DNA of 64,000 nt, taken from the NCBI GenBank assembly GCA_964016885.1, contig OZ024742.1:22134001-22198000 (forward strand). The letters run 5' to 3'. This DNA comes from Eledone cirrhosa (Eukaryota). Below, in pieces: positions 1 to 64,000 of this stretch. The notes under the pieces were generated by a model, which ran no database searches, was not told where the DNA came from, and saw only the letters and a list, made by a program, of their open reading frames with translations. Position numbers and translations under genes: made by a program. Within the stretch, counting starts at the first letter, position 1; each line of letters begins with the position of its first letter.

Positions 1-369
1 GGAATCCATAAGACTACTAAATATGAGGCGTAATTGAGATTGAAGACAATCAAAGCCTCCATAACACTCTAAAATCTGTTTAGTCTGCCATTACTAGCAC
101 AATATCTATATATGCTGAACATTAATGTAATTATATCCCAGAAATAAATTATTAAAACGTTAGTCTTATCTTTAATCATTTTTATGTGTCATTAATCAAT
201 ATAAACATAAACTGTAGGACATCTCTTATGCAAAACATTAATTTATGAAAACAAATTTCTCCCTTTTGTATGACCACTCATATATCCAGAAATCCTGCTA
301 TATATGACGCACCAATCACTGACTACAAAAATAAAATATATTCATCACTATTACCGTCATTATTACTGG

Positions 370-566
370 GAAGGCGGTGGATTGGCAGTATCGGTAGAGG
401 GTCGGACGCCATGCTTTGATGCATAGAGTTACGGCCCTTGCCGTTCTGAGTTCAAATCCCGCCGAGGTTAACTTTGCCTTTCATCCATACGGGGTCGATA
501 AAATAAAGTACCAGTAATGTACTGGGTAATTGCTGGCCTTGTGCCAAAAGTAGAAACAATTATTAC
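370..566 (+). mobile_element. tRNA-derived SINE, family 2 (full length)
   Basis: A-box-like TGGCAGTATCGG and B-box GTTCAAATCC; body TTTCATCC..GGGGTCGATAAAATAAAGTACC; (ATT)n tail; imperfect TSD attattac..ggaagg; homologous copies at 30720-30957, 43881-43942, 45741-45930 and 48255-48325. Confidence 0.85.
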
Positions 567-774
567 AAGGAAGGGTTCATTTCTATACTATATAACATGT
601 ATTTTTTTATCACAGTTGTTGTAAACTATATACAACTAGCAGCTATGTTATGTTATTTGCATGCTTCAATAAAAGTATTTGAGAAAATAACATGTTACAC
701 CCAAACCAAGGTTGACATACTTTAATTATATTACATATTACACAAGTGATTCACACTTTAATATCACAGCACTT

Positions 775-1280
<506 letters not shown>

Positions 1281-1816
1281 GTATGTAAGACCATGGATGA
1301 AACCTTCAGTAAACACATCATTACAGACATCTAGACCAAAGGTTCTCAACGGCGGGGGGGGGGGGCATATGCACCCCCCAGGGAGCGTTTGGGAACTCCG
1401 GGGGCGGGGGGGGGGGGGGGGCGTGTTGGAACAAGGGGGCATCAGGGGGGCGCCAAGGGGGCAGTGGAAGGCTCTTTACTTTGGTAAGTTTTATAAGCCA
1501 TATTTGTATGTCTCTGAGACAGCCAGTGTGAATGCATTTGAATGAGCATGCAGACTGTAAGCAGGTGTGCAGGCGTGTCTAAACATTAACCGGCAATTGA
1601 GATCCTAAAAATGGAAAAAACCCACAGTCAACTGAGTCAAGGACACTTTGAGCGCAGCCAGTTAGAATCTTGTCTTTGTTTCACCGATAACAATGTATTC
1701 CATGTCTGAAATTATTAACTCAACTGTAACGAGTTAACACTATGTAGATCTATTTTATTCCCTATTGTATAAATAATATTACAAATAAAAAAAGAAAAGA
1801 AAAAACACAAAAGTGG

Positions 1817-2170
1817 GTAGCCCACACATCTAGGACCACATACAACACATAATCAGATAATACACACATCTAGGAATACATACAACACATAAGCAAGTAA
1901 TACACACATCTAGGACCACATACAACTCATAATCAGGTAGCACACACATCTAGGACCCCATACAACACAATCAGATAATACACACATCTAGGACTACATA
2001 CAACACATAAGCAGGTAATACACACATCTAGGACCACATACAACACACAAGCAGGTAGTACATACAGCTGGGACCACATGCAACACGTAAGCAGGTAATA
2101 CATACATCTAGGACTGCATACAACACACAGGGAGGTGATACATACATCTAGGACCACATACTATACACAT
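1817..2170. repeat. ~40-bp minisatellite, ~9 units, inside the hAT element
   Basis: Unit aatacacacatctaggaccacatacaacacataagcaggt; catctagga recurs every 38-40 bp. Confidence 0.93.
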
Positions 2171-3173
2171 TGTATCATGTGCTACGGATGACGCAAGAGC
2201 AATGGTCGGCCAACATAAGGGTTTCTTCACTCTTCTGAAGAGAGAAAATCTATCTGTATTTGCTGTTCATTGTGTCATTCATCAACAACACTTGGGTGCG
2301 AAGAAACTCAGTGAGCCACTGAGCAAGTCCTTGCAGGTGGCCATTGATGTCATCAATTTTATCAAACACCATTTCCTCAATGAACAAAATTTTCGGCAAC
2401 TGTGCCAAGATAATGACGAAGAATTCGTCAAGTTGCTCCTTCATACTGAAGTGAGGTGGCTTTCAAAGGGCAAGTGCCTTACTCACTTCTTTGAACTGTT
2501 CGACTCTATCATTGAGTTTCTTCGAAGACGCAACACAGAACTGTACAAGAAAACCCTCGCTAACATCTTTGACAAATGCAATAGCGTCATTACGGCTTTG
2601 CAGGGGAAGAAGATCACCTTGCTGAATGCAAGGAATGCTGTGAAAACATTCCTGGCCAAATTGAATGTCATCGAAAGGAATCTTTGTTGACGGGAATTCT
2701 ATAATTTTCCTAGTGTCGCCAATGTTCAAAATATTGTAAGCGATGACCAACTCCAAATTTATACCGCTCACTTCCGTGCATACAAGACATGAGAGACCAG
2801 TTTGTTGACCTTTTCCCGATGGACATCCCAATGTGGATAGCAGATCCCTTCATAGCTACCATCAACGATTTGGACGTTAAATTTCAGGAAGAATTCATTG
2901 AACTTCAAGCAGATAACATGATCAAAATTAGATTTCCCGAAATAGGTGAACCCCTTTTTAGAATGCAAGAGGAAATTCAGCATCGATTTCCACTCCTAAA
3001 TGCAGACGCTAAGAGATTTGCTCTGCCTTTTCCAAGCTCATACTTAGTCGAGAGGAGGTTTGGTGCAACCGCTACAATGTAATTACACGTGGAGATCGCG
3101 AGCTACATCTTACGAAAATTCAGCCTCATGTCAAAGAGTTAGCTAGACTCCATGAAGCTCAAGGATTCCATTG
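2170..3173 (+). pseudogene. Buster-family hAT transposase, C-terminal part, disrupted (ZBED5/ZBED8/SCAND3-like family)
   Basis: Motifs SCATDDARAMVG, HCVIH (CxxH), LLLHTEVRWLSKGK and FPSSYLVERRF; stop at 2688-2690 and frameshifts; N-terminus missing. Confidence 0.9.
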
Positions 3174-3576
3174 AAATGAGGTCAAAGTTAAAGTAAGTTG
3201 ATTTATCCGAAAACTTGGATATGCTATTGTTACAAAGCAAACTAACAGTTTTTTTGTTTGTAGTTGCAGTCTGACTGCAATTCACTTACTCATTTGTTGT
3301 ATATATTTTACCATTTACTAATAAATATACCCTCTTAAATAGTCATGAAAACCCTCTTCCACGGTCTTTAAGCTCACAAAGAGGAGGGGACATCAAGTTA
3401 GATATCAACATTTATTCTATCTGTTTCATTAAAAGGAAAATTGGAAAGTTTTGAAATGATATAATTGCCACTTTCTTCCAGATAAGAGCACTCTTGGGAT
3501 AGAGAGTTGCTCTTGTATAAATGTTCAAAATAGCTGGTATCGCCTGGTGGGAATATAACAAATTCAACTGGTCCTT

Positions 3577-3990
3577 CAGCAGCACCGTTTTACATCCGTT
3601 CTTCCATGCTAGCATGGGTTAGATGGGTTGTCCTGTTGTGGGCAGTATCCGGTCGGCTGACCTTGTCTTGCTCATACGGGAACTGATTCTGGCTTGATTT
3701 CTACAGCTGGATGCCCTTCCTAACACCAACCTCATTTACAGTGACTGCTGGGTGCTTTTTTCCGTGGCGCCTACACGTCCTCTTTTACAGTGCGGGCTGG
3801 CTCCTTTTTTTGACGTGGCACCTCCACGACCACTTTGCAGTGGAATGATAGGGACCCCAGTCCTATCATCTCATTTCTACAGCTGAGTAAACTGGAGCAA
3901 TATGAAATAAAGTGAAACAACACATCACCCGGTCCGAGAATTGAACTCACAACCTTTTGATTGCAAGCCCAATGCTCTAACCACTTATTC
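3577..3990 (-). mobile_element. tRNA-derived SINE, family 1 (RTE-tailed), nested in the hAT element
   Basis: On the minus strand: head AGTGGTTAGAGCATTGGG..GTTCAATTCTC, then a body matching the copies at 14292/39232/62509, then an RTE-type 3' end with the CCATGCTAGCATGG hairpin. Confidence 0.85.
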
Positions 3991-4419
3991 ATAAAAAAAA
4001 ATATTTATGTCCCTTTTTTTGAAATTTATATATTTCCTTTCAAGGAATGTATTTATACTCTCAGCTGCCTGCAATGGTATCTTTGGAATATTGTTAATCA
4101 ATTTTTTAGTAATTGACTGATATCAAAATCAGTAGTATATTGAAAAATGGAAAAATAGGGTAGGGGGGCGTTTCGTGATTTTGAGGGACAAAAGGGGGCG
4201 TTTGGCTTAAATGGGTTGAGAACCTGTGATCTAGACAATAACAACAAGAACAATCTTAACAATACAACAAATCCATTAATAAATTAATAAATCATCGATG
4301 GATATTTATAAAAATAAAACAATTAAAAAAGAGATGAAACAACGCCTGTTTAACATGTGTACCCCTCCTACCCCTCTCCTCATTAGTAACTATTCAGTAA
4401 ACAATAGAATACATAGACG

Positions 4420-4670
4420 TAGCAGGCATCAATGACTCCACCTCACATGACAAACTCTATACCCTTGGTTAGGCAGTATATCACAGCTGTACCGTGGACA
4501 GTATAGCAATAGCATTGCCGCAGAGAACAGCCAGTAACATCCATTACATCAACCACCCCACCTCACAGGACAATCTCTGCACCCTTGGTTAGGCAGTAAA
4601 TCACAGCTGTGGCCCATGAACAATTGCCCTGAGAACAGCCTGTGACAGCCAGCAATACCCCCTTACATCA
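4420..4670 (-). mobile_element. Probable CRE-clade LINE 3' remnant, duplicated with ~120-bp period
   Basis: Minus strand reads LAVLCGNAIAILS, resembling the CRE C-terminal SxAxxRGNAxxI motif; ccacctcac..acccttggttaggcagta is repeated at 4438 and 4558. Confidence 0.45.
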
Positions 4671-5323
4671 ACCATTATTGGTGTAATGAACAAGTACCAT
4701 AGTTAAAAATAAAGTACAGGTTAGTGTTAAGAAGGGTATGTAGTTGTAGAATACTATGATGATGAGGAGGAGGAGAGTGAGGAGGGCCACAATGACTCCA
4801 TCACCCCATGCTGGTAGAAAAAAAGGCTGATGTAATATCAATGATGATGATGGTGATAACTGTGTCTATATACAATCTTATACTTTATATTTACACCTCA
4901 CAGCTGTGCTACTTTCTCTGTATCAATACTTCTTATTCATATCAACTCTAAACAATCAAATGTTTCTATGGTCTATACATATTAAACAAAAAAATCAATT
5001 CAACACTCTTTAATCCATACAAGGTGACTGGCTAGATCTATCAAATTATTATTGATGGGCTTGAAAGAAGACAAAGATTGATCTCTTCAGAAATATATTT
5101 GATTTTTCTTGCCCTATTGAGATTCAAAATATATTTGTTATTCTTTACAGAATTTTTAATAAACTTATGTGAGGTGTTGACATGAACGTGTGGTTAAGCA
5201 GTTCACTTCAAACCCACATGGTGGTCTGTGTCTCACAGTATGACACTTCCTGGCATCTTTGCTGAATGTCTTTTGTAGACAGAAACTGTAAAGAAGCCTA
5301 GAGTGTGTGTGTGTGTGTGTATA

Positions 5324-5533
5324 TCATCATCATCATCAGCATTTTACGTCCGCTTTTCCCTGCTTGCAAGGGTGGGACGGGAACTATCATCTGTTTTCTA
5401 CAGCTGAGTAAACTGGAGCAATGTGAAATAAAGTGTCTTGCTCAAGGAAACAACACATCACCCGGTATGAGAATTGAACTCACAACCTTTCGATTGCAAG
5501 GCCAATGCTCTAACCACTAAGCCATGTGCCTCC
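5324..5533 (-). mobile_element. SINE family 1, internally deleted copy
   Basis: Head and 3' end match 62509-62849, with ~130 bp of the middle missing. Confidence 0.88.
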
Positions 5534-5576
5534 ATATATATATATATATATATATATCATCATGCTTTATATGTGT

Positions 5577-7125
5577 ATCATCATCATCATCGTTTAACGT
5601 CCGTGTTCCACGCTTGCATGGGTTTGGACGGAGGGTTTTCCCACTTGAGGCAAGAGTGGTTATCTTGCTCGCATAGGACTGTCTGGCGGGTTTTCTACAG
5701 CTGGATGCCCTTCCTAACACCAACCACATTTACAGTGTGGGGCTGGGAGGTTTTTACCGTGTTGCCTACACGGCCACATTACAGCGTGAACTGTGTGTTT
5801 TTTGACGTGACACCTACACGATCTCATTTGTTTCGGCCTGGATGTTGTGGCACCAACATAACTTTACATTGAAAGGGGCGGTGTGGATAGGGTGGGGGTG
5901 GTGGGACGGGGGTGTATTTTGTTAGAGATGCCTACTGACTGTAGTAGGTTTTACTTTGTACTTAGGTAAAGCGGGTCTTCTCTATTACTGAGTACCGCCA
6001 AAGGTCTCGGTCCAGTGACATTGTCTTGGTGAGGTGTAAGTGTGTGAGGTCAGAATTTATCAGCTCGTCCCAGGTTTTTCTGGGTCTGCCTATTCCGTGG
6101 CTACCGTCTATCTTTATTGCCCTGCACTTTGTTATACAGCTATCGTCCTTCATGCGCATCACGTGACCATACCAATGTAGCCTTCTCTCGAGTAAACAAC
6201 ATCTGATCCCTCTTATTTCTAATTTTTTCCTTAGTTCGTTTATGCTTTGCCGTTCACGTATATTACTATTACACATCCAGCGGAGCATGCAAGCTTCGTT
6301 TCTCTCTAGTCTGCATATATCCTCTGCACACAATGCCCAGGTCTCACTGTCATGCAACATTGCTGTTCGTATGCAGGCATCGTACAACCTGCCTTTCATT
6401 TTTAGGGAGAACCATTTAGCGGCTAATAGCGGTATAAGCTCTCTGAACTTTTTCCATCCAGTTCTGACTCTAGCTACTGTACTTTCAGAGCACCCTCCCC
6501 CACTGCTGATTTTGTCACCCAGGTAACGGAAGCTGTCCACTATTTCTATAGAACCCTCTGCGCGGTTGAACGAGCTAGTATTTTTGGGCACTTGCTGCTA
6601 CTTATTGCCCCAGAACACCGGCCACATGTAAAATCTATGTTCTTAGTTAGCTTACCTGTGATCCCACTATATCTTTTATGCACCCATACTTTGCATTTGG
6701 GACACAAAATGGAGTTTCTACCTACGCCTTTCCTACACACTGAGCATGGCCACTTCCCGGAGGGGACCGCTGCCTTATTTTCTTTCTTACAAACTAGAAC
6801 TTTAGTCTTAGCCAGGTTAATTTTAAGGCCTTTTGATTCTAGGCCGTGCTTCCATGTTTGGAATTTCTTCTCTAGCTCGGCCATTGATTCAGCTATAAGC
6901 GTTAGATCATCTGCGTATAGGAGTTCCCATGGGCAGACAGTCTTGAACTACACTGTTATAGCCTGGAGGGCAATAATAAATAGTAGGGGGCTAAGAACAG
7001 AGCCCTGATGAACACCAACTTTTACACTAAACTCTTCACTATATTCGTTGTTAATTCTAACCTTGCTGACTGTTTCTTTATACATGGCTTGTATAGCTCT
7101 CACAAGCCATTCATCAACACCTAGT
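5577..7125 (-). mobile_element. RTE-clade LINE, 5'-truncated (RT pseudogene 5962-7125)
   Basis: VHQGSVLSP, LLYADD, FRYLG, RRLHWYGHVMR and GRPRKTW; in-frame stop near 6949 and frameshift near 6590; 3' UTR ends in a hairpin plus (GAT)n tail. Confidence 0.95.
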
Positions 7126-7389
7126 GTATATATATATATATATCAACATCATACTTTCCATGCAGGCATAGATTGAATGAGTTGTCAGTCTGAGAAGAGT
7201 GAAATCAGAGATAAATAGTGATGAAAAAATTCCTCTTTTTAGACACAGGAGCAATGTAACTAGCGATATAACATAATACATACCCCGCTCCTGCTGTACA
7301 AGTACTGCAATACAGAAAGTAAATGTATTGAGTGACCAAAGGCTACAGTGCTGGTGATCAAACAAAGACAATATACAGTTTTAAAAGAC

Positions 7390-7705
7390 ACTTTAACCAA
7401 GGCATCCAATTGAGAATATCTCAAGTGTTGGTACCATGATAAGATGCACCCAGTACATCTTGTAACGTTTCAGAGTTTGAGGCCATAACATATTGCACCC
7501 AGTACATTGTAAAATGATAGAGGTGATGCCATGAAAAAACGTACTGAGTACACTCTCTAAGGTAGCTGGTATTAGTGAAGGGCACCCAACTGTAGAAATC
7601 ATGTCAAATATGAACCATACAAGCAAGAGAGCTCACTCTGATCCATTTGGTCTTGGACAGGAGCAACTTGCTCCAGTGTAAAAAGTAGACACACAGTGAT
7701 GAAGA
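7390..7705 (+). mobile_element. Degenerate RTE 3' UTR fragment
   Basis: Diverged match to the RTE 3' UTR (cacccagtaca.., aagggcacccaactgtagaaatc). Confidence 0.5.
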
Positions 7706-8015
7706 TAAGCTTCCAAATCATTGGGTTGTTGAAGTCAAGGCCGGATTTATTGGAGGGGGGGGGGTGCCCTAGGCCCCTGCAATGAAGGCCCCACCAGGGA
7801 TGGCAGTAGCAATTTATTTGGTCAGAATATCTGAATTTAATACCTGTATGTATAAATGTTTCATTCCAATTACTTGCGCCAAGCTAACTTTGATATGTAA
7901 AATTGGAGGGTTTGTTGTGTATTCTAATTTTTTGTGTATGAGGTGCCCACCAAACCTGAAGTGCTCCTCGGGTGTGTCCTCGGGGACGAAGCGTCTTTGG
8001 CACCAGGAAATACAG

Positions 8016-8055
<40 letters not shown>

Positions 8056-8200
8056 TATACACACATATACACACACATATATATCATCATCATCATCATA
8101 TATATATACTACAGTTTATACAGTGCTGTTCTAATATATTACCTTCAAGTCAATAAATGTTGAAATGTTGGTCAACGAACACAGAGACATTAGCAACGAG

Positions 8201-10320
8201 AAACAAGTAAATTAGTACCAAGAGCCACCAATATACACTAAAACAAGTAAATTAGTACCAAGTGCCACCAATATACACTAAAACAAGTAAATTAGTACCA
8301 AGAGCCACCAATATACACTAAAACAAGTAAATTAGTACCAAGTGCCACCAATATACACTAAAACAAGTAAATTAGTACCAAGTGCCACCAATATACACTA
8401 AAACAAGTAAATTAGTACCAAGTGCCACCAATATACACTAAAACAAGTAAATTAGTACCAAGTGCCACCAATATACACTAAAACAAGTAAATTAGTACCA
8501 AGTGCCACCAATATACACTAAAACAAGTAAATTAGTACCAAGTGCCACCAATATACACTAAAACAAGTAAATTAGTACCAAGTGCCACCAATATACACTA
8601 AAACAAGTAAATTAGTACCAAGTGCCACCAATATACACTAAAACAAGTAAATTAGTACCAAGTGCCACCAATATACACTAAAACAAGTAAATTAGTACCA
8701 AGAGCCACCAATATACACTAAAACAAGTAAATTAGTACCAAGTGCCACCAATATACACTAAAACAAGTAAATTAGTACCAAGTGCCACCAATATACACTA
8801 AAACAAGTAAATTAGTACCAAGTGCCACCAATATACACTAAAACAAGTAAATTAGTACCAAGTGCCACCAATATACACTAAAACAAGTAAATTAGTACCA
8901 AGTGCCACCAATATACACTAAAACAAGTAAATTAGTACCAAGTGCCACCAATATACACTAAAACAAGTAAATTAGTACCAAGTGCCACCAATATACACTA
9001 AAACAAGTAAATTAGTACCAAGTGCCACCAATATACACTAAAACAAGTAAATTAGTACCAAGTGCCACCAATATACACTAAAACAAGTAAATTAGTACCA
9101 AGTGCCACCAATATACACTAAAACAAGTAAATTAGTACCAAGTGCCACCAATATACACTAAAACAAGTAAATTAGTACCAAGTGCCACCAATATACACTA
9201 AAACAAGTAAATTAGTACCAAGTGCCACCAATATACACTAAAACAAGTAAATTAGTACCAAGTGCCACCAATATACACTAAAACAAGTAAATTAGTACCA
9301 AGTGCCACCAATATACACTAAAACAAGTAAATTAGTACTAAGAGCCACCAATATACACTAAAACAAGTAAATTAGTACCAAGTGCCACCAATATACACTA
9401 AAACAAGTAAATTAGTACCAAGAGCCACCAATATACACTAAAACAAGTAAATTAGTACCAAGTGCCACCAATATACACTAAAACAAGTAAATTAGTACCA
9501 AGTGTCACCAATATACACTAAAACAAGTAAATTAGTACCAAGTGCCACCAATATACACTAAAACAAGTAAATTAGTACCAAGTGCCACCAATATACACTA
9601 AAACAAGTAAATTAGTACCAAGTGCCACCAATATACACTAAAACAAGTAAATTAGTACCAAGTGCCACCAATATACACTAAAACAAGTAAATTAGTACCA
9701 AGTGCCACCAATATACACTAAAACAAGTAAATTAGTACCAAGTGCCACCAATATACACTAAAACAAGTAAATTAGTACCAAGTGCCACCAATATACACTA
9801 AAACAAGTAAATTAGTACCAAGTGCCACCAATATACACTAAAACAAGTAAATTAGTACCAAGTGCCACCAATATACACTAAAACAAGTAAATTAGTACCA
9901 AGTGCCACCAATATACACTAAAACAAGTAAATTAGTACCAAGTGCCACCAATATACACTAAAACAAGTAAATTAGTACCAAGTGCCACCAATATACACTA
10001 AAACAAGTAAATTAGTACTAAGAGCCACCAATATACACTAAAACAAGTAAATTAGTACCAAGTGCCACCAATATACACTAAAACAAGTAAATTAGTACCA
10101 AGTGCCACCAATATACACTAAAACAAGTAAATTAGTACCAAGTGCCACCAATATACACTAAAACAAGTAAATTAGTACCAAGTGCCACCAATATACACTA
10201 AAACAAGTAAATTAGTACCAAGTGCCACCAATATACACTAAAACAAGTAAATTAGTACCAAGTGCCACCAATATACACTAAAACAAGTAAATTAGTACCA
10301 AGTGCCACCAATATACACTA
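8201..10320. repeat. 40-bp minisatellite, ~53 near-identical units
   Basis: Unit aaacaagtaaattagtaccaagtgccaccaatatacacta; only rare single-base variants; no spacers. Confidence 0.98.
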
Positions 10321-10395
10321 GTATGACGCAGATAACATCAATTCAACCTAACAAAGACTAAACTATTTTGTTGTTATTTCTCTTGAAAATTTCCC

Positions 10396-10402
10396 ATATG
10401 TA

Positions 10403-10433
<31 letters not shown>

Positions 10434-10439
10434 GTATAT

Positions 10440-10478
<39 letters not shown>

Positions 10479-10668
10479 CATACATATATATTCACAGACA
10501 CACATATATATACACACACATGCATATATACACACACATGCTTATATACACACACATGCATATATATATATATATACATATACATACATGCATGTATATA
10601 TACTATATACCTATATATATATATATATGTATAGGTATATAGTATATATACATGCATGCATATATATG

Positions 10669-10709
<41 letters not shown>

Positions 10710-10797
10710 GTATATAGTATATATACATGCATGCATATATATGTATATATATATATATGTATAGGTATATAGTATATATACATGCATGCATATATAT

Positions 10798-10872
<75 letters not shown>
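10396..10872. repeat. (TA)/(CA) compound microsatellite with internal higher-order units
   Basis: ataggtatatagtatatatacatgcatgca occurs 3 times plus one inverted copy near 10590-10615. Confidence 0.9.
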
Positions 10873-11049
10873 AACTAAATGAAAAAATCAAATCAAGAAA
10901 ATAAAAGGTAAACTGCAATAAAATTTGGGAGTAAATGTCGCAGAAAATGGCCTTGTGTTAGAATGTGCAATGTTGGTAGTCATGTATAGGAAGATCAATA
11001 ATCCTATCTCAATCTATTACATGTATATACAAGACTGGATTAAAGATCA

Positions 11050-11370
11050 CTTTCTGCTTCCTTCTTGCCTTCTTCCTTGCCTTTTTCTTTCTTTCTTTAC
11101 GTTTTTCCTTCTTTTTCTTTCTTTGGGTTTTTTTCTTTCTTTTCTTTTTTTCTTTCCTTTTTCTTTCTTTTGGTTCTTTCTTTCCTTTGGATTTTTTTCT
11201 TTGTTTTTTCTTCCTTTTCTTTTTTTCTTTCTTTTTTCCTTCTTTTGGTTTCTTTCTTTTTTCCTTCTGTTTTTCCATTTTTAGCTTTTTTTTCTTTCTT
11301 TCTTTGTTCTTTTTCTTTCTTTGTTCCTTTTCTTTCTTTCTTTCTTTGTTCTTTTTCTTTCTTTCTTTTA
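11050..11370. repeat. Polypyrimidine (T/C) low-complexity tract
   Basis: Almost pure T/C on the plus strand. Confidence 0.95.
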
Positions 11371-11837
11371 TTGTTGTTGCTGGTGTTGTTTACTTGCTTT
11401 TAGCATTAGAAAGTCTGCAGAAGCTTTATAATAAAAGTTTGGCCTGTATTTTCTTGATAGTATTGCCATTTATTGTTCACAGCCACATAAATAACTAATG
11501 CTCTTATTATTATCACCATCATCTTCATTATCATTGTTATTATTATTATTATCATTGTTGTTATTATTCTCTATTATGTCAAAAAGTCCCTGAGACTGGT
11601 TGGTTTGTTATACCCCACCACCACCACCACCACCAAGAAATCTAATGGAAGCATATATGTGTACTATGCCTAACTGTAGTGGTCATAGAGGTGGTACAGA
11701 ATTGATTTAACCATCAAATATCCCTAAACCTGCCCTTAACATCACCCACTTCCAGTAAAATAAACCTGTATGTAAAGAAAGTTGAGAGAGAGAGACACAG
11801 TCAATGAGAATGTGTGTAAGTTTGCATGTGTGCATTA

Positions 11838-12350
11838 TACACATATATGTATATATATATATGTATATATAAGTATGTATATTTACATATATATATATAT
11901 ATATGTACATATATATATATATATGTATATATATGTGTGTGTATATATATGTATGTATATGTACATATATATATATATGTATATGTACATGTATATATAT
12001 ATGTGTATATATATATGTATATATATATATGTGTATATATATATGTATATGTACATATATATATATATGTATATATACATGTATATATATATGTATATAT
12101 ACATGTATATATATGTGTATATATATGTATGTATATATGTGTGTATATATATGTATATATATATGTGTATATATATGTATATATATATGTGTATATGTAT
12201 CTCACTCTCTCTCTAGAGAGAGAGAGAGAGAGAGAGGAGGAGAGAGGGTGGGGGAGAGGGGGAGAGAGGGGGTAAGAGAGAGGGGAGTAAGAGAGAAAGG
12301 GGGAATAAAAGGGAGAGACAGGTTAGGTGGAGAATGAATGAGAGGGAGAA
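11838..12350. repeat. (TA/TG) microsatellite followed by a (GA)-rich purine tract
   Basis: Directly visible. Confidence 0.93.
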
Positions 12351-12534
12351 ATATATATGGCTGAAAGGTTTTTATGTTAAAATGGTGTAATTATTGTCTA
12401 AGTTAGGAGCAAGCTAGTAAATGTTGACCTCCTGTAACATGGAGGAGAGAGACTTTTTAATCTGACAAGAATATAAATTACTATGCGGGCGAGAGGGGGG
12501 AATTGCAGGGGAAAGGGGTCATATTGTTCTATAG

Positions 12535-13860
12535 AGGTGGTGGTGGTGATGACAATGGTAGAAGTGGTGATGGTCATGTTGGAGATGACAGTGGTCATGG
12601 TGGTGCTTGTAGTGATTGTGGTCATAGTATTGGTGGTGGTGGAGATGGTGGTAATGGTAGTGGTGATGGAGGAGGTGGTGATGGAGATGGTGATGGTGAT
12701 GGTGATGACAATGATGATAATAATGATGATGATGATAATGGTGATGATAATGATGGTGATAATAATGGTGATGATAATGATGGTGATGATGATGATGGTG
12801 AAGATGATAAGGGTGGTGATGATAATGATGGTGATGATAAGGGTGGTGAAGATGATGATGGTGAAGATGATAAGGGTGGTGATGATAATTATGGTGATGA
12901 TAAGGGTGGTGAAGATGATGATGGTGATGATAAGGGTGGTGATGATAATTATGGTGATGATAATGATGGTGATGATGATAATGGTGATGATGATAATGAT
13001 GATGATAATGAGGGTGATGATAATGATGGTGATGATAATGATGGTGATGATAATGATGGTGATGATAATGATGGTGGTGATGATGATAATGATGATGATG
13101 ATAATGGTGATGATAATGAGGGTGATGATAATGATGGTGATGATAATGAGGGTGATGATAATGATGGTGATGATAATGATGGTGGTGATGATGATAATGA
13201 TGATGATGATAATGATGGTGAAGATGATAAGGGTAGTGATGATAATGATGGTGATGATAATGATGGTGATGATAATGATGATGATGATAATGATGGTGAA
13301 GATAAGGGTAGTGATGATAATGATGGTGATGATAATAATGGTGATGATAATGATGATGATGATAATGATGGTGATGATAATGATGGTGGTGATGATGATA
13401 ATGGTGATGATGATAATGGTGATGATAATGAAGGTGATGATAATGATGGTGATGATAATGAGGGTGATGATAATGATGGTGATGATAATGATGGTGGTGA
13501 TGATGATAATGATGATGATGATAATGATGGTGAAGATGATAAGGGTAGTGATGATAATGATGGTGATGATAATGATGGTGATGATGATAATGATGATGAT
13601 GATAATGATGGTGAAGATGATAAGGATAGTGATGATAATGATGGTGATGATAATAATGGTGATGATAATGATGATGATGATAATGATGGTGAAGATGATA
13701 ATGATGGTGATGATAATGATGGTGATGATAATGATGATGATGATGATGGTAATTGTGTTAATGATGATGTTGATATTGATGACAATGATGCTGCTGATGA
13801 TGATGATGACGACGATAAAGGTATCAATGGTGACAATGATGATGATTGTGGTTGCCATGA
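12535..13860. repeat. (GAT/GGT/AAT)n compound trinucleotide array with higher-order duplications
   Basis: In-phase NNT triplets; landmark gaagatgataagggt recurs; explains the poly-D, poly-I and poly-S ORFs. Confidence 0.95.
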
Positions 13861-14291
13861 TACAGTCATTTTACACTGTTGCTTTTCAATATATCTTCAA
13901 TGAACAACTAATTAATATTATAGCAGTGCTCCTCACTGATGTTTTCTAATTAATCAATTCCCTCCTCTCACCATCCCTCCAAATATTTACCAATAATGAT
14001 GGCCAGTGGAGCAGTCAGAAAGACAGAGGAACAAAACAATTGGTTAAATTGGCACTGTATATTCTCAGTTCAAATTATCCTAGCATACAGATACCTTGTG
14101 GTGTTTGTTCCAAGCCTCAGTGCTCTGAGTGAAAATCTTGCCATGGTCAACGTAACCTTTCATCCTTTTGGGGTTTATAAAATGAAACATCAACCAAAGG
14201 TAACAAAACCTTTTCAAACCTTCCATCTTTACATCAGTCCCAAGATCTTTCCAAGCCTCAGTGCATATATATATATAAATATATCATCGTT

Positions 14292-14633
14292 TCATCATCA
14301 TCATTTCATTTTACATCCGCTTTTCCCTGCTTGCAAGGGTGGGACGGGAACTGATTCTGGCTTGATTTCTACAGCTGGATGCCCTTCCTAACACCAACCT
14401 CATTTTTTACAGTGAGTGCTGGGTGCTTTTTTGCCGTGGCACCTCTACGACCACTTTGCAGTGGAATGATAGGGATCCCAGTCCCTATCATCTCATTTCT
14501 ACAGCTGAGGAAACTGGAGCAATGTGAAATAAAGTGTCTTGCTCAAGGAAACAACACATCACCCGGTCTGAGAATTGAACTCACAACCTTTCGATTGCAA
14601 GGCCAATGCTCTAACCACTAAGCCATGTGCCTC
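14292..14633 (-). mobile_element. SINE family 1, full length
   Basis: tRNA-like head (TGGCTTAGTGG, GTTCAATTC), central domain TCCTTGAGCAAGACACTTTATTTCAC, RTE 3' tail; head abuts (TA)n. Confidence 0.92.
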
Positions 14634-14757
<124 letters not shown>

Positions 14758-14822
14758 TTGTTGTTATTTCTGTTTACCTTTTACATCATCATCATCATTA
14801 TCATCGTTTAATGTCTATCTTC

Positions 14823-15165
14823 CACGACCGTGACCTCTGGTGTCACGCAGTCCCATGGGTACAAGTTGAAGCATATAGACAATATGCCCCCACACTCTCC
14901 CACTGCAAAGTGGTCGTGGAGGTGCCACGGCAAAAAAGCTCCCAGGCCACACTGTAAAGTGGACGTGTAGGCGCCACGGAAAAAAAGCACCCAGCACTCA
15001 CTGTAAATGAGGTTGGTGTTAGGAAGGACATCCAGCTGTAGAAATCAAGCCAAAGTCAGTTCCTGTATGAGCAAGGCATGGTCAGCCGACCAGACACTGC
15101 CCACAACAGTACAACCCGTATAACCCATGCTAGCATGGAAGAACGGACGTAAAACGGTGATGATA
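14823..15165 (+). mobile_element. RTE LINE 3' end (same family as 59538-62204)
   Basis: DRDLWCHAV followed by a 3' UTR highly similar to the reverse complement of 59540-59905. Confidence 0.88.
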
Positions 15166-15167
15166 GT

Positions 15168-15280
15168 GAAGGTGTGTGGCCGGGTGGTTAGAGAATTGGA
15201 TTCACAATCTTGGGGTTGTGAGTTCGATTCCTGGACCGAGCGATGCATATGTCCTTGAGCAAGACACTTTATTTCACGAC
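15168..15280 (+). mobile_element. tRNA-derived SINE head
   Basis: TGGCCGGGTGGTTAGA..GTTCGATTCC..TCCTTGAGCAAGACACTTTATTTCAC. Confidence 0.75.
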
Positions 15281-15789
15281 CGATAGATAGTACTAGCAAC
15301 TGGAAAGACCGACGAAAACATTGTTTCGTCGGTCCGGTTTGATGAAAGTCGATTGATCCTTATATATATATATATATATATATGAACTTTCGTACAAGCA
15401 AGACATGGTCCCCCAACCGTCTAACCCATGCTAGCATGGAAAATGGACGTTACACGACGACGACAATGATATTTATATATATATATATATCTAGAGTGGA
15501 AAATGGACGTTAAACGATGATGATGATGATATATATATTTATGAAAATAACAGATTAAAGTTTAAGCAAAGAATCGCTGCTTTCACCCTTAACAGGATCC
15601 TCTGAAACTGAATAAATCAATCTGTGAACGCAGAAGTAAATATTTCGAAAAACGTTGCAACCGAAGGAAGACAGGAAGACGATACTTTGGTTAGACGACT
15701 GGACATTGCCCACGACAGGACAACACGTCTAGCCCATGCTAGCGTGGAAGAACGGGTGTAAAAAGGTTGATGATCATGAGGATGATGAT

Positions 15790-17160
<1,371 letters not shown>

Positions 17161-18229
17161 ATCATCATCATCATCATCATCAACGTTTAACGTCCGTGTT
17201 CCACGCTTGCATGGGTTTGGACGGGGGTAGTCCCACTTGAGGCAAGAGTGATTGTCTTGCTCGCATAGGACTGTCTGGCAGGTTTTCTACAGTTGGATGC
17301 CCTTCCTAACACCAACCACATTTACAGTGTGGGTCTGGGAGGTTTTTACCGTGTTGCCTACACGGCCACATTACAGCGTGGACTGTGTGTTTTTTTGTCG
17401 TGACACCTACACGATCTCATTTGTTTCGGCCTCGATGGCGCGGCACCAACATAACTTTACATAGAACGGGGTGGTGTGGATCGGGTGGGGGTGGTGGGAC
17501 GGGGTGTATTTGTTAGAGATGCCTACTGGCTGGAGTAGGTTTTACTATATATTTAGGTAAGGCGGGTCTTCTCTGTTACTGAGTACCGCCAAAGGTCTCG
17601 GTCCAGTGACATTGTCTTGGAGAGGTGTAAGTGTGTGATGTCGGAGTTTATCAGCTCGTCCCAGGTTTTTCTAGGTCTGCCTATTCCGTGACTACCGTCT
17701 ATCTTTATTGCCCTGCACTTTGTTATACAGCTATCGACTTTCATGCGCATCACGTGTCCATACCAACGTAGCCTTCTCTCGAGTAAACAACATCTGATCC
17801 CTCTTATCTCTAATTTATTCCTTAGTTCGTTTATGCTTTGCCGTTCACGTATATTACTGTTACACATCCAGCGGAGCATGCAAGCTTCGTTCCTCTCTAG
17901 TCTGCGTATATCCTCTGCACACAATGCCCAGGTCTCACTGCCATGCAGCATTGCTGTTCGTATGCAGGCATCGTACAACCTGCCTTTCATTTTTAGTGAG
18001 AACCCTTTAGCAGCTAATAGTGGTATAAGCTCTCTGAACTTTTTCCAACCAGTTCTGACTCTAGCTACAGTACTTTCAGAGCACCCTCCCCCACTGCTGA
18101 TTTTATCGCCCAGGTAACGGAAGCTGTCCACTATTTCTATAGAACCCTCTGCGCAATTGAAAGAGCTAGTAGTTTGTGGGCACTTGCTGCTACTTATTGC
18201 ACCAGAGCACCGGCCACATGTAAAATCTA
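17161..18229 (-). mobile_element. RTE LINE, 5'-truncated (close relative of 5577-7125)
   Basis: Uninterrupted frame [37 protein letters not shown] to the stop at 17553; same 3' UTR and (GAT)n tail. Confidence 0.95.
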
Positions 18230-18261
18230 TGTATATATATGTATATGTATGTATATATATG

Positions 18262-18296
<35 letters not shown>

Positions 18297-18301
18297 GTAT
18301 G

Positions 18302-18335
<34 letters not shown>

Positions 18336-18343
18336 TATGTATG

Positions 18344-18416
<73 letters not shown>

Positions 18417-18427
18417 GTATATATATG

Positions 18428-18460
<33 letters not shown>

Positions 18461-18511
18461 GTGTATGTATATATATATATATGTGTATGTATATATATAT
18501 ATATATGTATG

Positions 18512-18578
<67 letters not shown>

Positions 18579-18583
18579 GTATA

Positions 18584-18626
<43 letters not shown>
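18230..18626. repeat. (TA)n punctuated by G
   Basis: Directly visible. Confidence 0.95.
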
Positions 18627-18627
<1 letters not shown>

Positions 18628-21161
18628 ACTTTGAATAACTTTGAAATGTTTTGGCCAGTATTGGCCCAGGCCATGTCTAACTTAATAGCACCACCTGGCG
18701 AAGTCTTTCAATTCAGGATTTGGGCACCATGGCCCATTCGAGAAGAGAATTACTGTTTGCGGAGACGTATCCGGGTGTGGGTGGTTTGTCCGGGATTACT
18801 TGGAGGAATTTGTCCAAAGACTTCTTGAATTTTGTGTGGTCAGTTTCTGTTTTGACGTGTCCTGGTGTGATGTTGAAGAGAGCAGGGCCGATTGAGGTGA
18901 AATAATTGTGCCGTATTGTTGTTATGAGTTGCGATTTAGATTTTTGAATGGGACGGATAGCACGGGGCCCAAGCCTTGGGTGTATCTTGAAGGCGATGCC
19001 AACATCATTTGGGCAGTGATGATGGAACATTTTCCACATCATGCAGATAATATAACGCTCACGGCGACGTTGGAGTGAGTAAAGTTTCAGGTTTTCCAAT
19101 CGACCCCAGTAGTCAAGGTCTGACATGCCATCTATCTTTTTCGTGATTGCCCTTTGAGGAGCTTCAAGTTTCATGATACTTTGTTTCGTGTGGGGAGACC
19201 ACAGTGGACAACAGTATTCAAGGTGTGGTCGGGCGAAAGTAGAGAAGAGAAGGATAATGGTGCGGGAATCTCTCGACTGGAAGGTTCTGACGATCCAGGA
19301 ACACATTCTGCGGGCCATGTCAACTTTGCTGCTTATATGCGTGGTCCAGCTTATGTTGCTGTCCACGGTTACTCCCAAGTCTCTGATGTTGTTAGATGCC
19401 ACGAGAGTTTCCCCGGAGGGAAGGGAGTACGGGAGTTTCAGAGCATCCTCTTTTCCAAAGTGGATCAGTTCGAATTTGTCTTCGTTCAGTAACATGTTGT
19501 TCTTTTCTGCCCATTGGGTAACAGCCAGTAGGTCTGACTGAAGGCTTATCCGGTCATCCACGCCATTGATGACCTTTTGGAGCTTGGAATCATCAGCGAA
19601 AATTTTAATGTTGCTGTGTTTGATGATGTCAGTGATGTCATTAATATAGATGATGAAGAGAAGTGGGCCCAACACAGTGCCTTGTGGGACTCCACTACTG
19701 ACTTTGGCTGGGCTTAATTTGACTCCCTCAACTACAACATGTTGGGTTCTGTTTGACAGGAAGCTCTTGATCCACTGCAGCAGCTTTCCAGTGACACCAA
19801 TATTGGACAGCTTTCTCAGTAGAATGTTATGATCAACCCTGTCAAAGGCCTTGCTGAAATCAAGGTAGATAACATCAGTGTTGGAACCCTCTCCCAAGGC
19901 TCTCAAAATGTCATCAAAGTGATGCAGTAGTTGCGTCAGGCAATCCCTTCCATTACGGAATCCATGCTGGTTGGAGTTCAGCATATTGTTACTCTCAAGG
20001 AAGTGTGTCATTCGCGATCTCACCACTCGCTCAAATACCTTAATGATATGAGAGGTGAGTGAGATTGGACGGTAATTCACGGCAAGGGATTTGTTTCCCT
20101 TTTTGAAAACTGGGACAACAGACTGGGATAGAAGGTTTTCTGGCACATATCCAGCATCCAGTGAGTTCCGCCACAGATTGGCAAGAGGAGAAGCAAGTTG
20201 GTGTTGACACGCCTTCAAGACACAAGCAGGGAACCTATCGGGACCTACTGCTGAATTATGCTTGATTTCCTTTATTGCCGCCAAGACATCAGGGGCGCCA
20301 AACGTTATGTCCGATAAGGTATAATGGGGAGTAACATCGCCGATACAGCCCAGATCGGCCATATCAGGATTGCTGAAAACAGAGCAGTATTGTTTCTGCA
20401 GTATCTCACCCATGGTTTTAGCATTGTCTTGAAGAGTGCCATTTTCATCAATTAGAGGGCCAACAGTAGAGCCAGTGATTTTGTGTTTTTTTGCAAATGA
20501 AAAGAACACTTTGGGATTGAGTTTGATCTTCTCAATGGCCCAGGCCTCTTCAGCTCTTCTCTGATTGTTGATGAGGGACATTATGTTGTTTTGGAGGTTA
20601 TGTTTTTTAATCTCTAGTGATGAAATGGCAGTCAAGTTGATGTGTTGCTGCTGACAGTATTTCAGCTTGTTGATTTTTTTGTTCGTTCTCTTAATTTTTC
20701 TGATGAGCGTTTTTCTATTTCTAGGATTCTGCTCTTAGATTTGTTTATAGTTCTTAATGGGGTGCGTTTAGCACATATGTTTGTAACAGTGTCCACAAAT
20801 GTCTGCCAGGACTTTTTGATGTTAGTGGGTGTATGAGTGTGCGTGAAGGACCAGTCGACATGTGCAAGATCATGACTGATCGCTTCCCAGTTTGCATTGT
20901 GGAAATCCATAGCGTCAAACGGATGGACAGGAGAAATGACATTGGGTTTGTATATTGGACGGTGGAATCTCAGATCACAGAGAACCATGTCATGATCAGA
21001 GAGTAGAGTTTTCTCCACTGCAATATTGTGGATATTGTCAGTGTGATTGCTGAAAATTAAGTCTAGGACGTTTTTGTGGCACCTCGTTGGTTCGAGCACT
21101 AGTTGGGATAGGAAGAAATCATCCATGAAGTCAAGAAGCGATTCCACAGCTTCCCTGTCAG
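18627..21161 (-). mobile_element. CR1/L2-group LINE; ORF2 (end of APE plus RT) runs into the assembly gap
   Basis: NVLDLIFSN..LSDH (APE end); single frameshift near 20727; short 3' UTR with GGCC hairpin and (TTCAAAGTTA)2 tail. Confidence 0.93.
18713..20635 (-). CDS. Reverse transcriptase portion of LINE ORF2 (640 aa open; true start lies upstream)
   Basis: [53 protein letters not shown] and YSLQRRRER. Confidence 0.9.
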
Positions 21162-21361
21162 NNNNNNNNNNNNNNNNNNNNNNNNNNNNNNNNNNNNNNN
21201 NNNNNNNNNNNNNNNNNNNNNNNNNNNNNNNNNNNNNNNNNNNNNNNNNNNNNNNNNNNNNNNNNNNNNNNNNNNNNNNNNNNNNNNNNNNNNNNNNNNN
21301 NNNNNNNNNNNNNNNNNNNNNNNNNNNNNNNNNNNNNNNNNNNNNNNNNNNNNNNNNNNNN
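21162..21361. other. Assembly gap (200 N)
   Basis: Run of N. Confidence 1.
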
Positions 21362-21420
21362 ATCCGGCTGAGGCCATGCTGGGGCACCGCCCTTGTTGCT
21401 ACACATTTTATCTCCAGCCT

Positions 21421-21976
21421 GTGTATACACACCACATGCACATGCAGAGACGGTATACATATATATATATATATATTTTTTTATATATATACACACAGAC
21501 ACATATAACCACCTACACCCATACACATATAAATGTATACACGGGCACACACGCACACACACACAGCGTAGGATACCCGGGTCAAAGTCGATATTAAATA
21601 CGATATTAAATACAATATTAAATATGTGTACACTCGAATCGGTCAATGGCACGTGCAGACATGAATATCTCCGTAGGATTTCAACTGTATTTTAATACAT
21701 CTCATCGTATGTATTTGTTTGAATATATTACCTGTGGTGGTGGGTCTGATCTAATGTGGTATTTCGGTGTTTAATATTTAATATTGTATTTAATATCGTA
21801 TTTAATATCGACTTTGACCCGGGTATCCTACGCTGTGTGTGTGTGCGTGTGTGCCCGTGTATACATTTATATGTGTATGGGTGTAGGTGGTTATATGTGT
21901 CTGTGTGTATATATATAAAAAAATATATATATATATATATGTATACCGTCTCTGCATGTGCATGTGGTGTGTATAC
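21421..21976. repeat. Inverted repeat, ~205-bp arms (21421-21625 / 21772-21976), ~145-bp spacer
   Basis: Arms are essentially exact reverse complements. Confidence 0.93.
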
Positions 21977-22154
21977 GTGCATATACGTACTGAACATATT
22001 GATGTGTACAATCTTGTGATGTCCCAATGCGGTGACTTAATGGCTTTTATATTTTGTATTTTGCATGCGCTACAACTGTACCTGCTTGCTTTAACCTAAC
22101 GCTTGCATGTGAATTCTTCTAACTCCTTTGATGCACCTTTCTGACCATTTGACT

Positions 22155-22545
22155 CCTGCCCGTGTTGAACCGGTTTGTGATTACCCCACCGCTCGAGTGA
22201 TACTGGTGACTGTGACACTTAGCGCCTTCGTGGGCCCCTGATGTTCTCAAGAAATATATATTTTTAAAAAATTGGTGTGTGAACCGGTTTGTGATTACCC
22301 CACCGCTCAACTGTGTGAATGCAGACCCATGACTTTCGAGTGAACTTTCGAGACTGCCCAACCTGGGACGCCTCCATTGCCTTGCAATGGTCAAGTGATA
22401 CTGGTGACTGTGACACTTAGTGCCTTCGTGGGCCCCTGATGTTTTCAAGAAATGTATTTTGAAAAATTGGTCAAGTGATACACATAACTGTGACATTTAG
22501 TGCCTTCGTGGGCCCCTGATATATTCAAGAGATATATTCTAAAAA
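22155..22545. repeat. Mosaic direct repeats (3x gccttcgtgggcccctgat module; 2x gaaccggtttgtgattaccccaccgctc)
   Basis: Directly visible. Confidence 0.85.
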
Positions 22546-23350
22546 AATATATATCTTATCTCAATTTACTTTATTTCATTTTATTTTATTTCATTTCATG
22601 TTATCTAATTTTATTTATTTACTTACTTGACTCCATTTATTTATTTATTTATTTATTTATTTATATTTAAATTTAGATTTTAATTTTAAAATTTTAAAAT
22701 TTAAATTTTAATTTTATTTATTTATTTAATTTTTAATTTTTATTTATTTATTTCTTTATTTATTTATTTAATTACATTTAATTACATTTAATTATACATA
22801 TAATTATAATTACACATTTGATTTTAATTTTAATTTAGTCTATGTTATTTGATTTTAGTTTACCTTATTTTATCTTATTTTACGATTATACTATATTATG
22901 TTCTATGTATATAATTTTTAATTTTTAATTGTATATTATTTTATCTCATTCCTTACCCTATATTTTATATTTTATATGTAAGTTTGTTATGTATTTCTTT
23001 GTATTTCTTTTTATATATATTATAAGTCTGTTTTTTACCTATTTTTTACCTATTTTTTACCTACTCTTACCTAATCCCATTATCTTATCTACTCTTGTCT
23101 GTTCTCTTATCCATGTGTCTACTCTTGTCTGTTCTCTTATCCATGTGTACGCTTGTATGTAACTATATGTTGACAGCACACCGCCCAACTGTGACAGATA
23201 GCACCCCTTATTTTTATTTTTATTTTTATTTTTATTTTCACTTTTATTTTTATTTACTTTTTATTCTTATCCTCTATCGTCTATTATTACCTTTCATTCT
23301 TCAATGTCTTGGATTTGTTATTGCTTGTATGGTATGTAATTTAACCTTTA

Positions 23351-23396
23351 TGCTCTGATGAGTCCCACTTATAGTGTGGATGAAACAATGTTAGCA
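23351..23396 (+). ncRNA. Type I hammerhead ribozyme (minimal, PLE type)
   Basis: TGCT-CTGATGA-GTCC CAC ttata GTG t GGAT-GAAAC aat GTT^AGCA: stem I TGCT/AGCA, canonical core, cleavage triplet GUU. Confidence 0.75.
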
Positions 23397-23537
23397 AGTA
23401 AAGATATGCATATGCTATAAGCGTTCTTTGTTATTTATTTATTATATTACGGCTCTGTCCTCAGACATTGAGCTAACCTCATACTGCCTGCTGGATAAGT
23501 GGAGTGTTATACACCCCTGATCCTTTCCCTAGCATAC

Positions 23538-25772
<2,235 letters not shown>

Positions 25773-25832
25773 ATACTTTGGGAGGTTCATGTTGCCAATA
25801 AGAAACACACGCAGCAGTTGCTTTCACTTCAA

Positions 25833-26502
25833 TCTATATATATAAAGCTGTGGTTGTCTGTCTGTCTATCGATTTTTGGCACACATCTCCTCTTAGAATC
25901 TCTGACGGAATTGCACCGAAATTGCTATACTTGTACATTGAGCCCTAGCGAAGACATCGGAAAAAAAATATTTCAAATTGACCCACCCTATGTGACGAAA
26001 TCGAATCTAATGTATCGATTTTTGAGCGTAAGTGACGAGTTATTTCCCTTTGTTCTGTTTATATTGAGCGTCTTACGTTCTGTTACGTTCTGTTTACATT
26101 TTCTGCATGAAAAAATTAAAAAAATTACGCTGGCTTTCTCAGCGTTTAAAATGACATTAACACAATACACGAACAGTTGTCGAGCCAGTAAAATTTTGAC
26201 CTGCAAAATTCATCAGTTCGAACACTAAGCTTCCGTTTTGCTTCATTTCCATTTAAAAGCCTTTTAAAACAATATTTTTACTTGAAAACAAGTCTATTTA
26301 AAGACTACGTAAAACAAGCAAATATTTCGTAAAAAAAAGCAAAAATTATATAAGTTTATTTAAAATATATGTATCTGTAAATTTCGTTAGGCGTGCAGAC
26401 AGACAATCGTGCAGACAGACTTTAAGCCAAAAAAGAAACTTAACATTGTAACTTTAACACAGCTACTGAGCGACCCCGAGCAACGCCGGGCTTTACTGCT
26501 AG
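25833..26502 (+). mobile_element. Non-autonomous Helitron (670 bp)
   Basis: 5' TC start; subterminal hairpin CCCGaGCaacGCCGGG (26475-26490); 3' CTAG; inserted between A and T with no TSD; the empty site ccaa|tttattat is seen in the paralogue near 52420-52435. Confidence 0.92.
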
Positions 26503-26572
26503 TTTATTATATATTTATAAATTTCTGGTTGGTTGGTTGGTTGGTTCCACAACCAGATAGTTGTTTATATAT

Positions 26573-26617
26573 AGTCATAGTTCTTTCGTCACACACTCTG
26601 TGACCTCTTCAGTGACT
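26573..26617 (-). ncRNA. Type I hammerhead ribozyme (left arm of palindrome 1)
   Basis: Exact reverse complement of 26726-26770. Confidence 0.8.
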
Positions 26618-26725
26618 GGGGATTCCTTTCTTTGTTTCTGTGCCTCTCCTTTGTTCTGTCCTACGCCATTTTGTTTCTCTAGGACAGAACAAAGGAGAGG
26701 CACAGAAACAAAGAAAGGAATCCCC

Positions 26726-26770
26726 AGTCACTGAAGAGGTCACAGAGTGTGTGACGAAAGAACTATGACT
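26726..26770 (+). ncRNA. Type I hammerhead ribozyme (right arm of palindrome 1)
   Basis: AGTCA-CTGAAGA-g-GTCACA gagtg TGTGAC-GAAAG aa CTA^TGACT: stem I 5 bp, stem II 6 bp, very short stem III, triplet CUA. Confidence 0.8.
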
Positions 26771-26880
26771 ATATATAAACAACTATCTGGTTGTGGAACC
26801 AACCAACCAACCAGAAATTTATAAATTTATAAATATATAATAAATTTCAGATAAAGAATCTTGCTAAACAAATTCAGAAA

Positions 26881-26948
<68 letters not shown>

Positions 26949-26959
26949 GTATATATATG

Positions 26960-26996
<37 letters not shown>

Positions 26997-26997
26997 G

Positions 26998-27031
<34 letters not shown>

Positions 27032-27038
<7 letters not shown>

Positions 27039-27246
27039 AACAACATAAGATGATTATTTAATTTACCAGTGGTTTCTTGAAAGCAAATAAACCTGCTTTC
27101 AGTCGTCAGAATGAAAAAATCCGCTTGGTAATTTACCACTGGTAAATGAAATATTCACCTTATGTTGTTTATTACATAAATAAGCTCTGTAACTTACATA
27201 GAGCACTCTTTTTTCCTGGACCTTTCCGACGGAATTACTTCACAAA
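27032..27246. mobile_element. Small fold-back PLE-like end (~42-bp arms 27032-27073 / 27135-27177) plus 3' tail
   Basis: tgtaataaacaacataagatgattatttaatttaccagtggt matches its reverse complement with 3 mismatches; a hammerhead overlaps the left arm and spacer. Confidence 0.7.
27058..27115 (-). ncRNA. Type I hammerhead ribozyme
   Basis: Minus strand: TTCATT-CTGACGA-c TGAAAGCA ggtttatt TGCTTTCA a-GAAACC act GGTA^AATTAA; the sister arm has AATGAA, which gives a perfect stem I. Confidence 0.75.
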
Positions 27247-27307
27247 TATATATATAAACACTTGACAGTCTATTGTTGGGATGGAGGTGGGCAAAGTCCT
27301 GCCACAC

Positions 27308-27476
27308 AGTAGTAGTTAAAGTAGTAGTCGTTGTAGTAGTAGTGGTGGTAATAGTAGTAGCAGTCGTTGTAGTAGTGGTAATACTAGTAGCAGTCGTTGT
27401 AGTAGTAGTAATAGTAGTAGTAGTAGTAGTAGTAGTAGTACTAGTAGTAGTGGTAGTAGTAGTAGTAGTAGTAGTC
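27308..27476. repeat. (GTA)n microsatellite
   Basis: Directly visible. Confidence 0.95.
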
Positions 27477-28025
27477 ATTGTAAACTACTTTAATAAGGCT
27501 GATAGTGGCACAGATTATAAACAGCTCACCCCTATGGGGATTACAAATGATATTTCTACACAAAACCAACGACACGATCACGTTCACTTACGTGTGATTA
27601 AGTTTCCGTTATTAAAAGTTAATTGTGTAGTTTGGTAGGTAAAAGGTAGAAGTTAATTAACTTAGAGAGAGAGAGACTCGTAAACTAATTAAAACTGCTT
27701 GTTAATTATTAACAATAAACTAAACCTTTGAATAAAACTCTAGACGACTGCACACACGTACTGTGTGTGAATGAAATATTGTATATATGTGGTATCGGTT
27801 TGTTTGGTTGTTTGGATGGTAGAGAGAGAGATGATTCAACCTATGGCTCCAGGAGAACTCAGTCCATAGAAGTGAGTCAACATAAATATATCCACTCTAC
27901 ACCTTTAAATATGCTGAGCACTTCTTTGATTGCAGCCCTTCCCGGATTTTCCAACGGTGACCGTCCTATCTATCCACACATATATCTATATATGTTAGTT
28001 TAGATGTGTCTTTGCACATAAGCTC

Positions 28026-28112
28026 GCATATCTGATGAGATGTCGAAAAGAGTCGGACCCGTCACCTTGATTGTACCCTAAGCTGATCGATATTGAAACA
28101 ATTGTAATATGC
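28026..28112 (+). ncRNA. Type I hammerhead ribozyme with a large stem II loop
   Basis: GCATAT-CTGATGA-GATGTCGA..(40 nt)..TCGATATT-GAAAC AATT GTA^ATATGC; perfect 6-bp stem I; palindromic stem III ACAATTGT; AATAAA at 28114. Confidence 0.85.
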
Positions 28113-28369
28113 CAATAAAGTTAGTACATATGCTGCAACATTGACTTCAACTCTTTTAAATATATATTTAGGAATTTAGCAATAATTAATTGAATTTATT
28201 ATATGTTCATATATTCGTTCTGTAAGAATTATAAACAATATGTAATGATTTCTCCCGAATGAAACAGTTCTAGTCCTGTAGAAACCATTTCTATATTAAA
28301 TGTTTATACTCTGCTTTGTATTGAGTACCTTACTTACAGTGGTTACGCCCGATTGAACCTGGGATAAAC

Positions 28370-28402
<33 letters not shown>

Positions 28403-28480
28403 TTTCGAAACCCCGCCAGGTAAAACATAGAAGAATTCTGTTACATACACACACACGTGTGTGTGTGTGGTTTTAATGTA

Positions 28481-28530
<50 letters not shown>

Positions 28531-28590
28531 AAAAGTATGACCCCGACGGCAGAGCTCAAGCCGTTTCGACGGCTATTTCTGGACTCCTTA

Positions 28591-28629
<39 letters not shown>

Positions 28630-28683
28630 GTGGGAAAGTGAAAAATCGGAGAATAGACCGTTAAAACATATTTATTTAAAACA

Positions 28684-28723
28684 GCACCTACGTACGTTTC
28701 GCCCAGTTGGGCTTCTCAAGGGC
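28684..28723 (-). ncRNA. Hammerhead ribozyme, U3-A8 core variant
   Basis: Minus strand: GCCC-TTGAGAA-GCCC aact GGGC-GAAAC GTAC GTA^GGTGC; palindromic stem III ACGTACGT; stem I is short and bulged. Confidence 0.6.
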
Positions 28724-29219
28724 ATAAACAATCACAAGTGTTCCTTATATAGTTCGGAAAGAGTTTGGGGGGTTATATATATAGGAAAAGAGTCGGGACT
28801 CCGACGGCTGAGCCCCGGCCGTTTCGACGTTGTTTTAACGTGTGTGTGCGTGTATATATGTGTATGTGTATATATACATATATACAATGTTAGTATGTAT
28901 ATATACATAGAGAGAAATAATACAATGTTGTGTTAGTAAAAGTTGATCCTCAACAGAACAGGTGTTTTGACAATTGTTAATCGGCTCAGAAAACACATCA
29001 CAACATATCGTAGTTATCTGCTAACAACTTGCTTCCGCCCACAAGAAATAGACCTAGAAAGAAACACTATATATATATATATATATATATATAAGAATGG
29101 ATTCAGTTTGAAACTGGCCAGAACATTACTCAACAGAGTACTCGATACTTAGGGTAGTAGAGTATTATAGAAAGTCGAGTTTCGACTCTTTATAAATATA
29201 TATAGTTATATTGCAAAAC

Positions 29220-29288
<69 letters not shown>

Positions 29289-29774
29289 AAAATGAATGCA
29301 TCTATGCAGCAATCCACTTAATGTATATCAAGTGGATTATAGAAAGAATAAAAATAAATGATTTGACAATAAGCATGTTATCGCTTACAACACAGCAACT
29401 TATTCATTTCCTAAGACACTTTCAGAAAACAGTTCAAGTATGTGTGTTCCGAAAAAAGGAACGAACACCTTTGGGCTTACATAGTTTCATATACTTACAA
29501 ATGAGGCTTGTTCTTGTTGTTGGTAGTGGTGGAAGTGGTAGTGTCGTTATATGGACGTCAGTGTGTGTGTATATTTAGGTAATGAAGAAATACAGGTGTC
29601 CGGCTGTCTAGTCACTACTACTACTGGTGTTGACTGTCACAGGCCTTCAGAAATATACGATGACAAACAAAAAACATGTTGACAGTCAAACACCTGCCTT
29701 GACTAAACCAATTAAGTTTTCCCCTAAACCACACACAGAGGTCAGATTTTGAAACCCCCTATTCTATCTCTCAT

Positions 29775-29847
<73 letters not shown>

Positions 29848-30719
29848 TATATATATATAAGAGAGAGGGAGAGAAAAGTTACTCATAAGACGTTTAATCA
29901 ACGTCGTACTATATACTTAAGAAAAGTAGAATATATATATATATATATATATAACCTGCTGTTTTATTACGTTTTGTACCACTATATATACATATACTAC
30001 ATATACATGGTAAATCTGTAACCCATACATAGGTCTTGGATACTTAGCAATGGTTACTAAATATATTCGATAAAAAGTTTGAAATGGGGACCACATTTAC
30101 TTTTTGTAAATCTCTTCAGTTAGAAAACTCTGACGAACAATGGTCAGTCTAATGATAAACACTGCACGTACTGTTCAAATTAATGTTGCGAGCATGTTGG
30201 CTTGCCTCTGTGTTCTGTTGACCCTTATCATGTGCGGCCGATTTTCGCACTTAGTGGTGAATTGATTGTTGTTTTGTTTAATCATATATATTTAAGTATT
30301 GTATATATTATTTGTGTCTATTTTCATTCTGTAAGGATTATAAATAAACTAATGTTATTTATAGAATTGGGAATAAAATATTTCTGAAAATAATCAAGAA
30401 TTTGGAGGTATTTAGTAATATAACTTTCTCATAACTAAACTGGTGTTTGGAAGATAACTTCAGAAAGTTTCTTACATAAAACTGACATATATAAAATTCA
30501 ATTAAAAACTACCTTACAAAAACAGAAGTTTAAAGTTGATAGAAGATTAAAGTTGATAGAATTTACTACAGTAATTAACAGGTATATTATCTGAAAGGTG
30601 TATAGTAATTTGTTACAGTAAATAAAAATTACTTTACCATAACATTACAAAGTGATAGTGGAGAATGAGGTTTATAGTTTGAATCCATACGAAGTATATT
30701 ACTGATATATTTCTTATCG

Positions 30720-30957
30720 AATGACCCTGGGGAGATGAAAGGTAAATGGGATTTCAATATCATTTGGACACTGAAGGTAAACTAAGGTATTTGCTGGCCT
30801 TGTGCCAATAGTAGAAACAATTATTATTATCTGTGTTCAAATCCCGCCGAGGTTCACTTTGCCTTTCATCCTTACGGGGTCGATAAAATAAAGTACCAGT
30901 AATGTACTGGGTAATTGCTGGCCTTGTGCCAAAAGTTAAAACAATTATTATTATTAT
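30720..30957 (+). mobile_element. Two tandem 5'-truncated SINE family 2 copies
   Basis: GTTCAAATCCCGCCGAGG..GGGGTCGATAAAATAAAGTACC..GGCCTTGTGCCAA with (ATT)n tails. Confidence 0.8.
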
Positions 30958-31461
30958 TGCAATGTAAAATAAAACAATAGAAACCATATTCGAAACTGCA
31001 TTGCTAACAGGTGTGTGTGTATATATATATATCATATCTATACACATACATATAAGTTTATATATATCTCTCTATATATATGTGTATGTACTTACCTAGA
31101 ATATCACGGAAAAGGTATCCCAAGACACAAACACACTGAGATTGTTGATAATAATAAAGATTAACAGTAATAAAAAGTAACAGGAAATTGTGTGTAGTTT
31201 TGAAAACAGGTGGTAATTCGAGATATCTCCGCCTTGTAAGTTGTTATTTAACGTAACACCAACAACACGCACTCAGTATGTAGGTACATGTATATATAAA
31301 CTGCCTGGTTGGCCCTACTATGAAACAAGTTCAATCAGGTACAGTATTTCAAATATGTTGTCAACGTGACTGAAAGTAAACATGTAGAGTTATGGTTCTT
31401 GGCTACAGTTTTTCTGTTTTTTCTTTCTTTTGCATTGTCCACCCTACCTGTAATGAAGTCT

Positions 31462-31765
31462 CGTTCGTGGCTTAGTGGTTAGAGAGTTCGGCTCATGATC
31501 GTAAGGTCGTGCATTCCACTCCCGGCGGTGCCTTAAGTTCTTTTGCAAGATATTTTATTTTACGTTGTTTCAGTTTATTTAGCTGACAAAGCGATGCGCT
31601 ATGTCCTTGAGAAAGACAATTTATTTCACATTGCTCCAGTTTATTCAACAGGCAAAAATGGTTTGTACCTGTAATTCAAAGGACTAGCCATGTCCCACAG
31701 TGTTTCGCTGAATCTCATTGAGAATTATGTTAAGGATATACGTGCTTGTGAAATGCTCAGTTACA
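31462..31765 (+). mobile_element. Older tRNA-derived SINE with a duplicated central domain
   Basis: GTGGCTTAGTGGTTAGAGAG head; two copies of the CTTGAG.AAGACA.TTTATTTCAC domain. Confidence 0.65.
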
Positions 31766-32830
31766 TTATCATCGTCCGTTGTTCCATGCTTGCATGGGTT
31801 GGACAGGCTGTTATAGGCCTAGAATGTTTCAATTTGTTGCAGTTCTTCATCTTCTACTTTGTGAGCTTCAGATATCTTAGATCACCTTTCACAACCTCTG
31901 CTCTGGTCTTCCTTGGTCTCCCTCTACTGCAGCTTCCTTCCACTGGGATTTCTTGGCACTTCTTCATCCAACAATCATCATCCATATGCATCACATGTCC
32001 ATACCAGCCACAATCATCCCTCCTGCACACTAAATCTGATTCCTCTTATACCCAACTTTTATCTTACCTCATCCATGCTTTTTCATTCACACACTTTAGC
32101 ATTGCACATCTATCGGAGCATGCTTGCTTTGTTCCTCTCCAGCCTTCACACCTCTTCTGCATTCATTGCCATACAACATCACACTTCACACAGAGCCACC
32201 ATACATCTGGTCATTTGTTCATAGAGAGAAACCATTGTATCAACCTAGGTAATAGCTCCCTGAACATTTTCCATCCCATTCTTATGCTCCCCGCACTGCA
32301 AATAGAATACTTAGGTAGCATCATCATTATCATCACTGTTTAATGTCCATTTTCCGTTCTTGCATGGATTAGACTAACAAAAGCTATCAACCACTTGTAT
32401 AGATCACTCCTGAGATTGGAAAATTTTACTTTCCTGATGATCTTTCTATGATCTAACCCTATTTATTATATACAAAATCTACCTTTTCTGGGATGTAAAT
32501 GTGACAGAAAAGCAGAGTATGGATGAACTAAGGGAGAAGCTGAGTTTAAGAGGAATTCGATATGGAGAGAAGGCTGCATTAGTAAGGACATGTGATGTGC
32601 ATGAATGGTGATCAATGAGGGAAGAAGTGCCAGAAAATGCCAGTGGATGGAACTTGCAGTAGAGGTAGATGAGAAAGACCTGGGAAGAGGTGGAGAGAGC
32701 TGACCCTCAAATTGCTGAGACTCTCAGAGGAGATGACAAAGAAACGCAGCGAGTGGAGAGATGCTGTGCTGAAAAGGAACCAACCGTCCAACCCATGCTA
32801 GCATGGAAAAACAGATGTAAAAACAATGAT
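31765..32830. mobile_element. Two degenerate, divergently oriented RTE fragments (31765-32300 minus; 32490-32830 plus)
   Basis: Minus: GWYGHVMHMDDDCWMKKC..RGRPRKT. Plus: LREKLSLRGI..RKTWEEV followed by the CCATGCTAGCATGG 3' hairpin. Confidence 0.8.
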
Positions 32831-33594
32831 TATAATAATGATAACAGATATTGTACTGAATAAATATAAAACTTTGTGACTTTTGTTTTTGGCTCTCACA
32901 GACTGTTTTATTTTTATTTTGTATTCTTTCTCCAAATGTTTCTTTTTTTCTATTTATTTCCTCGGTCTGGAGAGAGGAGCATTATCAATGAATGCAGCAG
33001 GCCTTTCATTGGGTGGTTGCTCATGTTGTTTGTAAATACCAGAAACGATATTAATAGAATAAAGAAACTACATGCACAGGTGCAAGTAAGCTAGTAAAAT
33101 AGCTGCTGAAAAACAATATAAACAAACTCTGTATCTCCTGTGTTTTGTATCGAATGTAACTAAAATATATTTCTCCTTTTATAGATACACATTTCTAAGA
33201 AGCTAAGAAACACAACATTTTAGAGACGACAATCCTGTTACTCTGGCCTGGCAATTGTACTACTCTTGGGTCTCCCTCACTACACTTATTAATTTTTCAG
33301 ATTTATCCAAACCCCACATCTATATATGTATGTGTATGTATGTATGTATATGCATTTACATGCATGCACACATACACACACACACACACATATATATTCA
33401 AAATAGGGAGCACATAGGAAAAAGATAATGGGAAAAAAACAAAGGAAAGATGGACAGTCCCGTCTCCTCATTCAACCTCTGGAAATCATTACTGTTTCAG
33501 TTCATTAAGTACATATTGTTCACTCCAGTACACATTGGGACATAACAAAACAGCTAGAGACAAGTTATGCCTTTAGGCAAAATACACAAATATA

Positions 33595-34488
33595 GTTCAG
33601 AGAGCTTATACCGCTGTTGGCCACAAAAGGTTTCTCTCTAAAAATAAAAGGCAGATTGTATGATGCTTGTATACGAACAGCAATGTTACATGGTAGTGAT
33701 ACATGGGCATTGCGTGCAGAGGACCTGCGTAGACTGGAGAGGAACGAAGCATGCATGCGCCATTGGATGTGTAATAGTAATATACGCGAACGGCAAAACA
33801 TAAATGAACTAAGTGAGAAATTAGGAATAAGAGGGATCAGATGCTATTTACTTGAGAGAAGACTACGTTGGTATGGCCACGTGATGCGCATGAAAGACGA
33901 CAGCTGTATAAAAAAAAGTGCAGGGCGATCAAAATTGATGGTAGTTACGGAGTAGGTAGACCCAGAAAAACCTGGGATGATCTGATAAATTCCGACCTTA
34001 CACACTTACACCTCTCTAAGACAATGTCACTGGACCGAGATCTTTGGTGCTACGCAGTAATACAGAAGACCCGCCTTGCCTATGTACAAAGCGAAACCTA
34101 CAGTCAGTAGGCACCTCTTAACCAAATATACACCCCAATCCACTACCCCTACCCTATCCTCCCACTCCCACCAACACCACCCTCTCTCTTTAAAGTTGGT
34201 ACCACAACATCCAGTCCAAATAAATGAGATTGAGATCGAGAAGGTGTCACGACAATAAAACACAGTCCACGCTGTAATGTGGTCGTGTAGGTAACACGGT
34301 AAAAAGTTCCCAGTTCCACACTGTAAATGTGGTTGGTGTTAGGAAGGGCATCCAGCCGTAGTAAACCTGCCAGATAGTCTTATATGAACGAGACACGGTC
34401 ACCCGACCAACCTTGCCCCAAGTGGGACAACTCCCGTCTAACCCATACTAGCGTGGAAAATGGACGTTAAACGAAGATGATGATGATG
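33595..34488 (+). mobile_element. RTE LINE, 5'-truncated
   Basis: [26 protein letters not shown]; frameshift in the A-run near 33910; GRPRKTW; 3' UTR and (GAT)n tail. Confidence 0.93.
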
Positions 34489-34797
34489 ATAGAGTTTATA
34501 TATAATGTTTATATATATATATGTTTCCTTGAACTATATATATATATATAGTTCAAGGAAGCAACAAACAGAGGTACAAAAGTCTTATTAGTTTCAAGCT
34601 TCATATGGAAAACGAGAAAGACAGTTTGACGTGTCGGGCTTTAGCCCTTTATCAGGAGTACAAAAATAGGGACAGGATCACAAAGGATACATACAGAATA
34701 TAAAGGTAGTCCAAGTAAAAATAAAATCAAAGTTGAGTATGTGTGTATTAGTGTTGATATTATGTGTGAGTATAAATATATATATGTGTGAGTATAA

Positions 34798-34804
<7 letters not shown>

Positions 34805-34892
<88 letters not shown>
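34805..34892. repeat. (TG)n microsatellite
   Basis: Directly visible. Confidence 0.97.
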
Positions 34893-34894
<2 letters not shown>

Positions 34895-35367
34895 AAAGAG
34901 GGTGGGGAAAGATATGTATAGTCAATAACTCACCACAATAAAGGATGCTGGAGTCTCCTTCTAATAATGTTCCCTCTGTTAAGACAATACATAATTCAGC
35001 AATTACTGTACATAATTGTGCAATAAAATGAAACCAGGCTGGTACTAGATTTATCTATATTTGTAAATTCCGAATGTTATATTAGTATAAGAAAATTATT
35101 GTAAAGGATAATGATGAATGTAAAATTAAATTATGTTTAAAATTAAATTATATTTGATAATAATGTCTATGATAGAAAATGATTGCAATTGATTTAAGTG
35201 AATGTAAAATGAAATTTAGTTAGATATTAATGTCTAATGTATTCCATGAACATGTTCTGTTGATAAGAACGACGCCAGAGAAATATCTGTAGTTATGTAG
35301 GAAAGAGATATAATAACATTTAGTACACAGCAAAAAATATGAATGTATATTGTACATAGAGCAAGAC

Positions 35368-35415
<48 letters not shown>

Positions 35416-35885
35416 CATTATATTAAAGCTAAATAGTGAGTCTTGTTACTCTGGAGTTTTGCCTGTTTATCACAGGGTCATCAGCCGTCAACTACATACG
35501 GATATATAACCTTGGCTAGCAGGGAAAGTGGACAGTGAAACAACAATGAGGATGATGATGTATATATATATATATATATGTGTGTATATATAGATATATA
35601 CACATATATATGTGTGTGTCTATATTATAAAAAGGAAGAGTGATGGTTTTATGTGTATATCCTGTTATGCACATTTCTAAGACATCAAAGTGGTTGTATA
35701 ACATTCATTTGATATGTTGTCATCAGACATTAAGGTGTAATATTGTTATGTTTTTCTCATTGTATTTGATATGCTCTCCATAGTGTGAAACACGATGATA
35801 GCAGTCTGGCTTAAAGTGGTCATATTATGTACAAAATGATGTTTGTATGTATGTATGTATGTATGTATGTATGTATGTATGTATG

Positions 35886-35941
<56 letters not shown>

Positions 35942-37549
35942 ACTTCATTTGAACCCGGTAGCGACTGAGAACAAAAACTTGTTGACAAAGTGACTACCTT
36001 GTTCGATCTTTATATCAAAAGCTTACAACGAAAGCAGACAGTATACTTGATTTGGGAGTCACAGAAACCTCCCATTGGATTTTACCAACACTTTCCGGGA
36101 AGGTCCAGGTAATTTTTTGTTAACCTGTTTAGCTTGTTCGTGTTTCTCGGCTGCCGTGACTGGTGATTTCGCAATCACTATTTTCATTTTTGTCTGGTCT
36201 TTATAACGCATGTTAATTGCTCTAGCTTCCCACTAGTCTATTGAGCGCTTGCCAGCATATCTCAAAGATTGCGTTTCGTTTTGTTTTGGCCGCCGCCGAA
36301 ATTCGATCTCGCTGAAATTATATTTGTATTATATATTATATATAGGTTTGATTATAATAACAGGAGGCCAGGACTGGTGATGTTCCTTTAAAGTTTTATT
36401 ATTCCAAAAACACTATATTTCAATGGCCTGGTTACTGGTGACGTCATCAAGTGTGGATTACATAATTAGTTTATCAATAAAGGAATTACGGCAAACCCAG
36501 AGAAAATATAGAAAATATTTGATTCGGAGATGACCCGCAACATAGGTATTATTATTGCCACAGACCATCCCCGAGAACAGTATTACTTAACAATTTGATG
36601 TCTGTTGCTTGATCTGAGCTGATGATCATGTATTTTGTTTTCTCTTATTCTTAAGATTTCTAGTACAAAATGTTAAGAATAAGAGAAAATGTAGAGAAAA
36701 TATCATGTGATACTACACATGTTTATGTATGTGGGTTTATGTAATGTAGTAAGGTCAATTTTGATAAGTTTCTTTTACTTTTTTTAGAAGCATAAAATAA
36801 AATTCCTGCATGGCGATTGCTGAATTTCTGTGATACTTAAAAATGCCTTAAAATGAAAGAATATCTGGATTTCTTTAGTTTTTAGTCTCATTTTAGTACC
36901 AGAAAATTGGTTATCTCCAGTATTTGCCATACATAATCAGGCAATATAATGAATCTAAACAGCACCTGATGTAAATTTGGAAATTGTGAATAATTTATTA
37001 GTGAAAGAAAATAATTTTAAATAAAGTTAATGAATGTAAAATTATATTTTCTCTTAATTCAGTTCTAACTCTATTGTTTATTTTTCCTAGTTGTAATATT
37101 TGATGTATTTATCTATTTGTTAGTTGAAGAAACCAATCATCTTTCTCTCTATTTTCTGCTGCAATGAAAAAATAATAATAACAATGAAAATTATTGTGTA
37201 TCGTGCTCAGGTGCGCTAGAACTCATTAAAGGTACATGTATAGTACATAGAATAATGTACAAATGTCATAAAAGGGAACAGTGTATGAATCACGATATTC
37301 ACACAGATACATGCATACATGTGTATGGAGGGGAATATCAGGTATAGTGTTGGTGAATTTTGAGAAGTATGGAAGTTTTGAAGGATGCAGTGTCCCGAGA
37401 GCTACAACTGTAGTACAGAACGTTAAATGTTAAATAATGTGTTTCCATGCGGTACAGGATGTTAAGAATTAAATATTGAAACAAAAGGTTCAACAAAATC
37501 ACCAACAATATTTCCAGGTATGAAATCTTTAAAAAGGAAAACAATTCTC

Positions 37550-38000
37550 TAACGGCAACCTGATGTGTTCACCTACCAACCCAGGCTCTGCAGCCTGCCA
37601 GGCCAAAGAGGGAAACCTGTCCAAGTATTGACCACTCTCTGATAGGTATGTGGTAAAGCCTATAGCAGTGGAGACCTCTGGTGTTCTTGGCCTGTCGACC
37701 ACATCCCTGCTCATGTGATAGGTTTGTGGTAGAGTCTGTAACAGTGGATACTTCTGGTGTTCTTGGTCCCTAGACCACATCCCTGCTCATGTGATAGGTT
37801 TGTGGTAGACTCTGTAACAGTGGAGACTTCTGGTGTTCTTGGTCCCTGGACCACATCCCTACTCACTGCTATTGGAGCAAAAGTTGGCTGCCAGCAAGTG
37901 TGTGCCCTACGAGGTGGAGTGGTTGTTCCAGTGTGTTTCCCTCACCATCCTCCTGGGCAATATATTCTCCAATCTGTCAGCTGGGACCAAGTGGCAGAGG
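37550..38000 (+). mobile_element. CRE-like LINE 3' remnant (restriction-like endonuclease end) with a 3x ~76-bp internal tandem repeat
   Basis: Across frames: LSKY*..YVVKPIAVETSGVLG..LLTAIGAK..EVEWLFQCVSLTILLGN, matching KxxKY..PxAxETxGxxG..LFQRxSxAIxRGN. Confidence 0.65.
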
Positions 38001-39026
38001 GTAAGTTAGTTGGAGATGGAAGATACTCGTTCAGACATCACACATATACAAAATAGATAAAAAGATTTTCTAAAGTAAAGTCAATAGTTAGCAGAAACAA
38101 ATACATTATTCCATAATATATTAAGTGTTTGCTTCATTATATTTAGAAAAAATTAATTTTCAGTGCATTTTAAAATTCGCTGCTCCATTCGAAGGAGAAT
38201 CTTCAATCAAAATAGACAAGTAATAAATAAATAATAAGGATATTTCACAGTAAACACTGGTTATTTATATATATATATATATATAAAGTAAGTCCATAGA
38301 ATCATTAGATAAAATATATACAGTATTTTTTCTCCCAATCAGCATAAATCAACCACACAAGAAATCATTTAAACAAGGCTATAAGTTTAAAATATACTTA
38401 TGAAGAAACAATAGATAAATGATATAGCTTCTTTTCCGTGACTCTTAGCTACCAAAAAATTACCTAGTATTTCTAATAGCCTGTAGAAATTGACTAGACA
38501 TATAGTTAACCATACATAATTACGTTCAAAATCACAGTTAGAAGAAAAAATGTACATAAACCTTACCAAAATCATCAAAATATATCTACCCCCGGCGGTT
38601 TCATTTCATTTTTGGATATATCCGATCTTGGATAAATCAACGAGGTTTGGAAATCATCAGGAGATAACTCAATTGGACAAAGATTTTTCTTACATGATCC
38701 CCGCCAGAAACGAATTCAAAATGGCTAAGAATCATCACGTGGCTAGTGGTCAAGGCAGAAAGTTTGTGATTGGTGCCTGTCGGCGAGTAGGCTGGTTGCT
38801 AGAAATCGCAGCCGAATACTGCCTAAATTTTTTACTCAACCTTACGGGAGTATATCAAATTTAAAGGGTATATACATATAAACTAGACGAAGTCATAGAT
38901 ATATATATATATATGTTTTTGGCATCCATTCACGGTGTGGCTCAATTAAGAATTAATTAAATAATTAATAATCAGAGCAATATATAAAAAGTAAGTCCAT
39001 AGAATCATTAGATAAAATATATACAG

Positions 39027-39136
<110 letters not shown>

Positions 39137-39191
39137 AGCATCGAGTGCTCAAACGGCATACCGCTTATAGACACTTTAAGCATCCCACACC

Positions 39192-39231
<40 letters not shown>

Positions 39232-39575
39232 GGAGGCACATGGCTTAGTGGTTAGAGCATTGGCCTTGCAATCGAAAGGTTGTGAGTTCAATTCTCAGAC
39301 CGGGTGATGTGTTGTTTCCTTGAGCAAGGCACTTTATTTCACATTGCTCCAGTTTACTCAGCTGTAGAAATGAGATGATAGGGACTGGTGTCCCTATCAT
39401 TCCACTGTAAAGTGGTCGTGGAGGTGCCACGGCAAAAAAGCACCCAGCACTCACTGTAAATGAGGTTGGTGTTAGGAAGGGCATCCAGCTGTAGAAATCA
39501 AGCCAGCATCAGTTCCCATCCCACCCTTGCAAGCAGGGAAAAAGCGGATGTAAAATGAAATGATGATGATGATGA
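39232..39575 (+). mobile_element. SINE family 1, full length
   Basis: GGAGGCACATGGCTTAGTGGTTAGAGC head through the RTE-type tail and (GAT)n. Confidence 0.93.
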
Positions 39576-40072
39576 TATATAGAGAGAGAGAGAGAGAGAG
39601 AGAAAGAGATGAGGCATAACCTTTTCCTCAAAACCTTCATGAAACAAACAACATATTCCACGTGTGTTACGGAAAATGATATTGGATAAACATACAATAT
39701 AATATGAGGTGGAAGAAAAATATTGATGTATCATTTATATTTTCATCCATTGCTAAGGTAAAATATATGTACAACCCTAGATTTATAACACAAAATTATA
39801 TTTTAATAGTGGCAAAAGAAAGTTTTTCCAGTGAATTTTGGTCTATGTCTGAAATTCTACTAATGTTAAGAAAAAAAAAATGAAAGGAATTATGTTTTTG
39901 AAGAGTCAATGTTAGATGAGTTTTAAAGTGAATCAAAGAGAGAGGTGAAAAATTAGAGAAAAAATTGTGTGGGAGAATAAAGAAAGGGAAGATTGGGATG
40001 AAATAAGGCAAATCTAATAATATATTTCTTTATTGTACTGTATCATTTGCTTTGTTATTTCTGTTTGCCTTT

Positions 40073-40129
<57 letters not shown>

Positions 40130-40193
40130 TATTAAAAAAATTATTAAAAAAATAATGAATAAACAAAGAAACAATTCCTTATATTAAAAAAAT

Positions 40194-40335
40194 TCATCAT
40201 TTTACGATCGTTTCTAGGATATATATGTGTTAGAGTTGGTATGCATATTCTATAGATCTATGTACAATATTTATACAAACTATCAGAGGGAATATACATA
40301 CCTACACATATATATGCTGTCTTCAGAAATAATGA
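40194..40335 (-). ncRNA. Type I hammerhead ribozyme with ~105-nt extended stem II
   Basis: Minus strand: TCATTATTT-CTGAAGA-cagc ATATATATGTGT..GGTATGTATATTC..GAATATGCATACC..ACACATATATAT ccta-GAAAC GATC GTA^AAATGATGA; 9-bp stem I; palindromic stem III. Confidence 0.78.
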
Positions 40336-40990
40336 TATTTGTTTATTGATAAGAACAAAGATTCAATACAATAGGTCTGTTTGGGAACAGGTTTTGAATT
40401 AACCAATCAGGAGATATTGAGGGTCAAGATAGTATTATAGTAGTAAGAGAACCTTAAATTATGGGTAGAGGAAGGTAGATTTCAGTTTTGGATGGAAAAG
40501 AGTATTATGAATGAAGGATTATTTTAGGGAAGAAATAGGTCATATGCTGACCTCAGAAATAATTTTATTTGTTCATTGAATAAAACCAACAAAAATCTAA
40601 TATATTCTGTCTGTTTGGTAAGAGGTTTAGAATTAACCAATAGAAAGTTAATAATTGGCCAAATGGTAAAATAGTAGTAATTGAAGCTTATTTTAGGGGT
40701 GAAACTAGGTCAGGTGGTCAGTAAAAGGTATACAAGCAGTTGCTGTTATAAAATAGTAATGCCAATACAAATATCTAAGGTGACCAAAGTTTTAAGATAA
40801 GAATGTTAGTGAAAAAATACATCTATGAAAAGAATATAAAATTAATTTAATTGATGGGTATATTTATATTGATAAAATTATACTAATACATATAGATATG
40901 ATAAATAAGAGTTAGATGCAGTTGAAAAGTGCTGTTAAAGATGAGGGGGGGGGGGTTTAAAATAATATAAAAATAATATAAAAATATAAA

Positions 40991-41021
<31 letters not shown>

Positions 41022-41644
41022 CCCACATATATATATACACATACATATACACATACACACATATATATATATACATATATATATATATACACACATATAT
41101 AGACCCATATACACATATATATACATACATGTACATATATATACACACACACACATACACACATATATATATATACATATACATACACACATATACACAC
41201 ATATATATATATATATACACACACACATACATACACACATACATACATACACACATATATACACACACATACACACTTATATATGCATATAATTATTGGG
41301 GGGGGGGGATTAAATTTATTAGTGGGAAATAGTAAATATATATAGATTTCAAGTAACATAGAGTCATAACCTGAAGTTAAAGCATTATATATGTTTACTT
41401 AATGGTATCAGTTTTAGGAAATGATATTTGTAAGAAGGAAAGCCAAATTATGTAGTTCATCAGTAGTAGAATATTAATTATAGGTTAACTAAATTAAAAA
41501 TAATTTATATATTAATTTCTAAAGTGTATATTAATTAGGTTTATAATATTTAAAGCAGAATTATGTAATTCATCAGTAGTAGAATATTAATTATAGGTTA
41601 ACTAAATTAAAAATAATTTATATATTAATTTCTAAAGTGTATAT

Positions 41645-42067
41645 TAATTAGGTTTATAATATTTAAATGTTTTTCTCAGTTTATGATTACACGATATTAT
41701 TAATTCCTGTCGCTTATTTAATAGGATATCCTTAGATTTCATTATTTCGAAAAGTTCTTGGGAACATAATCTACATTCATTTCTACTATTTTGATAAGGG
41801 GTGGCCCTTTTGAGCACACTCCAGGTCAGGTCATATTCTATATTCCTCTTTCTATAACTATTAATTATTTCAGCTAGAGATGTTGTATTAGCTAGTGCGG
41901 CATTTTTAAAAACTATGTTTGTGGGTATTAAATCTTACCTTAAAATTGTTAGAGGTAGCTCCTATATATGAATAAATAGAGTCCTTAGTGTTAAATTTAC
42001 ATTTATATATTATGTTATTAACAAGGCAATTTCCTTTTAATGGACAGTTTGCCTTGTTTCTACAGTT
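41645..42067 (-). pseudogene. PLE GIY-YIG endonuclease C-terminus (left copy, 1-bp frameshift near 41910)
   Basis: NCRNKANCPLKGNCLVNNIIYKCKFNTKDSIYSYIGATSNNFKVRFNTHKHSF: Cys cluster, IIY..YIG and the conserved Arg. Confidence 0.88.
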
Positions 42068-42414
42068 ACACTAAGGACTCTATTTATTCATATATAGGAG
42101 CTACCTCTAACAATTTTAAGGTAAGATTTAATACCCACAAACATAGTTTTAAAAATGCCGCACTAGCTAATACAACATCTCTAGCTGAAATAATTAATAG
42201 TTATAGAAAGAGGAATATAGAATATGACCTGACCTGGAGTGTGCTCAAAAGGGCCACCCCTTATCAAAATAGTAGAAATGAATGTAGATTATGTTCCCAA
42301 GAACTTTTCGAAATAATGAAATCTAAGGATATCCTATTAAATAAGCGACAGGAATTAATAATATTGTGTAATCATAAACTGAGAAAAACCTTTAAATATT
42401 ATAAACCTAATTAA
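42068..42414 (+). pseudogene. PLE GIY-YIG endonuclease C-terminus (right copy, open to the stop)
   Basis: YSYIGATSNNFKVRFNTHKHSF..TSLA..WSVL..CRLCSQE..LLNKRQELIILCNH. Confidence 0.9.
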
Positions 42415-42948
42415 TATACACTTTAGAAATTAATATATAAATTATTTTTAATTTAGTTAACCTATAATTAATATTCTACTACTGATGAACTACATAATTT
42501 GGCTTTCCTTCTCACAAATATCATTTCCTAAAACTGATACCATTAAGTAAACATATATAATTATTTTTAATTTAGTTAACCTATAATTAATATTCTACTA
42601 CTGATGAACTACATAATTCTGCTTTAAATATTAAAAACCTAATTAATATACACTTTAGAATTTAATATATAAACTATTTTTAATTTAGTTAACCTATAAT
42701 TAATATTCTACTACTGATGAACTACATAATTTGGCTTTCCTTCTTACAAATATCATTTCCTAAAACTGATACCATTAAGTAAACATATATAATGCTTTAA
42801 CTTCAGGTTATGACTCTATGTTCCTTGAAATCTATATATATTTACTATTTCCCACTAATAAATTTAATCCCCCCCCCCCCAATAATTATATGCATATATA
42901 AGTGTGTATGTGTGTGTATATATGTGTATGTATGTATGTGTGTATGTA

Positions 42949-43015
<67 letters not shown>

Positions 43016-43120
43016 ATATGTGTGTATGTATATGTATATATATATATGTGTGTATGTGTGTGTGTGTATATATATGTACATATATGTATATATATGTGTA
43101 TATGGGTCTATATATGTGTG

Positions 43121-43153
<33 letters not shown>

Positions 43154-43880
43154 GTGTGTATGTGTATATGTATGTGTATATATATATGTGGGTATATATA
43201 TATATATTATTTTTATATTTTTATATTATTTTTATATTCTTTTAATCCCCCTCATCTTTAACAGCACTTTTCAACTGCATCTAACTCTTATTTATCATAT
43301 CTATATGTATTAGTATAATTTTATCAATATAAATATACCCATCAATTAAATTAATTTTATATTCTTTTCATAGATGTATTTTTTCACTAACATTCTTATC
43401 TTAAAACTTTGGTCACCTTAGATATTTGTATTGGCATTACTATTTTATAACAGCAACTGCTTGTATACCTTCTACTGACCACCTGACCTAGTTTCACCCC
43501 TAAAATAAGCTTCAATTACTACTATTTTACCATTTGGCCAATTATTAACTTTCTATTGGTTAATTCTAAACCTCTTACCAAACAGACAGAATATATTAGA
43601 TCGTTGTTGGTTTTATTCAATGAATAAATAAAATTATTTCTGAGGTCAGCATATGACCTATTTCTTCCCTAAAATAATCCTTCATTCATAATACTCTTTT
43701 CCATCCAAAACTGAAATCTACCTTCCTCTACCCATAATTTAAGGTTCTCTTACTACTATAATACTATCTTGACCCTCAATATCTCCTGATTGGTCAATTC
43801 AAAACCTGTTCCCAAACAGACCTATTGTATTGAATCTTTGTTCTTATCAATAAACAAATATCATTATTTCTGAAGACAGC

Positions 43881-43942
43881 GATAAAATAAAGTACCAGTA
43901 ATGCACTGAGTAATTGCTGGCCTTGTGCCTAAAGTAGAAACA
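43881..43942 (+). mobile_element. 5'-truncated SINE family 2 copy inserted into the hammerhead
   Basis: Perfect 18-bp TSD attatttctgaagacagc (43863-43880 / 43943-43960); absent from the sister arm. Confidence 0.92.
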
Positions 43943-44082
43943 ATTATTTCTGAAGACAGCATATATATGTGTAGGTATGTATATTCCCTCTGATAGTTTG
44001 TATAAATATTGTACATAGATCTATAGAATATGCATACCAACTCTAACACATATATATTCCAGAAACGATCGCAAAATGATGA
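43943..44082 (+). ncRNA. Hammerhead ribozyme of the right PLE arm, probably inactivated
   Basis: Sister of 40194-40335; the cleavage triplet is GCA rather than GTA. Confidence 0.62.
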
Positions 44083-44271
44083 ATTTTTTTAATATAAGGA
44101 ATTGTTTCTTTGTTTATTCATTATTTTTTTAATAATTTATCTTGACTCTGTTTTCCGTTTATTTTTCACCGAAAGTAGTTTTTGAATGCATCTTCTCTTT
44201 TCATGATATCCGGATTACATTGAGTTCTTCATACGGATTGGACACTACCGTAAACTTTTGGTAGATTTATC

Positions 44272-44333
<62 letters not shown>

Positions 44334-44337
<4 letters not shown>

Positions 44338-44512
44338 AGAGTCAGGACCCTGATGGCTGAGCTCTTGCCATTTCAACAGCTACTTTGGAACTAGCTGTTG
44401 AAACTGTAAGAGCTCAGCTGTTGAGGTCCCGACTCTTTATAATATAACCATATTCTACTACCCCAAGTATCGAGTTCTCTGGTGAGTAATGGTCTAATCA
44501 GTTTCAAACTGT
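44334..44512. mobile_element. Mini fold-back PLE-like end (~50-bp imperfect arms) plus 3' tail
   Basis: aaagagtcaggacc..caacagcta / tagctgttgaaac..cccgactcttt; the tail matches the reverse complement of 29095-29195; related fragments at 28529-28593 and 28782-28830. Confidence 0.65.
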
Positions 44513-45061
44513 ATATATATATATATAAAATATTATAAAAAGGAATAATAGATACAATATACCTATTTTTTTCTTTAGTCCCAACTACAGTTTCGCTGGT
44601 CACTATGCAAAAATGTTATATCATAGATATACAACATTGTTGTGAGGTAAGCCAGCTTATCAAGAGAGCACCTCAGGGAAGAGCCCTAACTACATACGTC
44701 CGTAGCATGCGAGAAAATCTCAGAAAGGCGGAGGCAGACTCTATCACGTGATACACCGGTCAAGAAAGGGGATTAGTCCCTTGTAGCAGTGAAAATATCT
44801 CAGAAGGTGGAGGGAGATATTGATAGGATACATAGGCTACAGAAACAGCATTATGACTGCATCACATTAAAGATTAAATTCTCTTCTCTAACGTTGCAAA
44901 TTTTCAAACCTATCTGTTGACAGGTAAAGAAATTATAAACAATTAAAGGTTGTAGAGTGTAAGCATCATGTTTACAGCCCTTTCCTGATGATTTTATTTG
45001 TATGAAACAGTTCTAGTCCTGTAGAAGCCATTTCTATATTAAACATGATGTATATATATAT

Positions 45062-45420
45062 CGAGACCTCTGGCGTTACGCAGTAATACAGAAGACCCGA
45101 CTTCCCATGGGTACAAACCGAAGCTGAAGCATTTAGATAGTATGCACTCACCCTCTCCCACTGTGAATTAGTCGTGTAGGTGTCACGACAAAAAGTCACC
45201 CAGTCCACACTCTAGAGTGGTCGTGTAGGCGATATGGTAAAAAGCACCCAGTACACACTGTAAATGAGGTTGGTGTTAGGAAGGACATCCAGCTGTAGAA
45301 ATCAATCCAAAATCAGTTCTGTATGAGCAAGACATGGTCACCTGACCTAGCATTGCCCACAACTTGTCAAACCCATGCTAGTATGAAAGAATGGATGTAA
45401 AACGGTGATGATGATGATGA
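45062..45420 (+). mobile_element. RTE LINE 3' end
   Basis: RDLWRYAVIQKTRL followed by the RTE 3' UTR and (GAT)n. Confidence 0.88.
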
Positions 45421-45740
45421 TATATGAAGAAAGAGAAAGCGTGAACGAGAGAAGAAGGAGCCCTCTTTGGAGGAGAGGGGGCTCTGTTTGATGTGAGGGT
45501 GGCAGCACCCTCACAAATAAATCTGGCCCTGTTGACGCAAACCCTTTTAAATAGTTTTATTATATGTTAAAGTCCTTATCACCTATATATATATGTATAC
45601 TAAAGCTACTATGACTAGCCTCATGAGCTGGAATGGCTCTTTCCGCACGTCTCCTTCACCATCCTCCAGGGAAACACCTTCTCTATTCTGTACGTTGGGG
45701 CCGTGGGATGGCCAGCATGTCGGCCCCCATTTGCTCATAA

Positions 45741-45930
45741 TAATTGTTTCTACTTTTGTCACAAGTCCAGCAATTATCCCAGTGCATTACTGGTACTTTA
45801 TTTCATCGACCCCGTAAGGATGAAAGGCAAAGTTAACCTCAGCAGGATTTGAACTCAGAACATAAAGAGACGTAACTCTATGCTGTGAAACAGGGTGTCT
45901 GACTCTACTGATTCTGCCAGTCCACCGCCC
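45741..45930 (-). mobile_element. SINE family 2, full length, with TSD
   Basis: Reverse complement of the 370-566 type; direct repeat cccatttgctcataataat at 45726-45744 and 45928-45946. Confidence 0.9.
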
Positions 45931-46483
45931 ATTTGCTCATAATAATGAGAGATGGGGATAGTGGGGGACGGAGGCAGTGACAGTGGGAGTTTGGTTCCTT
46001 TGTGTTCAGACACACACTCACACTGAGCCAGTATAGTCATTTATTTTTTAGTTTACACATATCTTGGTTGCTATTTCTATATATACTAAAGCTACTATGA
46101 CTATTCTAACTAAAACTAAAATTTGTGCCAATATTTTATGCTGTGTCACATCTTATATTTCAACCATAATCACTGAACCAGGTGAACTTGTGACTCTGAC
46201 AATAAAGGATTCTATCAACTTCCTGTACTCTCTATAAATTGTTACTTGTACTTCCTATTCTTTATAAATTACCTGTTGAACTTCCTGTTATTTTTATCAT
46301 GACATTTTTAATTAAATCAATATTTGTTTTATTGATTTTATATTTAAAGTTTGATAATTATTTGTTTTTCCTTGTTGCCTTTAAATGAATCAAATGAAAC
46401 TTTACTTTCTTGTTAAAGTGAGATTTCAGACCAATGTTCCATTGGTCTTGCTGTTGAGACAGACTCTGTACTGGTTGGTGAAC

Positions 46484-46956
46484 ACTCAGCTATTGGGATC
46501 AAGTCATTTCACTCAACTGTTGGCATAAACCACTCCACTCAACTATTGGCATAAGTCACTCCACTCGACTGTTGGCATAAACCACTCCACTCAACTGTTG
46601 GCATAAAACACTCCACTCAACTATTGGCATAAGTCACTCCACTCAGTTATTGGCATAAACTATTCCACTCAACTGTTGGCATAAACCACTCCACTCAACT
46701 GTTGGCATAAACCACTCCACTCAACTGTTGCCATAAGTCACTCCACTCAGTTATTGGCATAAACCACTCCACTCAACTATTGGCATAAGTCACTCCACTC
46801 AACTGTTGGTATAAACCACTCCACTCAGCTGTTGGCATAAACCACTCCGCTCAACTGTTGGCATAAACCACTCCACTCAATTATTGGGATAAGGTTACTA
46901 CACTCAACTGCTGGCATATAGTCCCTCCACTCGACTATTGGCATGAGTCACTCCAC
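46484..46956. repeat. ~25-26-bp minisatellite, ~18 units
   Basis: Unit cactccactcaactgttggcataa(ac/gt). Confidence 0.93.
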
Positions 46957-47047
46957 ATTTTAGTTTATTGTCTTCTAGTGTGTGTTGTTTTGACAATTAG
47001 GCTATATAAACGGAACACACGACTGTCTATCTAACTATCTACTATCA

Positions 47048-47607
47048 ACTGCTGTTGCATGTGGGACAAATCCAGTTGATTGCCGAGTCCATAGTAAGGA
47101 TCAAACCACCACCTTCATTTAAAAACGAAAAAGGTGGTTTTCCTCTGTATAGTGGCTACAGTGGAAGAGGTTATATGGTGGATAAGGTTGAGAGGACTGA
47201 GGACAGATGCCTTTCTCTCCAGACAACAACTCATTCCCTTCTTTAGGTACCACTTTAGAAGGAGAATCAGAGTGGAGAGAGAGGTACTGCACCCCAGTAA
47301 ATTTACTGAAAGGTGGGTGAATGTAGCAAAAATGGCCTGAGTGATTGTGCCGTCTCTGTATATAAACCTGTAGGTTAAAGAAGAGAGCAAAACGAAGAAA
47401 GGAGCACTTGCACAACATGCTCCTGGAGTTGAGGGTTATTCTATCTATGGGGTATAAAGCAACCCATTTGTAACACCTCCTATTGGGGATTTCGATTGTT
47501 ATATTTTCATGTTAAAACCTTTTTTTACATGAATGTATGTAAAATCCTCGCCATATGTCTTTGTATTTTCCCCTTTTCTTGTGTGCCCTTGTGGCAAATA
47601 AAGAAAC
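47048..47607 (+). mobile_element. Probable Tx1 (L1-group) LINE 3' fragment
   Basis: VFLCIVATVEEVIWWIRL..LIPFFRYHFRRRIRVERE..KFTERWV* resembles the Tx1 ORF2 C-terminus (K..IW..R ... F...W); 3' UTR ends in AATAAAG next to (CTAT)n. Confidence 0.6.
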
Positions 47608-47649
47608 CTATCTATCTATCTTCATCAATCTATCTATCCATCCATCCAT

Positions 47650-47990
47650 CCATTGGTTTCTACAGCTGGATGTCCTTCCTAATGCCAACTGCATTTACAG
47701 TGTGTACTGGGTGCTTTTTGTCTTGCCAACTACACAACCACTTTACAGTGTGGGTTGGGAGTTTTTTTGGTGCTGCCATCACGACCACTTTACAGTGTGG
47801 GCTTAGGACTTTGGTGGGAGATGTGTGTTGTGGATTGGGAAGGTGGGTATTTGGCCAGTGGGTGAGGGACAGAGTGTTAGGACATGGGAGGTAATGGAAG
47901 AGGGGTGGAGTGGAGCACACTAGATGTATTCTTCAGCCTGTGCTCATGGCAGATGTATGGAAGAGTGGGTTGGGTGGAGGTGAAGGTGGT
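47650..47990 (-). mobile_element. Degenerate RTE 3' UTR fragment
   Basis: tttctacagctggatgtccttcctaatgccaac and ttacagtgtggg repeats shared with the RTE copies. Confidence 0.65.
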
Positions 47991-48434
47991 GTATACTACA
48001 TTTATGCTTCATCAATGCAGCCTAAACACAACAATTAACACAAGAAATTTGCTTCAATTAGATAATACACAGCAATTAACACCCCCTCCTACTTCTCATG
48101 AATACTATAGCAAACATTAAAACACAATACATGAAAGCAGTTTCTAAATTTTTAACTTAACTCAATCTTCAAAGCAATAAGACCAGAACTCTGAGAGTTC
48201 CTCATACTCTGAAGAAGGCATTTTTGAAGCCCGAAATATTAGGACAAAAAAAAAGATAATAATAATTGTTTCTACTTTTGGCACAAGCCCAGCAATTACC
48301 CAGTACATTACTGGTACTTTATTTAATAATTAATATAATATAATTAATAATTAACAATAATAATTAATATCAAATAACTAACTTTTTCGTTACTTGCATT
48401 TTACTGTCCATTTTACATAGTTTAGTCTTCTTAA

Positions 48435-48640
48435 CCCTTTAGTATTTAAACCAGCTGTGTCCAGCCAGAATTATCTCCCTTCTTTCTGTTCAAACCAGCC
48501 ATAACTGACCACCTATATCAATGTTAAGGTATTGTTCTCAAAATAAATAACATCATCAAAATCTCGTAGATTCAATATTATGTGAGATAAAAGCCTTTAC
48601 TGCAGAAATACAATAGTAGAGTAATGTAAATGCTAAAGGG
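48435..48640. mobile_element. piggyBac-like MITE
   Basis: TTAA TSD at 48431-48434 and 48641-48644; 14-bp TIR CCCTTTAGTATTTA / TAAATGCTAAAGGG with one mismatch. Confidence 0.85.
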
Positions 48641-48971
48641 TTAAACATATCCCTTTCTACCTTATAAACTATACACAATGCTTCAAGCAAACTACAAAAT
48701 TTTATTATGTGTATGTATGTATATGTATGAGTGTATATGTGTATCTATATATATGAATGTATGTGTGTATATGAATGTATGAGTGTATATGTGTATGTAT
48801 GTATATGTCCATGTCTGTGTTTATATTTATGTCCTATAACTTTGCAGTTTGACAAAAAGATATTGATTTTTAAAAAATGTACTGCGGTTGATATGATTAA
48901 TTGAAATCAAGGTGGTGCTCCAGCATGGGCACTGTCTAAACACTGAAATACGTAGAAGAATAAAATAGTAA

Positions 48972-49103
48972 AGGTGGTGATAGTAATGGTTGTTTTGGAG
49001 GCACCAGTGGCTGGCATGCTGATGATACAGATAACCATTATGATGATGATAGTGATGATAGTGGTGGTGGTGGTGGTGGTGGTGGTGGTGGTGGTTGTTG
49101 TTG

Positions 49104-49135
<32 letters not shown>

Positions 49136-49372
49136 CAGTTAATACAAATGATAGTGATAGTGGTGGTGATGATGGCAATGGTGGTGGTGGTGGTGGTGGT
49201 GATAGTGGTGGTTGTTGTTGTTGTTGGTGGTGGTGGTGGGCAATTAATACAAATGATAGTGATAGCGATGATGATAATGGTAATGGTGGTGGCAGCAACA
49301 TGCTGTCAATATAGATGGCCATTATGATAATGATGATGATGATGATGATAATGATGATGATGATGATGATAT
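48972..49372. repeat. (GGT/GTT/GAT)n trinucleotide tract
   Basis: Directly visible. Confidence 0.92.
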
Positions 49373-49665
49373 CGATATAGAAGAAAGAATTGATAGAGTG
49401 GGCAGTGATCCAGTGTTTTAGTGAGATAATCACTGACTGTGATACAAAAATAGAAATAGTAATGTTTTGATTTCTATCTACACACTTGATTTATACAGCA
49501 ATGCTACAACACTATCAATGCTATATATATATATGTGTATATATATATATAGCACACACTCACACATATATACATACATATATATATATATATATTCATT
49601 TATGTGTGTGCTTGTGTTTGGACATGGCTGTATATATATATGTATGTTTAGACATATATATACAA

Positions 49666-49748
<83 letters not shown>

Positions 49749-49920
49749 CATATATATATATATACATATATATATATACATATATATCATCATCATCGCT
49801 ATTACTCCCACTCTCTCTAATATATACGTCCCTCTCGATCTCTCACTCCCTAATATAAATAAGAATGTTACGAGGGACAAAACCTCAGAACTTGTCAACC
49901 CTTATTAAATGGTCAGTCGA

Positions 49921-49955
<35 letters not shown>

Positions 49956-49990
49956 GATGTGTTGTTATATATGTATATATATATATATAT

Positions 49991-50239
49991 GATGTATTGT
50001 TTCCTTGAGCAAGACACTTTATTTCACATTGCTCCAGTTTACTCAGCTGTAGAAATGAGATAATAGGGACCCCACTGCAAAGTGGTCGTGGAGGTGCCAC
50101 GGCAAAAAAGCACCCAGCACTCACTGTAAATGAGGTTGGTGTTAGGAAGGGCATTCAGCTGTAGAAATCAAGCCAGAATCAGTTCCCGTCCCACCCTTGC
50201 AAGCAGGGAAAAGTGGACGTAAAATGATGATGATGATGA

Positions 50240-50243
<4 letters not shown>
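49991..50243 (+). mobile_element. SINE family 1, 5'-truncated
   Basis: Matches 39305-39575 with a small internal deletion; lies within (TA)n. Confidence 0.88.
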
Positions 50244-50273
<30 letters not shown>

Positions 50274-50537
50274 TTTAACGATCAGTGAAAGCAGACATTA
50301 AGACAGTGAATATATATATATACACACACATATATATGTGTATATATACATATATGTGTGTGTATGTGTGTGTATAATGGTATGAAGGGAAATCGAATCC
50401 AGTGAAGAACAAATATCCAGCAACCTACAACACACACACATACACATATATACACAGACACACATATACAGAGACACATACACACACACACACATACACA
50501 TATAGACAGACACATACACACATATACAGAGACACAT

Positions 50538-50568
<31 letters not shown>

Positions 50569-51108
50569 TGCACACAGATGTAGCTAAATGCACACACATT
50601 CAGACACACATATACACACATACATACACACATCACACACACATATACACACATACATACACACATCACACACACATATATACACACATACATACACACA
50701 GCCATACACACATACATCGATCTTTGCAATAATTTCCAACAATAGGGATCAATATGTCTGCTAGAAGAAGAATGGTACACTAACGATGATGGAACTGCCT
50801 ACTCATGGAATTGATATGTAAGTGCTTGACTATTCTATAGTCACGTATACCCTTAATGTTATTCTCAGGGAGATTCAGCATGGCACAGTGTATGACTGGG
50901 CCAGTCATTTCATTTATAAGTACATAACATCTTGTGTTTTAATGTAAGTGGCTGAGCATTCCACAGACATGTGAACCTTTAACATAATTCTCAGGGAGAT
51001 TCAGCATGACACAGCATGTGAAAAGTCATTTGAATTATAAATATAGTTTATCTAATTGGCTTCCAAACAATTTCAGTCTACACAAGGCATGGGTTGATCT
51101 AAGACTTA

Positions 51109-51424
51109 CGAAGGTCAGACGAAAAGTTCAATGACCAAATAAGGTTTATTTTTTCAACATAGTCCCTGGAAAGAAACAAAGCAGTTATTAATAAAAAGAG
51201 TTGAAATTAATACATGTAAGATTTCACAGCCCTAGCATCACTCCTTCATAGACTGACCAAGATGCTCTCATGGAATGACCAAATAAGGTTTATTTTTCAA
51301 CATAGTCCATGGAAAGAAACAATGCAGTTATTTTTAAGAAGAGTTCAAATTAATGCATGTAAGATTTCATAGCCCTAGCATCATTCTTTCATAGTTAGCA
51401 TATAAACTTTTCGGCCGACCCTCA
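51109..51424. mobile_element. mariner-like MITE with an internal ~145-bp tandem duplication
   Basis: Left TA-CGAAGGTCAGACGAAAAGTTCA; right end reverse-complements to TGAGGGTCGGCCGAAAAGTTTA; aatgaccaaataaggtttattttt..caacatagtcc occurs twice; right TA degenerate. Confidence 0.7.
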
Positions 51425-52287
51425 GATGGTACACTACACTTGCCTAAGATGCCATGCAGTAGAATCGAACACAGAAGCTTATGATTACAAAGTAAAACTC
51501 TTCACTATTTGTCTATGATGTTCCAACTGAGATGAATGGTAGTGCTTTTCCTAATAGCATTATATCTTCGATTGAATCAACAATCCACCAGCAATGATGC
51601 TGTTAGTGGATATGTTTGTACTTCTGGCAATGTTACATGGCAAATTTAAATGAAAAACAATCCTAAATTTGATTAGTCTGGATCTGATCCGAAGCTATTT
51701 TTATTTGGCTGAAAATCATTGCTATGTAGTGTGTGACTTTTATGGTCTTTTATATATAGAAATGTATACAATATGTGGATGTACATGTGTAGCTGTATTT
51801 GGGAGTGTGTGGTGTTTCTGTGTGTTTCTGTGCTTATGTGTGTGTGTATGCATATATATATATATAAATACAATATCATCATCATTTAATGTCCATTTTT
51901 CCTATATACATATGTATGTATATATATATATTTAAATATATATATATATATATATATATCCACACACAAACTTATGTGTTAGTATGCATATGTATATATA
52001 TATTATCCTTACAAATATCTATACACACATATATAGATGTGTGTGTGTGTATATGTGTGTATGTATGTATCTGTGTCTGAGTCTGTGTGTGTGTGTGTAT
52101 GTGTGTATGTATGTATCTGTGTCTGAGTCTGTATGTGTGTGTATGTATGTGTGTGTATGTATGCGTGTGTATGTGTGTAAATAAGAAGACAATAAAAGCT
52201 AAATAATCCCTACTCTGTTTATTACATTCAATTTTTCCTTTCTGCGGATTACTGCAATCACCCATTCTGAATTTATCTACATACATG

Positions 52288-52366
<79 letters not shown>

Positions 52367-52514
52367 ATGCTTTGGGAGGGTCATGTTGCCAATAAGAAAA
52401 ACACGCACTAGTTGCTTTCACTCCAATTTATTATAAATTAAATTCATATATTTAAGAATTTATAAATTTCCGGTTGGTTGGTTGGTTCCACAACCGGAGG
52501 GTTGTTCATATATT

Positions 52515-52557
52515 GTCAAAGTTCTTTCGTCACACATTCTGTGACCTCTTCAGTGAC
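52515..52557 (-). ncRNA. Type I hammerhead ribozyme (left arm of palindrome 2)
   Basis: Reverse complement of 52692-52734. Confidence 0.75.
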
Positions 52558-52691
52558 TGGGGATTCTTTTCTTTGTTTTGTGCCTCTCCTTTGTTCTGTC
52601 CTACACCATCTTGTTTGAAAAAAAAAAGAAAAAACAAGATGACGTAGGACAGAACAAAGGAGAGGCAGAAAAACAAAGAAAAGAATCCTCA

Positions 52692-52734
52692 GTCACTGAA
52701 GAGGTCACAGAATGTGTGACGAAAGAACTTTGAC
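52692..52734 (+). ncRNA. Type I hammerhead ribozyme (right arm of palindrome 2)
   Basis: GTCA-CTGAAGA-g-GTCACA gaatg TGTGAC-GAAAG aa CTT^TGAC; triplet CUU. Confidence 0.75.
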
Positions 52735-52917
52735 AATATATGAACAACCGTCCGGTTGTGGAACCAACCAACCGGAAATTTATAAATTCTTAAATTTATA
52801 AATTTAATTTATAATAAATTGGAGTGAAACAGCTGGTGCGTGTGTTTCTTATTGGCAACATGACCCTCCCAACACACGTCTTCAGATAAAGAATCTTGCT
52901 AAACAAATTCAGAAACG

Positions 52918-54473
<1,556 letters not shown>

Positions 54474-54524
54474 ACGTGACGTAAAACTGTTCTCATGAAG
54501 CATTACAGTTTCATCATAGTTTTT

Positions 54525-54690
54525 TTTCAACATATGTCTGCCAACGTAAAACCTACGATATTTCAACATATGTCAGCCAACGTAAAACCTACGATATTTC
54601 AACATATGTCAGCAAACGTAAAATATACGATATTTTAACATATGTGTGCCAACGTAAAACCTACGAGATTTTGACATATGTGTACGCATG
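54525..54690. repeat. 36-bp tandem repeat, ~4.5 units, upstream of LINE ORF1
   Basis: aacgtaaaa recurs every 36 bp (54543, 54579, 54615, 54651). Confidence 0.9.
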
Positions 54691-55000
54691 TATTTGAACA
54701 TATGTATGCAACAACGTAACTGCACATGCATGCACATCAACTGATTTTTGTGGATTATATGGAAACAATTTTTCTATTTTTCTTTTTTCTATTTACTATT
54801 TTCTATTTTAAATCATATTTTTATCTTTAGTATTTGAAAAAGAAAAACTTGTAGAAAAATGTCATTACTACATTTTTAATGCTACCATGAATATTACAGT
54901 ATCGTATATTCTCGAAGTTTCTTAACACTGTCATTACTATATTTCTAATGCTTTTCTTCAACTCCAACCGTCAACGTGTGTACATTTTCTAAGTACAATA

Positions 55001-56100
55001 ATGCCTGCAACTACAAGAGTTCGCTCGGCTGTCCAAACTTATCACAATGTTATGCCATCGATCTGTAACTGTAACTGCGAGCGGTTGAAACTGAACCTTA
55101 CCCAAATCGAACTGAAAAACGCTAACTTGCAAACTCAACTTGATGCCCTCATATCAAAGATGTTGATAATGGAAGAAACGATATTATCACTTCAACCTCC
55201 TATTGATGCGACTTCCAGACCGTCTAAATCTGCATCTTCCCAGATGAAGACGATCAAAGCAAAACTGAAGCACCAACAGAAGCAAAGCAAGAAGATGGCA
55301 GATGCTGCACAAGACAACACCAAGCAAAACACATTGGTCTCGTCTACTCATCAAATTCCTGCAGGTGCATCTACCACGATGAATAATGCAGCTTTAATCT
55401 CTGATGAAGACACTGTAAATCCCTCTGTCGAGGTTTGGCAGTCTCCAAAAGATGACACCGCCACTCCGATACGGTTGATGATCAGAACAAACCTTGTCTC
55501 CCTATCAGCTCAGCAGATAATTTTGTTACGGCAAATACAAGTCCGCTTGAAGATGAAGGGGATCGTGTCAACTCAATAAACGGTCGCCATTATGTTACAG
55601 ATAAATGTGGTACCCCCAAGACAGCTGCTAGCGCTGAAGAACAACAGTGTAACAAATCTGTTTATGTCTACGGAGTTTCCGAAAGGTGTGCAAATACTGA
55701 AAAGGAGAGGTACCACCAAGACTTTGAGTTTATCTCAAACATTATCAAAGTCACTATTGGCGATTCAGATGACAAGATGCAAGTCCGAGCCGTGAGAATT
55801 GGCCAAAAATCTGAAGAATGAAATCCCAACTCAAAAGCCCAACCCATCAAAGTCAGATTCTCTACTTCTCAGCAAGCAGAGGACTTCCTTGCCAAAGCCA
55901 GAAAGTGTTACCGGAGTAGTAAATTGGATTTTTGGAAGGAGTTCTCCTTAAAAGAAAGAATCCATTGGAGAACTTTGAAGACAGAACTCAGGTCATGCAT
56001 AGCTGCTGGAGAGACTGGTCTGCGGATGAGAAACTGAAAGATAGTACACACTTACCTTTGGGCGGCCCCAATAACGATATCCAAAGACTCCAAATTCCCT
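55001..56100 (+). pseudogene. CR1 ORF1 remnant (coiled coil plus RRM-like domain)
   Basis: Heptad-like LKLNLTQIELKNANLQTQLDALISKM; in another frame NKSVYVYGVSE..VRAVRIGQK..QPIKVRF; several frameshifts and stops. Confidence 0.65.
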
Positions 56101-56131
56101 GGCCGAACAAACAGCCATCTCAGATGAGAAG

Positions 56132-59004
56132 GTGTGCAAGAAGCCCTCCATCTTCCTCCCGAAGATCCCCAAAAAGCGATTAAAGCCCAAATCGCTGTCC
56201 CTTGATCACTCATTCAAAGTTATTTTAACCAATGCTTGCTCTCTTCTGTACAAACTTGATGATCTCCATTCCGTTATTGCAGACGAGAAGGCAGACCTGA
56301 TAGTCATAACCGAAACCTGGTTAAATTCAGAAGTCAAAGATGCAGAGATTCACATTCCTGACTTTACTACATTCCGATGTGATAGATCTCAAAGAAAACG
56401 TGGGGGAGTTATTGTTTATGCAAGATCATCGCTCAAACCATCCCGTCAACCTCTAGCACCGAAACACCGTACTTTTGGAGAACTTTGATGCTGTTCTTTG
56501 CAGTCTTAATGTGGGTGGAGAAACTATTCCCGTTCTTTCCATCTATCGCAGTCCTAGTTCTACAACAGATGAAGATCAGAGTCTCATTAATGCAATGAAA
56601 GCTGTCTCAAGATGTCCAAATGACTGTCTTATACTCGGGGATTTTAATGCCCCGACTATAGACTGCAACTCAAATATGTCCAACAATAACTTCAACCAAC
56701 TATTGCTCAATACGACAGAGGAATGTTTCATCTGCCAGCATGTTACAAAACCGACAAGGGCTCGAAGTGGTCAACGACCGTCGTTACTAGACCTTATCTT
56801 CTCCTGTTATCCTAGATCCGTATCGTCTTTGCAAGTTCTGTCTCCACTTGGGAAAATTGATCATGCAGTACTGAGCTTTAGCATGCATACTTTGCTTGCA
56901 CCGCCTCCTGTTTCGAATCAGCTGAGAAGAATATTTGCTGCTATGAATCATGATCTTATCAAAATGGCTTCCGCCGAGATAAATTGGCGCAGTCTAACTG
57001 AAAATCAGTCTGTTGAAACTTTGTGGCGAGAAATAAAGGAAATTCTACTTGGGCTAACAGAATGGCAGTGCCGCTGAGAACGCCAAAACGCAAGAAACAC
57101 AAACCCTGGATAACAAAGACAATTATCCGCGAACGGAAGTTAAGAAACGCTGCTTGGGGGGCACTATCAAGAGACTATGTTTGCTGTGGCATTTGAAGTC
57201 TACAGAAAGCAGCGAATTCATGTTGAGCATATTTCCAGAATTGGAAGGCAAAATTATGAAAGGGAACTTGCAAATGATGCCGGTCGTAATCCAGAGCGCT
57301 TTTACACTCACGTGCAGAGAAATAAAAAACTGAATAACCAAATTGTCACTCTCCGAAACCCCGAAGGTGCAGTTATTGAACACGCTGACCAACAAGCTTC
57401 TCTTTTTGCCGATGTTTTCGCAAATATCTTCAAAGAGGACGATGGCAGAGAACCTCCAAATCTAAACATGATCGCCCCACCCATGCAGCCAACCACCGTC
57501 AGACCGGACGAGGTGGAAAAGTTGCTTTTGTCCTTAGATGTCAATAAGGGGCATGGTCGAGACGGTCTACATCCAGCGATTTTGGGTACAGTTGCACCCA
57601 ACCTTGCTAAACCTCTAGCCACACTATTCAACCTATCATTGACCTACCGGAGTTGTTCTTGCCGACTGGAAAGTAGCTACAATTTGCCCTATCTTTAAAA
57701 AAGGCGACAAAGAAGACCCGGGGAACTACAGACCCGTGAGCCCCACCTCAATTGTCTGTAAAGCCTTGGAATCTCTAATCAAGCGGGCAATTATGACTCA
57801 TCTTGCGTCTTTCACTGCCATCTCTCCATCTCAACATGGTTTCATCCCGAAACGTTCCTGTGTCACAAACCTACTCATGATGGAAGAATGGGTGACGAGG
57901 ATAGTGTACGATGGAGATGCGGCCGATATTATCTTTCTTGACTTCGCCAAAGCCTTTGACTCTGTCAACCACCGCCTGCTCCTGTATAAGCTCAGCAACT
58001 ATGGTCTCCATGATTCGATTATAAAGTGGATTGGATCATTTCTGGAGGGTCGTACTTGCAGAGTTTGGATCAATGGCAGTCTGTCATCGGGGGTGGGTGT
58101 AGGCAGCGGCGTTCCCCAGGGTTCTGTGTTGGGTCCAATTCTCTTCCTTCTATACATCAACGACATGCCGGACGTGATTCGTGGAAACGTGCTCCTATTT
58201 GCAGATGATGTGAAAATGGTAGCCTGTAGGAGCGAGATCGATAATCTCAAGTTCAGCCTCCAGCACGCCTGGAGTTGGTCCATTGACTGGGATTTATACC
58301 TCAATGTCAATAAGTGTTGCCATATGGCAGTGGGTACACCTTATAACTCAGCTCTTACCTTCAATGGTGGCACTGCTCCTTTGAAGGAGGTTGAGGATAC
58401 TAAAGATCTTGGTCTGCTGGTCAACTTGTTCTTCAAACCATCACAACATTGCATTCAAGCCGTAAACAAGGCAAGGAGCTCTCTTTTTCTTATCCGACGC
58501 TCCTTTGCCAAACTCACTCCAGACATTTTCAGGCCTCTCTATGTTGCCCTCGTGAGACCACACCTAGAATATGGCATCTAAGCATCAAACTCATATCTCA
58601 TCCGGGATATCCATCACTTGGAAAAAGTTCAACGACTAGCGACTCGAATGGTACAGGGACTTCATGAGCTGCCCTACGAAAGCCGGCTGCAGAAGCTGAA
58701 CCTCTTCTCCTTGGAGCATCGATGGCTACGAGGCGATCTCATTTTGGCTTACAATCTCTTCAATGGCCATTACAATCTCCCTCAAGATCTCCTATTCACT
58801 CCGACACTTGAAAGGGGTCTACCTGGACATGACAAAAAGCTGTTCCACCGCCACTTTCGCCTAAATAGATGGAAAGCTGCTTTCTTGATCCGGATCTCTG
58901 GACCCTGGAATCGGCTTCCAGAAGAAGTAGTCAACGCGTCAACCACGCAACAATTCAAGGCAAAATTGAACCGGTGTTGGACCACTGTGTTTCCGACTGT
59001 GTAA
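56132..59004 (+). pseudogene. CR1 ORF2 (APE endonuclease plus reverse transcriptase), disrupted
   Basis: IVITETWL, RCDR..RGGV, IYRSPS, ILGDFN, LLDLIF; SQHGF, FLDFAKAFDSVNH, GVPQGSVLGP, LFADD, RPHLEY; frameshifts near 56475, 57070 and 57650 and a stop at 58579. Confidence 0.93.
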
Positions 59005-59109
59005 ATTTTGCCCTCCTTATATGGCATCTGAAGCATCTATGTTTTATTTTCTGCCAAATATATTGAATTGAATTGAATTGAAAAAAAAAATATATATATA
59101 TATATATAT

Positions 59110-59491
59110 AAGTAAATATCTTTAAGTCGTTAGGAAGCCTCGACAATGCAAATGGGTAAATCTCCGGGTAACAAGATCCGGTGGTGGAGAGAGAGGTGTA
59201 AGTGGGTGTACGTTGAGATGAGTGGTGTGTATGAGATGTGTAGAAGAATGAAGGAAAGAGTATAAAGGATAAAATAAAAATAACAACACGAGAGAGAGTT
59301 ACCTTGGGAGAGATTTAATAGTCCCTATATATTTCGGATTGACATTCATCAACTGGGGGTTTTTCCGGGGTGGGGAAAGGTTGTCTGTCGGACAGGTGCG
59401 AAACGCGTCCTCCGCTGTTTGTTGTTTTGTTATCCGGAGATTTACCCATTTGCATTGTCGAGGCTTCCAAACGACTTAAAGATATTTACTT
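59110..59491. repeat. Inverted repeat, ~65-bp arms (59110-59175 / 59427-59491); probable PLE-end relic
   Basis: aagtaaatatctttaagtcgt..aatctccgg versus ccggagattt..acgacttaaagatatttactt; hammerhead half-motifs in the spacer (GAAACGCGTC at 59400). Confidence 0.8.
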
Positions 59492-59537
59492 ATTATTCCA
59501 CAATGCTTCAAGCAAACTTCAATACTCTCATATATAT

Positions 59538-62204
59538 CATCATCATCATCATCATCATCACCGTTTTACGTCCGTTCCTCCACGCTAGCATGGGTTAGAC
59601 GGGTTGTCCTGTTGTGGACAGTGTCTGGTCGGCTGACCATGCCTTGCTCATACAGGAACAGATTTGGCTTGGTTTCTACAGCTGGATGCCCTTCCTAACA
59701 CCAACCTCATTTACAGTGAGTGCTGGGTACTTTTTTCCGTGGCACCTACACGTCCACTTTACAGTGTGGGCTGGGTGCTTTTTTTCCGTGGCACCTCCAC
59801 GACCACCTTGCGGGGGGGGGGGGGCATATTGTCTATATGCTTAAGCTTGTACCCATGGGGAGGTCGGGTACTCTGTATTACTGCGTGACGCCAGAAGTCA
59901 CGGTCGTGTGTCATTGTCTTTGAGAGGTGTAATTGGGTAAGGTCGGCTTTTATCACCTCATCCCAGGTCATCTTGGGTCTCCCCACTCCGCGGTTTCCAT
60001 CAACTTCTAGTGCTCTGCACCTTTTTATGCAGCTATCATTCTTCATACGCATCACATGTCCATACCAGCGTAACCGCCTCTCCTGCACACAGCATTTGAT
60101 TCCTCTTATGCTCAGTCTCTCTCTCAATTCATTTATGCTTTGTCGTTCACGTATATTACTGTTACACATCCATTGGAGCATGCAGGCTTCGTTTCTCTCT
60201 AATCTACGTAAGTCTTCCACCTTCAGCGCCCAGGTCTCGCTACCATGCAACATCACTGTTCGGATAGACGCATCATACAGTCTGCCTTTCATTCTGAGGG
60301 AGAAGCCTTTTGCAGCTAGCAGTGGCAGTAGTTCCCTAAACTTCTTCCATCCCGTTCTTACCCTAGTTATTGCACTTTCTGAACACCCACCTCCGTTGCT
60401 AATTTGGTCACCTAGGTAGCAGAAGCTGTCAACTGTTTCTACAGGGCCCTCCCAGAGATTGGTGGTACTTGTTTCCTGTGGCTGTTTGCTGTTTGCTGTC
60501 TCAGCACAGCTGCTGCATGTGAATCCTACATTCTTAATTAAGCTTCCTGAGATCCCGCTACATCTCTTGTGTACCCATTGTTTGCATTTGGAGCAGAGAA
60601 TGGAGTTCCTACCTACACCTTTCCTACATACTGAGCAAGGCCATTTCCCTGAGGGGATCTGGGTTCTGTTTTCTCGTCTACTTACAAGGACCCTAGTCTT
60701 TGTCATGTTGATTTTGAGACCCTTTCTTTCTAGTCCCTGCTTCCAGGTTTGGAATTTATTCTCTAGTTCTACCATAGATTCAGCTATGAGTGCGAGGTCA
60801 TCAGCATACAGGAGTTCCCATGGGCATCCGGTCTTAAACTCCTCCGTTATTGCCTGCAGGACTATGATGAACAGGAGAGGGCTAAGAACAGAGCCCTGGT
60901 GGACCCCAACCTGTACGCTAAATTCCTCGCTATACTCATTGCTAATCCTAACTTTGCTGACTGCTCCCCTATACATGGCTTGTACCGCTTTCACAAGCCA
61001 TTCATCTACTCCTAGTTTTCTAAGAGCCCACCAGATTACAGCGCGTGGAACTCTGTCAAAGGCTTTCTCAAGGTCAACAAATGCCAAGTAGAGTGGCTTA
61101 CTTTTAGCTAGGTACTTTTCCTGTAATTGCCTCACAAGGAAGAGGGCATCAGTGGTGCCTCTTCCTGGTACAAACCCAAATTGCATCTCGTCTATTTTCA
61201 CCCGGTCCCTAATCAGCTGTGCTATAACTCTTTCTGTTACTTTCATGACCTGGTCCATCAGCTTCATACCTCTATAGTTTCCTCTATCTAGTGCATCGCC
61301 TTTACCTTTGTAGCAGTTGACAATGATGCTACTGCACCAATCTTTTGGTATGGCCCCTTCTAGTATTACCTGGTTAACGATACGTGTGGTTATAGTGTGA
61401 CCTACAGACCCAGATGCCTTCAGCATCTCAGCAGCTATACCCGATGGACCGGTTGCCTTCCCCATCTTCATATCTCTGATTGCCTTACTTACTACGCTGC
61501 CGCTGACTTGTACTGCTGGTCCCTCTATAGGGTCTACTTGGGGCAGGGTCTCTTCTTCCCATGCATTCTCCTCATTTAGTAATCTATCATAATGACTCTT
61601 CCATGCATCTTTCTTCTCAGCACTTGTGAGGGCAAGCTCACCTTTATCATTCCGGATACACTTCTCTCCAATGACATCACAACTATCTCTGACACACTGC
61701 CTCGCAATCTTGAATACCTCCTCTTTCTGGTCCTCACGTTGTAAAACATGCTTGAATTTTCTATCCTCTGCTTCCCTCCTAGCTAAGTATACTTGTCGCC
61801 TAGCTTCCCTCTTGGTCTCTATGTAATGTACCCTGCTCCCCCGTTCTTCCATTCTTTCCATGCCTGTCTCTTGGCCTTGACTGCTTCATCTACATTATTG
61901 TTCCACCACCAAGTCACTCTCCTCCTGCTTGAGGTCTTACTCCAGCCACAGACCTCGTCCGTCGCCTCTAGTCAATTATTTTTTAGGAACTCCCAGTTCT
62001 CTTCTACGTTAAATGTCTTTATCTGTTCTTCTTTACTGTCGTAGGCGTTGAGTAAAATATCTTTAAATCTGTTACTGGTTGAGGGGACTTTCAGCTTCCA
62101 GATCTTTCTTCTCCAGGTTGGCCTCTGTTTCAGGGCTCGTCTAGTTCTGACCGTGAGGTCGCTGACAACTAAGCTATGTTGGGATGTACATTCCTCACTA
62201 GGGA
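59538..62204 (-). mobile_element. RTE LINE, 5'-truncated at the end of the APE domain
   Basis: PSEECTSQHSLVVSDL (APE end) and VTWWWN linker with a stop and a frameshift upstream of 61860; full RT; 3' UTR hairpin and (GAT)n. Confidence 0.95.
59759..61861 (-). CDS. RTE reverse transcriptase (700-aa open frame) with an embedded C4HC3 PHD-like finger
   Basis: NYRGMKL, MQFGF, FVDLEKAFDRVP, VHQGSVLSP, LLYADD, CSVC..CSKC..HKRC..CSSC, FCYLG and [11 protein letters not shown]. Confidence 0.9.
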   Translation of the reverse strand: MERMEERGSRVHYIETKREARRQVYLARREAEDRKFKHVLQREDQKEEVFKIARQCVRDSCDVIGEKCIRNDKGELALTSAEKKDAWKSHYDRLLNEENAWEEETLPQVDPIEGPAVQVSGSVVSKAIRDMKMGKATGPSGIAAEMLKASGSVGHTITTRIVNQVILEGAIPKDWCSSIIVNCYKGKGDALDRGNYRGMKLMDQVMKVTERVIAQLIRDRVKIDEMQFGFVPGRGTTDALFLVRQLQEKYLAKSKPLYLAFVDLEKAFDRVPRAVIWWALRKLGVDEWLVKAVQAMYRGAVSKVRISNEYSEEFSVQVGVHQGSVLSPLLFIIVLQAITEEFKTGCPWELLYADDLALIAESMVELENKFQTWKQGLERKGLKINMTKTRVLVSRRENRTQIPSGKWPCSVCRKGVGRNSILCSKCKQWVHKRCSGISGSLIKNVGFTCSSCAETANSKQPQETSTTNLWEGPVETVDSFCYLGDQISNGGGCSESAITRVRTGWKKFRELLPLLAAKGFSLRMKGRLYDASIRTVMLHGSETWALKVEDLRRLERNEACMLQWMCNSNIRERQSINELRERLSIRGIKCCVQERRLRWYGHVMRMKNDSCIKRCRALEVDGNRGVGRPKMTWDEVIKADLTQLHLSKTMTHDRDFWRHAVIQSTRPPHGYKLKHIDNMPPPPRKVVVEVPRKKSTQPTL

Positions 62205-62243
62205 ATATATATATATATATTTATATATATATATATACATTTA

Positions 62244-62274
<31 letters not shown>

Positions 62275-62281
<7 letters not shown>

Positions 62282-62415
62282 CGATATTAATAAATGGAAA
62301 CTATATTTATAAAACCATATTTATTTCATTATACATATTTCAAAGATACCTGAAATATGTATAATGAAATAAATATGGTTTTATAAATATAGTTTCCATT
62401 TATTAATATCGTATA
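62275..62415. repeat. Perfect hairpin, ~65-bp arms, 8-nt loop; probable PLE-end relic
   Basis: acgatattaataaatgg..catatttca aagatacc tgaaatatg..ccatttattaatatcgt. Confidence 0.9.
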
Positions 62416-62509
62416 TCTACTCCAAAAATGTGTCGAGTGCTTTATATCAGTTATAAAAATATTTACTTGTTGTATCCCAACAACTTTAAATAGAACTTTT
62501 GCATATATA

Positions 62510-63152
<643 letters not shown>

Positions 63153-63361
63153 CATTCATACACCAAGCCAAAACTCGGTTCAGTATTAACATGACATGAC
63201 CACCTGAGCTAGCAGGGTTCACAACAAGATAACTTGTCTAATCCATGCCAGCATGGAAAAATAGATGTTAAATGGTGATGGTGATGATACACACACACAC
63301 ACACACACATACATATATATATATCCAGGGAGTGTAACTCGTTTTTCCATTACCATTGTAA

Positions 63362-63453
63362 GGGGTCTGACGAGCCACAGCGCATATTACAGAGTCGGGA
63401 TAGATCGATACAGATCTAACCTTGAGGTGATCAGTGGCGAAACGCGCATCACC
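63362..63453 (+). ncRNA. Degenerate hammerhead ribozyme relic
   Basis: CTGACGA-GCCAC..(55 nt)..GTGGC-GAAAC GC GCA TCACC, then AATAAA; triplet mutated and stem I mismatched. Confidence 0.5.
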
Positions 63454-63544
63454 AACCAATAAATGTAATGAAGGAGTAACCACTCATCCTTGTTATTTTA
63501 TTTCACTACAGATATATATATATATCATCATACTGGTTTCATTA

Positions 63545-63975
63545 TCATCATCATCAATTTATATCTGCTTTTCAAGCTGGGAACATACTAGTCTCTGATA
63601 ACTCTTTACATTTACTCTTTGTGTTGCAGGTCCTGTACAGGAGGAGGAAGGGTCTTTTATATTATGGTATGTCACCAGTCAACTTGGTCTTGTGTCATAT
63701 CATTTGTAAGGTTTAATTTGTTGAAATAATTCTTTACAGTTTTGTCCCATGTCTTCCTAGTTCTTCGCTTTTCCCACAGATCCAATACCAACTATTTTAA
63801 ATGTTCAGCACTCTTTAACACAATTCTCGCCATTGCTCTCCTTACTCATCACATGACCATGACTCTTTAGTTATCTATCTTGTTCACTAGATTCAGTTCT
63901 TCCTATATTCAGGTTTTTCTCTCAGCTCACTTGAGCTGATCTGTAGCTAATGTACATTAACTCCCATGTTACCAC
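63545..63975 (-). mobile_element. Highly degenerate RTE fragment
   Basis: Minus strand ..GHVM..RKTWDKTVK..LNLTNDMTQDQVDW. Confidence 0.6.
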
Positions 63976-64000
63976 AGACTTGACTAGGGTTTAGCAATCA

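Follow-up and report, generated by a model that had tools for sequence, protein, structure and literature searches.

The two short, hammerhead-bearing palindromes in the window, a 64,000-nt stretch of Eledone cirrhosa DNA, are by-products of an ordinary Penelope-like element (PLE); the family is a new member of the PLEs, and the element class is not new. Each palindrome is a 5′-truncated, two-armed PLE insertion that was probably made anew at its site by separate reverse transcription from both ends of a cut (TA)n tract. The observations beneath this reading are the anatomy of the copies, a pairing rule for their outer ends, independent arm lengths, a hotspot of 5′ ends, and the classes of central junctions. 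Opposite-strand hammerhead pairs and inverted pseudo-LTRs (pLTRs) with a tail have already been published.

Anatomy of the palindromes and their hammerheads

The original prediction had described two palindromes with one hammerhead per arm, and both palindromes and all four minimal hammerheads were confirmed by alignment and motif (Table 1). Copy A (52363-52917) aligns with its own reverse complement at 90.7% identity over 507 columns, centre included (arms 52372-52872). Its arms diverge by ∼4% in a 185-nt core, and the window copies in general differ by 3-4% between arms. Copy B (25769-26882), which had been called the same sequence, is a member of the same family that is 81-83% identical to copy A over the palindromic core and 89% identical at the left end; the last 37-38 bp are the same in both. 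The two represent different subfamilies (loop AGAAT versus AGAGT) and are surrounded by (TA)n alike. The shared 3′ tail is present in both, but the 37 bp taken for the whole tail are the final part of a 59-nt tail, with a deletion just 5′ of the remnant in each copy. The last two bases of the copy A junction insert, G and A, abut the right arm and match the cap-like signature described below; they may derive from a cap.

The insert recognized in copy B is likewise present, with its extent corrected to 670 bp ending in TC..CTAG. It is presumably a Helitron, judged by the end rules for such elements. The repeat had 1,572 candidates at first look, with copies 97-98% identical to each other, and in many other copies the initial 222 bp form a tandem repeat. 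The repeat in copy B is young.

The hammerhead cores share the pattern CTGAAGA..GAAA. The predicted fold is of the minimal type that PLE pLTRs contain, with a 4-bp stem I, a bulged G, a 6-bp stem II, and a 2-bp stem III. It resembles the minimal PLE hammerheads of Cervera and de la Pena 2014 (PMC4209133) in its short stem I, its long stem II with a bulged 5′ base, and its tiny stem III, but differs from those described there in loop 3, which is AA or GA and not strictly palindromic. Among the Rfam matches listed (150 of 298), there is no hammerhead, and those in the palindrome stretches are only miRNA-type hairpin models below threshold; the hammerheads are therefore called from motif and structure. 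Exact matches to the 30-nt core number 15,386 in the 3.0-Gb genome compared to 0 for the reversed control, so it is not a product of chance. In a single arm, the hammerhead fold is predicted to be nearly free (−55.0 versus −55.1). The whole palindrome is predicted to form a rod of −395 kcal/mol, in which the hammerhead fold would cost 73 kcal/mol.

Two further features lie in the window. A hammerhead-like core CTGATGA..GAAA at 23355 (23343-23400, + strand) is located about 190 bp before a (TA)n run, and this stretch is possibly the end of a third PLE. At about 19001-20734 on the − strand, there is a 578-aa open frame that we take to resemble LINE ORF2, with an N gap nearby.

Table 1. Features of the two palindromes in the window.
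Feature	Position	Strand	Basis
(TA)n target, left of copy A	52290..52362	.	Sequence
Copy A inverted arm: pLTR, from 5′ hotspot to short 3′ end (E1), without tail	52363..52616	-	Sequence analysis
Minimal type I hammerhead in copy A inverted arm, core start 52553	52515..52557	-	Extent by symmetry with + copy
Copy A junction insert, 13 nt, untemplated	52617..52629	.	Junction parse
Copy A direct arm: 5′ hotspot, hammerhead, ORF start codon 52860, 22-bp deletion 52872/52873, tail to long 3′ end (E2)	52630..52917	+	
Minimal type I hammerhead in copy A direct arm, core start 52696, predicted cut after 52730	52692..52734	+	Motif and fold
Remnant of 59-nt tail, within N-terminal codons of the element's ORF	52873..52917	+	
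(TA)n target, right of copy A	52919..52954	.	Sequence
Copy B inverted arm, ends at E1 (25769), split by later insertion, hammerhead core 26612	25769..26678	-	
Helitron-like repeat, unrelated, 670 bp, TC..CTAG, 3′ hairpin, inserted between A and T	25833..26502	+	
Single untemplated base, read as G at 5′ end of copy B inverted arm	26679..26679	-	Junction parse
Copy B direct arm: hammerhead core 26731, roughly 84-bp deletion 26845/26846, tail to E2	26680..26882	+	

The parent Penelope-like element

The palindrome arm consists of the 3′ UTR/pLTR and the first codons of a PLE that encodes a reverse transcriptase (RT) and a GIY-YIG endonuclease joined by a Neptune-type linker. An autonomous PLE sharing the tail had been anticipated, and the arm was traced to full 4.0-4.4-kb partial tandems of this element. 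Its ORF begins within the arm, 22 nt upstream of the short end, and many arm copies continue upstream into the GIY-YIG frame. Genome-wide, the short-end motif occurs 25,218 times. One locus (L077) harbors an open frame of 863 aa that contains RT (YVDD), a C-x4-C-x2-C linker, and, C-terminally, the GIY-YIG endonuclease (VVY..YIG). The Pfam matches are weak and under the curated cut-offs (RVT_1, E 1e-3; GIY-YIG, E 4e-4), and a search of the PDB gave no match. The best named of 82 homologs is a hypothetical protein from Octopus vulgaris (69%). The linker occurs in every long copy printed and agrees with the CX2-5CxxC pattern of Neptune, although a linker of this type is also present in Nematis (PMC8557442). 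TA flanks are found on both sides in 38 of 42 palindromes and on at least one side in all 42. Judged from sequence, the linker and the bias toward TA microsatellites fit Neptune as characterized in PMC8557442.

The arrangement of longer copies is that of a PLE. One locus on contig C28 begins with (TA)n and an inverted, tailed copy of 510 bp; a truncated copy of 1.4 kb comes next, and then a complete unit of 4,038 bp that ends in (TA)n. This is a textbook PLE partial tandem that forms pLTRs. A second partial tandem is a 4,423-bp array of the youngest subfamily, in which three head-to-tail units lie 4,423 bp apart (G000:C1:63065452-63077325, L367-L369) and the frames are open across the examined parts (all but about 1.4 kb per unit). 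An adjacent inverted 5′-truncated copy yields 36 head-to-head pairs among 37 candidates. Same-strand repeats were seen only at full-element spacing or as rearranged pieces. A long Asn/His/Thr-rich insert, whose length varies between subfamilies, precedes the RT (L368:1668-3026) and recalls the Asn-rich inserts of rotifer Penelope (PMC3846280).

As far as canonical EN+ PLEs are covered by PMC3846280 and PMC8557442, the family shares with them the partial tandems, the adjacent inverted 5′-truncated copy, the tail on one end, the pLTR with first codons, the microsatellite target, and the Asn-rich ORF insert. It differs in the length of the tail (59 nt compared to the usual 30-40) and in that pairing with a single tail holds almost without exception in the present counts, accompanied by a sharp 5′ stop with an untemplated G.

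Outer ends, 5′ ends, and centres

The PLE family has two 3′ termini 59 nt apart, the short end E1 and the tail end E2, and both are followed by ATAT-like sequence in the element. Among the first 100 arms, 47 stop at the short end, 52 stop at the tail end, and 1 reads on. The 36 continuous head-to-head pairs comprise 32 with one end of each type, 1 with two tails, 1 with none, and 2 tandem read-throughs. One short end is thus paired with one tail in 32/34 pairs (p=3.5e-8), with two pairs breaking the rule, after omission of the read-throughs and of one of the 37 candidate pairs (42% element cover). Among 42 short palindromes, 39 have one of each and 1 has two tails; the remaining 2 have a disrupted end and were left out as unclassifiable (39/40 classifiable). 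Duplicate loci were left out of the counts. The tail occurs on either side of the palindromes. The common outer ends, which the original prediction read as the sign of a defined unit, are instead the two 3′ termini of the PLE.

Arm lengths do not follow the tail. In the 32 mixed pairs, the longer arm is the tail-less one in 13, the tailed one in 14, and neither in 5 (equal within 30 nt). Repeated, independent fold-back insertion of a PLE pLTR had been offered as one option, and its first half, repeated independent formation, is supported; simple snap-back or fold-back is unlikely because either arm can be the longer one.

Many arms have their 5′ end within −20..+1 of an ATGGCG motif that lies about 250 nt upstream of the short end. 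The hotspot takes 11 of 66 arms at risk compared to a baseline of 3.4% (p=1.4e-5, for one of 26 bins that was picked post hoc), and it was replicated in arms further along C1 (5/30 versus 2.3%, p=6e-4). A second cluster of 5′ ends (8/75) is located at +46..+67 of ATGGCG, inside stem I and the core of the hammerhead, and is perhaps caused by RT pausing. Pausing would therefore also produce clusters, which counts against reading the hotspot as run-off. Cleavage by the hammerhead was rejected as the source of the 5′ ends, as a single arm out of 100 has its end no more than 5 nt from the predicted cut.

A non-template base just before AAAATGGCG was found 521 times genome-wide compared to 80 times at a control base 40 nt downstream. 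After removal of read-through mutants (17/54 at the hotspot, 37/41 at the control), true junctions make up 37 of the 54 examined at the hotspot base and 4 of the 41 at the control base. A G stands directly upstream in 28 of the 37 hotspot junctions, followed by 0-2 extra A; by script, 16 of these are untemplated, 9 are explained by the partner arm, and 3 by host flank. The G accounts for 16/21 untemplated bases at the hotspot base versus 23/101 at arms ending elsewhere, a comparison for which the site was selected post hoc and each set was processed with a different parser. Across the hotspot as a whole, the excess of G is borderline (20/53 versus 23/101, p=0.06), and a comparison of raw G:T counts was not significant. 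The control base also shows G in 4/4, in only four junctions that by eye are explained by the partner arm. Copy A and copy B each carry an untemplated G on one arm, and two loci (L324 and L342) have G-A at the start of both arms. In L1 and SVA, an untemplated 5′ G has been ascribed to a copied cap (PMC3287187, PMC9341517), and the L1 case is comparable to the hotspot G. The borderline and non-significant comparisons, the G at the control base, and the difference in parsing count against a cap origin of the hotspot G.

Palindromes were collected genome-wide as two outward-facing hammerheads 114-144 nt apart. The pattern has 1,102 matches; among the first 50, 42 belong to the family of copies A and B and 8 to a second family. 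The centres are distinct in 49 of 52 (these 50 loci and the two window copies), in line with the earlier remark that differing central junctions favor formation de novo. Where centres recur, L133 versus L176/L199 and L200 versus L210 are opposite in polarity relative to the tail, and only L176 and L199 agree in both centre and polarity. The 145 junctions parsed divide into 77 with inserts, 20 blunt, and 48 with microhomology. The two arms of one locus are nearly identical (median 1.1%). Across loci, the distance between arms is 0.0811 versus 0.0812 for the same and different end types, and short-end and tail arms form no separate lineages. Homogenisation of arms gave no clear signal among 88 arms (mate nearest in 30, tie in 22, other arm nearer in 36). 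Arm lengths range from 24 to 3,805 nt in position-ordered samples on contig C1, from which most arms and pairs were drawn. Head-to-head insertions thus form one continuous series of sizes, with the short palindromes at its lower end; the short unit was not seen in head-to-tail repeats.

The second family (L132, L134, L141, L180, L183, L185, L196, L207) has the same hammerhead core start, a longer stem II, and the same kind of short palindromes. By eye, 7/8 of its palindromes combine a short and a long end, and the tail measures about 95 nt; a search for its ORF gave mostly tail-only matches and no ORF. The flanks of L008, L183, and L196 contain another short inverted-ended repeat that recurs in (TA)n tracts beside PLE copies.

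Proposed formation of the palindromes and what they may record

In the proposed mechanism, the reaction would start with the endonuclease cutting both strands of the (TA)n target. The short site would be used by one DNA end and the tail site by the other; in the RNA, AUAU follows each of the two sites. Where priming falls on the 5′-proximal pLTR of the transcript, the cDNA would reach the capped 5′ end and run off it, about 250 or 310 nt from its start, in the manner of strong-stop DNA. Subsequently, the two cDNA ends would be joined, either bluntly, through microhomology, or with a small insert between them. As part of the pLTR, the hammerheads would be carried along passively. The evidence leans toward a more specific version, in which the stumps record PLE insertion on one capped sense RNA with two sites 59 nt apart: each site would be taken by one end of the (TA)n double-strand cut and both cDNAs copied to the cap, yielding a palindrome with exactly one tail. 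A single RNA with two priming sites would account for the one-of-each rule, although strand displacement would then be required; alternatively, two RNAs could act in an asymmetric dimer. If true, this version would settle the origin of inverted pLTRs and one-sided tails, against antisense self-priming.

A biochemical counterpart exists in PAc, a Poseidon element from the lizard Anolis (Frangieh et al. 2024, PMC11167929). In vitro, this PLE cuts and extends both strands and starts reverse transcription at both ends of the tail, which as here lies inside the ORF; the target is AT-rich and no ends fall at the hammerhead cut. PAc belongs to another clade; the present family has ATAT target microhomology at both sites and probably two DNA ends that use different sites. 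As far as the work on PAc (PMC11167929) is represented here, no strand difference in the start site was reported, and strand-equal start sites alone would give mixed pairs and not the one-of-each rule, which counts against the proposed mechanism.

The same insertion chemistry may operate with another donor. Many short palindromes would then stem from short RNAs of earlier tailed stumps, as a SINE-like lineage of single arms in which every new insertion makes the palindrome afresh. The putative start site, the hammerhead, and the two sites of priming all lie in the tailed arm; a promoter lies within the pLTR in D. virilis (PMC2377424), and pLTRs act in cis in rotifers (PMC3846280). The youngest subfamily, which is common among the short palindromes, nevertheless includes long copies: 21 of 30 arms read through, and read-through matches number 1,325 versus 2,571 matches in total. 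Neither the subfamily match counts nor the arm read-through revealed a stump-only lineage, and none is needed because the youngest subfamily has these long copies and the 4,423-bp array. As a general source of the palindromes such donors are unlikely; they are compatible with separate priming from both (TA)n ends, and stumps may serve as donors occasionally.

Inverted pLTRs with a tail have been described before, and self-priming on antisense RNA was proposed for them (PMC3846280). A second arm made by self-priming, whether by snap-back of the first cDNA or by fold-back of antisense RNA, with the endonuclease trimming the tail of one arm, would account for the head-to-head geometry, for the microhomology at 48/145 junctions, and for the near identity of arms within a locus. 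Microhomology is absent, however, at the other 97/145 junctions, and under snap-back the tailed arm should never be the shorter of the two, contrary to the 13/32 pairs with a longer tail-less arm. The G-A on both arm 5′ ends of L324 and L342 points to two run-offs from sense RNA. Self-priming is thus quite improbable.

The original prediction had also considered a non-autonomous, ambisense, retrozyme-like family that transposes as a whole palindrome. Common outer ends, similar length, the 1,102 pattern matches, and the same centre and polarity in L176 and L199 would suit such a unit. Against it stand the distinct centres, the opposite polarity of the repeated centres L133/L176 and L200/L210, the range of arm lengths, the absence of short-arm or tail-arm lineages, the predicted cost of the hammerhead fold in the full rod, and a short unit without head-to-tail repeats. 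This reading is largely refuted and very improbable. A unit-mobile palindrome of the MITE or fold-back type was rejected on the same grounds, as neither a shared centre nor a fixed length was found. The non-LTR retrozymes (bioRxiv 10.64898/2026.07.22.740005) are similarly ORF-less, pLTR-derived, and equipped with a type I hammerhead; they are defined by head-to-tail repeats with two same-strand hammerheads, and the palindromes were not placed among them, since the short copies are head-to-head with unique centres. Assembly fold-back is almost certainly not the explanation: inverted PLE structures trouble assemblies (PMC8557442) and no public contig among those listed from four sequencing runs spans copy A, but the arms of the window copies differ from each other, the ends are asymmetric by rule, the centres contain inserts, one arm of copy B carries a later insertion, and left-arm-to-right-arm joints are present in public contigs.

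In L1 twin priming, both target ends prime, and L1 inversions split the RNA between the arms. The palindromes are alike in the proposed priming from both ends and differ in that their arms duplicate the same sequence. The pairing rule and the run-off were not found in the literature searched on Penelope with twin priming, strong-stop, or recent mechanism; older Penelope reviews and supplements may contain them.

The value of the family is mechanistic. An inverted truncated copy and a tail often on one end are noted in PMC8557442, where the formation of PLE inverted repeats and one-sided tails is listed as open. The family supplies about a thousand short palindromes together with young copies whose frames are open over long stretches. 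Twin priming can be told apart from self-priming by three countable rules: a single tail in each insertion, arm lengths that vary independently, and the proposed capped-start run-off. In Schistosoma, pairs of minimal hammerheads on opposite strands, spaced about 100-700 bp, are known (PMC4209133), and the origin of such pairs is likely resolved here. Opposite-strand hammerhead pairs in genome screens call for caution, as they need not represent ambisense or viroid-like RNAs.
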